Assembly: GCA_000004985.1 (NCBI GenBank)
Contig: GG738848.1
DNA from: Naegleria gruberi
Taxonomy: Eukaryota
Reading direction: 5' to 3' (one strand)
Length of the DNA stretch: 64,000 nucleotides
Every line of letters starts with the position of its first letter. The first letter of the stretch is position 1. The notes under the pieces were generated by a model. That model was not told where the DNA came from, ran no database searches, and worked only from the letters and a program-made list of their open reading frames with translations. Positions 1 through 64,000 of this stretch are shown here, piece after piece. A program made the translations under genes and the position numbers.

Positions 1-1002
1 CACCTCACAACCAACTTGTTTAGCAAATGGTTTTCCAAGATTTTCAGTGGCATCATCAATCATTCTCATTGGTAATACCAAGGGATTACTTTCTATAATG
101 ACCTTTGAAAAAAGACCCTTACTTGCAGGACTAACTAAATGAGCAGTTGTTGAGCTAGCTCCAGCTGATTGACCTCCAATGGTTACTTGTTTAGGATCAC
201 CTCCAAATGCAGCAATATTATTTTGAATCCATTGTAATAATTGCAATTGATCAGTAAATCCATAATTGCCTTCCATTCCTGCTTTTGAGTTGACCAACCA
301 TCCCAAAGCTCCCAAACGATAAGAACCAACAATTATAATGATATTTGTCTTGTTTGCAATGTAAGTTCCATCATAGAGTATAACATCAGGTCCACCTTGC
401 TATTTTTTTTCATTGAATATTATTTTACAAAATTAAATAGTTAAATATTTAAATAGTTAAATAGTTTACAAACCTCAAAATGACCACCAGGTAAAAAAAC
501 ATAAACAGGAACAAGTTGATCCCTGATAGTATCAATCCTAGGAGTAAATAGATCAATAAATAGACAATCTTCACTCTGAGTTGACGGACAAGTTAAGGGA
601 GGTAATTCACATCGTTGCGGGCATGCTAATTGATGATAATATTCGAAAGTTAATAGATTAGTATGACATACCTGGGGTTGGGATTGTGTTATTTGCATAA
701 AAGATTCCATCATGTTTACCAATTGGTTGTGATGGTTGGAATCTCAACTTTCCAATAGGTGGTTTCGAATAACGAATTCCTGTGAAAGCTCTGGCAGTTA
801 TTTGATATTCAGGAAATGATGAGATGAAACCCTTGTATTTACCGAGAGGAGATGTTACAATCAATTCATCTTGATCACTACATTTTACTTGTTGATGATT
901 CGAATAAATGATCAATAAGAATCCCAGTAGAATGCACAGTGCAAGATTAGTTTTCATGTATTTTTTTTTTGAGAATGAAGAGTTTGAAATTTCACGAGAC
1001 AT
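1..1002 (-). CDS. Carboxylesterase type B / cholinesterase-like secreted alpha/beta hydrolase. Partial: the C-terminal part lies beyond the window start.
   Basis: Minus-strand ORFs 658-1002 and 441-722, plus an open frame at 1-399, join through two GT-AG introns. Exons are 1002 (or ATG 957)..672, 625..474 and 399..1; introns are 46 and 74 nt. Motifs seen: signal-like MKTNLALCILLGFLLI, FTGIRYSKPPIGKLRF, EDCLFIDLFTP, VFLPGGHFE|QGG. The nucleophile elbow GGQSAGASS (GxSxG) was read from the reverse complement near 150-180. Confidence 0.85.
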
Positions 1003-1390
1003 CTTTTTTCATGTCAACGAGAGCGGAGTGAAAATCTTAGCAAGGCCCACAAATCTGAATCAAAGTTTACAACATGAATTCATCCATTTTCATTGCCTCC
1101 TTACAACCATTACAATATGACCATTGAATCAAGAATAATCTCCAATCGATTAAAGCATATCAATACTCTATTTTAGGTAATAAAAATTTATTTCTCTCTC
1201 CCCAAAATCACTTGAGGAGAATCTTTAAACATCAATAACAGTAATTGCAATTCAGAGGAGGATTCGCATCTATCCTTATAAGCTGTTCGAATTTCAAGGA
1301 AAAATTCAAAAATCACTCACTCTCTTAGTCCATAGTAAGAAGAGATAACATCAAGTCAACCAAAAATATTATAACCAAAAAAGTAAAGAA

Positions 1391-1909
1391 TCACTCCTTA
1401 AAATTTCCTCCATTCCAATTCATATTTCTACAGAGGAGAGAGGCGCTGCTTAATCGCTTTCTACTACTGTTGCTTGCTGATTGCATGTGTAGAAAGAAGG
1501 GATATCTTCTACGAGGGTTGTTTGATAGATTGGATTGGAAGGAGGGCAATGTTTTGGTTTGGAGAGGCAGCTTCTGAATGGTGGATGGTTGATCTTCTTG
1601 TTTGGATGAGTGAGAGTTGTCAGAACAAGCAAGAGTGGATGAAGAAACATCTCTTGTCGATGATTGTATCTTGAGACTGTCGTTATCTGTTGATGTAATT
1701 TGAGATTGAGCATCAACAGCAACATGTTTTTGGAGTGATTTAAAATTGGTATCCAATGTAACAAGATGAGGGTATGGATGATAGGCGAGTGAATTATTGT
1801 TACTCCTTTTCATTTCAAAATGTTGATTCAGGTCTGGAACTAGACTATGATAGACATTTTCAAGGAAGCCAATAATGAGCTGAAAAAGAGAGAAGAGTAA
1901 TGCAAACAT
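1391..1909 (-). CDS. Hypothetical Ser-rich protein with a hydrophobic N-terminus (possible signal or anchor)
   Basis: ORF 1391-1957. The listed first 'M' is TTG. The first real ATG is at 1909 (MFALLFSLFQLIIGF), preceded by an A-run. No recognisable domain. Confidence 0.35.
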   Translation of the reverse strand: MFALLFSLFQLIIGFLENVYHSLVPDLNQHFEMKRSNNNSLAYHPYPHLVTLDTNFKSLQKHVAVDAQSQITSTDNDSLKIQSSTRDVSSSTLACSDNSHSSKQEDQPSTIQKLPLQTKTLPSFQSNLSNNPRRRYPFFLHMQSASNSSRKRLSSASLLCRNMNWNGGNFKE

Positions 1910-2072
1910 TTTTTTCTGAATGGTATTGTTGCTTTTCAGTTTTTGTGAGGAGACCAAAGAGCTACTTGGGAGGAGACTAGTCTACTACGATTTTGAATGG
2001 ACATTGGTCTTTAAGGATATAAAAAGAAATAATGGGTAGGGTTTATTTTGGGAAGTAGTTATGATAGTGGAT

Positions 2073-3120
2073 TTATTCTTTAACTTCAAAGCTTGGGTCG
2101 ATTTTCTTAATTCTATCTCTCAATTCTTTGAGTTCTTCATTCTTGGTCTTGACGATATTCATCATGTTTTGGAATTGAGAAGTTTGATTAACCTTGAGAG
2201 TTAATTCATTTTGAGCGGTGGCGATATCCTTCTTCAGATTATCAACAGCCTTTTCAATTTCCTTCTTTTCAGCTTCGCACTTGTCGAGAGATTGTTTGAG
2301 GGATTCCAAACTGGCCTTCAAATTGGAATTTTCATCTTGTTGGGCTTTTGATTGGGTAGATAATTGTTCAATACTGCTCTTTAATTCAGCCTTTTCTTGT
2401 TCTTCCTTTGGATCGACGGTTCCTTCAACCTTATGCTTCAATCTTGTTAATTCATCTGTGGTCTTGTTCAAAGTATCGGTGATTTCAGTCTTTGCCTTCA
2501 TCATTTCATTGTATGCCTTTTGAAGGGAGGTTAATTGATCTCTCATTTGATCATTTTCCTTTTTCAATTTGAGAGTATCATCACCACCTGCTGGTTTAAG
2601 AGATGGGAGCTTATTTCCGCTTGTTGGAACAGTCTTTGGAAACATGGCAGTTTCAATTTTTGCCATTTCCTTCAATGTTTCTCTATTAATGTATTATTGA
2701 AAATTAAATTGTTAATTAGAATTAAATTATATTCAATAAATCCAAATAATAATTATTAAATACCTACTCGTCTTCAATACTTGAAATATCAACTTTGAGT
2801 TTAAATCCAGCCTGATCAGCCTCAGAGAAAACTTGTCTTAATAATTCAATGGATGTATGGCTGGCATATTGTGTTTCCGATTTAATTGTAGTCTTGACTA
2901 CCGTTTCCACTGCGTCAATAATATTCTTAACCTCTAATAAACTATATTGGTTATCCAACAATCTACTATCCTTAATATCTTGAATACCTCTAGAAACTTC
3001 CTTGAGGTGCAAGTCAGTCTTGTGATGAGTAAACTTGATGTAACTCTTGACAACTTCCCTATAGTGATCAGAGAGACCGTCCAAAAGAAGAGATTCTTCA
3101 ATAGCTTCTTGAGAAGACAT
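2073..3120 (-). CDS. LZTFL1: Leucine zipper transcription factor-like 1 (LZTFL1)-like coiled-coil protein; the family is a BBSome/ciliary trafficking regulator
   Basis: Two exons, 3120..2768 and 2682..2073, with an 85-nt GTAGGT...AG intron. Total 960 nt, in frame. The real ATG is at 3120; the listed start is TTG. By eye it resembles LZTFL1: DIKDSRLLDNQYSLLEV, LLRQVFSEADQ..LKLKVDISSIEDE, and a C-terminal QFQNMMNIVKTKNEELKELRDRIKKIDP. Confidence 0.8.
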
Positions 3121-3553
3121 GTTGTTATACAAAAGAGAGAATGTAAAAGAGTTTTAAAAGGCTTTTTTTTTGTAGTTGAATAATAATTCAGAGACCCCAC
3201 GGCCATACACAGCTAATACAATGAAACCTCTCCAACCCTCAAACATTTTAATAAATCACTATCATCATCACACATTGAGCAAGTTATTATTGGTGGTGCT
3301 TGCTGCTAACATGGAGTGATGCAAGAGATCGAATAATATAATACGGAATGGTTTATTTGCTCATATAGAATTTCAATGCACCTCATGAGCATTACAATGA
3401 ACATCAATAAATCATCATTCACAATCAATAATTTAATATTAAATTTGCATTGTTCTTATCATAAATTCCATCAAATATCTTTCCACTATCATTGGTGAAG
3501 CAATCAGACACAATCTGTAGATACGAATTGGCGCCAAAACATTAAAAGAAAAA

Positions 3554-5641
3554 ATGTCTACAGCTGGCTCTCATCGTTCTCTCAGCGCAATGTCTAAGGA
3601 AAGTGCTGTAGGAACCACATCAGGTAGTAATTCAAAGCAATCCTCACAGGCTAATTTAAAACAAAGTAAATCACAACGTTCTATTATATCAGTCAAGACA
3701 ATTCCATCAATAATATCAACATCAGGGGACAAGACGAATGGAGAAAACGATGAAGGAGAATTGGATAGGACAACATCAATATCAACAGTTGGATTTGAAG
3801 ATAGCTTGGAAATAATAACGGAAAATGGAGCTACTGCTTTGGACGCCTTATTTACAAAAATAAGAAATTCTATTTATTTGGATTATTCTGAGGAGAGGAA
3901 TCGAGTTAGATTCAGAAATCAATTCATGAATCATGTCAGAGATGTATATAGAAAAATGATTTTGAAAGAGGATTGTAAAATACCAAGAATTGAAAAATTA
4001 GAGGAGGAAGGTAATTGGTCAGGAGGTGCAGCTCTGGAAATTAAAAGCACACTGTTTGCTGACATTGAATATAACCTTACGAGAGAAATTGAAAGTAATA
4101 AGCTATTGAGGGATCCTAAACCAGTAGAGTAAGTAGCTGGGTTTTTATTGTAATTAATGACAACTGAATTAGAGATATAATGTTAATGATTGCAAACAAA
4201 ATGTCACGGGATTATACACTAGATATGATCTCCTCTAAATATCTGAGAGAAGTTGACTTGTCATCATCCAAGATACAAAGCATAGACTCTGACTTTACTA
4301 AAATATGTACAAATTTAGAGATTCTGGGATTGTCTTTCAACAAGCTTAATTCTATCACAAGACTCCCAGCCAATATTTTTGGAGTAAATGCCTACTCGAA
4401 CATAATAACTAAAAGCATACCACTTGCATCTTTTGGAAATTTAATACACCTTGGATTGGGATATAATAGGCTCACCGACTTGTCGTTCTTGAATGAGTGC
4501 GAACAGTTGGCTTCCCTGGATGTGAGCTTTAATGACCTTGATAACTTAGAAAGTACTATTGGAATACTATCAAAATTACCCAAACTAATGTCGTTAAATA
4601 TGCAAGGAAACTGCTTCTGCATGTTTGACAGTTACAGAGGCGCTGTGCTAACAAATGTGCCTCAAATCAAATTATTGGATAATGATGAACTCAATGAAGA
4701 TCAAAGAAGGCGATATATGGAGTTATTTAAAGGGTTCGAAGGAGAAAAGAGTAAGTTTTTGAAATCGATCAATGATGTTTACTCTTATTAGAATCAAAGA
4801 TTATTGTCACATTATCACCACTTGTTGGGTTGAATTTTGATGAGGAAATCAAATTTGTTGAGGATGAAAATTCAGCCAATGTTGATAAGAACGGAAAAAA
4901 GACTCCTGTTAAGAGAGCTCCTTCTGCAAAGAAGAAGGCTACCAATTCAAAGAAACCTGCTGAAATCACATTCATCAAGTGTGTGTATTATGTAGTGAAA
5001 TTCTTATGGCCTGAAGATCCTGAACAAGATTTTAAAAAGACAATTGAATCCAATCCAATTTACTTACCAGACCCTGATCCAAAATCAAACTCAAGACTAG
5101 TTAATTTAGATTTTAAAGATTTATTCGAGTTTCAAATAACTGAAAAGTCAATCGGTGTTAAGCATCATTTAGAAAGTAGGTTCCTCTTTCCTTGATTTTT
5201 TAATATTTACTCATTATTTTAGAGCCAGTGAGCTTTTATGTAGAGCGAATTGTTTCCAACATTCAAGAGGACGATGAAACAAATAGAACTGAATTTTCGA
5301 GAGATTTACTTGGAATTTTAATTGCAAAATTTGATTTACTTTGGGAAAGAGGATTCACATTACCAGATCCAATACCGGATGAAGATGAATCATCCAAGAC
5401 TGGAGATGAATTAAAAGCTCTCATGAAAAATCAATGGGAGCAAAAGAACAAACTTCAAAATGACATTTCAACAGAATCTCAATCCAACCTTTCTCTTGGT
5501 GTGTCAATAACTCTGCCAAGTGAAATATGGGATAATTATGAAAAGGATTGGAAGGATCCAAAAAAGAGAAAGCAAGCCAGAGCCAATACTCTTAAAGCAA
5601 ATCAACAAAAAAGACCAACCTCCAACACACCAAAGAAATAA
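3554..5641 (+). CDS. Leucine-rich-repeat protein (SDS22-like LRRs) with an uncharacterised C-terminal region
   Basis: Four ORFs join in frame through GT-AG introns of 44, 41 and 47 nt. Exons are 3554..4128, 4173..4750, 4792..5175 and 5223..5641, totalling 1956 nt (652 codons). LRR units include LEILGLSFNKLNSI, LIHLGLGYNRLTDL, LASLDVSFNDLDNL and LMSLNMQGNCF. Confidence 0.7.
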
Positions 5642-5683
5642 ATCCATTCTCTCTCTTTTTCAATTATTTCAAATAATAAAAAA

Positions 5684-6016
5684 ATGGTAAGTGCAATCAG
5701 CAAACAACTTGTCCAAATCATCACAGTCCAAAAAACTTTCGGAACAAGATATCAATATTTACAGATTAATGTTTGAAAAGATTGATTCAGATAAATCAGG
5801 AACCATTGATCGTACCGAGTTATTTTCAATGATGAAGGAATTGACTGAAGGAAAGATTTCCGAAACTGATGTTGATGCCATGATGAAGGGTAAGTTGTAT
5901 TCTTCGTTAAATATGAAAATAATATTATAAATTAATTGATTTTTAAAGATGCTGATGTTGATCAAGATGGGCGAATTGATTTTGAAGAATTTGTCAAGCA
6001 AATGGAAAAGTTCTAA
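5684..6016 (+). CDS. Small two-EF-hand calcium-binding protein (77 aa)
   Basis: Exons 5684..5686 (ATG only), 5727..5889 and 5949..6016; introns are 40 and 59 nt (GTAAGT donors). Canonical loops DSDKSGTIDRTE and DVDQDGRIDFEE. Total 234 nt, in frame. Confidence 0.7.
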
Positions 6017-6199
6017 ATAAAGTTGATGTGTTAGGATTTGCTGAATCCTTCTCTGAACATAATTGACCGATCAAAAATGAAGTGGTTGGAATTTAATAAA
6101 TTTATTGATTTTTTCATAGTTGATTTTGGTTCTGCTGAATTGATTGGCGCAACAGAATTAGACGGAGCAAGATAATCCTAACAAATCAAGTGAAATGAT

Positions 6200-6965
6200 T
6201 CAAATAATAATTTCCAGAAAATCACAATGATCACATCTCAAGGAAACAAATTCCATTCCAGCTCTTTTTTCTACCACCACCTCAGGTGCTAATTTAAAAC
6301 AATTGTTTTGGTCAATTCTACCACAAATTACTTACTTTTATCACATTCCTTTCCATGATCTCCATAACAATCAATCAATTGTTGTGATATGTATTTTATT
6401 GACAATCCATTTGACTATATATTGTGAAAGTATGTTAGAAATTTAAATTCAAAAAAACACAAACAGAAGTAGGAACCCGAAGACCACATTTACAAAAGAG
6501 TGAATGTTTGGTTTCGAGTAAATGATTCTTCTTACACAAAGGACATAAATATACGGACTTTTCATAGTAATCTATTAATTGTTGTAAATCTTCAGCTTCC
6601 AAAGCTTCTTCCTCTTCAAATTGTTTTAAATGATTTTCCTCTTCCTCTCTCCATTCATTTTCAATTTCATTTCCTATCTGTACAAGTAAATCAAAATATT
6701 CATCATCGGACATGGATCCCTTCTCCTCTGCAAATATTCTTTCCATTTCTGTTTTACAAGCTTGAATATATTCATCATGGAGAGCCAAATTTTCATCATT
6801 AGAATTTGAAAAGGGATCCCGAATCATATTTTGTAATTGTCTTCTCTTTTCCTTTACATTTTCGATGGCTCTCTTCTTGATGATATTTTTATATTCGGTC
6901 TTTTTAACCTTGATCGATGCTTCTCTGGAGAGATGATGATTTCCATTGTCTTGATAATTAAACAT
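6200..6965 (-). CDS. RPAIN: RPA-interacting protein (RPAIN/RIP)-like zinc-ribbon protein
   Basis: Exons 6965..6465, 6414..6336 and 6288..6200; introns are 49 and 46 nt. Total 669 nt (222 aa). LCPLCKKNHLLETKHSLFCKCGLRVPTS and the C-terminal SLRCDHCDFLEIII match the RPAIN pattern (CPVC...CQCGL...C..C). Confidence 0.75.
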
Positions 6966-7242
6966 TTTTTTTTAATTTTATTGAATTTCTTGTTGTTTTT
7001 GAAATTCCAATATTTGGCGGAATTGACAAATATAAGATTCATCCAGAGTTTTTAACAATCTTCCTCACCATCTCTTAGGACTTGGAATGAACAATTTATA
7101 TATATATGGATGCCTATTGTTATTCGGTTTATATATGTCTTAATCAGTACAATATTGCCACACATACAAATAAGTCAAAGACACTTGGTTTTTTTGGACT
7201 CGGTCGCTGTAAAAAACATTGTTTGGTTACATAGATACTTAT

Positions 7243-9196
7243 TTACTTCTTCCTCTTTACAAAGCTTACGGTTAGGTCGTTTTCAGTTGCCAATTGTTTT
7301 GGAGTTTGTGAGGTTTTATCCTTTATCTTTTCACTTGCTCCTGATTGATACAAGAATCCACACAATCTCTCGGCAGTATTCTTTTCTTTCAGTCTGCAGG
7401 CGCAGTGGAGTGGTGTTTCACCCTTATCATTTTGTACATTCATACTGTCCTTACTGAGGAGAGTTAAGAGTAAATTAACAGTCTTGATGTTTGCATTTTG
7501 TACTGCCAAGTGGAGTGGTGTGTTACCAGTAGCGTCTTGTTCCTTCATCAATGCTGCACATTGGGTTGGATTCAAAAATGCAAGTCTGTTAATGAGTGGA
7601 TCGGTTCCTGTAACAGCTGCTTGATGGAGAATGTTTTGTTTCTTATCATCTCTTGAAGCAGGACCAAATACAACAGCTGGATTCGTATTTGTGAGAATAT
7701 ATTCTACAATGTTAATGTGTCCACTTGCTGCTGCTCTCATAATTGGTGTTCTACCAAACTTGTCCTTAGAGTTTATCAAAACCTTATTACCTGTTTGAGA
7801 TGAAGCCATTCCTCCCGATGAATTAACTTCAGCAGATTCACTAACTAAAAATTTGACTGAATTCAATCGTCCAGCTTCGCAAGCCATGTGTAAAATTGTT
7901 GAACCGTCAGTTGTCTTGAAATTGTAATCTCCTTCAAATTGTCCACACATTACTTGGGCAGCTTTGAAACCATGTTGAGCACTTTGCAAATCTCCAATTT
8001 CCTCATCAATAAATGCCTTATTGAAAAGCAATTGCAAAGGACTCTTTCCAAACTTATCTCTAATGTTAATCTTTGATTTGAGTTGACAAAGAATTGAAAT
8101 AGCATCGTAACCTCTATGATTACAAGCATAGTGGAGCGGTGTCGATTCAGATTCATCTGGAGCCATTATGTTACACTTGTATTTTGAGACGAGTAAAAAG
8201 ATTAATGATGATCTGTTATATTTTGCACATTGATGGAGAAGGAATGATCTTGGTTTCTCCTTATCTCTTAATTTACGTACTTCTTTATCTGTCCAAGAGA
8301 AGAATTCTTTCATTTCCTCATTACCTTCCTCCTTCAGTTTGGCACACATTTCAAGATATTGAGTAATGAACTCGTCAAACATGTCAGAACAAGTGTGGTC
8401 ATCATAACCATCAATATTTTTAACAAACTTTCTCAAGACATAGTGATATAACATTGAAGGTTTGATTTGAGTCATATCAGAAACGTCTTCGAAAGGTTCA
8501 GTTTCGGTTTCATCCTCTGCAGTTTCTACAACATCAACTACAGCATCAACAAGAGCATCCAATCCAGGTGTTGTTGGAGTACTACATTCATCCAAATTGC
8601 TCAACTATTATATATCATATGCAAATTCAATTAAATTCAATCATCATTACCGTTAATTAATTAAACAATAACAATAAACTTACTGATGGATTTGAAGGAA
8701 TTGGAGGTAATGGTCTTTGTTGATAGGATAATGATTGGGGAGATTCACTACCTGCCAAAGCCGATGATGATGAATTACTAGATGAAGACAATGGAGTTTC
8801 CTCTTCTGTAGCAAAAACAGGTTCAGAATCTTCATAACCTTCATATTTCTCTTGATTTTCCAATGCAAAATCTGTCATTGAATGATTTCTTTGGAAAGGT
8901 AAAGTTGGTGTTGAATGACTACTCTCTAACGCTGTAGGTACTGTTGGACTTTCTCCAGTTGAAGATGAATCATCTGAATATCTATTCGAATTATGTGGAT
9001 TTGGAAGAGAGGCACGAACACCAGGATTATTCAAACCAGAAGAACTTGTACTCGATGAGGTTGATGGTTTTGTAGCAGTGCCAGAAGTTACCTTTTTCTT
9101 CTTTGGTTTTCCATTCATAAATGTTTGTTTAAATAAATTCCATGATGAAGTTGTTGTTGAAGTTGGATAATAATTAGGATCGTTATATCTCGACAT
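7243..9196 (-). CDS. Ankyrin-repeat protein with a Ser/Thr-rich, PxxP-containing N-terminus
   Basis: Exons 9196..8684 and 8604..7243, with a 78-nt GTAAGT...TAG intron (624 aa). The listed start of ORF 7243-8604 is TTG, lying directly after the acceptor. Multiple ANK units are present (TPLHYACNHRGYDAISIL, GRTPIMRAAASGHINIVEYIL, GNTPLHLAVQNANIKTVNLLL, GETPLHCACR). RPLPPIPSNPS is SH3-ligand-like. Confidence 0.8.
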
Positions 9197-10429
9197 TTTG
9201 TTCTAGTCAAATAGAGAGTGAGTAGGTCAAGAGAGAGAGTGGAAATTCGGAAGTGATATATGACTCAATCACAAGCAGAGAGTGTTGTGGTTGGTGGTAG
9301 TTTAAATTGTACAAGCCTTGATTGGTTTTATAAAAATACAAAAGAGTTTTTTCAATAGACAGAGAATTTGATATGTGCTACTACTACTATTGAGTTGTAA
9401 AGTATACTGGCACTTGTCAAAATAGTGTTGAGTCTTTTTTTCTAGTTCGTGGGCTGGATAATGAGCTGCTGCTGAACCTCGAAACAACATCAACACAAAC
9501 ATTCGCATCACAAATAGGTGGGTTTCACTTCGATGGACGTTTGGTGTCTAAAAAGATCTTTGATGGGAAAGCGTTCACATTTTAAGAAGAACGTATCAAG
9601 CCTTATGATGGGTTATTGAGAGGACGTTTGTCAGATTAAGCAGTAGGTTTCGTTTGTGTGCAACAACAAGTGAAATCATTGCCTTTTGCTAATCAGCATG
9701 AAACTGTTAAACGAAAGAAGAGGCAATTACATTGTGTTGTATGTTGCAGTTTTACTTTCAGTTTGGTGAAGAGGGGTTGTGTATTGTAGCCTTTGATATT
9801 TACTTTGTCTTTGCATTCTTCGTTATTCGACCACTCTCTTCGTTTCCTTTCAAATGTAAAAAATCGCAAAGTGCATTTGCTATTCCAACTCATCAGACAA
9901 CCGATAAATATTCATTCAACATTTTATCATCATCAAGTTTGTGTTAATTTACAGTTATACAAATATGTTTGTTTTAATTCCATATTGCAAGCTGCATTTT
10001 CAACTAATAAGAAGACACAAAAAGCACAGAAAAATTGAGAGAATTGGCCGAGGTTGTGTTTTGGGCGTTTTTTAATGATGATCTGATTGCTTAGCAACTA
10101 GGTGTGAACACGCTCAGCGTGGAATGAAAAAAGTGAACGAAAATTTCGCTTAGTCACAATAGGTTGGCTCATGAGCCAAATTTATATTTATAGGACAAAG
10201 GTTCTACATCCTTATTTAAACAATAACACTTGTTGTTAAGGAGAAGAATCCCCCATGTAAGGTCGTGTATCTAACCACCGCCATATTTGATATTGCTGGT
10301 TTTTTATGATGCATTGTCCCTTAACAGCGCAGTGGGAAGGGTGTGCTTGCCAACTTTAAACCAGCCTTAAAAAACAACTCGAAAACAAACTTTCATCTCA
10401 TAATAACAACAACCTTCTAGAATAGTGCC

Positions 10430-13400
10430 ATGAATTCTAGAAACATCTACAGCAACAATGCAGGGTCGGTTGTTGGCTCAGATAGTTCTCAAGAATCACA
10501 CAATACTTCCAGCACAAATTCTTCATCATTTCAACACAAAATACGAGTGGAAGTCTTTAACTTTTTCTTTGCCTCACAGAATGTATCTAAAAAGCAAGGA
10601 GGTAAACGATTTTTTGCAATCCTATTATTGTACATACTAATTTATTGGAGTTATATATGGCTTCCTGTATTAAGCCCACAAGATTTTCACTTTGGTGCTT
10701 GGGGTTCATGGATATTTTCAGTATTTAACTATACAACAAGTTTATCAATGGATTTACTTCCGTATGAAGGAGCAATTGCTGTGGCTAGTATAACCATGAC
10801 TTTTATTGCAATAACCGTTTGTATTACTATTATTACTCTGTGGGCTGTAAAGTCTACTTCTCAATACATTAAGAAGATTCAAATGATTCTTCACATCAAT
10901 GCCTACTTAATAATAGTACTCTCTGCTCCTATAATATTTATTTTGACTAGTTTTGTGGATTGTGATTATGGATACAACCCAAGAGAATCATTGATAAATT
11001 TTGTATCTCACCATGCTAATGGTACTTCAATAAGTTCAACAGCAACTCTCACACCCATGCTCAACAGATTTACAAGCATGGAATGTTATTCAACAAATAA
11101 CATCATCTTGATGGCTGTCACCCTCTCATTCATTGCCTTATATTTTGTATTGTGTGTATTGGCCAACTTTTTGGTACCAAATTCACATCCATTAAGCTTT
11201 GCCCCAATGATAACGGAGGGTTACATCTTTCCTATTGGTATGAGTTTGGGAAATTGCATTGGAATTTTGGTACATTTCCTCATACCAGCAGAGTATGCTT
11301 TTGTGAGGTCTATTGTACATTTAGTATATGGCATGTGCATGCTTGTTGTTATTATGAAGAGTTTGCCAATGTATAGAAGATATGAAAACACAATTGTATG
11401 TGGAGTGGTATGCGCAAGATTTGGCACATCAATAGGAAGTATCATTTCCTTTTTTGTAAATGCATCGAACACTGCTGAAATTGGTATTGGAATGTGGGCT
11501 TTAACAACAGGACTGGCTGTTGGATTGGGTTTAGTGGGAGCTGTATCTATGGATATTTATACTCGTTACGTAATTTACTTTATCAAAACTAGATATATCT
11601 TATCAGTAAGATCATCTGATAGATCACTTGAAAAGGAAGCAACAAATATTTATTTCAAATTGGAAGAGGATGGAACCATGTACAAAATGATGTTATATAT
11701 GAGATTTGTTTTAATGAGATATGCTAGAACAAAGACAGAGGAATTAGAAGACAAGTACGACTTGGTTGCATTGATTTCATTCATTAGAGGAATAAGCTCT
11801 CAAAAGTGCTTCAGCGATATTGAACTGTTATCTATGGCTGGAACACTTGTTGGTTATCTGATGGTTGATGAAATGCACTCTTCATATTTTGCTCAAGCTT
11901 TGCTAAAGAGGGCTCTTAAACAGCGACCAGATGTCTATAAAAGATTCCTCATTCATCAAAGATTAAGGGAAGTAGAATTAACAGGTGCTGATGATGTTAA
12001 GGGAAGTAGAACCGTGCTTGAGTTGAAATCTATAATGCTCAATATTCAAAAATATATTACTGAACTCACTTCGTTACATCGTCACTTCTGGAAGGAATTG
12101 ATGCAGGAAATTGTGAACTATGAAAAGGCAGAAAATATAGTTGCAAGATGCTCTGTTATCAACCATGAATTAGATTCCATGTTCGACAACATTTTATCAC
12201 TGTACTATAATGACAAAACTGTACTGAGAACTTATGCCAGCTATTTAGAAAATTTCAAATTCAACAAAGAGCTTGCCAATGAATATTACACAGAAGCATC
12301 AAGTTTGGAAGAAGAAGAATCAAGGATTCCTCTCGCTCAAAAAGGTAATAGAAGGACAAAGAACAAGGTATTCCCAGATGTTCAGGAAAGTGTGGACATA
12401 TCTAAAAAGCTAGGCCCAAAAGGTTTGGCCGTTGGTAGAAGTGTTGCATTTGAAAATTTGGAAACAGCAAGTTACTTGTCTAGCAATATGGATTTTAATG
12501 GGGTTGAGAATGCTAATGCTGATACAAAGAGAGAAATTGGGTTTAGAAATGCCCTTTCTCTTCCTGATTCACACACCATTCACATTATTACTTTCGTTTT
12601 CTTTATTGTATTTGCTTTCATATTATTAGTTGTTGGTTTGGTTATTGGCTTACAATTCTCCAAAGGTGTAACAATGAATGTTGTTAATGTAATTGAAGCT
12701 TGCTCTCCAATATGCGCCTTGAGCAATGTTTTACAATCTGTTCGAGCATTCCAAATGCATTCAATGTTCAACTCTACCCTTGGCTCTTCCAATATTCCAT
12801 TAACTTTAACATCAGAGTCCTACATTGATTTGGCAAATACTAAGATTTTAGTTTCCAAATTCAAAGATATTCTTGTAAATCTGCAACAAAAAGCCTACAA
12901 TGCCAAGTTCGATGGAACTGTTTATTCAAATTATCATGAGGTTTACAGTGAAATTTACATGCCAAACATTGGTGATGATTCAAAATTTTATAACCACACT
13001 ACAAAGATCAATGTGACAGTGACAGATGTAACCAATACCCTTATTAAGATTTCTGATCAAATTATCAATTCAAAGGAAAATGATATAACTAAAACACTGA
13101 ACAGTTATGGATTCATGTTCCTTTACATCAATCATGAATCAATTACAGACATATATGACAAATTTTGTAATATCTTTACTGATTCTGCCAAGACTGAGGC
13201 CCTAGCAATCAACAATATCTTCACGATATATATTTCTGTGTCTCTGGCCACGTTTATATTGTGTGGAGCACTTTACATGATATTCTCAAGAAAGGAATTG
13301 ACAGTTGTTAGGGAGCAAATCAAACTCATTCAACATAATGTTTCCAAGAATGAAATTGGTAAATTATTCCATGATTTGGGTAAAAAAGTTGGTGACGAGG

Positions 13401-15695
13401 TTTCAATTCACATATCTAGAAATTCTCTATTCAAACCAAAGAATGCATTCTTGATCGTTTCTGCCTTTTTAATTATTATTGTTTCAGTGAGTTGTGGAAT
13501 TTACCTTGACCAAACTTTGGGTAATTCAACATACAGTTTTGAATCATACATTACAATGGAGGATGGTTTCGATACAATGACTCACTTGCAGTATGTTTCC
13601 TTTATTGGAACAGAGTATTTTTCACATGTAACAACAAGTATTGTCGGTTCTGAAACGTTACAGCTACTTGATGATGATGAAGTAGAAGCAATGGAGGACA
13701 AATTGTCTTATCTTACAAAGCAATTGAGATATTTTTGGAATCTGTGTATGTATGGTTCTTCAGTTAAGGCATATGAAACTCTTGTGGTTGGTATGTTCCC
13801 AGAGACTGATCAAATGATTAGAGGTTCTGTGAATTGTACTGTTGAAAAGTTGTCTGAAACCTATATTGCTGGAGGTAACAATTCCACAACATGTGAAATG
13901 GGCATTGACTATATGGTACAAGATACCATTCTAATGATTTACAAAATGGTTCAAGATTTGGAAGGTGTTCATCATTCCAAGGGTAAAACATCAATATCCA
14001 CTCTGATTGATTTATTGAATGATTATTTTAAAATCAATTATATGACCAAGACCATTTCCTTAAAGTTAATTGAATTTTCCAACATTTTTGCTGTCAAGTC
14101 ATCAACTCCTCTATTGAACAACATGATTGGTCTGGCAGTGGTTGGATTTGCAAGTAACATAATTTGTGCCATATTAATGTTCCTCTTGTTGAATAATCAT
14201 AGAAGAAGTGCATTTGCAATGAGAGGTTTATTCAACTATCTTTCCATTGATACATTGGAGAATAATGAGAAATTGAGAAACTATGCTCTATACCATACTC
14301 TTGGAGACAATGTACTTTCTAAGCTCAAGACAAAGAAACAAACTCAAAACGGAGAAGATGCTAAAGTCAGATCCATTTTGAATGCTGCTGTTGATGGTGT
14401 TGTACTTTGCTCTAGCTCTGCAAGTATTGATATTTTCAATCCAGCAGCTCAGAGAATGTTTGGTAATCAACAAGAAGATGTTATTGGCAAATACATTTTC
14501 ACTCTATTTGCACCACAGCATCATGGAGAAATTAGAAAATCAATTGAGGGAATGAAACATACTGTATCAGCCAATGATTCAAAGGGAGAAACCTTTGAAA
14601 TTGAATGTATAAGAAAGAATAATACTACATTCCCAGCTACGGTCAATATTTTCGTAACAATTTTCGACAAGAAACCAATCATTACTTGTTTTATCAAGGA
14701 TATTACTTCAGAGAAGAAGGTATGTATTTAATCAAGTAGTTATTTTAATTTACTTTTTACAATAATAGCACAATTCATTACTTGCTGAGGAAAAGAAGAA
14801 TTCAGAGACCTTATTGTTGAATATTTTGCCTGGAGCTGTTGCTTCGAAACTTAAATCTGGAGCATCTCTTATTGCAGAAAGATTCCCAGATGTAACTTGT
14901 TTCTTCTCAGACATGGTTGGATTTACATCACTCTCTTCCAAGTTGACTCCCAATGATCTAGTCCAAATGCTTAATAGTATTGTTATGGGATTTGATGATT
15001 TGATGGATAAATATCACTTGGAAAAGATTAAGACTATTGGTGATGCTTACTTTGCAGCAGGTGGTTTGCATGATTTGAATGCTCAATCTGATCACCCGGA
15101 AAGAGTTTTGAGATTTGCTATTGATACCTTCTCTGTCATTAGAGCCTACAATTCTGAGCATAGAAAGGGAAGAGTAAATGAACAAATCAATATTAGAATT
15201 GGTATAAATACTGGACCAGTTGTAGCAGGTGTTATTGGTCGTAAGAAGTTTGCCTACGATTTATGGGGTGATTCAATTAATACAGCCTCAAGAATGGAAT
15301 CTAACAGCAAGCCTGGAAGAATTCAAATTTCACGTTCGACCTATGAGAGAGTTCACGATTTGGGATTCACCTTTGAAGAAAGAAAGATTGAAGTGAAAGG
15401 AAAAGGTTTAACTCAAACTTACTTACTAGATGCCAAACATCATCAATCTGCTGTACTAACAGAGGAGGAGCTTACTGTAACTATAACAACCAATCAAGAT
15501 CACTATCAAGATGCTGATATTGAGCTAGAAGAAAATGAGGAGAGTTACCTCGAATTGGAAAAAACACATTTAGAAAAACCAAGTTTGCCTGTTGGTCAAT
15601 CAATGACATTTGGAAGTGTCAGTGAAATGAGTGATGAGCCTAATCCAAAAACTATTCCAACGATTCCAACAATCACAACAACAGAATTTGAATAA
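10430..15695 (+). CDS. Multi-pass membrane protein with a PAS domain and a class III adenylate/guanylate cyclase catalytic domain; residues predict adenylate cyclase
   Basis: Exons 10430..14719 and 14769..15695, with a 49-nt GTATGT...TAG intron (1738 aa). There are many hydrophobic segments. PAS-like region: ILNAAVDGVVLCSSSASIDIFNPAAQRMFG...FIKDITSEKK. Cyclase domain: FFSDMVGFTSLS, EKIKTIGDAYFAAGG, IRIGINTGPVVAGVIG, YDLWGDSINTASRMES. Confidence 0.9.
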
Positions 15696-15704
15696 ATATT
15701 AGGT

Positions 15705-16917
15705 TTATCTTCTTCTTGTATTTGCATTGGTAGGAGCAGTATTTGGTTGACGAGGAAGTTGAGGTGGTGTTGGAGTAGGTCCTACAACCTCTTCTTCTTC
15801 CTCTGATTCATCATCAACACCATGCATGTTTCTAAATTCTGTATGAGTTGCCTTGTCGACTGTTGAACCAGTCACTTCCGTCAAAAAGTTCAGTATTTGA
15901 TCCATATCTAACAACTCCTTTCTTAGCCTAGATCCATGTTGATAAATGTACAAGGGAGTTGCACTTTCCTTTGTTTTCATACCTAGTTCATCCTTATTCT
16001 TTTCAATATAAAATTGTTTTTCAAATTGTTGGATAAGTTTTTCAGGTAATCCAAACACAGAGTGATAATGTCCTTTTTCAATTCCAAGTTTTAACAGTAA
16101 TTTCCACATTTCCTCTTCATCCAAACGATTCTTTCTTATTTGAATAAGACAGACAATTACCATCAATAATCCTATTTGTGACTGTTCAAGTCCCTCCAAA
16201 CTAAATTCACGTCTCTTACGTTGAATACTGTTCGAACTTGCTTGTTTCTTTTCCTTTTTAGACAGGTCTAATAGTGGCAAACCATCAAGGTCTGCTGGTA
16301 ATAATCGAAGAATATATATTCCTGAAGACTTTTTCTTTTGTTTTTGAGTTTGTGTAGCTTGGGTTGACTTGGTGTTAACATCAGCATTTGTGTCATGCCT
16401 ATCTATTTCAACTAATTCAAATCCAAATATTTTGATGAATCTTTGTGAGGCTTTTCCGAGTAAATTATCGAGCAACCCCTTTCTCCCCTTGTATTTTTCA
16501 CCAAGAACCGTTGCATTCAAATCTTCTTTTTTAATTGGTAATTTGTTTGCATCTTTGAACAAACAAAATCTCATCAGACTTCCAATTAAATGTTCCTCTT
16601 CCTGTTCTAATAAATTAAAATTGGGAGGCTCTTGTGTTGCTTTTGGTTTTTTAGCTCGTGGATTACTTTGTGTGGTTTTTCTCTTCCTATTATTTGATGG
16701 TACAACTTCAGCCTCTTCTTCCGAGTCATATGAATCATCTTCCTGTTGTTGTGACGCAAAACGTTGTGATGATTGCGATTGTGATGGTGGTATTACTTTT
16801 CTCTTAGGTGCCTACAATACATTGATCATCATTCCAAATAACAAATCATCAAAAAATTCGTATGTGAGTTTGCAAATTAATTTGAAAACGTTTTCTCAAA
16901 ACAAATAACGTACCATT
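15705..16917 (-). CDS. NSMCE3: MAGE-homology-domain protein (NSE3/NSMCE3-like, SMC5/6 complex subunit family)
   Basis: Exons 16917..16915 (ATG only) and 16811..15705, with a 102-nt GTACGT...TAG intron (369 aa). MAGE-like stretches: LMRFCLFKDANKLPIKKEDL, FGFELVEI, GLLMVIVCLIQIRKNRLDEEEMWKLLLKLGI, VFGLPEKLIQQFEKQFYIEK. The frame stays open for 79 codons upstream of the internal ATG at 16574. Confidence 0.75.
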
Positions 16918-16986
16918 TTTTTCCCAATTATTTTTAGAAATATTTTTGGAGGCAAATCAATTTTAAATTTTATTATTTTAAAAAAA
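16918..16986. promoter_or_regulatory. Putative 69-bp bidirectional promoter / shared 5' region between the NSE3-like (-) and peptidyl-tRNA hydrolase (+) genes
   Basis: The two divergent start codons (16917 minus, 16987 plus) are 69 bp apart. The spacer is almost entirely A/T, with A-runs abutting both ATGs. Confidence 0.4.
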
Positions 16987-17799
16987 ATGGCAAGCAATGT
17001 GCAAAAGCGTTTGGTTTTGATTGGCTTGGGAAATCCTGGTGATAAGTACAAGCTCACCCGACACAATATTGGTTGGATGATTGTTAATGAATTCATCAAG
17101 GAATATTCATTTCCGGCTTTGAGAGAATCTAACAATGATGCCATGTTGTCGCAGAGGGAAAATGTTTCGTTTTGGACACCTTCGGAATTGAGAAGAAGTT
17201 TTGTTGAGAAAGAAATTCAACGTTTGAGGAGTAAATGGTATCATGAAAAGAAGAGGGAATTAGGAGCTAATTTTGATGAAAATAATATTCAATATCCAAA
17301 CTTTGGAAATGCTGACATTGGTATGAAACAATTGGAGGATCGTGTGAAAAATATTATTGCTTATCCTACATTGGATGTTCACTGCATGTTACCATTATCT
17401 TTTATGAATTTGAGTGGTGGACCTGTCAAGAAATATTTGGATATGAATGGAATGAAAATTAATCAATTGGAGGATGTGAATAGAATTTTGGTTATTACCG
17501 ATGATGTTTCACAACCATTTGGAACATTTAAATTAAAAGCTAAGGGAACACATGGAGGACATAATGGACTCAGGGATATTGAAGCCAAGCTTGGAACTGA
17601 TAAATATCACAGACTTAAAGTTGGTATTGCTCCACTCAAAAATCCAGATATGGCCAAACAAGCAGGTCAAGATTTGGCCAGTTTTGTCTTGGGCAATTTC
17701 ACTCATGAAGAACAAAAAGACTTGCCAAAAGTCGTCTCTAGGGGTGTTGAAATTTTGAAAGACTACATTTCATTTGACTTCAAGTATGTCAAGACGTAA
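16987..17799 (+). CDS. PTH1: Peptidyl-tRNA hydrolase, bacterial PTH1 type
   Basis: Single ORF of 270 aa. Motifs: LVLIGLGNPGDKYKLTRHNIGW, PLSFMNLSGGPV, ITDDVSQPFGTFKLKAKGTHGGHNGLRDI, RLKVGIAP. It carries an internal insertion relative to bacterial Pth. Confidence 0.9.
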   Translation: MASNVQKRLVLIGLGNPGDKYKLTRHNIGWMIVNEFIKEYSFPALRESNNDAMLSQRENVSFWTPSELRRSFVEKEIQRLRSKWYHEKKRELGANFDENNIQYPNFGNADIGMKQLEDRVKNIIAYPTLDVHCMLPLSFMNLSGGPVKKYLDMNGMKINQLEDVNRILVITDDVSQPFGTFKLKAKGTHGGHNGLRDIEAKLGTDKYHRLKVGIAPLKNPDMAKQAGQDLASFVLGNFTHEEQKDLPKVVSRGVEILKDYISFDFKYVKT

Positions 17800-17843
17800 T
17801 TGAGTATCATTGTAAGCAAACTTCAACTTTCCACAATAAAAAA

Positions 17844-19288
17844 ATGCCTCCACGAAAAGCTTCCACACCTACATCAGCAGAGAAGAGAAAACGAGAAAAA
17901 CTCTCTTCGGGATTGAATTTGTCAGAGGAAGAAGCGAAAATGCTTGATCTTGCCATATCGGGTGGTATTAGCAACACATCACCATCTGGTAATCCAGTTA
18001 CACCAACAAAAAAGAGAAAATCAGAATCAACTAGCGAAAGAGCCTTGTTGGAAAGAAAGATGGTAGAGACTGCCAATGAATTAACCTCTCCAACAGCTTT
18101 ATCTTCTCCATCTTCTTCGGAGAAACGAGTTTTCAAAACCCCAACCCGATTGAACAAAAAAGTTGAGACTCCCTCCAGTAGTACTTCATCTAGTAGCACC
18201 ACCACTGCTTCTGCAAAATCTTCTCCAAAATCTTCTCCTCGTACTACACCAACTAAAACAACAACTCCAACAAGAACCACTTCAACTCCAACCACTCCAT
18301 CATTTAGTAGTGATGGATTTTATAGTGAGGAGCAAACTAGAGGTGGTGAGGATACAAATCAATTGAATGCTGTAGCACTGTTTGTGGAAAATGCTGCAGA
18401 TTTTCAATTTTCAGATACTCATGTAGCTTTTTTAAAGCTCAGACAGGAAATTCAAAACTCAATTCTGAGTTGTAAACATTTGATGAAATTTATTTTTCCT
18501 CCAATAATTTTAAAGCATTTACTTTACAATGAAAATGTAATTAGTGGACAAACACCAACTCAAATAGAACAAACTATTAATCAAATGATTGATACAAATG
18601 AAATAAGAAAATTCTACATTGACAGAAGTATTTACAGAGATATATTTGGATTTGTTTTTATGGAGGATTATATTAAAACTATGTGGATTCAACACGAGGT
18701 AAGTTAGTGGTAGTAGTTCAGCAGAAAATATTAAACCATTTAACCAAGACCTATATTAATAATTTAGAAAATACTTTGAACGAAGAGGATAAATCAAGAT
18801 TACCAGTATTTCAGGAGGAAAGAAAGAAAGAAATTAAAAAATTGCTCAGTGCTTCTAGAATTAATGAACTGAAAGATATTGTCAAGAAATTCTGTGAGCT
18901 TGTATTACCAATGATAAAAGAACCTTTCATTGAGAAGAGAGATTTAATCGATTTACTTTTCGAAGAAAATGATTCAAAGCAAATCACTCATGATGAAGCC
19001 ATAACACACCTCATGTCACTAGGTGCCCTAACTATAAGAGATATTGAAAGTTTCTTCTTCTCCATACCAAACCTCTCTCAATTCATGTATTATCTACACA
19101 ATGGAAGAAAAGAAATATTGAATGTATTGAGGAGAAAGCAATTCAAAGAAATAATGGTAAACACCTTGCTTCAAAAAAATATTAGAAATACCATCTTCAA
19201 TCCAATGTTTCACATAAGGGATATGATTGGGGACGGAGATGTCACCGTAATCGACATCAATGGACAAGCTATGCTAAGGCTAAAATAG
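17844..19288 (+). CDS. STK19: STK19 (G11)-like winged-helix protein; the reading frame is interrupted near 18698
   Basis: ORFs 17844-18707 and 18683-19288 are offset by -1. The C-terminal half resembles STK19 as I recall it: ITHLMSLGALTIRDIESFFFSIPNLSQFMYYLHNGRKEILNVLRRKQFKEI...FHIRDMIGDGDVTVIDINGQAMLRL. The N-terminus is Ser/Thr/Pro/Lys-rich. See the finding on the frame break. Confidence 0.65.
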
Positions 19289-19650
19289 GGAAGCATTTTT
19301 GTTACAAATTTAGCCAACATTTACAAACTGGATGGAAATAATGTATTTATTTTAGTAACTTGGCAAATTAGTACCAAGTAACTACAGGTTGTTTTGGTAC
19401 TAATTCCTCAGTTCATACACTAATTAACCTGAGTGATTAAGATTCCACCAAATTACTGCTAGATATCGAATTAGGGCAAAGCGTACCCCTTGGTTGTCTT
19501 TCTGGTTGAAGGATTCTCCGTGTCTAACGATCATGAAGAAATAGTTTACTATTTTGAATAGAGAAATACTACAAAAAAAAACCGATCATATCTAGATATC
19601 ACACAACCACGGGTGAAAATTAGCTTCTAATCTATTTTTTTCACCAACAC

Positions 19651-22600
19651 ATGCCTTCGCCATCTCTTCTTGATAATCCTTTTCAAGCTGTGCAAAGCAC
19701 ATCTGCTTTGTACACAATCAATATTAGATCTTTCTTTCTTCAAAAGAGAGATCGAATTGTTTTCTTGTCAGTTGTGATCATACTACTAACTCTTATACTT
19801 CCGCTATATCATGATATTTATTATGAGAATAGTTTACTTTCAAATACAATATTTTGCACAAATAATTTAAATAATGAGAGGTCAAATCAAATATTTTCGA
19901 CTGATGAATGGTCTGATAGCATGCACTGCAATTCTTATGTTGCAAACCATCCATTCATCAAGAATTGTCAATTCTCTGACTATTTTCCTCAATTTTTAAG
20001 AAGCATTCCAAAGATTTATATAATTTTTGCTGAATACGCGATCAAATTTATAATTTACATGTTTCTGTTGATGATATATTGGAGATTTCATAATGTAATG
20101 AACAAGCTCTTCAAGTTTTTATTACTTAATGAAACAATAGAAATGGAAAATGAGGCAAGGCAGCAAAGAACCTCAGGGGAATCACATCATGTGTACCTGC
20201 TGTGTTCTGAAGTTTCTAGATGTTTGTGTTCATCAATTTGGATAATGAGTGTACAAATGGTGTTGGGAAGAAATGCTCCAGCTTTTTTATGGATTTTAGT
20301 ATATAGTTGTCTTGGTTCGGTTGCTCTAGAAATGAGTAAGAAGCCAAGTATCGATTCCAAACAACAAACACATGTGACGCCTCCACCTGAACGTTTGCCC
20401 ATGTACAGAAAAATATTTAACTTTTTAAGGAAACTAATAATAGGCACACATGCGACAACATACGTTACTATTACAGTAATGGTGATATGTGAGCTCTTTG
20501 TAATGATTTACTATTTGAAATATTCAGCTTCATTTTGCTCATGCGTTGTAGTTTCTATTCTTATTGTACAAGTAATGACTATTGAATTGATAGATTTTAT
20601 GAGAAATCACTCTATTGAGTTTGTACAACAACGAGAGATGCAAAGTATGAAAAAAGTAGCCAATTTATATAAGAATCTATACATGACAGCACCTGACACA
20701 TTTCTCTCATGTGTATGCGATAGTGATGATGTATTAGTAAGACCATCCGATACAAAGGTGGAATCAGCATACTTGTTTCTTCAGTCATTCAAGATTGTCC
20801 AATACAACAACACAGCAATAGATACACTTTCATGTGCTTCCTCACTCTCCATTAATCCTGATAATTATTATAATCATTCAGATCATGAAGTGACTCTTGG
20901 TGATGTGATTATTAATCCTTACAAAGAATCTGATGAGGTAATGAGAACAGCAGCACTTGGAGGAAATTTACTCAGTGTCAGCGATTTACAAAACTCTGCT
21001 GTGTTGAAGCTTGGTGAAGTGTTGCAGGATGTTATTCAATCACCTTTTGACCAAACATCTAAGCAAACACCAACTCACGAGAGAATCCTCCCCTTGTTTG
21101 TTAAAGGAAAAAATCAAACAATACTAACATGCTCTTTGAGTATATCAAAGATTTTGCTCTATGATATCGACTCTGCAGGTGAGGGAATGGTCTTTTTTAA
21201 TATCATTCTTCACGACATTACTCAAAAATACAAACTATTGGATGAAATCAATGTAGAAAAGGAGAAAGCTATTGAGGCCAACAAAGCAAAGAGTCAATTT
21301 TTAGCACAAATGTCGCACGAATTGCGAACTCCTCTTCATGGTATTATTGGCCTTACTGATGTGTTGCTATCAAAATGTAAAGAAGAAACAGAAAATGAGA
21401 AAAACTTGGACACGTTTGATAAGGCTGTAAATCTCAATAATATTTGCAAGGATAGCGCCACTATTGCATTTGTGGAAAGTGAAAAATCTCACTCACCAGT
21501 ATTGGAACAACAAACGAACATTATTCAGACAATAAGGTATAGTGGTAACATTTTACTAGGCCTTATTAATGACTTATTGGATATTTGCAAGATTGAATCC
21601 TCGAAAATCAAGTTGGAAAATAAGAAGTTCAATTTGAGACGTGCTATTGACCAAATTCATTGTGGAATGTTTCAATTACAAGCTAGAGAAAAATCATTAG
21701 AGTTCAATTTACAGCTCGGTGAGAATGTTCCAACTTTTATAGTTGGCGACGAGTATCGTCTTGTTCAAATCCTTATCAACCTGGTATACAATGCCATTAA
21801 ATTCACCGATATGGGATCAGTTTCTCTCATTATTGAGTCAAAACCACCATCTGAAGACAACGTTTATGAGCTTACATTTAAGGTAACTGATACTGGAATC
21901 GGAATTTCGCAACATGATTTGAAGAGATTGTTTCAACCCTTCTCTCAAATATTGAGCACTTCACACAAGCAGACCAAGATTAATGAAGGTACTGGCTTGG
22001 GTCTTTACATTTGCAAACAACTTGTCGAAATGATGAGAGGTACCTTGTGTGTTGATAGTGAGGAAGGCGTGGGAAGCACTTTCTGGTTTACCATTAAATT
22101 CCATGGTGAGTTTATTCCTGGCTTTGAAGAAACAACCCGCTCCAAGATACTTTCTAAGAATGTATCGTCTAAATCACTGCTATCCCTAGAAAATTGCAAG
22201 AAAAATGAGCTAACAACAGTTAGAACACCAACTATTGAGGATTTTGAATCAAGTTTACCAAAATTGAAAATTCTAATAGTTGAGGATAATGCAATCAATA
22301 GAATTGTTTTGATTAATATGTTGAAGAAAATTGGTTGTACAAATATTGCAGTGGCTCAAGATGGTTTGGAGGGTGTTCAACAATTTGAAGAATTTAAAAA
22401 GACCAATCAACTTTTTGATATAATTTTTGTTGACATTTTCATGCCTAGATTGGATGGTTATGGAACTGTAAGAAGAATACTGGAACTAGAATCCAACGAT
22501 CCTTCCGATCATCACTCGATTCTAGTAGCCCTGACAGCAAATGGGTTTGAGGAAACCAGAAATTATTGTCTAGAGCATGGATTTGATGTGTTTATGAGCA

Positions 22601-22680
22601 AGCCATTCTCAATTACTGATTTAGAGCAGTGTGTAACAAATTGCATGACCAGAATCCATCCAAGTAGTATAATTCCGTAA
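19651..22680 (+). CDS. Hybrid sensor histidine kinase: multi-TM N-terminus, HisKA, HATPase_c and a receiver domain
   Basis: Single ORF of 1009 aa. H-box FLAQMSHELRTPLHG. N-box LVQILINLVYNAIKFT. G1 VTDTGIGIS. G2 GTGLGLYICKQLVEMMRG. Receiver: KILIVEDNAINRIVL...IIFVDIFMPRLDG...LTANGFEE...FMSKP. Confidence 0.9.
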   Translation: MPSPSLLDNPFQAVQSTSALYTINIRSFFLQKRDRIVFLSVVIILLTLILPLYHDIYYENSLLSNTIFCTNNLNNERSNQIFSTDEWSDSMHCNSYVANHPFIKNCQFSDYFPQFLRSIPKIYIIFAEYAIKFIIYMFLLMIYWRFHNVMNKLFKFLLLNETIEMENEARQQRTSGESHHVYLLCSEVSRCLCSSIWIMSVQMVLGRNAPAFLWILVYSCLGSVALEMSKKPSIDSKQQTHVTPPPERLPMYRKIFNFLRKLIIGTHATTYVTITVMVICELFVMIYYLKYSASFCSCVVVSILIVQVMTIELIDFMRNHSIEFVQQREMQSMKKVANLYKNLYMTAPDTFLSCVCDSDDVLVRPSDTKVESAYLFLQSFKIVQYNNTAIDTLSCASSLSINPDNYYNHSDHEVTLGDVIINPYKESDEVMRTAALGGNLLSVSDLQNSAVLKLGEVLQDVIQSPFDQTSKQTPTHERILPLFVKGKNQTILTCSLSISKILLYDIDSAGEGMVFFNIILHDITQKYKLLDEINVEKEKAIEANKAKSQFLAQMSHELRTPLHGIIGLTDVLLSKCKEETENEKNLDTFDKAVNLNNICKDSATIAFVESEKSHSPVLEQQTNIIQTIRYSGNILLGLINDLLDICKIESSKIKLENKKFNLRRAIDQIHCGMFQLQAREKSLEFNLQLGENVPTFIVGDEYRLVQILINLVYNAIKFTDMGSVSLIIESKPPSEDNVYELTFKVTDTGIGISQHDLKRLFQPFSQILSTSHKQTKINEGTGLGLYICKQLVEMMRGTLCVDSEEGVGSTFWFTIKFHGEFIPGFEETTRSKILSKNVSSKSLLSLENCKKNELTTVRTPTIEDFESSLPKLKILIVEDNAINRIVLINMLKKIGCTNIAVAQDGLEGVQQFEEFKKTNQLFDIIFVDIFMPRLDGYGTVRRILELESNDPSDHHSILVALTANGFEETRNYCLEHGFDVFMSKPFSITDLEQCVTNCMTRIHPSSIIP

Positions 22681-22903
22681 ATTTATTTTTACAAAATTTC
22701 AGTCGGAAGTGATATTGAAGTTAAAATAATTCAGGCTGAATTACATCTCTTGACATTTAAAAACTCCAATTAGACACTTCAATGAAAGATGAAGTTTTTT
22801 GTCGGGCGCTATGTCGTTCGCTTAGTCGCAAACATGCCGCCAGTTGACTAGAACCGATCATTAAGAACTGCACCAATGTTAAATAATACAACATATCAAA
22901 AAA

Positions 22904-24541
22904 ATGGAAGATATTCTTGTAACTTGTTTCGTGTACATCCCTCTTGGATGTATTCTTTTACTTTCAATCTTATTGGTGGAAAGATACGTTCAATATAAGA
23001 AACTTTGCAAAAAATATGAACACTTACCAGGTGTTACTCAATTTTTACCACCTCACATTGCTCAATTCCTTCCTAAATGGATGCTCCCAGATGGAATCAT
23101 TGATAATCCATTCGAAATCTTTACTCCAGACACAATCCTTCGAATCATTAAGGAAAATAATAGTGATTACTTTAAAATCATATTTGGTATTGCCAATTTA
23201 TCATTTGTTATTGGTGACTGTCCTGAATTAGCCAAAGAATTTGCAACCAAGGGTGCAAAAGTATTCAGAAAAACAGAATTTATGGACAGATCGAGTAAAG
23301 AATTATTTTTTGGAACCAACGTATTTGCTGAGCCAGACCACCATACTTGGTTAAAGCATAGACAATTAATTGATCAAAGTTTTTCACCATCCAATTTGAA
23401 ACTTGTTGCAGATGTTACTAATGAAGTGGTTGAGAAGGATATGATTCCTGCCATTAATTCTCAACTTGAAAGAAGAGATGTAATGGTTGACATGGCGAGA
23501 TTGACAATGGATGTTATTGGAAAGGCAGCTTTTGGATATAGTCTTAATTCATTCCATTCAAAGCCAGGTGAAGTAACCTTGGAACAACAAGGTAATATTT
23601 TTATGAGCTATCTTGATTATCTGAGAGTTATTCCAACAAAATTTTTGAGAAGTAACCTCAAAATTGGTGCTGTTGGTAAATTGCACTTTGCTGTTAAATC
23701 ATTCACTGATGTCATTAGTAAGATTATTGAAAAGAGAGAACGAAGTGATGATAAAGATGAAGCTGCCGATATTTTGTCTCTCCTATTGAAGGAGAGAAAG
23801 AATAATAGAGATCAATCGAGTGGTGGCATTTTGACTGATGAAGAACTAGTGTCAAATTCATTTGTGTTATTAGTGGCCGGCCATGATACTACGTCTAGAA
23901 CACTTGGTTATGCCACTTACTTACTCTCCAAGAATCCTCATATTCAACAAGAATTGCACGATGCAGTTGACAAAGTCGTAAAGGAAACTGGAAAAGATAC
24001 ATTTGATTTCTCAGACTATGAAAGTGGAAGATTGGACTATGTGAAAGCAGTATTTAATGAAGTGTTGAGATTAATCCCTGTTGCTTTTGGTTCTTTCAGA
24101 GATTTAACCAAAAATGTTGAATATAACGGAACAGTATTTCCAAAAGGAGCCATTTTTGGCATTTCATTTGTTCACACTCTCGTCAATGAAAAGTATTGGG
24201 ACGAACCATTATCTTTCAAACCAATGAGATTTATCAAGGATGGAAAGTTTATTGTTCCAAACAGTAATCCATTTGTTTTCACGCCATTTGGTGTCGGTGG
24301 AAGAATTTGTGCAGTAAGTTATTGAAATCAATCATCATGATTATTAATATTCTCTCTATTATCTATATATCAATAGGGTCGTTATTTCTCAACAGTTGAA
24401 GGATTATGTGCATTGGCCAAGTTAGCTAGAACCTACTCTTTCAAACTCTCAGATCCAAATTATGTTGTTCAACACGAAATGCACATTACATTGAAGCCAA
24501 AAGAGACTCTCTATGTTGATTTCATTCCTCGTCAACTCTAA
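22904..24541 (+). CDS. Cytochrome P450 monooxygenase
   Basis: Exons 22904..24313 and 24377..24541, with a 63-nt GTAAGT...TAG intron (524 aa). The intron splits the heme motif FTPFGVGGRICA|G (FxxGxRxCxG). Also present: an N-terminal membrane anchor, I-helix LLVAGHDTTS and the ExxR motif NEVLRL. Confidence 0.9.
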
Positions 24542-24711
24542 TACCTATATTCTTCCGTTGCGCCTAATAATAAAACAAACTACCTTACTGCATCTTTGTT
24601 CTATCTCTTGAACTAATTCCGTGAAGTCTTCACATCCTATTAAGGTCAAATTACCATCCTCTTTGCAGGCAATAAATCCGAGAAAAACGCATTGCGAATA
24701 ACTCAAAGAAA

Positions 24712-27083
24712 ATGTCTCGTGTTCAACCAATCACTGAGAATGGTGCAGTAGAAACAACCACACCTTATACACCAAGGAAGATTATTGAAAGCAAATCCAA
24801 AGTTCTCAACTTTTTAACCTCTATCAAATTTACTCTGACACTAATAATATTTCTGGTGATATTGTCATGTACAATAGTGTTCGATTCTATTTGGATGTCT
24901 GTCTTTGCAGGCGAAGTGAGTAAATTAAGTGAGAATGTGAGAAAATCAGAGTTTAATTTAATAATATCCAACACTGAGAGATCCATTAAGAAAGTGGTGT
25001 TGGCTTCGGAATTGGCAAAATCTCAACTTTATTCTGGTTTTGACTTCTCAAATGAAACCCAGTCTATGTCTCATACTTTTAGAATGCACAAAGCTATCAA
25101 ATCACATTTGAATGATCTACATATGCTCCTAGTTGGTGATTCCAATGGAAATATGTATGGAATAGAGCTGGAAGAAACCTCAGTAATGTTCACCATTGTA
25201 AACCAAGAAAAGGATCAAAGTTATTGGAATTGTACAGATCCAGATAAAAATGACGAATGTATTCACGGTGATTTTCCAGAGAGAGTTGAACCCTATTCGG
25301 ATTATACTTTCATTCCTCAGATAGCATCCAATAATCAAGGAAGGACGCTTTTCTCACCACCATTTATTGATTCACATTCTAATCAATTGAGTATTGCTTG
25401 CACTAGTATTTTAGCCATTCCTCCCTCATCCAAAACCATTAACTTTGTAACCATGCTTTGAATCTTGGGGAGTTTTTTGAGTTTCTTCATGAACAAGCAG
25501 ATAATATTCTAGAGGCTATTGCATTTGTCTTTGATACAAAATCCAGACTCTTGATTGTCTCTAGTAGTAAACAGAAGTTCTCTTCTGAGAGTTCCTCCAC
25601 ACTGAAAACATTCTCTGATGTTGGGGGAAGAATAGAAATAATTGGAAATCAAGTGGCAGCTCAGTTCAATAATGACTTGCAAAATTTTCCATGCAACACT
25701 AACTTGACTTTTGTGTTTGATCTTGTTACCTATGTATCTGTAGGAAGAATGTGTAATGAAGAAGGAATTGATTGGATATTTGTATATGATGTTCCTCAAT
25801 GGAATTACATGGGTTATACTACTCACCTTATTGCTTCGGGTAATGGGTCAATTGGGCTGTTGATAACCATGTTTATTCTGGCGTTTATATTTTCCAGTAT
25901 AGTTGTTAAGCCATTCAAAACGTTGATAGCATCGTTTGAATTGGTTTCGAATATGCAACTGGATAATTTTCAACTTTCGCCATCACTCATTTCTGAAGTG
26001 AAATCCTTGCAAGTTCACTTTATAGGTATGGTGGAAAGAATTAGATTGTACAGAAAGTTTATTCCAAGTCACTTGTTGAGTAAGTTGGACAACAACAATT
26101 CAGAAGATGATGTTGAGAATGTTGAAACATCTTTACAAGAAAAACCACAGGATTCACCTTTCTCAAATTCTCATTCAAGCAGTCTTTCAAGAAAACATCC
26201 CAAACAACAACCTTCAGATAATGTATTCTCGCTTTATTTGGAGAATAAGAAAGTTACAGTAGTGGCAGTGTTTTTGGACGGTGTCAATAACTTGTTCAAC
26301 AATGCCAATCCAAAAGAGTGTCTTTCCATTTTGACAGATGTTTTTGATGTAATTAACTATGTAGCAAAGATTAGTAATGGACAAGTTGGTAAATTTGAAA
26401 ATGAAACAGTTACAATTCTCTTCAATGCTTCAGGTGATCAACATAAACATGAAATGAAGGGTCTTCAATGCTGTCACTCCTTATTGAAGAAATTGATAAC
26501 TTTACAGGAAAATAAGCTATCACAGCATATTGTTTATGAGAATAATCCGACATTGAATTTAGATTTCCATATTGTTGCAACAACTCAAGAATGTATGTGT
26601 GGTAATGTGGGAACAAAGGAGATTATGAACTTTGGTGTTTTTGGAAGTGTTCAATACAATATTCAAGGCATGATTGAAACTACAAAAGAGTTGGATATTC
26701 CAATAGTTATTTCTCATGAATTATTCCAGAAAATTGACAACAAATTTCAAGTTAGATTTGTTGATTTTAAGAATTTTGTGTTGGATGATTATTATTCATA
26801 TCCAAACATTGCAGATAAAAGTCAAATTCACACACCAAGAAAAGTTTACGAATTGGGTGAAAGTATTAACAATGAAGCTGATGAATGGATGTATGAATTG
26901 AATGCAAAGGAGAAGAATGAACAATGGAATATTTACAATGAAGCATCACAAGAATATTTCAATGAGAATTTCAATAATGCTGCCACCTTACTTTCAACAT
27001 ATTTACAAAATAATGCAAGTGACAAAGTTGCTATCCATTTGAAGAAAAATTGTGAAAAGAGAATGACCATTGCAGATCTATAA
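24712..27083 (+). CDS. Single-pass sensor protein: extracellular Cache-like domain, TM, then a degenerate cyclase-homology domain and a TPR-like tail. The reading frame is interrupted at about 25459.
   Basis: ORFs 24712-25461 and 25458-27083 overlap by 4 nt in a -1 relationship. TM segments: LTLIIFLVILSCTIVF and IGLLITMFILAFIFSSIVV. The region KVTVVAVFLDGVNN...FHIVATTQECMCGNVGT...FGVFGSVQYNIQGM has the cyclase-domain layout but lacks IGDAY and the Asn/Arg pair. Confidence 0.65.
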
Positions 27084-27165
27084 ACAATTTTTATAAACTC
27101 TAATTGCGGATTGGTATTTAAGACAGAGGACTGATTGTAAAAGGATAATTTCGAATAAGAAAAAA

Positions 27166-28955
27166 ATGAAAAGACAATTTCAAGATGTCTCCTCGGCTAA
27201 TACTGTTGATACCACACTGAAAAAAGTGAAAGAAAATCCACATGATGATGCGTATTCACTTCTTGATCAATTATCGGAAGAATGCATTGAATCAGTGTTG
27301 GTGTTTTTAGGAGTTTTGAAGAAGGTATTCCATGACAAGATTAAAATGGAAAATGATGAAGACAATGATGATGATGATGATTATACTGGGTTAATTGTAA
27401 AGGGAATTGATAGAAATCAATTTGCGAAACATGCAGTGGTTAACTGGCAACAATTGAGGAATATTAGTTTAGTTTCAAAGAACTTATTCTCTAAATGTGC
27501 TCCTTTCATGTTTGAGCACGAGACTAGGCAAGTTACAAACCAAGTATTTGATAACATTTTTTCAAACCTATTGAAGCTCAGTTGAAAATGCTCGAATGTA
27601 AAATGACTTCAGACAAGTTGAAATTGAAAAAGATTAAACAATGGGAACAGTGGTTTGCTGGTGAGATTGGCCATCTTCACAAGGTACAATCCGTTGAATC
27701 ACAAAATGAATTGAAGGAAAAGGTTTTGAATAGAGCAAGCTATTCATTTAAGAATAGTAATCAGCAAATGAATGGAAGATGGGAAATTTCTGCATACTGC
27801 CACTTGATGGAAGATTTACATTTACATCATGCATTTGAATGTGATTATGATAGTTGCAGTTTTACTATTGGTTTGTTTGGAGATCTTGATCAAGTCAACC
27901 AGTCGATTAAGGAAGATTTAATGAAATATTTAGATCTTCCTAATAATACAAGTTTTAAGAGTGAAGATAGTGATGAAGATTTCTATGACGAAGAAGAAGA
28001 AGAAGACAATAGAAAGTACAATCCAGTTGAACTAATGACCTCTCAATATGTTAACAGCTCAGTTAACACCTGTGTTCTCAATTATATCAGAGAAAAGCTT
28101 GGAATTTCTTCTCAAGTCACTAATTTAGAGCTTGTTGCTGCTTTGGTTTATATCTTTCCCTATGATATTTCTGTAAAATCATCAGATATTGTCTACGAAG
28201 ATGTTCAATTTAACGACGAGGAAGTTGAGATTGATTTTACACTCAACCATACTCCAAAGAAAAGTAAGGAAAGGACATATAATGAAGAAACAGATAAGGA
28301 TATATGTTGCAAACCTTGTGAAGGTCGTTCTATTTTTGATATTGGAAATGATATGTTGCTTCAAATCCTTTCCTTTTTAAGATTTAGATATGTTGCAACA
28401 CTCTCAGAAACAAGCAAGACATTTTACAGTGCTTATTTAAGAAGTGGGTGGTCATTCCCAATTAGAATGGGTAAGGTTATCGATTCACTCTCTCCAATTC
28501 TAAACAAGCAAGGTATTGAGAGATCTCTTTCAGTTGTACGTGATGCCAGATACTATGCATTTAACACTCACCCTTATTTTGTTCAATATTTGGAAGTAAG
28601 ATATGAAAATATCGACTACCTATCCTCTGTTAAAACAGTAATGAAAGTTGGAAACCGTACTTATAGCTTTGAAGGATTTGATGATGAAGGATCAAGTCCT
28701 TATTTTACAATGGATGACATTACAAATGGGAAAGTTAAGAAATATTATCCTAAGGACCATGATTTTTACTGTTCAAATGGCGATCTAGTTGTGAGAGTGG
28801 AAGCCATTGCTACCCTAACCAACATGTTTGGATATATGGATGGTAAGGATTTAGTAGAGAAATTCTTGGAACTTCTTCCTTTTGAAAATTGGAGATATGT
28901 AAGTGAAATTAGAATTGGAGATGAGAAAAAGAAACCAAAGCCAAAGAGAAAATAA
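27166..28955 (+). CDS. Hypothetical protein(s) with two F-box-like segments. Either one gene with a frame break at about 27582, or two abutting ORFs.
   Basis: ORFs 27166-27585 and 27582-28955 overlap by 4 nt (-1 offset). F-box-like stretches: LLDQLSEECIESVLVFL and IGNDMLLQILSFLRFRYVATLSETSKTFY. There are acidic runs. No other domain was recognised. Confidence 0.45.
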
Positions 28956-28981
28956 ACTAAACTTAAGTAACCATGATTTAT

Positions 28982-29878
28982 TTACAAAGTTTGATGAATA
29001 TCACCAGGGAATAGAGGAATAATATCTGCAGAAACATGAGCAAATGAATCCCTGCCCAAAATTTCATCATAATGTGAGAGAGTTCCATGATGAACAATTA
29101 GAGTTTGCTTTGGAACTAATTTCTTATGGAGCTCAATGATATTTTGAGAATTGTTGGTAATGTTTCCAATAACATTAGTGGAAATATCACCAACAAATGG
29201 TGTTTTCTTCAATGATGCTTCTCCTCCATTAGTAATTACAAAATCAAATTGTTCTCTTGTCAATTCATCCACATCTTTGGCAATGTTTCTCTCATTAAAG
29301 ACTGAATCTCCAGTGACATAAAACTTAGTTTGATTTTCCTTAATTTTGACAATGTAACCATTAGCATTACCCATTGTAATATTGCCAAATTCTTCATTTT
29401 GTCCATGGATTGCATTCACTGAATGGATGGAAATGGTCAACCCTTTAACTTGAAGTTCCAAATCTTGTTGAGGATTCATCCAATGAACAACTCTGCCATC
29501 AAATGTGATATCCTCATGTTTGAATATTTGAGTCAATAGGAATTGAACACCTGGATGAGCAACGATAATAGATTTTGGATTTCCTTTCAAAATCTTTTCC
29601 AAGCCATATCTGTCTACGTGATCTTCGTGTCCATGAGTGAGAAGCCACAAATCAATATTGGTCAAATCATTTTCACCTTTGAGAGAAGGAGCATTCAAAC
29701 GCTCTGATTTGAACAAACCAAAATCAAAGACATGACCTTGTGGACAAAGCATTGGATCAATGGCAATTTGAACTGTTTCGTTTGAGTTTTCAGTTGTTGT
29801 TTCATAGACAAAGGTAGCTCCACCAATTGATCTAATGGTACCTTTTGGAAGTTGTTCTGTACTTGTTGCTGTGCTCAT
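28982..29878 (-). CDS. Metallo-beta-lactamase-fold hydrolase
   Basis: ORF 28982-30037. The preferred start is ATG 29878 (MSTATSTEQL, with A-rich context). The upstream ATG at 30037 is an alternative. The HxHxDH motif LLTHGHEDHVD is present, with downstream His/Asp ligand candidates (AHPG, AIHG, VTGDS, VHHG). Confidence 0.8.
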   Translation of the reverse strand: MSTATSTEQLPKGTIRSIGGATFVYETTTENSNETVQIAIDPMLCPQGHVFDFGLFKSERLNAPSLKGENDLTNIDLWLLTHGHEDHVDRYGLEKILKGNPKSIIVAHPGVQFLLTQIFKHEDITFDGRVVHWMNPQQDLELQVKGLTISIHSVNAIHGQNEEFGNITMGNANGYIVKIKENQTKFYVTGDSVFNERNIAKDVDELTREQFDFVITNGGEASLKKTPFVGDISTNVIGNITNNSQNIIELHKKLVPKQTLIVHHGTLSHYDEILGRDSFAHVSADIIPLFPGDIHQTL

Positions 29879-30267
29879 GTTTTTTTGATTTAGGTAATCA
29901 TTTAGCAGTGCAATAGTTTGTAAAATAGGTTTACGGATATGAAAAAGTTTCGGTTTTTGAGCGTGCGGACTTTTTTTCCCTCCAAACTTTAACTTCAATC
30001 CCTTAGTGTTTCGAAAGAGATTACAGTCCTCGACCATTCTACTGCCTTTGACAGTAAATTATTACTGGCTGACACAGTAGTCAATCAGCCGAAATCTGGA
30101 TGCAATATTAAAAATGAAATTACAATTTGTTTTTTTTAATTTTTAAAGAATAATAACTGTACACAAAGATTTTATCTTTTGGAATAGGAAGGATGGAAGA
30201 GGAAAGAGATTGGAATATTCTCTCGATTATAAATTAATAATTTTGTAAACATGACACTAGATTTTTC

Positions 30268-31268
30268 TTATCCACAACATGATTTCTTCTTCTTTTCGTT
30301 GGATGTATTTTGATTTTGATCAATTCTAACAGTACCAGAGTTGGATGTTTTTGGCTTTTCTTCTTCAGTTGACTTTTTAGTGTTTGAAGGAGAGCTATCT
30401 TCGACTATTGGTTCTACTTCTCCAGAATCAATTAATCTGGATTTAATTTCTCTAGCAATAGTAAAGAAAGCTTCCTCCACATTAATATTGTTTTTAGCAC
30501 TGGTTTCCATGAATGGAATTCCATAACTCTTGGCCAATGATTGTCCTCTTTCTGTTTCCACAATTTTCTTTTCGATTAAATCACACTTATTTCCGATCAA
30601 CATCTTATTGACATTATCAGCTGCATGTTCTTCTATATTTTTCATCCAATTTCTAATGTTCAAGAATGATTGTTCATCAGTAACGTCATAAGTTAACATA
30701 ATACCCATAGCACCTCTATATTATTATTATTATTAAATTAATATTTAGACAAATGACTATTATTCTTACCTATAATACGCTGTTGTAATAGTTCTAAATC
30801 TCTCTTGTCCAGCACTAAATAATTATCATCATTTCATGTTGTTGTATTATTATTTTACTTACGTATCCCAAATTTGTAATTTTACTCGCTTTCCATCTAA
30901 TTCAATAGTTCTTATTTTGAAATCAATACCGATGGTAGTTATAAAGTTTGTTGTAAAAGTGTCATCACTAAATCTGAGAAGCAGACAACTCTTTCCCACA
31001 CCTACATGATTTTAAATTTGTTATTTTTGTTGTTATTTCATCATCATCATACAAGTATTAATATCATATAATATTATACAAATAATATCATCATCATTCC
31101 GTCATCAATTCCAACGTAGGCAATTTAAATTTTAAAAAACAAAATAATCCACCCACACTCAACTTGATTAAAATCCAGTGTATACTTACCACTATCTCCA
31201 ATGAGCAATAATTTACAAAGGTAATCATACTGTGCGTTACCAGATCGTGATGGTGGAGGGACTGACAT
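30268..31268 (-). CDS. RAB8: Rab family small GTPase, Rab8/Sec4-like
   Basis: Four exons: 31268..31190, 31001..30863, 30814..30770 and 30715..30268. Introns are 188, 48 and 54 nt. Total 711 nt (236 aa). Motifs: [70 protein letters not shown]. The C-terminus is KKSCCG. Confidence 0.9.
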
Positions 31269-31715
31269 GACGATTTTCTATTAATTTTTTAAAATAAAAA
31301 TTTAAACGTTGGAAATGACGAGGCAAACAAGATGATGGAAAAATGCCCATTTGATGACTAAAAAATAAATATTCGCAGCTCATCACCCGTTGAAAATGTT
31401 GAAGTTTGTTGTGTTGAAATCATGTCTCTCTTGACATTAAACAAGTGTACGATTAAAATGGATATCGGAAGATGGTGTGTTGGCATATCCAATGAAAATA
31501 TTCGAATTGGGTATTTTTTATTGTAAGATAGTATGAATTTTGAAATTGAATCAATATAGTCATGAAATATTTCAATAGGAATACTGATTCAATTCTTTAA
31601 TCAGTTTCATTTCCTTCTTATTAAGACGATGAGGATTAGCTTTGATTTTCTGAATAACAATAGGACTACTTTCGTTTATCTTTAATTATTATATTGTAAC
31701 AATTTTAAATAGAAT

Positions 31716-34700
31716 TTACATGTCTTCCCAATCGTCGTCGTCATCCATATCATCATATGGATTACCAATATCCAATCCATGAGCTGTATTGCTCAAAACA
31801 AGTACTAATTGGAAAACGTACTTGTTAAAGAATTTTCCTGGTTCTCTCTCAATGACTGTTGGTTGGTGGAATGTTGGTTCAAACAAATTATAGTCTAGTT
31901 CTGAATCAATATATGGTGTATCTTCAAGGTCCATTTCGATTTCAGATTTCCTCTCATATTTTCCAATTTGAACGCTATCCATATCGAAGGATTCATTTGC
32001 AAATAAATATTTAACTTTGTAGAGATCTGTTGGAATGAATTGATCAGTGAGATCAACTGCAAACAATCCACTCTTTCTTGATTTTGGCTTAATGTAAAAG
32101 TGAACATTATTCCCAAATGCATGAATGGTATCAGATGAAAAACAATCATCCACTAGAGTTTCTAATGGTGTAAGGATGGTTATTGTTTCGTGGTGAATTG
32201 GTCTTTCCTTTGAAATTTGTCTAGAGAGCCAAGGATGCTTGTTACTTAAATAATTGAGAGGATTATTTGGAAAGGTAGTTAATGGGTGGACTTGTTTCAT
32301 CTTCTTTTCAAGTAATTTAATACAAATAATAGTTCTATAATTGAACTCAGTCAATGATTTTTCATAAGGATCCTTGTTATAATAGACGTTATCTGAAACA
32401 AAATCATCTTTGAACTTGAACTTGTGGGTTTTCACATAATAATATGATGGATCAAAATTGAAATTCATAAACAAAACTTTGACTTGCAAATGGTCCAATT
32501 GTAAGCTGATTTCATCTGGATTCGTAGAATGTACTGAATCCAAATGTAATGAGGTTCTCACCTCTCCAAGATACTCTCCATTCTGAATACTGAGATACCA
32601 CTTGAAACCAAAGGCTTCAAAAGTATGAGACTTGATCTTTTTAAAGAGCTCCACGTTGAAACCATGGGAAATATCAATACAATCCACATATGTATTCTTA
32701 TCTGCCCATGCAGGATCCACTGCTATGGAAACCCTCTCCCTTGTTGGAATTGATACATCTAGTGGATCAACTTTACGGAAAGCTTCCTTTTCTTTCTTCA
32801 CTTTAGCGGAAAGATTAGTGAAAGGATTATAAATATGTTGAATGCTACTGAACTTTTCAAAGTATTGTGCCATAACTGCAGGGCAATTAATGTTAAAACA
32901 GTATGCAGATGTGATGGCATGACAAAATTCAGAAAATGATGGAGTACTAGTTATTTCCATGGAAAAAGAAATGGTGGAAAGGATTAGAAACAAATCTGGG
33001 AAGGAGAATATTTGTAATAAACAGTCTTTTTCTCTGACACATCTTTCCATGAACTTGGTAACTGTTTTGACTAATTGTGGATTAACCATGAATAAAGCTT
33101 GTGGCAGTGAGCTAGAAATCTTGGATATTGTATCCAAGTCATTCAAATCCAGTAAAATAGACAGTATTGCTAGTACTATTCCATAACTTGCTCCCTTGAT
33201 AAATGGTTCAATTGAATTTGAGCAGCAAAACTGTAATCTAGCTATTTGCTCTTGGCTGAGTATTCCTTCATTCAATCTAGCAAAAACAGAATTGACAAAT
33301 TTTAACATGTCATTTTGGTGTAGAGGCATAAAGTCACTATTCGTTGATAGCAATAGGTAATAGAAAAGCCAAAACTCATTGTCACGCTCAAGACGTAATC
33401 CTTTCTCTTTCAAAAGAGTCAAAACAGAGCAAGCACAAAGGTTCAATTCTATCAGTTTTCTCTCCTTCATCAATTTGGTAAAGTGAGTTGTGTGTAATTC
33501 TTGGAAAAGAGTATCTATTGACTTGTACGTTTCCATCATTAGCCTGCTTTTAAGTTCCTCATTGACTGTGGAATAGGCTTTTTCAAAATCAAATTTTCTT
33601 TCCTTAATTTTAGATGAGAACATGTGGAAATTTCTTTCGTATTCTAGGAGAGATATTTCATTACAATCCTTAAATTCTCTACAGTCTATTACCATTAAAT
33701 TTCTCAAATTTTCCATTGAGGTGAAGTGGTGAGTGATAGAATTGGTTAAAAACTTGGATCCACCAATTAACAATTCTTCTATTGGAGAATCCTTTGTACA
33801 AATAGTGGCAACTGTTTCATTTTGCAAACATTCCATCTTGAGCTTGAGTATTCTTAGATTTTTGAGTGCCAAAATATTATTGATAAAACCAGTATAACTC
33901 GGATCAACAATGTGGGAAAAGACTTCCAAATTATTTAAGGAGAGTGGCAGGACAATATCATTTGGGAGGCAAACATTCAAAGAAAGTTCCAAGTTTTTGA
34001 GCGTCTTGAATTGTGTAAGATCCATATCGCTATCATAGACCATTTTGAGAGATTTGATATTTTGCTTATTAGGAAGTAAATTTACAATATTACAAGTAAA
34101 TAATTTTCCAGAAACTGTTCTCAAGTTTGGTAAATGAATCTTGGAGCTGAGCGTAGCCGACAAGTTGTTATTTTCTGTCTCAAAATCCAAATTCAATGTT
34201 TCAATATTTGAGCATCTCTTTAAGAATGAGAAATCGAAATATTCTTCTTCTTCTCCTTGTAAATTGATTTCCTTGATGGCGTTGTCAACAATAATAGGTA
34301 CCAAAGAACCAGCACCACTATTCAAAGTACATGTAAGAGATTCCAAATGTTTCAAAGTTGAATTATTTGAAAGGGAATGGAGACATTTTGATGTGAACTT
34401 GACTTCCTCCACATCGAACACCAATTTCAGTTTCTTCAAGTTCTTTAAACAAACAATAGAATTTAACAATATATCATTCATTTCTAGCCCAGTACAATAC
34501 AAGCCTAGATAGGTCAACTTTTCTGAATAGATACCAAAGGGATTAATTGCTGATTTTGTATTGATACTATAAGGCAAAGAAATGGAAGATATATTGAGAG
34601 TAATTCCTTTTTTTTTGAAAATTGAAAAGAAAGAGCTTGACATGGTAGTGCATGATTCATCAAGAGTAACATGAAATGATGTTAATTTGGGCAATGATTC

Positions 34701-35396
34701 AATTAGTTCTATAGCAACATCATCTGATACTCCTTTAACACGTAAATCAGTTAAATTGGGACATTGCTTGCCTATACTTGCTACAAAGGTATCTGGTAGC
34801 TCGTAATCTAAAACTAATGTCTCCAAAGAAGGTGGAAATTTAAAGGTATCAAACTCAATATCTACGGCATCCTTTCCTATCAGTACTAATTTCTTCAGAT
34901 TTTCAAATGCTTCCATAGTCATATTCTGAAGTTCAAAGTCAATATCTCTAATCAACATCTCCTCAATAGTGTACAATGCTGGAATTTTCTTCTCTGCAAT
35001 GTCCTGTATAAAGTTGCCACACAGAGTATCATACCGTGCCAGATCTAACTTTTTAAGTTTACCACTCAAACTCTCCAACATTTTAAAAAGTGAAAAATCA
35101 TCCAGCTGTTGACAAAACCCATCATCATCAAGACTTTTCTCTGCTCCAATCTCTGTCAAATTGGCCAACTTGCAAAGAAAATGTTTGTAAATATTCTCAA
35201 ATCTGCCACATGCAATTCCGTATGGAATAGAGTAGCTTGTCTTGTATTTGATCCAGTAATCCCAAACCAATTTGTTAAAATATTGATTAGTTGTTTTAAG
35301 AGAAATTAGTGCCTTGTGATGAACAAAAGGAAGAAAGTGGTCAATTAGAATTTCTTCCGGAACACAAGCAAGTTGATGATCATCTCTTGATTGCAT
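31716..35396 (-). CDS. Large F-box-like / leucine-rich-repeat protein, possibly with C-terminal MATH/TRAF-like modules
   Basis: Single ORF of 1226 aa, with ATG at 35396 after an A-run. N-terminal VPEEILIDHFLPFVHHKALISLKTTNQYFNKLVWDYW is F-box-like. Many irregular LRRs follow (LKKLDLARY, LTDLRVKG, LKKLKLVF...). The C-terminal FEAFGFKWYLSIQNGE...SLHLD is MATH-like; this call is weak. Confidence 0.7.
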   Translation of the reverse strand: MQSRDDHQLACVPEEILIDHFLPFVHHKALISLKTTNQYFNKLVWDYWIKYKTSYSIPYGIACGRFENIYKHFLCKLANLTEIGAEKSLDDDGFCQQLDDFSLFKMLESLSGKLKKLDLARYDTLCGNFIQDIAEKKIPALYTIEEMLIRDIDFELQNMTMEAFENLKKLVLIGKDAVDIEFDTFKFPPSLETLVLDYELPDTFVASIGKQCPNLTDLRVKGVSDDVAIELIESLPKLTSFHVTLDESCTTMSSSFFSIFKKKGITLNISSISLPYSINTKSAINPFGIYSEKLTYLGLYCTGLEMNDILLNSIVCLKNLKKLKLVFDVEEVKFTSKCLHSLSNNSTLKHLESLTCTLNSGAGSLVPIIVDNAIKEINLQGEEEEYFDFSFLKRCSNIETLNLDFETENNNLSATLSSKIHLPNLRTVSGKLFTCNIVNLLPNKQNIKSLKMVYDSDMDLTQFKTLKNLELSLNVCLPNDIVLPLSLNNLEVFSHIVDPSYTGFINNILALKNLRILKLKMECLQNETVATICTKDSPIEELLIGGSKFLTNSITHHFTSMENLRNLMVIDCREFKDCNEISLLEYERNFHMFSSKIKERKFDFEKAYSTVNEELKSRLMMETYKSIDTLFQELHTTHFTKLMKERKLIELNLCACSVLTLLKEKGLRLERDNEFWLFYYLLLSTNSDFMPLHQNDMLKFVNSVFARLNEGILSQEQIARLQFCCSNSIEPFIKGASYGIVLAILSILLDLNDLDTISKISSSLPQALFMVNPQLVKTVTKFMERCVREKDCLLQIFSFPDLFLILSTISFSMEITSTPSFSEFCHAITSAYCFNINCPAVMAQYFEKFSSIQHIYNPFTNLSAKVKKEKEAFRKVDPLDVSIPTRERVSIAVDPAWADKNTYVDCIDISHGFNVELFKKIKSHTFEAFGFKWYLSIQNGEYLGEVRTSLHLDSVHSTNPDEISLQLDHLQVKVLFMNFNFDPSYYYVKTHKFKFKDDFVSDNVYYNKDPYEKSLTEFNYRTIICIKLLEKKMKQVHPLTTFPNNPLNYLSNKHPWLSRQISKERPIHHETITILTPLETLVDDCFSSDTIHAFGNNVHFYIKPKSRKSGLFAVDLTDQFIPTDLYKVKYLFANESFDMDSVQIGKYERKSEIEMDLEDTPYIDSELDYNLFEPTFHQPTVIEREPGKFFNKYVFQLVLVLSNTAHGLDIGNPYDDMDDDDDWEDM

Positions 35397-35502
35397 TTTT
35401 TTTAAAATTATTTTTAAATCTAATTGTGGCGGGAATTTTCAATATTGAATAATAAAATAGGTATGAATGAGAATGAAAATAATTATTTTTATGGTATAAT
35501 AT

Positions 35503-37016
35503 CTAGAATTTAGTCTTTCCAACAATGGCATTGGCAACCATAGTATTAATACCACACTTATCCTTACCTCTAATGAGACGGAACTGTTTGTCAAGAAAAT
35601 TGTTAAATAATTGTTAATTATTAAAAAATTGAACAAGTAAACCTACATAACCCTTTTCACCCCAAGATTCTCCCCAACTGTTCTTAACAATCCAATAATT
35701 AGTCTTTTCTCCAAGCCAATTAGTGCTATTAAGGTTGTTATGATAAATAACATGACAATTTTAAAACTTACTGAGTACCAAAACCAACAAGCAAAACAGC
35801 ATGGTCAATATCTGGAGGACAATACTTTTGCATGTCAATATTTGAATTGAAATGAATAAACTTACCATTGGATCACTAATACCACTATGATAGAATTGCA
35901 ACCACATGGCATTAAGGCAAATGGAGAGTGGTCCATTCTTTACCAAGTATGCGGCAATATCGTCTTCATTTTGAGAGACATTTTCATAACCAGCAACCTT
36001 TGCAACAAGTTGATAGTTTTGAACTGAACAAGTACGATTGCAATATTCTCCACTAGGACAATAGGTCTTGTTAGTGTTACACGGGAAACAGTTTCCTAAT
36101 GGTGGAATGCAGTATGGGTAAGAAGATTCAGTAGCCAAACCTCCTCTCTTTTGGATATATTGCATGGCAATAAATGGAAAACCTCCAACTATTTCCTATT
36201 TAGCATTTGCATATTTACTAATACTTACAACATCCACAATTCAAATTATCACAATCAACAAGTTGTTGAGGAGAGAATTTAGTCAAATTGTGACCAGCCA
36301 AAAAGTATGCTATTACAATGTCAATATTTCCGAAAAAAAGAATACTGACCTCCTTCAATATTTTCGACAGTACTAGATAAATTAATGGGCCTTTAAATAA
36401 TATTCAAATAACAAATACAAACCTGAAAGCCCAACAACTTCCGCAACTATTTTACAATGTCAATATTTAAAATTCTAAAGTATGTTTAACCTTACCTAGC
36501 TTGATCTTTAACAGCAGTAACAGCACCATGTTCTCTCCAATCAAATGATTCAGGAAGAGCATCAATTTGATACTTTTCCTTTGGTGCAGTTGGAGTGTGG
36601 TTGATATCCTTTTGTTTTGTTGGTGGCAAGAGTTTGACACGAGCAAATTCATTTGGACTCATATCCATAAATTGAGTGATACCATATTGAGCAACTGGTT
36701 TACCTGCAATTTCGTTTGGTTTATGCATAATATTTAATTGATTAACTAAATTAATATTATCATAGAAAATCTTCCATCTACGATGATGTTCCTCTTCAGT
36801 GGCATATCTCTTCAAATACAACTTTTTAAAATGTTGGAAATAATTTAAAGCTTCCTTTTCATCATAGGCTCCACCATACATAACTTTCAATGGAATACCT
36901 GCTTGATATTCTTCATTATCAGTTTGATCAATAGGTGAGCGAGCGTCGATCCATGATGCAAAATACATCAAGATGACGAAAACAACAGCGAGGGAAAGGA
37001 ACAAGTTCTTGCTCAT
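35503..37016 (-). CDS. Papain-family (C1A) cysteine protease, cathepsin L-like, with an I29 propeptide
   Basis: Eight exons: 37016..36496, 36446..36423, 36372..36350, 36309..36229, 36188..35866, 35824..35772, 35725..35647 and 35583..35503. Total 1185 nt (394 aa), and all junctions keep the frame. Signal peptide [22 protein letters not shown]. The propeptide is ERFNIN-like. Catalytic Cys in SCGSCWAFS, His in [10 protein letters not shown], Asn/Trp in [17 protein letters not shown]. Confidence 0.85.
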
Positions 37017-37215
37017 TTTTTTCTTCGGTGAATTTGCTAATTGGTTACTTGAGCGATTTGGACAATGGATTGGTGGAATTTTTGAGTACATTTTGTAAAG
37101 AAAGCAGTGCATGCATTATTGAATTACTTGAGACAGAATCTCTTTCTTGTAATTGTTTGTCTGAACTATTGCAAATGATATTATCGCACAGATAAATAAA
37201 TTAAAATTAAAAAAA

Positions 37216-38097
37216 ATGTCAAAACAAACTCCAATAGTTTCATGGTCACAGAGGAAGGAATTTATCAATTTAAATGTAGAAATTACTGATGCAAAAAATG
37301 TTCAAGTTTCTTTCACTGATGAGGGTTTAGTACGAGTGAATGCAAGCAATTCCGATGATAAAGACTTTGAATTACAATTGGAATTATTTAATCAAATTAG
37401 AGCTGAGTTGTGTAAATATAAAGTGACTGGAAGAAAGATTGAATTGAGAATTGAAAAATTGGTTGATGATGTTGAATTTTGGCCAAGATTAACAAAGAGC
37501 AAGGAAAAGAATAGAAATATTACTATTGATTGGAGTAGATGGGTTGATGATGAGGATGAAATTGAAGATGAGGAAGAACAAGAGGATGATGAATCTAATT
37601 GGATGAATCAAAATCAATTCCTAAATAATAATAATCAATCACTTCCAGAAGAATATGATGAAGAAAATGAGGAAGATTACAACGAGGATGATGAAGAAAA
37701 TGAGGAGGAAGAAAAGATTCATGATGGTGAATATGTTTGGTATGAAAACTTGGAAACTAAAGATGCACTCTATCAACATTTCATTGACTCTTACAGATTG
37801 AGAGTTGAGGATGACTATTCACTTAGAGGCAAGCAAAGAGGTCTCTATGCTCAAGAAGATCCATTACAAGATTTCAAAAAGTATCTTGGTAAGGCAAAGG
37901 AAAGAAAAGTATTCCCAGAATGGTGGACTGATAATAATGAACAAGAAATGATTCACATGGCTCTCAACGATGAGTGGGCCAACATTAAGTATGCAGTAGA
38001 GAAACACGACATTCAAGACAAGTACAATGCCATCACTCCTCTCGAACTACGAGCTCTTGCTGAGCTTGTTTTGGATAAAAATTATAGAAACCTTTAA
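37216..38097 (+). CDS. p23/CS-domain co-chaperone-like protein with an acidic linker and an uncharacterised C-terminal domain
   Basis: Single ORF of 293 aa. The N-terminal roughly 110 aa resemble p23 (PIVSWSQRKEFINLNVEI...FWPRLTKSKEKNRNITIDWSRWVDDEDE). The C-terminal roughly 130 aa (YVWYENLETKDALYQHF...FPEWWTDNNEQ...) were not recognised. Confidence 0.75.
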   Translation: MSKQTPIVSWSQRKEFINLNVEITDAKNVQVSFTDEGLVRVNASNSDDKDFELQLELFNQIRAELCKYKVTGRKIELRIEKLVDDVEFWPRLTKSKEKNRNITIDWSRWVDDEDEIEDEEEQEDDESNWMNQNQFLNNNNQSLPEEYDEENEEDYNEDDEENEEEEKIHDGEYVWYENLETKDALYQHFIDSYRLRVEDDYSLRGKQRGLYAQEDPLQDFKKYLGKAKERKVFPEWWTDNNEQEMIHMALNDEWANIKYAVEKHDIQDKYNAITPLELRALAELVLDKNYRNL

Positions 38098-38234
38098 GTG
38101 CTTTTTATTAAATCCACCAATAGTCATTTATTATTTAATACTTTCCAAAACAAATAATTCAAATTGATTACTTCAATTCCACGATAGAAATGAAAAACCA
38201 AATTGAAAATATTTTATAAAATTAGATTGAAAAA

Positions 38235-40413
38235 ATGTCTCAAACATCGCAAGCTGCTGCTACTGATGAATTGAATCCTCACATACAATTAGACAACCAA
38301 AACAAGGTGGTGGTGGAGGAGGAGACTTGTTTGGATCATCATCATGATGATGTGAATATTGAAGAATCTTTAGAATCAACTATTGAACATTACCATGATG
38401 AAATTGAGGAGAATGAGGTAGTAGCAGATAATGATGATCATCATCAACAACATTCGGACTTGAATCAACAAAAGAATAAGAATAGAAAAAACAAGCCAAA
38501 GAAGGTTTTTCCTGCTTCTCAATTCTTTATTGCCAATCAATCAAAGAGTAATGAAGAAGCTAATCTAGTCGAAACGAATGATGATCATGATGAAGAAGAA
38601 TATTTTCATTCCGAAGAACCAGAACTTGCCTATCACTATAAAGGACATAGTTTTATAGTTAACAAGACAGCATATAAGCCAAATAGTAATTCTGGCAATG
38701 GCAGTAGTAGTAGCAATACAAACAACAAGAATAACAAATCAAAGAAGCAACATCACCACAATCATAGTCATCATCACAAATACAATAATTACTATCAAAG
38801 ACCAAAGACAAAGGAGGAATTTGTGTTGGCCAAGTAGGTATTACTGAAAATTTCAAATTAATATATACTAACCAATTTGAAAGCTTTCATTTCGTTTTGA
38901 GACCCCTTTCTCAGAGTAATACCAATTTTATTAATCAACAATTTCATATCACTGAATATAACAATGGAAAATTTGATGCAGACACACTAGTTGATTGGGA
39001 TACCATTGAATTGGTTATTCAACAAACTCATGATGAAAATCAAGAATGTCCAATTTGTCTTGATACATTTAAGGCACCTAAAATGACAAAATGTGGCCAT
39101 GGTAAGTTTTTAACATGTTTGAATATTGAATATTAAATTTATGATTAGTTTTTTGTTATCCTTGCATTTTGAGACATGTTGCTTTAGGAGAAACAAACTA
39201 TAGAAAGTGTCCTCTCTGCAATGAAAGTGTTTATATAGATGCATTGAGAAGTGTAAGAGTTGAATACAGGAAGAAATATAAAGAAAATGACAAGATGAAT
39301 TTAGTTTTGCTTAAACGAGATAAGAAACTTATAATTCCAGACCTTGTTTCTGAGTTGAACACTACCAAGGAGGGTGTTCAATCAAAGGATTTACCTACTA
39401 TTTATCCAGTTGATGGTGATTCTGAAAGTGCCAAATTTTCCCGATTTAATGTTACCTATGATATTTCTCAAATATTAGAAAAGGAACTTGCTGATTTGGA
39501 CAATTCTCTTAAAACATCTGAAAGTGCTGCGGAATCTGAATTTATAGTATTGGCAAAGGATCAAGTTCTTCAAAGAAAAAAGGATTGGCTTGAATGGACA
39601 AAAACACATTTGGCAAAGGGAAAACCAACCCAACCAAAAAACAAATCCTCACAAAAACCTGAAGTATCTCAAGCCACAGAGAAGAAAGAAGTTGAGGATT
39701 ATTGGTATTATCAATCCTCTGATTGTCAAATGATATTCTTACATCCTCTCTGTTCAAAAATGTTAATTCACGAATTCCAAGATTACAGTAATTTTCCAAC
39801 CAATCTCAATGATTGTCCAATATTAGAAATTGAAACAGTTGAACTCAATGAGGAATTAAGAAGGAGATATCCTGTTCTTAAGCATGTTCCTTGTGGTTGT
39901 TACATTTCTCTGGTAGAAATTGATATGAGGAATATTGTATCAAAGGAGACGATTAATACATTTATAAAAGATATTAAGCATAGAAAATATAGAAGAGACG
40001 AAAAGGTGAGAATGAGAATAAGAGAAGAACAAGAGGAAAAGAAGAATGAGGAAAAGAGAAAGGAAGAAGAAAGACTTGCCAGGGAAAGATTAATTCAAGA
40101 GTTGCACATTTCTAACTTTCCAGAACTTATTTCCACTCCTCCACCTGTTAACAGTGATTTCCACTTCCCTACAACGTTGAAAACAGTAACACCTGTCCAA
40201 CAACAACAGCAACCTGAAAAGAAACAAAAGAAGCCAAACGATTGGTCAAAACGTAAGCAACAAATAGACATTACCCAATCAGTAGCAAGTTCTTCAGTAC
40301 AATTACAAGGAGATTGGGCTAAGAAAACTAACACAAATACTACAACAAAGAATGTATCAACCAGTTCTGGTAAAAAAGATGATTTTCCATCCATAAAGTC
40401 AAAGAAGAAGTAA
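38235..40413 (+). CDS. RNF10: RING finger protein 10 (RNF10/Mag2)-like E3 ligase
   Basis: Exons 38235..38833, 38884..39101 and 39149..40413; introns are 50 and 47 nt, and the first contains TACTAAC. Total 2082 nt (693 aa). FVLANFHFVLRP, followed by a RING split by an intron: CPICLDTFKAPKMTKCGH|VFCYPCILRHV...YRKCPLCNESV. Confidence 0.8.
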
Positions 40414-40467
40414 TTTTTACAATAAACTTAGTATTAGTTTTATTCTTAGGTATTTTACATGTACAGG

Positions 40468-43400
40468 TTATGCATTTTTAGCAAGATATTTTTCAATTTT
40501 TTCTTTAAACATATCATCAATGTAAGTATTTTGAATGTTAATTACTCGAATGGTATTATTCGATTTGGCAAAATCAATCAAAGCTAAAGCTGCACCAATT
40601 GAAATCAAATTTCCACTCAAATCAAGCTCAACAATTGTTGGATGAGGCTTGAGAATTGAGACTAGGGTTTCAATAGCTGGATTTCTGAACCCTTGTTTTG
40701 GCAAACTCAATTTGTGGAATTCAACATTTAAAAGAGTTTCCAAGAAAGGCTCTAATCCCTTATCACCTAAATAATTGTCTGATAAATTAACTTCTCCATC
40801 GGTGACGATAGTATTTGTGCCAAATTGAGCTCTAAGACGAGTGTTTGGTCTAAGAGATCTCTTTTCACAGTTTTCAACATACACATCCTCAAGAGTTCTT
40901 TCCTTAACAGGTTCTTCTTCCTTAGTTTCTTCCACCACATATTCAGCTTGAGCTTCTTCGACATGTGTTTCTTCTGGTTGTTTGTGTTTTTCTGGTGCGT
41001 CAACACTTGTTTCCTCATGAGGTTCTTGTTTTTCCTCTGGTTGTTGGTGTTTTTCTTGCTTGTCTTCTTGTGTTTCTTCTTTTTGAGATGATTTCACGTG
41101 TGTTTCTTCTGAGAGTTTGGTATCAACAAAAGTTTCTTGGTGTGTTTCTTCCTGTGTTTCTTCATGATGGTTTGTTTCATCTTGTGTTGTGTATGAATCT
41201 TCAATTGTTTTAGTTTCTTCAGCAAATCTCACATGATGTTCCTCTTCAGTGGAAGATTCTTCTGAAGGTTGTTCTTCAAAGGTTTCAAAATCTTCTTCAA
41301 ACGAGTCAAACTCATCTTCCTTTTGAAGTTCAGCTTGTTCTTCTTCATGAGTTGTCTCCTTTTGTTCTTTTTGGTTATCTGCTGTCTCAATCTCTTCTGC
41401 TTGTACCTCCTCTTGTTGGTCAACCTCAAAAGGCAAACTTTCTTCATGGAATGGTTCTTGAACTGTTTGTTCTCTTGGAGATTCTTCTCCAGGAAAATGA
41501 TCCATATCTGTTTCTTGTTGATGACTTGTATCTTCTTTTTCTTCAGCTTCTTCTGATTGTTCTTTCATTTCCTTTTCCACTTGATCAACAAACTCGTTTG
41601 ATTCTTGTTTAATTTCTGTTGATTCCTCATTTGCAAACTCTTCGAATTGTTCCTCGAATTGATCTTCGAAGTGATCTTCGAATTGTTCCTCATGTTGATC
41701 TTGAGTTTCCTCTTGAGTTGGTTCATGGTCTTCTTGAGTTTCTTCTTGAGTTTCCTCATATTTCTCTTCGAAAAATTGATCTGTTTCATTGAACTCTTCC
41801 GTATTTTGCTCGAATTCATCAGTAGTTTCATTGAATTGATTTTCCTCAAAGTTTTCTTCATGACTTTCAATATTTTCAAAATTCTCATGTGTTTGTTCTT
41901 GGTTTTCAAGGCTCTCGAAGGTTTCTTCTTCAGTATTTTCTAGGGCAACTTCGTTATTTTCTGAGAATTCTTGTTCAACATGTTGTTTGCTGTTTTCAAA
42001 TTCATCCTCTTTAGTGACTTCCTCAGAAGATACTTCCTTAATGGACTCTTCATGTGCTGTTTGGTGAACCTCAAAGTCCTCTTCTTCTGAAACATGTACC
42101 TCTTCTGATTGTTCTTCATGTGATTCTTCCAATTCCTCTTGCTTACTTTCCACATATTCAACTGTTTCTTCAACTTGTTTAATCTCGCTTTCCTGATTGC
42201 TTTCTTGATGTCCAATATGTTCTTCGGTGCATTTAATTTCATCATTTTGTTCTTTGTGACTGTGTTCCTCAATAATTTGCTCCTCTTGTTCCTCAACCTT
42301 TTTGACCTCATCAACACTTTCGTGCTTAACTTGATGATGATCTTCAACCCTATCATGGTGTTCTTCATTCTTGATATCTTCCCTATGTTCTTCAGTTGTC
42401 TCAATGTTTTCATGATTCTCTTCGGTATGTTTATGCTCTTCAACAGATGCTTCCTCAATAGCTTGAGGTTTCTCTGTATTGGCAACTTCAAAAGGTAAGC
42501 TTTCCTCTTGAGGTGGTTCTGTAACTGGTTCCATTTTTGGTTCTTCTTCTTTGACAATTTCTTGTGCATGGATTTCTACTATTTCTTCAGTTTGCTCTTC
42601 GGAGGATTTGTTAATAATCTCAGTCTCTTGATATGCAATATTTTCTTGCTTATCATCGTGATTATGCTTTTCCTTCTTCTCTTCATTATCATGCTTTTCC
42701 TTCTTCTCTTCGTGATCATGTTTCTCAACCTTTTCTTCTTTCTTATCGTCTTTCTTCTCTTCAGGATCATGTTTTTTCTTCTCTTCCTTTTCTTCCTCAA
42801 CTTTCTCATCGTGTTTAAGCTCGTTTTTCTTCTCTTCATGATCATGCTTTTCCTTTTTCTCTTCACGATCATGAATCTCAACCTTTTCTTCCTTAACTTC
42901 CTCATGGTTATGTTTATCCTTCTCTTCATGAACATGTTTCTCAACATTTTCTTCCTTAACTTCCTTCTCATGGTTATGTTTATCCTTCTTTTCTTCATGA
43001 TCATGTTTCTCAACATTTTCTTTCTTATCCTCGTCGTGATTATGTATATCCTTCTTTTCTTCATGATCATTCTTTTCCTTCTCTTCGTGGTCATGTTTCT
43101 CAACATTTTCTTCCTTAACTTCCTTAACCTCCTCGTGGTTATGCTTATCCTTCTTTTCTTCATTTTCTGATTTTTTCTCATGACCTATTTCAAATGGCAA
43201 ACCTTCTTCTTGGAGTGGTTCTTGAATCGTTTGTTCTCTTGGGGATTCCACGTCTGCAAAATGATCCATATCTTCAATGTCTCTATGGCTTTTAGTTTCA
43301 GTATCTTCTTGTTCATGTGTTTCATGATCATCTAAGGTTTGATATTGCTCATGGTCGTGGCTTTCAGGAAGGGTAGAGCTGGTTTCATCATGATCCTCCT

Positions 43401-46281
43401 CAGTACACTCTTGTTCAGAGTGCACATCATGGAGATGAATAATAGATGTGTTGATTTCTTCCACATATTCGTTATGTTGGTCCGAATGTACTTCTTGCTT
43501 GATTTCTTCAATATGTTCACCGTGTTCCTCAACCTTTGTTTCCTCATGATTATACTGTTCATCTTGATGATCTGATGGTTCATGATGTTGAGTGGAATCG
43601 TGAGATTCCTGCTCTTCCATTTTTTCTACATGCTCGTCTTGCGCGCCAAATTGTTCATCTGTTTGCTCTACAGTATTAAGGGTGGACTCTTCAACATTCA
43701 CTTCCTCTTCATGTTGTATTTCTTCAGATTTAGGTTCTTCTACTTGTTGGACAGGTTCCTCTTCAAGTGGTTCGGCTGGTTCTTCCTCAGATGGAGATTC
43801 TTCTTGAACTGTGTCCTCATGAGTTGCTTCTATGGCTTGCTCTTCCAGTGGTGTCTCTTCAATAGGTTGCGATTCTTCTTGAATCAGATCTTGTGATTCT
43901 TGAACCTCTTCCTCTGGAGAAACAGGTTCCTCTTGTTCAATTTCTTCTTGTTGAGCTTCTTCGAAAAGTTGCTCTTCTTGAGTCTCTCCGGCTGAATTTT
44001 CTTGGACTGGTTCTTCCTCTTGTGTTTCTTCTTGAACAGTAGATTCCTCAATTGGTGCTTCTTGAACTGTTGCTTCTGGTGTTTCCTCAATTGGTTGATC
44101 ATCTTCAGTTTCTTGAGGAATTTCTTCAGTCTGTTCTTGAGCAGGTTGCTCTTCTTGAACATATTCCTCAATGTCAGCAGGTTGTGCTTCTTGAGCAACT
44201 TCCTCTTGAGAAACAGGTTCTTCCTGTTGAAGTTCTTCTTGTTTATCCTCAACTTCATGAGCAGTTGCTTCTAATGGTTGTTCTTCGTGTACTGGTTCCT
44301 CATCTACAACTTGCTCTATTGCAGGTTCTTCTGGTTGAACTTCTTCTTGTAGTGGCTCTTCATGCTCCTGGGTAGTTTCTTCTTGAGTTGTTACTTCTTC
44401 TGGTTGAGTTTCTACAATCTCCTCAGCTGGTTGAACTTCTTCTTGTAGTGGCTCTTCAGGAGAAGCTTCTTCTGGTTGAGGTTCTTCAATTCTTTCCTCC
44501 TGGGTTTCTTCCACTGGTGGTTCTTCTACTGGCCCAACTTGCTCTGGTTCTTGGGTCTCATCAACAGCTGATAGCTCTTCTTGGTGAGTTTCCACTTCTT
44601 GATCTGTAGATTCGTCAACCTCCTGCACTGGAACAGTTTCTGGGGAGGGGTCTTCATTGAGTTTCTCTTCCTCAGCTTGTTCCCCAACAGGTTGAGCTTC
44701 TTGAACCTCTTCCTCTGGTTGAATTTCTTCTTGCTCTTCTTGAACATGATCTTGGGAAGATTCTTCCTGGGTTGGTTCTTCAACTGGTTGTGATTCTTCT
44801 TGAATCAGATCTTGTGATTCTTGTTGGACCTCTTCCTCTTTAGAAACAGGTTCCTCTTGTTGAAGTTCTTCTTGTTTATCCTCAACTTCATGAGCAGTTG
44901 CTTCTAATGGTTGTTCTTCGTGTACTGGTTCCTCATCAACAACTTGCTCTATTGCAGGTTCTTCTGGTTGAGCTTCTTCAGCAGGAGATTCTTCTTGAAC
45001 TGTCTCTTGAGTTGGCTCGACAGGAAGGTCTTCTTGTGTCTCCAATGGTGCATCTTCAACAGGTTGAGCTTCTTCCTGGGTTGGTTCTTCAACTGGTTGT
45101 GATTCTTCTTGAATCAGATCTTGGGAATATTCTTCCTGGGCTACTGGTTGTTCTTCTTGAGCTACTTCCTCTTGTTCAATTTCTTCTTGTTGAGCTTCTT
45201 CTTCGAAACGTTGCTCTTCTTGAGTCTCTTCAGCCGAATGTTCTTGGATTGCTTCTTCCTCTTGTGTTTCTTCTTGAATAGTAGATTCCTCAATTGGCTC
45301 TTCTTGAACTGTTTCTTCAGGTGATTCTTGGATTGGTTCTTCTTGAGGAACTTCTTCTGTGGATTGAAGTATTTCTTGAGTTTCTTCTGCTTGAGGTTGC
45401 TCTTCTTCAGAAGGAGAAGAATTCACTTCTTGAGGAATTTCTTCAGTCTGTTCTTGAGGAGAATTCACTTCTGTTGCCTCAACAGGTAGGGTTTCCTCTT
45501 CCACTTGTTCTTGAGCTGGAGATTCTTCTGTTTGAGGTTGCTCTTCCAACGGAGCTTCCTCTTCAATAGGCTTATCCTCTTCTTGTGAAGGTTCTTCCTG
45601 AAGTTGTTCGTCCTTAGCTTCAGGCTGGTTTTCCTCGTTCAATTGATCAACCTGGGTTTGTTCTGCTGTTTCCTCTGCAACAGTTTGATTTTCCTCCTGA
45701 AATTCATTTAATTCAGTTTCCCCAGTTGGTGCTGATTCTTGTGGCTTCTCTTCCTCTACTGGTTGATTTTCTTGAGGTGATTCTTCTTGGATTGGTTCTT
45801 CTTGAGGTACTTCTTCTGTTTCTTCGGCCGTAGAAGTATTCACTTCTGTTACTGCTTCGGAAACTTCGGCAGCATCTGAGACAGGTTGTTCCTCTGTTTT
45901 TTCGTCCACTTTGGAATCCTCTTCCTTTGTTGGTTCTGAAATTTCTTCAGTAGTATTATTCTCGATTTGTTCCTTTTTTTCCTCTACAGGATGTTCCTCA
46001 GTATTTTCATTATTTACAGAATTTGATGGTTCCTTATGCTCTTTTTCATCAGAATTGAGGTTAGAAGCCGATACATTTTTTGAACCTTGTTGTTTTTGCT
46101 GATACTCATCCTTGACTGTATTTGCTAGAGCATCTCTGAAAGAAGCATTATCGATAAGAACAGGCGTAAGCTCGACACTTGTAGGAAGACTTTCCACTAC
46201 AGGTTCTGTAATTTCATCTTCATTAAAGTCATCTGTTGTATTTCCGATTAGATTATTATCGTTATGAACCTCAGTGCTCAT
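40468..46281 (-). CDS. Giant acidic (Glu/Gln/Pro-rich) repeat protein with a C-terminal RNI-like leucine-rich-repeat domain
   Basis: ORF 40468-46308. The listed start is GTG; the first ATG is at 46281 (MSTEVHNDNN), giving 1937 aa. The last roughly 150 aa are LRR_RI-like: EVNLSDNYLGDKGLEPFLETLL, ELDLSGNLISIGAALALIDFAKSNNTIRVINIQN. Every other ORF on either strand in this interval is a low-complexity shadow. Confidence 0.75.
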   Translation of the reverse strand: MSTEVHNDNNLIGNTTDDFNEDEITEPVVESLPTSVELTPVLIDNASFRDALANTVKDEYQQKQQGSKNVSASNLNSDEKEHKEPSNSVNNENTEEHPVEEKKEQIENNTTEEISEPTKEEDSKVDEKTEEQPVSDAAEVSEAVTEVNTSTAEETEEVPQEEPIQEESPQENQPVEEEKPQESAPTGETELNEFQEENQTVAEETAEQTQVDQLNEENQPEAKDEQLQEEPSQEEDKPIEEEAPLEEQPQTEESPAQEQVEEETLPVEATEVNSPQEQTEEIPQEVNSSPSEEEQPQAEETQEILQSTEEVPQEEPIQESPEETVQEEPIEESTIQEETQEEEAIQEHSAEETQEEQRFEEEAQQEEIEQEEVAQEEQPVAQEEYSQDLIQEESQPVEEPTQEEAQPVEDAPLETQEDLPVEPTQETVQEESPAEEAQPEEPAIEQVVDEEPVHEEQPLEATAHEVEDKQEELQQEEPVSKEEEVQQESQDLIQEESQPVEEPTQEESSQDHVQEEQEEIQPEEEVQEAQPVGEQAEEEKLNEDPSPETVPVQEVDESTDQEVETHQEELSAVDETQEPEQVGPVEEPPVEETQEERIEEPQPEEASPEEPLQEEVQPAEEIVETQPEEVTTQEETTQEHEEPLQEEVQPEEPAIEQVVDEEPVHEEQPLEATAHEVEDKQEELQQEEPVSQEEVAQEAQPADIEEYVQEEQPAQEQTEEIPQETEDDQPIEETPEATVQEAPIEESTVQEETQEEEPVQENSAGETQEEQLFEEAQQEEIEQEEPVSPEEEVQESQDLIQEESQPIEETPLEEQAIEATHEDTVQEESPSEEEPAEPLEEEPVQQVEEPKSEEIQHEEEVNVEESTLNTVEQTDEQFGAQDEHVEKMEEQESHDSTQHHEPSDHQDEQYNHEETKVEEHGEHIEEIKQEVHSDQHNEYVEEINTSIIHLHDVHSEQECTEEDHDETSSTLPESHDHEQYQTLDDHETHEQEDTETKSHRDIEDMDHFADVESPREQTIQEPLQEEGLPFEIGHEKKSENEEKKDKHNHEEVKEVKEENVEKHDHEEKEKNDHEEKKDIHNHDEDKKENVEKHDHEEKKDKHNHEKEVKEENVEKHVHEEKDKHNHEEVKEEKVEIHDREEKKEKHDHEEKKNELKHDEKVEEEKEEKKKHDPEEKKDDKKEEKVEKHDHEEKKEKHDNEEKKEKHNHDDKQENIAYQETEIINKSSEEQTEEIVEIHAQEIVKEEEPKMEPVTEPPQEESLPFEVANTEKPQAIEEASVEEHKHTEENHENIETTEEHREDIKNEEHHDRVEDHHQVKHESVDEVKKVEEQEEQIIEEHSHKEQNDEIKCTEEHIGHQESNQESEIKQVEETVEYVESKQEELEESHEEQSEEVHVSEEEDFEVHQTAHEESIKEVSSEEVTKEDEFENSKQHVEQEFSENNEVALENTEEETFESLENQEQTHENFENIESHEENFEENQFNETTDEFEQNTEEFNETDQFFEEKYEETQEETQEDHEPTQEETQDQHEEQFEDHFEDQFEEQFEEFANEESTEIKQESNEFVDQVEKEMKEQSEEAEEKEDTSHQQETDMDHFPGEESPREQTVQEPFHEESLPFEVDQQEEVQAEEIETADNQKEQKETTHEEEQAELQKEDEFDSFEEDFETFEEQPSEESSTEEEHHVRFAEETKTIEDSYTTQDETNHHEETQEETHQETFVDTKLSEETHVKSSQKEETQEDKQEKHQQPEEKQEPHEETSVDAPEKHKQPEETHVEEAQAEYVVEETKEEEPVKERTLEDVYVENCEKRSLRPNTRLRAQFGTNTIVTDGEVNLSDNYLGDKGLEPFLETLLNVEFHKLSLPKQGFRNPAIETLVSILKPHPTIVELDLSGNLISIGAALALIDFAKSNNTIRVINIQNTYIDDMFKEKIEKYLAKNA
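42600..43180 (-). repeat. Coding tandem repeat array rich in Lys/Glu/His (HDHEEKKEK-type units)
   Basis: Translation reads ...KKDKHNHEEVKEVKEENVEKHDHEEKEKNDHEEKKDIHNHDEDKKENVEKHDHEEKKDKHNHEKEVKEENVEKHVHEEKDKHNHEE...HDHEEKKEKHDNEEKKEKHNHDDK. The DNA shows recurring 'catgatcatg(t/c)tt(t)tc' and 'cttcttctcttc' units. Confidence 0.8.
43700..45600 (-). repeat. Coding repeats (Glu/Gln/Pro-rich), including long near-identical duplications
   Basis: A segment of about 137 bp at ~44201-44337 recurs at ~44833-44969. It encodes PEEPAIEQVVDEEPVHEEQPLEATAHEVEDKQEELQQEEPVS twice. 'gattcttcttgaatcagatcttg(t/g)ga' occurs three times (~43871, ~44791, ~45100). Confidence 0.8.
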
Positions 46282-47002
46282 TCTTTTTGTTTTTTCAATG
46301 TTATACACCTAGTTTATGTAATAAATAATTGTTTAAGTCCTTATTATTTAAAAAAATTAATGACCAACAATGTGTTGAGGGTTGTTGGGATTTTTTTTGT
46401 TCTGTCTCTTGCCCTTAAAATGCTCTTGCTAAGACTACAATGCAGCCAATATGACACATGCACAACCCGCCAATAAAAACTACAAAAAATCCTCTTTTAC
46501 GCCTGTACCTAACCAAGTACAAGGAGGTTCTTTGCAAAGATTTAAACTCACACCCAACGCTTTGACGATAATTGATGTGTTTGTGCCTCTCTACGAGTTG
46601 GGCGGGAAAGTAATAAAAAGAAAATGGGCATATAAAATACCAATTCTGTAAATTCTGTATCGATCACAGAAGAGATCCATTAGTATGATCTTCATCATTC
46701 TCTATTGTGAATAATTCTAAAGTTCAACTGAGATTTTAAACCTTGGAAAGAAATCAACACCAAACAAGTGTCTTCTCATTGTTACCAACTTGGAGAGCTC
46801 ATTATATCCAAACAGAACTCACAACAAATTGTAGGAATTTGTCTCATTTTGATGATCAGTTTCGTCTGCCTAATTTTATTAGACAAGTAAGATTTGAATT
46901 TGTATTTAAAGATTTAACAGGTCTTAATCTGGAATATTTCTGAATTACCATTAGGTAGCTATTCCAATGAAAACAAGATAAAGTTATGTAGACTATTATT
47001 AT

Positions 47003-48109
47003 TTAGTTTGATCCCAGAGCTCTTCCAGAACCCCAGCTGTGATTATTGGCTGATTGGTCGTTCGAATTATTGTTTCCTCCTCTAAACCACCCACTAATAC
47101 TGCTCATAAATCCACCTGAACTTGGTTGACTCGGGGTTGATTGAGTATCTTGTTGATTTGTTTGTGCTGTTGCGCTTGTAAAAACAGCCTCATTAGATAC
47201 AAAGTAAAAAGATCTTTCTCTGATAAATTTTGGAATTTTTCTGTCAATAAACAGGAATACCTTATTAATTGGTGTTACAAATCTCACAAGGATCCAAATC
47301 AAATATCCAGAAATCATGCCAGTCAAATGTCCCATCAATGAGACATTTGGCATTAACAATGAAGTAACAATTAACATTAACCATGGAATTAATTTAGGTG
47401 CAAAATCATCTGCATTGGCACCAGGATATAACTGTTCAAAAAGTGGTCTATATTGAACTGTAAAAACTAAATATCCAAACAAAACACCACTATATCCCAC
47501 AGTGCATCTATCCAATAAAAAGGAAAGTGTTTGTCCAGCTCCAAAACCTTGAATAAAAAGTGCATCAATAGCAACCCAAACAGCAGATCCAAATATTATC
47601 ATAAATAATGAAATAAAGAAAAAGTATATAGTTCCAAGTGTTGATTCAATCCTATTTCCGAATTGATATAAAGCCAGCATGTTAAACAATATATGTGTTA
47701 TACTCCCATGAAAGAAAGGGAATGTAAATAATTGCCAAACTTTAGTGGTTAATATTGTTGTGGAGTATCTATAGCAAATATCAGAAGACTTTGGTTCATT
47801 GAAAACGCCCTGTACAATATACAAAATAATACAAACACAAAATACAATATTACTACATAATGGAAAATATAAAAACCAATTTTTAACTTTGATATGAATA
47901 GGATCTTCAATATGATAGCCAGATTCAGGCTGCGAAGGAATTGTATGAATATTTGATGATCCACCTGTTGATGATCCAATTGCAGTATTCGTTAGAAATC
48001 CTCCTGAAGAAGATGATGATGTTTGTTGATTATTATTGTGGCTTCCTCCTCTTTGTAAGTCTTGTACTCGACCACTTGGAGAGAAAAACTCCCTTCCAAA
48101 CGAAAACAT
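47003..48109 (-). CDS. Rhomboid-family intramembrane serine protease, predicted active
   Basis: ORF 47003-48145. The listed start is TTG; ATG 48109 follows an A-run (368 aa). Motifs: WQLFTFPFFHGSITHILFNM, catalytic GYSGVLFG (GxSG), MGHLTGMISG (catalytic His). Six or more hydrophobic helices. Confidence 0.85.
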   Translation of the reverse strand: MFSFGREFFSPSGRVQDLQRGGSHNNNQQTSSSSSGGFLTNTAIGSSTGGSSNIHTIPSQPESGYHIEDPIHIKVKNWFLYFPLCSNIVFCVCIILYIVQGVFNEPKSSDICYRYSTTILTTKVWQLFTFPFFHGSITHILFNMLALYQFGNRIESTLGTIYFFFISLFMIIFGSAVWVAIDALFIQGFGAGQTLSFLLDRCTVGYSGVLFGYLVFTVQYRPLFEQLYPGANADDFAPKLIPWLMLIVTSLLMPNVSLMGHLTGMISGYLIWILVRFVTPINKVFLFIDRKIPKFIRERSFYFVSNEAVFTSATAQTNQQDTQSTPSQPSSGGFMSSISGWFRGGNNNSNDQSANNHSWGSGRALGSN

Positions 48110-48322
48110 TTTTTGTTGTTTGTTGATGGGAGATTTTCGATGCAAAATGGAAATTAAAAATAGGGTAGAGGGATGCCTTGGAAAAATAGAATAGTTTCGA
48201 AATAAGGAGGCGAAATTAAGGATTCAAGTAAACTAAATGGTAAATCCCAACCCAAGGACTCTTTCAATTTATACTTATTTTGTAAAATACAATATTTATT
48301 ATGGATATAATATATTTACAAA

Positions 48323-49364
48323 TTAAAAAAAGTCACTCATATCCTCGAATGAATAGTTTGATGGATAATCTATATTTTCAAACCCAGTCCTTGGTGGGCT
48401 TGTAATGAAGAATGTTGGCGAAATATCCAATCCAGGTGATGAACAACTTGATGCCATCAAATTGGTTGGAGAACACATGCCAAAAGTATTACTTGTCAAT
48501 AATGGAACAGAAAGTGGTGAAGGTCTTGGTTTTGTAATTTTGGTTAATTGACTCATTGTACTAGGGATTTGTTGAGTAAGCGCAGAAGGAATTGAATTTT
48601 GATCAAATTGCAATTTTCCAGTTAGAATATCGCTTACTAACTTTTCCAACTCGGCAACTCTCTTCTTGAGCCCTTGATTTTCTTCGAAAAGGTTTGTTTG
48701 GTCTTGTGCAGGAATAATATTAATATCAATAGCCGGTTGCTTCTTTCTCTTCGAGTCACTGCTGTAACTACTTTCAGAGTCTTCTTCATATTCTCGCTTT
48801 TTCAGTTTCTTGTCTTCTGTTGTCTTTTTATCATTGGTGACGGTCTCTTTTCTAGTCTTTGTTCTAATCCAAAAGTTGTTTGATAAACCAACAAGCTTGA
48901 CTTGTTCTCCTTGTTTTTGAACAAGTTTCAAATAACCAATACGAGATTTGCCATTGCTTCCTCCCTGCCAAAGATAAGAATTTATGTAAATAATAAATAC
49001 TTACTTTGTTACATCTTGGAATTGTCAAATTACATTCGTGTAATTCGTTAAAGGCTTTTTCTGTATGGAGAGTTTCGTTAATAAATAACTGACAAACAAG
49101 TGATGAACCATCAATATCTAGTGGTTTAAAAAGTTGAACTTTAAGTTGATCAGAAACAAAGACATTATGAGTGGTGTTGCTAGGAGATCGTTTGCCATTA
49201 ACATTAAAACCGTTTGGTAAACATTCAATCCTTGCCAAACCACCATTAATTGTCTTATCATTGATGGAGAAAAGTATTGTAATGTCATTGTTTTTTGTTG
49301 TATTGTTATTTGTTGTTTCTTCATCATCAAATAATTTGCAAACGTCTTCTTCAGTAAACTCCAT
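48323..49364 (-). CDS. Hypothetical protein with a basic region followed by a short leucine-zipper-like helix
   Basis: Exons 49364..49005 and 48964..48323, with a 40-nt GTAAGT...CAG intron (333 aa). The listed starts are TTG. Features: basic tract RTKTRKETVTNDKKTTEDKKLKKRE, then NQGLKKRVAELEKLVSDIL. The N-terminal roughly 150 aa form an unassigned, probably beta-rich domain. Confidence 0.5.
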
Positions 49365-49771
49365 TTTTCTCTCCAATTAGTGTTCGTGATGTTCTTGCTG
49401 CTTCCCTCTTCTCAACGTTTTGGGATTTTTTTTGTGGAAGAAATTCTGGGCGAAAATACTTCCCAGAGTTATATCATCATTTTTTTTCAGTGTTGCTGTG
49501 GTGCTTTTAATAGAACACCTTATGGCGCGCAGAAGCAATGATGAAATATTGAAAATTGAATACCAACACAATAATCACAACAAATAACCAATGTGAATGT
49601 AAATAAATTGTAGTCTCTTCTGGGAGTGCTATTTATTATTAATATTTAAATTCTTCTTTAATAATTTAAGTTTGATGAAAATATGGTACAACAACTGATA
49701 GTAGGGGAATAATGGAAGAATAAAAATAATAGCCAAATACTTTGGGAAGAGATGATGAATATACAATAATA

Positions 49772-52700
49772 TTACTTTCTGTGGGCAAGAATGTGTACAC
49801 CATCATTAATTCTGGCACGAATATTACCCAAACTTTCCTTGATCTTATCACGGAAAGCATTATCTGCTTCCTCTTTAGAGGCATCGAGAATTAAACATTT
49901 TCTCAACCACAAGACATCTTCAATACTTGACAATTCTGGGATACCTGTACCCAACATTAATGTAAACAAGGTCATTATCATGTGACCATATTTACGTAAA
50001 ATATTGTAAGCCTTACAACCTAATTCACTGAATTTTTCATACATGACACTATTTTCACCACCCATAACATAGGCATACATTGGAGTGAAAACGAAAGGAG
50101 TAGTTTCACGTTTCAAACCAGCAAATGTCTTAAAGTGCCCCAAAAAGTGGCCAAAGTCAATGTGGAACAAGTCTCCCTTCTTGGTTATCATAATATTGTC
50201 ATTGTGTCTGTCACCAATACCTAAAACATAGGTTGCAGAACAGTAACCTGCACAAGAGTGTACAAAGTTATTAACTACTGTATCCCATTCTTCTTCACCG
50301 TTATGTTCTTTGAGCCATTTGTAAATTGGATCTTGTTTGAAAGCACCAGAGAAACCAGCTCTCTTCTTTGTAATATTTGCAATGGTTTGACTGTTTAAAA
50401 CAATTTCAAGCATACCAGTCATATAACCAGTACAAATACAACCATAAGGTTGCATATGAAGATCTAAACCTTCCTTCTTCCACAACTGATCCATAACACG
50501 TAAAACTTGCAAGGTCAATAAATCCTGACGTAAATCGTCACCAGCCTTAAACATGACAAGAATATCATCACCTGTTTCGTCAGCATTCTTGAAACAAAGC
50601 CATAATGGCCTCTTTGCAGAGTCCATGACTCTACATTTTTCTGGAATGATACCAATAACTTCCATACGTGGAGAGAGTGGTAACTTGTATTTTGGTGGTT
50701 GTTTGAGTCCATGAAGTAATTGTACAAGTGCTTCATTAACAGTAGCCTTCTTTTCATGTTTGATCTTAATGGCAATATCGAGCAATTGATCCAAAACACC
50801 GTTTTGTTTCAACAATTCTCTTCTGTGACCACCTGAATTCAATAAATATTCTTCCAAGATAAGACCGTGTCTCTCTTTTGCTGTTGGAACGTGCATTTCG
50901 GCCTTCAAATGCCAAAAGAGAATGTGACCAATGATGTGTGTTGATCTCAAACCTCTTTGAAGCAAAAATCTAGCAAGACTACTGTCATGATATAATTCAT
51001 ACTTAAGTGTTTGAACTAATTGAAGCAAAAAGTCACTCAATTGAACATCTCCTAATTCATTAAGTCTTTCAACTGAATATTGTCTAACTTTTGCATCAGC
51101 AAAGTTATAGTCCAATAATTCTAAAGCATCAACTGGAGTCATTGGTTTCCATCTAGGAAGTAATGTGTGAACAGTATAGACAGCTTGTGGCATCTTCCAT
51201 GGCACGCTCAAAATAAACTTTGGTAAAGCTTTTGGTATGTCAACAAGCTTTTCCTTATTGGACCAAAGTAACCATTTTTCTTCCTCTGTTAGATTTTGAA
51301 GTGGATCTTTGGAAATAATCTGATCAAGTCTCTGTTTCAGTTGTTCTCCTTGTGGTAAATCTTTGAAAAATTCATTAATCTTTTGTTCAAAAGAGGCCAA
51401 ACGTTTAGCCATCTTCTTTGGAGGTCTACCTTGAGGGAAGACCACTGGCAGTGGATAACGATCAAATTGATAAGCAATAACGATTGGTGTTTCATCAGTT
51501 CCAGTATTTTCAGCAACGACACTAATTGGTTTAGCTCTATCATTTGGCCACATTGGAGAAAGATAATCTCCTTGGTTCAAAAATCCCTTAAAGTTAATCA
51601 TTGTCTTAATCACATAACCGAGAGGAATATCCTTTGTACTGACGTGTGAAGGTGTATGGAAAGGATCTTTGGAAGTTGTTTGATTCTTTGTTATCACTCT
51701 TGAGAAGAGAGTAAAGCAGAGCTTTGTTTCTCTTGGAATATCAGAAAGTAAAACATCATCAAATACTATGAATTGATTCCATCTAGGAGATCTACTGAAA
51801 GGTACCATTTTAGTAAATCTGGCTTTTGTAAGTGGTGTACCACCGTGATATAATTCACAGCATACATATAAATAGGTATCGTCAATTTGAGACAAATTTG
51901 AAATAGAGTTGAAATTGAGATTGTCAATGCCCATAATTTTAACTCGTGCACATTTGACTAAATCCCACAAACTCAAATACTGCATTTTGTGCCATTCCTT
52001 TTCTCCAAAACGAATGTCATCATGTGCATAAATTTTTTGGTCCTTCTCGTGTTTAAAATCATATGAAACAGTTTTAAGAGTGACATCTCTAGGATCCAAT
52101 TCAGCCTTCACAGTTTCCTTATCTAAAAGTGTTAGTGTTGGCTTAACTGCCTTTTTCATACATTTTCTAATATGTTCAAATTCTGCCATTTTGTAATCAC
52201 CATACATGTATTCGGCAGTACCAGCTGCTTTAAATACCCAATCTTCCTTCTTTCTTCTCTGTTGATGGGCTGTATTCAATTTGTTTAAAAATATTTCAGC
52301 AAAATCGTCAGCTGTCGTGTTAAAATCACATTCAACAAGTTTTGCTGCCTTATTACCATCAAGTGTACAATTTACGTTAATGTAGAATTTTTTAGTCAAT
52401 TCATTTGGATTAATTGGTTCAACACTCAAAAATACAGGTGGAAGGAAAGCTTCTCTGTCTTCACTTTTCTTATCACTCTTTTCAAAGTGTTGAAGTCTGA
52501 AATTTTCCATAAATTAATATTTGATCATATTTGTGAAATAGTCCCCGAGAGTTAGATAAATTGTTGGATGATAATTGTGGTCAATCATTCTATTCAAAAT
52601 AGTTTTTACATACTTTTTAAAGGTTTCACGAGTAATTTGAACTTCTTCAGAATTCGAACTCCATTCTTTTGTTGGTCCAAGAATAATTTCAATTTCCTTT

Positions 52701-53137
52701 CTAATTTCCTCTTGTGTTGATGAGTTAGCCAAACGTTTACTTGTCTATTATTGTCAAATAACAAGAGTGACAATAAAAGTGATGATCAATGTGATTGTAA
52801 AGATGATAATAGCAATGACGATCCGCAAATAGTGATAAAAGAATAACCATCAATTAATAGATTGAATAGTAGATTATCAACAACACATTCCATCAATATA
52901 TTCCAACAATATAAACATTGTTACTACTAGTTGTTGAAGATTACTACTAACCTCATCGTCTTCCTCCAAAATTTTTCTCCAATGTTCCTCATCTCTTGCT
53001 GTTACTTTACCAAATTTTTCCAATCGCTTGATCATAGCCTCCATTTCTTTAGAGTCCTGTACTGATTCTCCATTTTCACCTCCATTCTCTGTTGTTGTTG
53101 GAGTTGTTGGTGTTTTTGGCTCTGCTTCGACAGGCAT
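49772..53137 (-). CDS. PIK3C: Class I phosphoinositide 3-kinase catalytic subunit (p110-like). The N-terminal exons are tentative.
   Basis: The main ORF 49772-52510 (912 aa) covers a Ras-binding region (WVFKAAGTAEYMYGDYKMAEFEHIRKCM), a C2 domain, a PIK helical domain (LLQLVQTLKYELYHDSSLARFLL) and the kinase domain (GDDLRQDLLTLQV, GIGDRHNDNIM, HIDFGHFLG). The upstream same-frame ORF 52514-52732, with exon 53137..52952 (207-nt intron, acceptor at 52745), appears to encode the N-terminus. A single TAA at 52516..52514 separates the frames. The alternative model is exons 53137..52952, 52744..52614 and 52496..49772 (3042 nt, in frame). Confidence 0.8.
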
Positions 53138-54200
53138 TTTTTTATTGGCTTGATTGGTTAATCATCTATCACAAAATTCTTCTTTCGCTACTCGACATCA
53201 ATGGTTTCTTTGCCTTTTGATGATTACTTGTTGGTTATTATGCACACAATTGTTGACAGAATTTATTCAAGTTGTTAGGGAAACCAATTGTTACATTAGT
53301 TTAGAGAGTAAATAATGGGCTCAACTTTACAAAATATCAAATGAAAAATGTTTCTAAACAATATGTAAAAGCAAAAATCAACAAGCAAGTTGTGACCTAG
53401 GAAAGTGATGAAAACTCAGTAATCATCAGTCTTTTTATCCGTGGTTGTGAACTAGGTTGTAAAAATTAATCATCTTAACATATTCTTGTCAAAGTCTTTC
53501 GTGACAATGTTTTAACATTGACCGTTGCAACATTAGTTTCATTACAACAGTAAATCAAGGGGTTGGATAGTAGGAAACAATACATAGCCAAGTCAGATAA
53601 GGGATCATGTTTTAACAAAACTGTAGTAAAATTCCTTGTTTCTACAAATTTCGCCACTCATTCTCAATTTAGACAAAAATCAACAACTTTTTTTTCACAA
53701 CTGGTTGACGATCCTTAACGCGATGAACATCCAAATCTCCATTGATAAGCAACAACAACTGCTCATTGAATGATTATCTAATCACTAAAAACTTTTGTAT
53801 CAAAATAATTATTGGAAATGAAAGTGAAACTGGGTATTCAATCAAATTGTCTGATTGATTATCCACTACAGCTCGGTCTCAATGACGAGGAACAAAGGAT
53901 TCTCAAACTCTGGCCGAAATGATTGAATAAAAATAAATCATGACCAGAAAAGTTAATTTTGCGAGAGAAATCACCGTTATGAATCGCCTCCAAGCAATAA
54001 TATTGTAGCGCTAGCTAATCAATTTGACAAAAAAAACGTGCGTTCAATCAATTGTACAAACCGCCAAACAACAACAACAACTAGTGATAGGTACTTTCAA
54101 TAACAAGTTTGTTCCTATTCCCAACCCATTTCATACCTAGAGATTTATGCTCCTATAAGCCAATCATTTTCTATAATTTCATTCCTTACAAATCATCATC

Positions 54201-55964
54201 ATGAATTTTGAATCAAACATCCCAAAGAACTCTTCCCTTGAAGACTTTTTTAGTGGTGTTTTCAATACTAGTGCATCACACTCTTTCATGATGAATAATG
54301 ATGATAACATGTACTTGGATGAAAATGTTAATGAATTCTTTGGAACTAGTCCTGAGCAAGATCCATTCTCCTCCTACTTCCCTTTCAATAATAACAATAA
54401 TAGTTTTTATGCCACCTCCTTCCCTGAAAATTCATCACCAATTAATAACATCAATGAAACCCAACAACAAATTGCCAAATCCTCCTCTATCCTCTCCCTA
54501 ACTGATTTTAAGCCTTCCTTCTCTAGAACCTCTTCCTCTACCTCATTTGCAGGATTGCAAACCCCATCTATTCTCCACAATGGTGAATCCTCGCCGATGG
54601 AAAGCTTCCATCAAATGGATGAATTCCAACGTCAATTAGATGAAGATTTTTTGAGAAATGGTGGTGTTACCTCTCTCAATATTTCTTCAGAAAGTGCTTT
54701 CAAACCAAGATCTGATCAACATTTGTTTAAATTTAATAAGCAAATGGACTTTTTAAGCGGTATTCCAAAACCATCAACTACAGAATCAAATCAAGACATT
54801 TTTGCCTCATTGAATGATATTTCAGAGTCACTTATTGAAGAACCACCAAAAGATTCTACTATTGATGCTATGGATACTTCGAGTGTAAATTCCAAAACTA
54901 CACCTGGTCTTCCACCAGGTCATAAGATAATCAACGGTGAAATGTATAATGACAGAGGATATAAGATTTGTGGTTTTATGAATCAACATAATAGACCATG
55001 TCAAAGAATTGGTAAATGCCCATTCCACGATAGAATGAAGAGTGATAAACCTTTATCCACAAATAGTGATGGTATTATTGCTGCTCAGGATAGTATTGAA
55101 CCAGAACATTTTGCACCAACTCAGGTCGTTAAAGAAAAGAAGAAGAGTGAAAAGAAATCAAAGAAGAAACAAGACGAAACTCTGTTAGAAGTTCCATCAG
55201 TTGAATCTTTGACTACAAGTACTACCACAGCCAGTGCTTCAACAACAACTGAAGATAAACCAGCAACCAAGAAGCCATACAAGCAAGGTTGGACCAAGGA
55301 AGAACATATTCTCTTCCTTAAAGGTCTTGAACTTCACGGCAAGGGAAGCTGGAAGGAAATAAGTGCAATTGTTGGTACAAGAAGTCCAACTCAAATCCAA
55401 TCACATGCTCAAAAATATTTCCTCAGACAAAAACAACAAAAGAAGAATAAGCGATCAATTCATGACTTTACAATGGATGACATGAAGAAACAAGATTCAG
55501 TTGAAGAAGTTGAAGAAAACAATCACAAGAGAAAGAGAAACAAATCCAAATCAAAAGAATCCAAGAAGACTGGAGCTGTTCATTCTGAAGATTCATTATC
55601 ATCAGAACCACAATTAGAAGTATTTGGTGAAACTCTTGTTGGTGATGCTAATGCCTCACTTATGAAACAATTCACTTTAGCTCCTCCTAAACCACAACAA
55701 CCTCAACCACAAGATGCAAACTATATGGATATTATTAACAAGTTGAACCATTTGAAAAGCTTTCCCAAACAGTCACCTTCTACTGGCAAGTCTTCTGCTT
55801 TCAGCAGCGTTTCCTCGGACGAATTAGACTTTCACTTCAATACAAACAACGAATCAATTCCAACAGTTACAGAGGAACATTCTGATCTTTATGATGCTTG
55901 GGAAATTGGCGAATCATCAACAATAGATGATGTTGCTCCTTTCCAAAAGAAAATCAAATTGTAA
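54201..55964 (+). CDS. Single-repeat Myb/SANT transcription factor of the SHAQKYF class
   Basis: Single ORF of 587 aa. WTKEEHILFLKGLELHGKGSWKEISAIVGTRSPTQIQSHAQKYFLRQ. Basic tracts flank the repeat. An upstream Cys/His cluster reads CGFMNQHNRPCQRIGKCPFH. Confidence 0.8.
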   Translation: MNFESNIPKNSSLEDFFSGVFNTSASHSFMMNNDDNMYLDENVNEFFGTSPEQDPFSSYFPFNNNNNSFYATSFPENSSPINNINETQQQIAKSSSILSLTDFKPSFSRTSSSTSFAGLQTPSILHNGESSPMESFHQMDEFQRQLDEDFLRNGGVTSLNISSESAFKPRSDQHLFKFNKQMDFLSGIPKPSTTESNQDIFASLNDISESLIEEPPKDSTIDAMDTSSVNSKTTPGLPPGHKIINGEMYNDRGYKICGFMNQHNRPCQRIGKCPFHDRMKSDKPLSTNSDGIIAAQDSIEPEHFAPTQVVKEKKKSEKKSKKKQDETLLEVPSVESLTTSTTTASASTTTEDKPATKKPYKQGWTKEEHILFLKGLELHGKGSWKEISAIVGTRSPTQIQSHAQKYFLRQKQQKKNKRSIHDFTMDDMKKQDSVEEVEENNHKRKRNKSKSKESKKTGAVHSEDSLSSEPQLEVFGETLVGDANASLMKQFTLAPPKPQQPQPQDANYMDIINKLNHLKSFPKQSPSTGKSSAFSSVSSDELDFHFNTNNESIPTVTEEHSDLYDAWEIGESSTIDDVAPFQKKIKL

Positions 55965-56041
55965 AATAAGAAGATAAAGTTTTCTCCAATAATCTAGATT
56001 AAATAGAACCTTTTTAGAAAAAGTTATCTTCACACAAAAAA

Positions 56042-59000
56042 ATGGTCACCAACAGTCACAACCATTTTCTTATCATCACAATCATCACTCTCCTCTTGTT
56101 TTCGGAGAGATTATTTTGCCAACAAATGCCCAAAGTTAACCTCTTTGTGGATACAACATCAACAACACCTTCGATAAATAATTGCACAACAATAGAAAGT
56201 CCATGTACTTCAATACTGGAAGCAGTAGGAATTGTGGACACTTTTAATTCTGTGAGGAGTGCAACTGCATTCTCCATTTTACTTTTATCTGACATTATTA
56301 AAAATGATGAAGGAATTAACTGTTTTGTTCCTATAACTTTGAAAAATCCAAGTTTTGTCTCAAAATTTACTTTCCAAGCCTACAATAACACAATTCGATC
56401 GGAATGCCAAATAATTTTAAATTCAAATGTATTTATTACTTTTTCTAACATAGAATTTACATCAGTAGAATCACTTCCAACATCAGTTGAAGTTGTTACA
56501 ATAGAATATTCTTATTGTAAATTTATTGGAATTAATGTGGTGAAGACTTTTGTGAGAGGTTTATATTCTTTTGCAAATTCTATCATTGAGAATAGCTCTA
56601 TAGAAATTAGGTCTGCCTATGGGATAACATTTAGAGATTCAATTATCAGGAATAGTCAACTCAAATTTTCATCTTCAAACTCGTTTTTTTTCATGAGTAG
56701 TGAATTAAGAGATTCTTCAATGACAGTAGAAGATACAAGGACATCCCAAGCTCTATATTCAAAATTTTATAATGATTCCTCAAGCTTTTTTTCGATTGGA
56801 TCTTTGAGTTTTTTCAATTCTAATTTTGATCAAGGAAGATTAAGGGAATATTTCTTTATCAATAGTTTAGTAATGCAATCATGTACATCCAACAGCGGTA
56901 AATGGTTCAACGCTAGATCAATAATTTCGGCAGCATTCACAGATTGTACAATAACTGGTGATGGAAGAAATAGAAACTCTGAATCAGTTTTATTAGATAC
57001 AATAGATTCTGTGAGGATTATTGGCTTTGTTATTACAAATTATAAGGGCAGTGGTATTAGAAGTTTTAATATTGGAAATTTGAGTATTTTATCCTCAATA
57101 TGCAAAAATCTGGAATCTTTTGCCGGAGATGCGTGCTTTACAACTTCAGGTGTTAATATAGTTACTTTTGACCAGTGCTATTTCACAAATACTTTAGGTA
57201 CATCTCTTTCAATTTCGAGCACAAACGAAATTACCGTTAAGAATTCATTATTTTCGAATGGCATTGGTACATCCATTAATGCTCTTATTTCAGAAAATCT
57301 ATTGTTAGACTCAGTTTCCTTCCTAAATAATACAATTGCACCAAGGGTAAACGAATTACAAAATGGTTTTGACCTTAGTATAATGAATATTCGTCAAGTA
57401 ACTATTCGATCCACAACAACAAATGGCCCAGAAATTACAAATGGTTTTAGTATTTATTGCAGATTACTAAACGTTAAAAAAGTAAAAGGGGAGTTTGAAT
57501 GCAAGAGATCTAGTTCTGGACAAGTTAGTGGCTGCTTTTTTATGTGGTTAAATGAACCGTATGTGCCTGGAACTGTAGATGTTGAGGTCAAGACAAATCA
57601 AGATATTTCTAAATTGGAATATGGAAAACTAATTGCTTCAACGCCAAATAGAGTGGAGGTCAGCCCAGATAATGAAGTATATAAGAATGGGATGGTGAAT
57701 TTATATCCGGGTCAAGTTACAAATTTGAAATTATTGGCATATGATTACCTTAATATTAGTCAGCCATATCTTTACAAAAGGTTAATTTTACAAATGAATG
57801 GAACCCACATTTATTCAGATGATTTTGTAAACACTACTATGATGGGGGTTTCATTTTACATATTTCATCCCTCACTTATAGGTACAGTTGCATATATGAA
57901 GTTTATCAGGGAGCGTACAATATCAAATGTGTCAGTATTAATTTCTGATTGCCCTTCTGGACATAAACTAAGTTGTGTAAATGAGAACCACTATATTTGC
58001 GAAAAAGTTTTGGATCTGACTTCTATAGTTGTTGGTGCTGTATTTGGATTTATTTTGCTATTAATTATAGGTATATCAGTAGGGTCAATTTCATTTTATG
58101 TTGTTAGAAAACAAGTTGTAAACAAACTTAAAACTCTGAAAAACAAAGAGATGGCTGAAAAGGAAATACAAGAAAAGATTATTTCTAAGGATATCATTTT
58201 TGATGGATTGGAAAGTGAAGGAAATTGTATAGATTCCACAAAATTTGCCCCATCATTTTTAATTCCTGTAGATAGCCTTTGTATCGTTAAACAATTAGGT
58301 TCAGGAGGAGGAGGAATTGTTTATGAGTGCACCTGGTATGTTTTTAATTTATTTTGATTATTCAAATTTGAATTTTTGTGGAATTAGGAATGGAACTCAG
58401 GTTGCAATTAAAACTATAAGAAATGATAATGTGGACAATGAGGAATTTGAGACTGAGGTTTCACTTCTTAAGAGTTTAAGGTAAGCATATAGAATATTTG
58501 AAAAATAGTGGTCTAACTCAAACAGACATCCAAATATTGTTTCTTTTTATGGAATAAGTCTAACTTCTAACTCTAAAATTCTAGTTATTGAATATATGGA
58601 GAAAGGTAGCTTGGATACTCTAATTAACGAGTGTAGGGTAGGAAGAACTTCAATTTCACTAAAAAAGAAATTGGATATTTTGCTTGATATTTCCAGTGGT
58701 ATGGATTATCTTCACACAATCAATCCAAAGATTATTCATAGGTAAGTTCAGAAATAATATTAATTTTCTAATTATTTCATTCTAATTACAGAGATTTAAA
58801 ACCTGGTAATGTCTTGCTGGATAAGAATTTAAGATGTAAAATTTCAGATTTTGGATTGAGTAAAGTTTCTACTGAGGGAACAATGACACAAAATATAGGT
58901 ACCATGTTGTATCTAGCTCCAGGTAAGTTTTAATCTAGTCTCATTGTGTTGTAAAATATCTCCAGAGATGTTTAACGGTACCAATCCAAGCGAAATATCA

Positions 59001-59387
59001 GAAAAATTGGACGTCTTTAGTTTCAGTATTATAATGTATGAATTACTGTTTGAAGTTACGCCCTACCTGACTTTTTCATCAAGAAAGATTTATCGTTTTC
59101 GATCTGCTCCAAATATCAATCAAGATACTGCAGCCTTCTCAGTTCCATCAAAGGTTGCAAAAGGAATTCGTCCAGTAGTTCCCTTCTTAAATGATGAAGA
59201 GTTGGAATTGTGGGTTCAGGAACATATTTATCCCTCAGAACAATCCACACTGAATTCACTCCAAACCTGCATTACAATTATTTCCAGATATGTTTCATTG
59301 ATGCAAAAATGTTGGAGTCAAACACCTAGTGAAAGACCCTCATTCTCATACATTTTACATGAATTATCAAATCTTCAATCTCTTTAA
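56042..59387 (+). CDS. Receptor-like protein kinase (TKL-like): signal peptide, repeat-rich ectodomain, one TM and a cytoplasmic kinase domain
   Basis: Five exons: 56042..58335, 58388..58480, 58526..58741, 58792..58922 and 58966..59387. Introns are 52, 45, 50 and 43 nt. Total 3156 nt (1051 aa). TM segment [27 protein letters not shown]. Kinase motifs: [34 protein letters not shown]. The ectodomain has recurring xFxNSxI-type units suggesting a beta-helix (inference). Confidence 0.85.
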
Positions 59388-59544
59388 TTGTTTTGGATAA
59401 TTAATTTTATACTTTACAATAATTGGACACAACTGCGCATAAACAAACCAATAAATATCTATGGTTACCGAATGTTACGCATAACACCAAGGAAGCACAT
59501 ATTGACGGATGCATTCTATTGAAATCATGTTTACAATAAAAAAA

Positions 59545-60888
59545 ATGTCGCAACAACCAACAATGCCTTCCCTTTCCAAACGTTCAGAACACTTCTCTGT
59601 AAATCCAAGTTTTGTATTGGCAATGGGAAAGGTATTTTCCAATGTCTATCATCCTGAGAATAATCCGAATGGTATTATAAATTTAGCTGTTGCTGAAAAT
59701 GTTCTTGTTTCCGATTGGCTTTGCAAGACTTTTCATCAAGTTGCTGTTGATTCTCCTCTTTTACCTATTAATTTGAATTATACAAATTTCTGTGGAGAAA
59801 ATAATTTCCGAAAGTATTTGGTTGATAATTTGATGAACAAGCACATCTTTAAGAGATTGGGAAATTCTGAATTTGATAAGGAATTTGCTAACATTAATAA
59901 TTATTACTTGTGTAATGGTGCAGGAAACGTTATTGAAATGTTGGCTGCTACTATTTGTGATGCTGGTGAATATATCATGGTTCCAGCTCCTTTGTATTTG
60001 GGATTTGAGAATGATTTTAATAAGAGATTCTTTGCTAAAGTTCTCCCAGTTGATATGGAATTTGATTCATCATCAAATACATACAAATTAACAGTTGAAA
60101 AAGTTAGAGAAACATATGAGGAACATAGTAAGACAAAGAGTATTAGAGGATTTCTATTATGTAATCCAAACAATCCTACTGGTGATTTGTTTGGTTCTGC
60201 AATTGTTAGACAATTGATTGATTTTTGTAAGGAAAAGAATATTCACTACATTAGTGATGAATTGTATGCTTTATCTGTTTTTGATCCAAATACTAGTTTT
60301 GAAAGTGTTTCAAATGTAATGACTGAGGATGATAGAAATCATGTTCATGTTATTTATTCCTTTTCAAAGGATTTGTGTTTGAATGGTTTTAGAATGGGTG
60401 TGTTATTTACAATGAATACTGGTGTGAAAGCTGTATTTGATTCATGTTCTTACTTTATGGGAGTTTCATCTGGAACACAACACATGATGGCCAACTTTTT
60501 AAAGAATGAAGAATATGTGGAAAATTATCTCAATCTTAATAAGAGCAAGTTATTGGAACAATACACAATGATGTGTGATTATTTCAAACAACATGACATT
60601 ACCTATGTTGATGCTAAGGCTGGCCTATTTGTTTGGTTCAATCTTGAAAGACAAATGAAGAAGTACCTTACTAGAAAGCATCCAGAAATTGATGTGAGCT
60701 TGCCTCTCACAGAGCAAGAAGAATACGAAGTATGGTTGGATGCCATCGATATTGCAGCTGTTAATGTTTCTGCTGGCAGTTTCTTTAAGACTAAACAATT
60801 TGGTTGGTTGAGAATTTGTTTCACCTCTGCTCATTGGCCAACAATGAAAATTGGTTTAGATAGATTATTTAATTTATTAAATCATTAA
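59545..60888 (+). CDS. PLP-dependent class I aminotransferase, ACC-synthase-like
   Basis: ORF 59509-60888. The preferred start is ATG 59545 (aaaaaaaATG, MSQQPTM); ATG 59509 is the alternative. Motifs: NPNGIINLAVAENVL, CNPNNPTGDLF, ISDELYALSVF, the PLP-lysine motif YSFSKDLCLNGFRMG, and AGLFVWFNL. Confidence 0.85.
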   Translation: MSQQPTMPSLSKRSEHFSVNPSFVLAMGKVFSNVYHPENNPNGIINLAVAENVLVSDWLCKTFHQVAVDSPLLPINLNYTNFCGENNFRKYLVDNLMNKHIFKRLGNSEFDKEFANINNYYLCNGAGNVIEMLAATICDAGEYIMVPAPLYLGFENDFNKRFFAKVLPVDMEFDSSSNTYKLTVEKVRETYEEHSKTKSIRGFLLCNPNNPTGDLFGSAIVRQLIDFCKEKNIHYISDELYALSVFDPNTSFESVSNVMTEDDRNHVHVIYSFSKDLCLNGFRMGVLFTMNTGVKAVFDSCSYFMGVSSGTQHMMANFLKNEEYVENYLNLNKSKLLEQYTMMCDYFKQHDITYVDAKAGLFVWFNLERQMKKYLTRKHPEIDVSLPLTEQEEYEVWLDAIDIAAVNVSAGSFFKTKQFGWLRICFTSAHWPTMKIGLDRLFNLLNH

Positions 60889-60898
60889 ACTATTGATC

Positions 60899-62512
60899 TC
60901 ATTTCACTTTCATATTTGGGTGAACACCTGTAACGAGTAGTGCTTTGGATTTGCCGTTGATGTTTGCTCTATTGATGGAAAAACTTGGAGCATTAATGTG
61001 TTTCACATTCTTGCAATCCCTAATTTCACCTCCTAATGAGTTGTTACATTTCACCGATTTCAAATCGTTACAGTTAGAAAGAGAAAAGAATTTACAACTC
61101 CTAGAATTCTTTGAAAGGTCAATGGTTGAAAGTTTGGAACAATTGTCGAGAGTAAGATTTGATATAATAGAGTTGTCCAGAATGTTTGCCATCTCATCGT
61201 CTTCAATTTTTGTATTTTTGATTGTTAATTTCAAATCTGAAGACCGTATTTCTACATATTTAAGCTTTTCCATATTTTCAATTACGAGTGAAATTGAAGA
61301 AATATCAACTGATAGTTTCCTCAGCGTTCTACAATCCTTAACTACCCAATTCGAAATAGATGAAGAGTTAGATGAATGAACTCTTATTTTTCTAATACTC
61401 TTAAAAATTGATAAATCCATTAAATAAGACAGCCACGTAGAGAATGTAGATTCTGAAAAATCCAAATGTGATTGAATGTCCAATTCCAATGATTGAAGTA
61501 AGCTCAACTTGGGTAATGTCAATGTACATAATGTCTCTTGCTTAATTGCTAACCCCAGCGTATCCAATACAGGACAATCAAGAATGTGAATTCCTTTCTC
61601 TTCCTCTCTTGAAAAATTATTTACAGTAAGCTTTTTCAAATTCGGCAAATTGGAGAATTTGAATTTGTCACAGTATGAATCCAGGTACTTTCCATTAAAA
61701 GAAAGAGTGTACGTAGATGTTTTAAGGGATATGGATTTGATATTTGGTGTTAAAAGGTAATGTTGAGAATGAGATGTCGTCTCACTATTATTGTAACATG
61801 GCGAAGGCAGTGTATGAAATTGAAAATGTTTCAATTTTGGAAAATGGTTTCCCAGCTGCATAACAAATGAATCGTCTCGTAAGTGTACAGTTATTGATAA
61901 ATATTTCAAATTTTCAAAATGATCCTTAAATCCTTCATATAATGAAATCTTCTTAAATTTGATTGATTTGAATGTCAAAATTAAATGTTTTAAATTTGGA
62001 ACCCAAGAGGGGTTGAGTAAAAATTGATGCATATTTGAAGATTCGATGTGCACAGAAGTTAATTGATTCACTTTTGTGAATAATTCATGGCAAACCTTTT
62101 CAGATACTTGCAAACAATTGGTAGAATACCATTCCCTAATTGCAAAATTACTCCTCTCAATAATTTCCAATAACTTTTCCTCCTTCAAAATTGAACGTTT
62201 AGAGAAGCAATCATTCTTTAATAAAATTGATCTGAGAGTTTGATTGTCACCACTTGGTTTTGCAAGTGAGGAATCCAAATATATTGTTTTAAATATCAAT
62301 CCCGAGAGTAATCCTCTCTCAATCACATTATAAAAACACTTGTTTATATATTTGAGACAAGCAAAAAATTCCGTGGTAGAGGAATATTGCAAAATAGTGG
62401 CAACAATCTCATCAATTGAGAATAGGCAATAATCCAACTTTTTAACCTTTCTTTGAGGATTCTCATTCATTGCTCGAGCCGAAGAAGAAATAGATGCTCG
62501 GCTTCGTTTCAT
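60899..62512 (-). CDS. F-box-like / leucine-rich-repeat protein
   Basis: Single ORF of 537 aa, with ATG 62512 after an A-run. N-terminal FSIDEIVATILQYSSTTEFFACLKYINKCFYNVI is F-box-like. Irregular LRRs follow (LKHLILTF, LKYLSITV, LKKLTVNNF, LRKLSVDIS, LSTIDLSKN). Confidence 0.6.
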   Translation of the reverse strand: MKRSRASISSSARAMNENPQRKVKKLDYCLFSIDEIVATILQYSSTTEFFACLKYINKCFYNVIERGLLSGLIFKTIYLDSSLAKPSGDNQTLRSILLKNDCFSKRSILKEEKLLEIIERSNFAIREWYSTNCLQVSEKVCHELFTKVNQLTSVHIESSNMHQFLLNPSWVPNLKHLILTFKSIKFKKISLYEGFKDHFENLKYLSITVHLRDDSFVMQLGNHFPKLKHFQFHTLPSPCYNNSETTSHSQHYLLTPNIKSISLKTSTYTLSFNGKYLDSYCDKFKFSNLPNLKKLTVNNFSREEEKGIHILDCPVLDTLGLAIKQETLCTLTLPKLSLLQSLELDIQSHLDFSESTFSTWLSYLMDLSIFKSIRKIRVHSSNSSSISNWVVKDCRTLRKLSVDISSISLVIENMEKLKYVEIRSSDLKLTIKNTKIEDDEMANILDNSIISNLTLDNCSKLSTIDLSKNSRSCKFFSLSNCNDLKSVKCNNSLGGEIRDCKNVKHINAPSFSINRANINGKSKALLVTGVHPNMKVK

Positions 62513-62576
62513 TTTTTTTGTTGAATTTATTTACAATTCATTTGGACAATCTTGCCTAGACATGTATCGAACAATG

Positions 62577-63401
62577 TTAATTCTTGGTGGTGCCTCCTCT
62601 GTATTCAGAGATTGGTTTAGTAAAAGTGGTATTTCTATTCCATGGATTTGTGCTGGAGACTGGAGCTGAATGGTAAATGTTAGTGTGGAGTAAAGAGTTG
62701 AGGGGATTTTGGTTTTTGGCTTGTTCTGTGTGGAATGTGATTGGAATGTCTGATTTGTAAGTTTCATTTGTTTTCATCATACTGTTTGAGAGAGGTGGAA
62801 CGTTTCGTTCGTGTTCAACATGGTAAGTTGTCTTGTAAGATTCCTCCAGAACGGCTCTCTTATGAGCTTCTGAGTACAATTGTTCTTGTTGATCCAATTC
62901 TTTTGCTGCTTGTTCCAATAATTGTCTTTCTTCCATTTTCTTTCTTCTACCAATTACATTTTCCTCTTTTGGAAGAGCTGGTGGATTATATTTACGAGAA
63001 TTCAAACTCTTCTTAAATTCCTCGTCATTTCCAGTAATCATCATTGTTGATTTTTCCTTTTCCTTAGGTGTTGTATTAATGTAATCAGCAAAGAATGTTG
63101 TTGTTTTGCCTGTCAAATCCGTTGCCACTGTTGCACTATTCTTTCCCCTTCGGAAGTGTTGTTGTTCATTGAGATGAGGTGGCCCTCTATTTTGTTTTGA
63201 TGGCAAATTAGTATCAATTGTTGCCTCTTCTTGCCAATTACCAACCAAAACTCCCTTTCCGTGATTGTGTCTATTGTACTGACTCTCCTCAACCCAATCT
63301 CCATCTATATGGCTCGTATCTAAATTCCTAAAGGCTCTCTGTCTTCTATCCACCGTTCTACCTGGATCAGGTAAATAAGGCTCGTTGATTGTTCTATTCA
63401 T
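62577..63401 (-). CDS. Hypothetical protein; possible ciliary microtubule-inner-protein-like (CFAP107-like motif)
   Basis: Single ORF of 274 aa, with ATG 63401 after an A-run. The only hint is GVLVGNWQEE, which resembles the 'LTGNWxEE' motif I recall from CFAP107/C1orf158. The rest is polar and low in complexity. Confidence 0.4.
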   Translation of the reverse strand: MNRTINEPYLPDPGRTVDRRQRAFRNLDTSHIDGDWVEESQYNRHNHGKGVLVGNWQEEATIDTNLPSKQNRGPPHLNEQQHFRRGKNSATVATDLTGKTTTFFADYINTTPKEKEKSTMMITGNDEEFKKSLNSRKYNPPALPKEENVIGRRKKMEERQLLEQAAKELDQQEQLYSEAHKRAVLEESYKTTYHVEHERNVPPLSNSMMKTNETYKSDIPITFHTEQAKNQNPLNSLLHTNIYHSAPVSSTNPWNRNTTFTKPISEYRGGTTKN

Positions 63402-63532
63402 TTTTTTCTTATTTGAATTTAAGGAGAACTGTAAATATTAATAATAATTGTGAGAGCCAAAATGGGAAATTGATAGACTCTGATGTCAAAATATTGGCGC
63501 TTATTATCAAAATTAATTTCTTATTGAATTTT

Positions 63533-64000
63533 TTATTTTTTGCAAATTGACTCGTGTTTCTCTATTCTATCAGGATTGAATTTTCTTCCACAGACTCTAC
63601 ATGGCACTCGATGTGGTTCAGAAGATGAAGTTTGAGAGGATATTTTAGTTGTCACATTGTCAAGACTAGGATTTGGCATGTTCTTAATCTTTTCAGTAAG
63701 AATTTTGCTTGGTGATGGTTGGACCTCTTTCTTGGATCCTTTACAACTATTTTCGTGAATGGCCAATCGATCAAGAGCAAACTTTCTTCCACATTTTGAA
63801 CATTCTGCTCTTTCAAGTTCCTCATAAGCTTCTGAATTGTTTGAAGATTGTTTTCCAACAACAGCAGAAAATGGAACAACACCTCCTCTTGCTGCTGCAC
63901 CTGGTTGATTTTTGCCGAATGGAGGAGGGTTCTTATCTGCCTGTTTTTCACAAGATCTCAAATGGACAATTAAAGCTTCTGCATTGAATTTTCTGCCACA
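63533..64000 (-). CDS. C2HC zinc-finger protein (ZC2HC1/FAM164-like). Partial: the N-terminus lies beyond the window end.
   Basis: The frame is open from 64000 down to the stop at 63533. The listed 'M' at 63961 is TTG. Three C2HC units: CGRKFNAEALIVHLRSC, CSKCGRKFALDRLAIHENSC and CRVCGRKFNPDRIEKHESIC. Confidence 0.7.
   Translation of the reverse strand, partial: CGRKFNAEALIVHLRSCEKQADKNPPPFGKNQPGAAARGGVVPFSAVVGKQSSNNSEAYEELERAECSKCGRKFALDRLAIHENSCKGSKKEVQPSPSKILTEKIKNMPNPSLDNVTTKISSQTSSSEPHRVPCRVCGRKFNPDRIEKHESICKK

Follow-up and report, generated by a model that had tools for sequence, protein, structure and literature searches.

The window analysed here is a stretch of 64,000 nucleotides from Naegleria gruberi (contig GG738848.1, assembly GCA_000004985.1), and the region from 53137 to 49772 on its minus strand holds a PI3K reading frame that appears to be split by one stop codon. 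The gene and its parts, as we model them, are as follows.

Gene, 53137..49772, minus strand: three predicted exons and two predicted introns.
Exon 1, 52952..53137, minus strand: 186 nt (62 codons), opening with the ATG at 53137 and ending in phase 0 after ...KILEEDDE.
Intron 1, 52745..52951, minus strand: putative intron of 207 nt, GTTAGT...AATAG, phase 0.
Exon 2, 52614..52744, minus strand: 131 nt, encoding TSKRLANSSTQEEIRKEIEIILGPTKEWSSNSEEVQITRETFK plus 2 nt, a segment that aligns to the ABD-RBD linker.
Intron 2, 52497..52613, minus strand: putative intron of 117 nt, GTATGT...TTTCAG, phase 2, which holds the splitting stop.
In-frame TAA, 52514..52516, minus strand: inside intron 2, read from the sequence.
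TTT codon, 52513..52511, minus strand: between the TAA and the ATG.
Intronic ATG, 52508..52510, minus strand: the apparent start of a 912-aa ORF, with its A 14 nt ahead of the 3' splice site.
Exon 3, 49772..52496, minus strand: 2725 nt including the stop codon, with the RBD, C2, helical and kinase domains.

The initial annotation placed a TAA at 52516..52514, then a TTT and an ATG at 52510, and direct reading of the minus strand shows that these coordinates are correct; it was likewise right that ORF 52514..52732 and ORF 49772..52510 share a frame, and the 117-nt GTATGT...TTTCAG element that it pointed out is found exactly at 52613..52497. The whole span of 3366 nt is divisible by 3, which places the ATG at 53137, the first in-frame start downstream of a stop, in the PI3K frame as well. 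The two ORFs look like one frame with a single stop because both introns are multiples of 3. The “TTG start” of ORF 52514..52732 is an artefact of the bacterial ORF rule, the real beginning being the 3' splice site, 52744. When both introns are removed, an uninterrupted CDS of 3042 nt without stops is obtained, and its product is very probably a class I-type PI3K catalytic subunit of 1013 aa. We are accordingly confident in reading this as an intact PI3K gene and an ordinary finding, the apparent splitting stop most probably sitting in a normal 117-nt intron.

In the explanation we propose, the spliceosome would remove both introns and join exons 53137..52952, 52744..52614, and 52496..49772 of the minus strand. 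The second junction would re-form the codon AA|A to give ...RETFK-K-LQHFEKS..., and neither the TAA nor the intronic ATG would ever reach the mature mRNA. The ATG at 52510..52508 is not a real start codon, and the residues MENF are encoded within intron 2. The resulting protein would begin with a short N-terminal region and continue with a linker-like helical stretch, followed by the RBD, C2, helical and kinase domains; it would have no ABD.

Intron 2 can be assigned with high confidence to the U2-type GT-AG spliceosomal introns. Its donor, GTATGT at 52613..52608, is accompanied by GTATGT, GTAAGT, and GTACGT among the orthologous donors, and its 3' end, AAAATTTCAG at 52497, is a YAG after a T-rich tract. 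Branch-like motifs are present at 54 nt (CTAAC) and at 13–17 nt (yUnAy) from the 3' end; the distance of 54 nt between CTAAC and the 3' splice site makes the assignment of the branch site uncertain, and the presence of such motifs taken alone is weak support for an intron. The GC content of intron 2 is 0.26 and its coding score of 0.08 falls within the lowest 3% of exon 3 windows. A single in-frame stop is statistically unremarkable for such an element, as 17% of 20,000 shuffles of the intron interior had one or none, and the prior for an intron length divisible by 3 is 1/3. An Rfam scan of 52300..53300 for an embedded snoRNA or similar element gave no match, and folding of intron 2 in search of a readthrough or IRES-like structure found no stable fold. 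The initial annotation called each of its readings unusual for such an enzyme; a short GT-AG intron with an in-frame stop is normal for a eukaryotic gene.

Intron 1 contains six in-frame stops, with a GC content of 0.28 and a coding score of -0.03, and exon 1 has a GC content of 0.41 and a coding score of 0.65 bits per codon. Exon 1 aligns with the N-termini of the Naegleria lovaniensis and Willaertia magna orthologues, and its DNA is similar to that of N. lovaniensis (z=15.6). The position and phase of intron 1 are common to N. lovaniensis (243 nt) and W. magna (58 nt), and an intron is found at the same site in L007 and L005/L006 as well. No DNA similarity was detected between intron 1 and the orthologous introns of N. 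lovaniensis and W. magna (z=1.3 and 1.5).

At the site and phase of intron 2, introns are found in N. lovaniensis (234 nt) and W. magna (40 nt, which is not divisible by 3), both in gene models that are themselves predictions. L007, an environmental relative (33% identity), carries a 126-nt intron, GTACGT...CTAG, at this site and likewise in phase 2. Every orthologous intron contains in-frame stops, with 4–7 in the counterparts of intron 2 in these three relatives. Intron 2 has no sequence similarity to its N. lovaniensis and W. magna counterparts (z=1.9 and -1.9), against z=20–59 for exons. Exon 2, whose coding score is 0.55, is exactly 131 nt long in all of N. gruberi, N. lovaniensis, and W. 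magna, and its DNA is similar to that of the two orthologues at z=28 and z=20, the first 300 nt of exon 3 reaching z=59 and z=25. Between N. gruberi and N. lovaniensis, 19 of the 25 substitutions in exon 2 are at third codon positions, and the codon changes comprise 16 synonymous and 5 nonsynonymous ones. By these comparisons, exons 1 and 2 and the downstream ORF of 912 aa are evidently intact and under purifying selection.

At the protein level, alignment of the spliced and unspliced translations shows that removal of intron 2 makes the protein collinear with 6–7 heterolobosean homologues. Of the eight sequences aligned, only the unspliced translation carries the insertion of 39 residues encoded by intron 2; YVKTILNRMIDHNYHPTIYLTLGDYFTNMIKY is the peptide sequence expected if intron 2 were not spliced, and the intron-encoded peptide YVKTILNRM...MIKY has no counterpart in any aligned homologue. 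The objection that splicing would delete the conserved part is therefore not borne out, since the conserved EIxxxLG...W...EVxxFRE motif is located in exon 2, upstream of the intron 2 donor, and the peptide removed is the one that matches no homologue. The suggestion that the upstream ORF encodes the N-terminus of the kinase, rather than being a gene of its own, is upheld by the 88% identity of the exon 2 protein to the N. lovaniensis orthologue (38/43 residues), and by relatives (L003, L005/L006, L008) in which the upstream part and the kinase form one continuous ORF. Of the three readings offered by the initial annotation, the 117-nt intron thus proves correct, given the orthologous introns and the restored collinearity. 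Sequence features, collinearity, positional conservation, and the constraint pattern were all computed here, and from them we infer with little doubt that this splicing takes place in N. gruberi RNA. The joined exon 2/exon 3 sequence, written as a degenerate pattern of 32 nt, had 0 matches among JGI metagenome and metatranscriptome contigs. Transcript-derived proteins crossing the junction were also sought, using the first 221 aa of the spliced model; no scored match was returned, and the search was insensitive, missing also P0001, which is about 80% identical over that stretch. Public N. gruberi RNA-seq is available under ENA PRJEB23822 (PMC6142364).

Other readings of the TAA must be weighed against splicing. 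A genuine stop in the mature mRNA, either read through into a long protein or separating two cistrons 3 nt apart, would agree with two ORFs in a common frame with TAA-TTT alone between them, yet we give it a negligible probability. The peptide from donor to TAA lacks a counterpart in any homologue; the orthologous intervals of 234, 40, and 126 nt are dissimilar and rich in stops, and that of W. magna would shift the frame; and in relatives the two parts lie in a single ORF. We know of no leaky stop context consisting of TAA followed by T, and a stimulatory structure is absent, the RNA around the TAA folding worse than 200 of 200 shuffles (z=+2.66). A lone stop in an open frame also resembles a point lesion, and the reference annotation of this PI3K gene is merely partial, both of which would suit a nonsense mutation, be it in a pseudogene or specific to the strain, or an error of sequencing or assembly; this too has almost no probability in our estimation. 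L004, a polymorphic contig that comes from another project, matches the window at 99.6% identity, and its 10 mismatches and 2 indels all lie outside intron 2. Its intron 2 is identical, the same TAA included, which makes a base error unlikely in view of the independence of the two sequences. The stop moreover stands in sequence without homology to any coding sequence, and the exons are intact under the selection described above, the two differences between window and L004 in exon 3 being synonymous because the 912-aa product is identical. Readthrough, bicistrony, and nonsense mutation are each contradicted and effectively excluded, and a base error is contradicted as well. A ciliate-type reassignment of stop codons was considered and rejected, since the standard code leaves the long ORFs open and the organism is Naegleria.

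A more serious competitor, still very unlikely, is regulated retention of intron 2 or alternative initiation, by which the intron is usually spliced and some transcripts keep it, its length being a multiple of 3. In the retained transcripts, which we consider improbable to a similar degree, the TAA would end a 138-aa N-terminal peptide or trigger decay, and the AUG at 52510 could start a 912-aa isoform without the linker. The ATG is indeed in frame, with 3 nt between it and the TAA, and the full 912-aa ORF is open from it. However, the arrangement is not conserved: the tail of the W. magna intron has an in-frame TAA between ATG and exon, and direct reading of that intron, W. magna only, found no in-frame ATG open to the exon. 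The W. magna intron is also not a multiple of 3, the orthologous introns all have several in-frame stops, and conserved sequence or structure is absent from intron 2. Re-initiation downstream of a 138-codon ORF is inefficient in eukaryotes, which further weakens this reading. In eukaryotes other than animals, alternative splicing predominantly takes the form of intron retention, and its detection in N. gruberi RNA-seq (PMC6142364) speaks in favor of retention here. Such retention could, at long odds, switch between the full-length kinase and the 912-aa form, or down-regulate the gene by unproductive splicing; the idea of a switch is drawn from the arrangement itself, that is, the 3n length, the single stop, and the AUG 14 nt before the 3' splice site, and is hardly probable.

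Splicing of an ordinary intron is what remains, and the gene model is its only by-product. By exact look-up in a protein collection the 1013-aa model is absent, and the 912-aa ORF and a 522-aa partial NCBI model are present; the public N. gruberi entry XP_002682091.1 is this 522-aa partial, and the three-exon model is missing from the reference annotation. A neighboring 587-aa protein is an exact match to XP_002681941.1 (N. gruberi NEG-M). The practical gain is therefore an improved gene model, a complete 1013 aa in place of the 522-aa fragment, which should be useful for catalogues of phosphoinositide signaling in Naegleria, including drug-target work on the pathogenic N. fowleri. The intron position, shared by Naegleria, Willaertia, and a more distant heterolobosean and absent in others, adds a small data point on intron gain and loss. 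The apparent split itself matters little, being the usual look of an intron-bearing eukaryotic gene under a prokaryotic ORF rule.

The identity of the kinase is supported by Pfam matches, all four above gathering scores, which run on the 1013-aa model in the order PI3K_rbd (132–232), PI3K_C2 (313–431), PI3Ka (485–668), and PI3_PI4_kinase (753–962). Among solved structures, the p110 isoforms alpha, beta, gamma, and delta match best, at E values of about 1e-146 to 1e-151 (residues 191–991), and the closest-relative result rests on matches to these p110 structures. The catalytic and activation-loop motifs of p110alpha have aligned counterparts in GDRHNDN and HIDFGH. The adaptor-binding domain (Pfam PI3K_p85B) gave no match at E<=0.1 in the 1013-aa model, nor at E<=1 in P0001, P0003, and P0007, and a protein with no N-terminal ABD would not belong to class IA, the p85-regulated PI3Ks. 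Class I PI3Ks have been reported earlier in N. gruberi (PMC3823935). The class I-type assignment made here is a prediction from sequence.

The proposed resemblance of the upstream region to the ABD-RBD linker of p110 held in one form and failed in another. A profile of the N-terminal 300 residues, which includes the RBD, is collinear with p110alpha 109–295 and p110delta 110–290, and shows no large gap to human p110alpha at the exon 2/exon 3 junction; a residue-level alignment to p110alpha gave the same coordinates (73–237 to 109–295), with a score within about 1.3 bits of that of the profile search. A linker-only profile of 90 positions did not find p110 in the PDB, and linker homology therefore rests on the collinear extension of the RBD-including alignment. 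The top match of the linker-only profile, a designed repeat protein, was set aside as a low-complexity artefact.

Compared with known systems, the predicted protein shares with class I PI3Ks (human p110alpha, beta, delta, and gamma, and those of protists) the architecture of RBD, C2, helical (PIK), and kinase domains, and its pre-RBD region aligns to the p110 ABD-RBD linker if the profile also includes the RBD. It differs from p110 in having, instead of the ABD, a 62-residue N-terminal region that is conserved among heteroloboseans only. Its second intron resembles those of N. lovaniensis C9374_014432 and W. magna ABK040_006750 in being of phase 2 at the site after FRETxK plus 2 nt, and the introns of the three species are alike in their GTAWGT donor, YAG acceptor, low GC, in-frame stops, and lack of sequence conservation. 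The N. gruberi intron differs from its two counterparts only in length (117 vs. 234 and 40 nt) and sequence, and, unlike these annotated introns, it is missing from the public annotation.

Direct reading of the minus strand confirmed the in-frame TAA of the initial annotation at 52516..52514, followed by TTT (52513..52511) and ATG (52510..52508), and the ORF 52514..52732 and the 912-aa ORF 49772..52510 do share a common frame. The 117-nt element at 52613..52497 also has the claimed length, GTATGT beginning and TTTCAG end. The interval bounded by ATG 53137 and the stop at 49772 measures 3366 nt, which is divisible by 3, and this near-continuous frame is not statistically notable because 17% of shuffled versions of the element contain at most one in-frame stop. 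From strong comparative evidence we infer that the element (intron 2) is spliced out in N. gruberi, as in the following gene model.

Predicted exons and introns of the N. gruberi PI3K gene
53137..52952, minus strand, exon 1, 186 nt, start ATG at 53137
52951..52745, minus strand, intron 1, 207 nt, GTTAGT...AATAG, phase 0
52744..52614, minus strand, exon 2, 131 nt, linker-like region
52613..52497, minus strand, intron 2, 117 nt, GTATGT...TTTCAG, phase 2
52496..49772, minus strand, exon 3, 2725 nt, stop codon included

Splicing of the three-exon model gives a stop-free CDS of 3042 nt encoding 1013 aa, in which Pfam detects PI3K_rbd (132-232), PI3K_C2 (313-431), PI3Ka (485-668) and PI3_PI4_kinase (753-962) and no adaptor-binding domain. 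Among solved structures, p110alpha, beta, gamma and delta match best (E about 1e-146 to 1e-151), and the GDRHNDN and HIDFGH motifs align with p110 in this comparison. The only NCBI entry is XP_002682091.1, a 522-aa "predicted protein, partial" covering approximately model residues 490-1011; the complete 1013-aa product is absent from the protein collection looked up. The place of the adaptor-binding domain is occupied by the 62-residue N-terminus from exon 1 (52952..53137; ...AMIKRLEKF...WRKILEEDDE), a stretch conserved among heterolobosean PI3Ks that has no Pfam match.

The upstream ORF had been likened to the ABD-RBD linker of p110 enzymes. In a single-sequence search the N. gruberi PI3K aligns to p110 from residue 185-191 onward only, and a profile built on the first 300 residues lengthens the match to p110alpha 109-295 and p110delta 110-290, which comprise the linker and the RBD. 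Because a linker-only profile did not retrieve p110, the resemblance holds with the RBD in the profile and not for the linker by itself. A residue-level alignment, for which the p110alpha sequence was entered by hand (the search coordinates were reproduced, with a score within about 1.3 bits of the search score), matched EIxxxxG...EVQxFR across exon 2 and crossed the splice junction with small gaps only. As this conserved motif is located 5' of the donor, the worry that splicing would delete the conserved part is unfounded. A more distant homologous protein, P0007, carries an additional PI3K_rbd stretch besides its RBD.

The closest homologues are those of N. lovaniensis (83% identity, 100% coverage) and Willaertia magna (76%), followed by several environmental heterolobosean proteins (41-53%). 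When the spliced and unspliced translations were aligned with six homologues, 39 residues (YVKTILNRM...MIKY*FMENFR) formed an insertion exclusive to the unspliced translation, and the spliced junction ...RETFKK|LQHFEKS... corresponded to ...RETVKKIQYFEKS... in the homologues. Exon structures reconstructed from the genomic loci place both introns at identical codon and phase in N. lovaniensis (L001; 243 and 234 nt, 2238..2480 and 2612..2845), W. magna (58 and 40 nt, neither a multiple of 3) and the window. The metagenomic contig L007, which comes from a far more remote relative (33% identity), carries an intron of 126 nt (GTACGT...CTAG; 476..601) at the phase-2 position of intron 2 and shows an acceptor where intron 1 sits. 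The junction is unsplit in other relatives: the 3.1-kb contig L003 is one ORF over its whole length, and L005/L006 and L008 read through the position without interruption. Both parts therefore form one protein, and the upstream ORF belongs to the same kinase, as the initial annotation supposed, rather than to a separate gene. The N. lovaniensis and W. magna gene models are themselves predictions; neither the unbroken reading in the unsplit relatives nor the pattern of codon positions depends on them.

Seven introns were compared across the two conserved positions, and all carry in-frame stops. The lengths of five are divisible by 3 (207, 117, 243, 234 and 126 nt; exceptions W. magna 58 and 40), an excess that is probably chance (binomial P about 0.05, calculated by hand on non-independent cases). 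L005 and L006 (JAESGV010000608.1, JAESGV010001371.1), two contigs of one assembly, hold near-identical copies of the orthologue, perhaps alleles or the product of a recent duplication. In these copies an intron occupies the intron 1 position and intron 2 is missing; somewhere in query residues 148-157 the frame changes, which points to one more intron within the RBD. Local synteny is conserved: upstream of PI3K, in divergent orientation, N. gruberi (54201..55964, plus strand), N. lovaniensis (L001 1..701) and W. magna (L002 1..918) all have a SANT/Myb-domain gene. The 587-aa ORF of the window (54201..55961) exactly matches N. gruberi NEG-M XP_002681941.1.

At 131 nt, exon 2 has exactly the same length in N. 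gruberi, N. lovaniensis and W. magna, and its DNA is similar to both orthologues (z=28 and z=20), while intron 2 has no similarity to the orthologous introns (z=1.9 and -1.9). Against N. lovaniensis, third codon positions account for 19 of the 25 exon 2 substitutions; at the codon level, 16 changes are synonymous and 5 nonsynonymous. GC content is 0.26 in intron 2 versus 0.32-0.41 in exons. Scored in frame for coding potential, intron 2 reaches 0.08 bits per codon, which places it among the lowest 3% of exon 3 windows, versus 0.55 in exon 2.

A TAA kept in the mature mRNA, by readthrough or bicistrony, is contradicted by this unconserved interval, and in-frame stops in all orthologous introns compared, together with the non-3n W. 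magna lengths, mean that no conserved readthrough product is possible. The intron 2 RNA has a predicted fold less stable than 200 of 200 dinucleotide-preserving shuffles (z=+2.66), with no Rfam match in the region, and TAA-T is not known to be a leaky stop context. A nonsense mutation or base error is equally contradicted: the stop sits in sequence without a coding homologue, and the same TAA occurs in an independent ENA assembly contig (L004, run ERR1078381), which spans 53638..49404 at 99.6% identity (10 mismatches, 2 indels) and has zero differences in intron 2. Most differences lie in the 5' flank (53283..53582; seven substitutions, a 5-nt indel), the others being a 3-nt indel in intron 1 (52807), two C>T substitutions in exon 3 that are both synonymous (51260, 51206) and one 3' flank change (49622), a polymorphism pattern such as a functional gene should show. 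Retained introns are known from N. gruberi (PMC6142364). Of the rival readings, one alone stays conceivable, though very improbable: that intron 2 is now and then retained, perhaps with translation starting at the intronic ATG 52510. The TAA/ATG arrangement is, however, not conserved in W. magna.

A spliced-junction pattern scan of metagenome contigs gave no match, and a protein search with the N-terminal 221 aa gave zero matches, though the close homologue P0001 is ~80% identical in that stretch; the full-length homologue search also missed the N. gruberi self-cluster (P0010, P0009), so its negatives warrant caution. Collinearity with homologues, shared position and phase, unsplit relatives, the constraint pattern and the identical L004 intron all bear out the 117-nt intron reading, and on this comparative basis 52613..52497 is predicted to be a canonical spliceosomal intron, conserved in position, and the class I-type PI3K gene that contains it to be intact. 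The one thing gained beyond this is a full-length model of 1013 aa in place of the partial public annotation. Class I PI3Ks of N. gruberi have already been reported (PMC3823935), and intron 2 is an ordinary feature of an already known kind.
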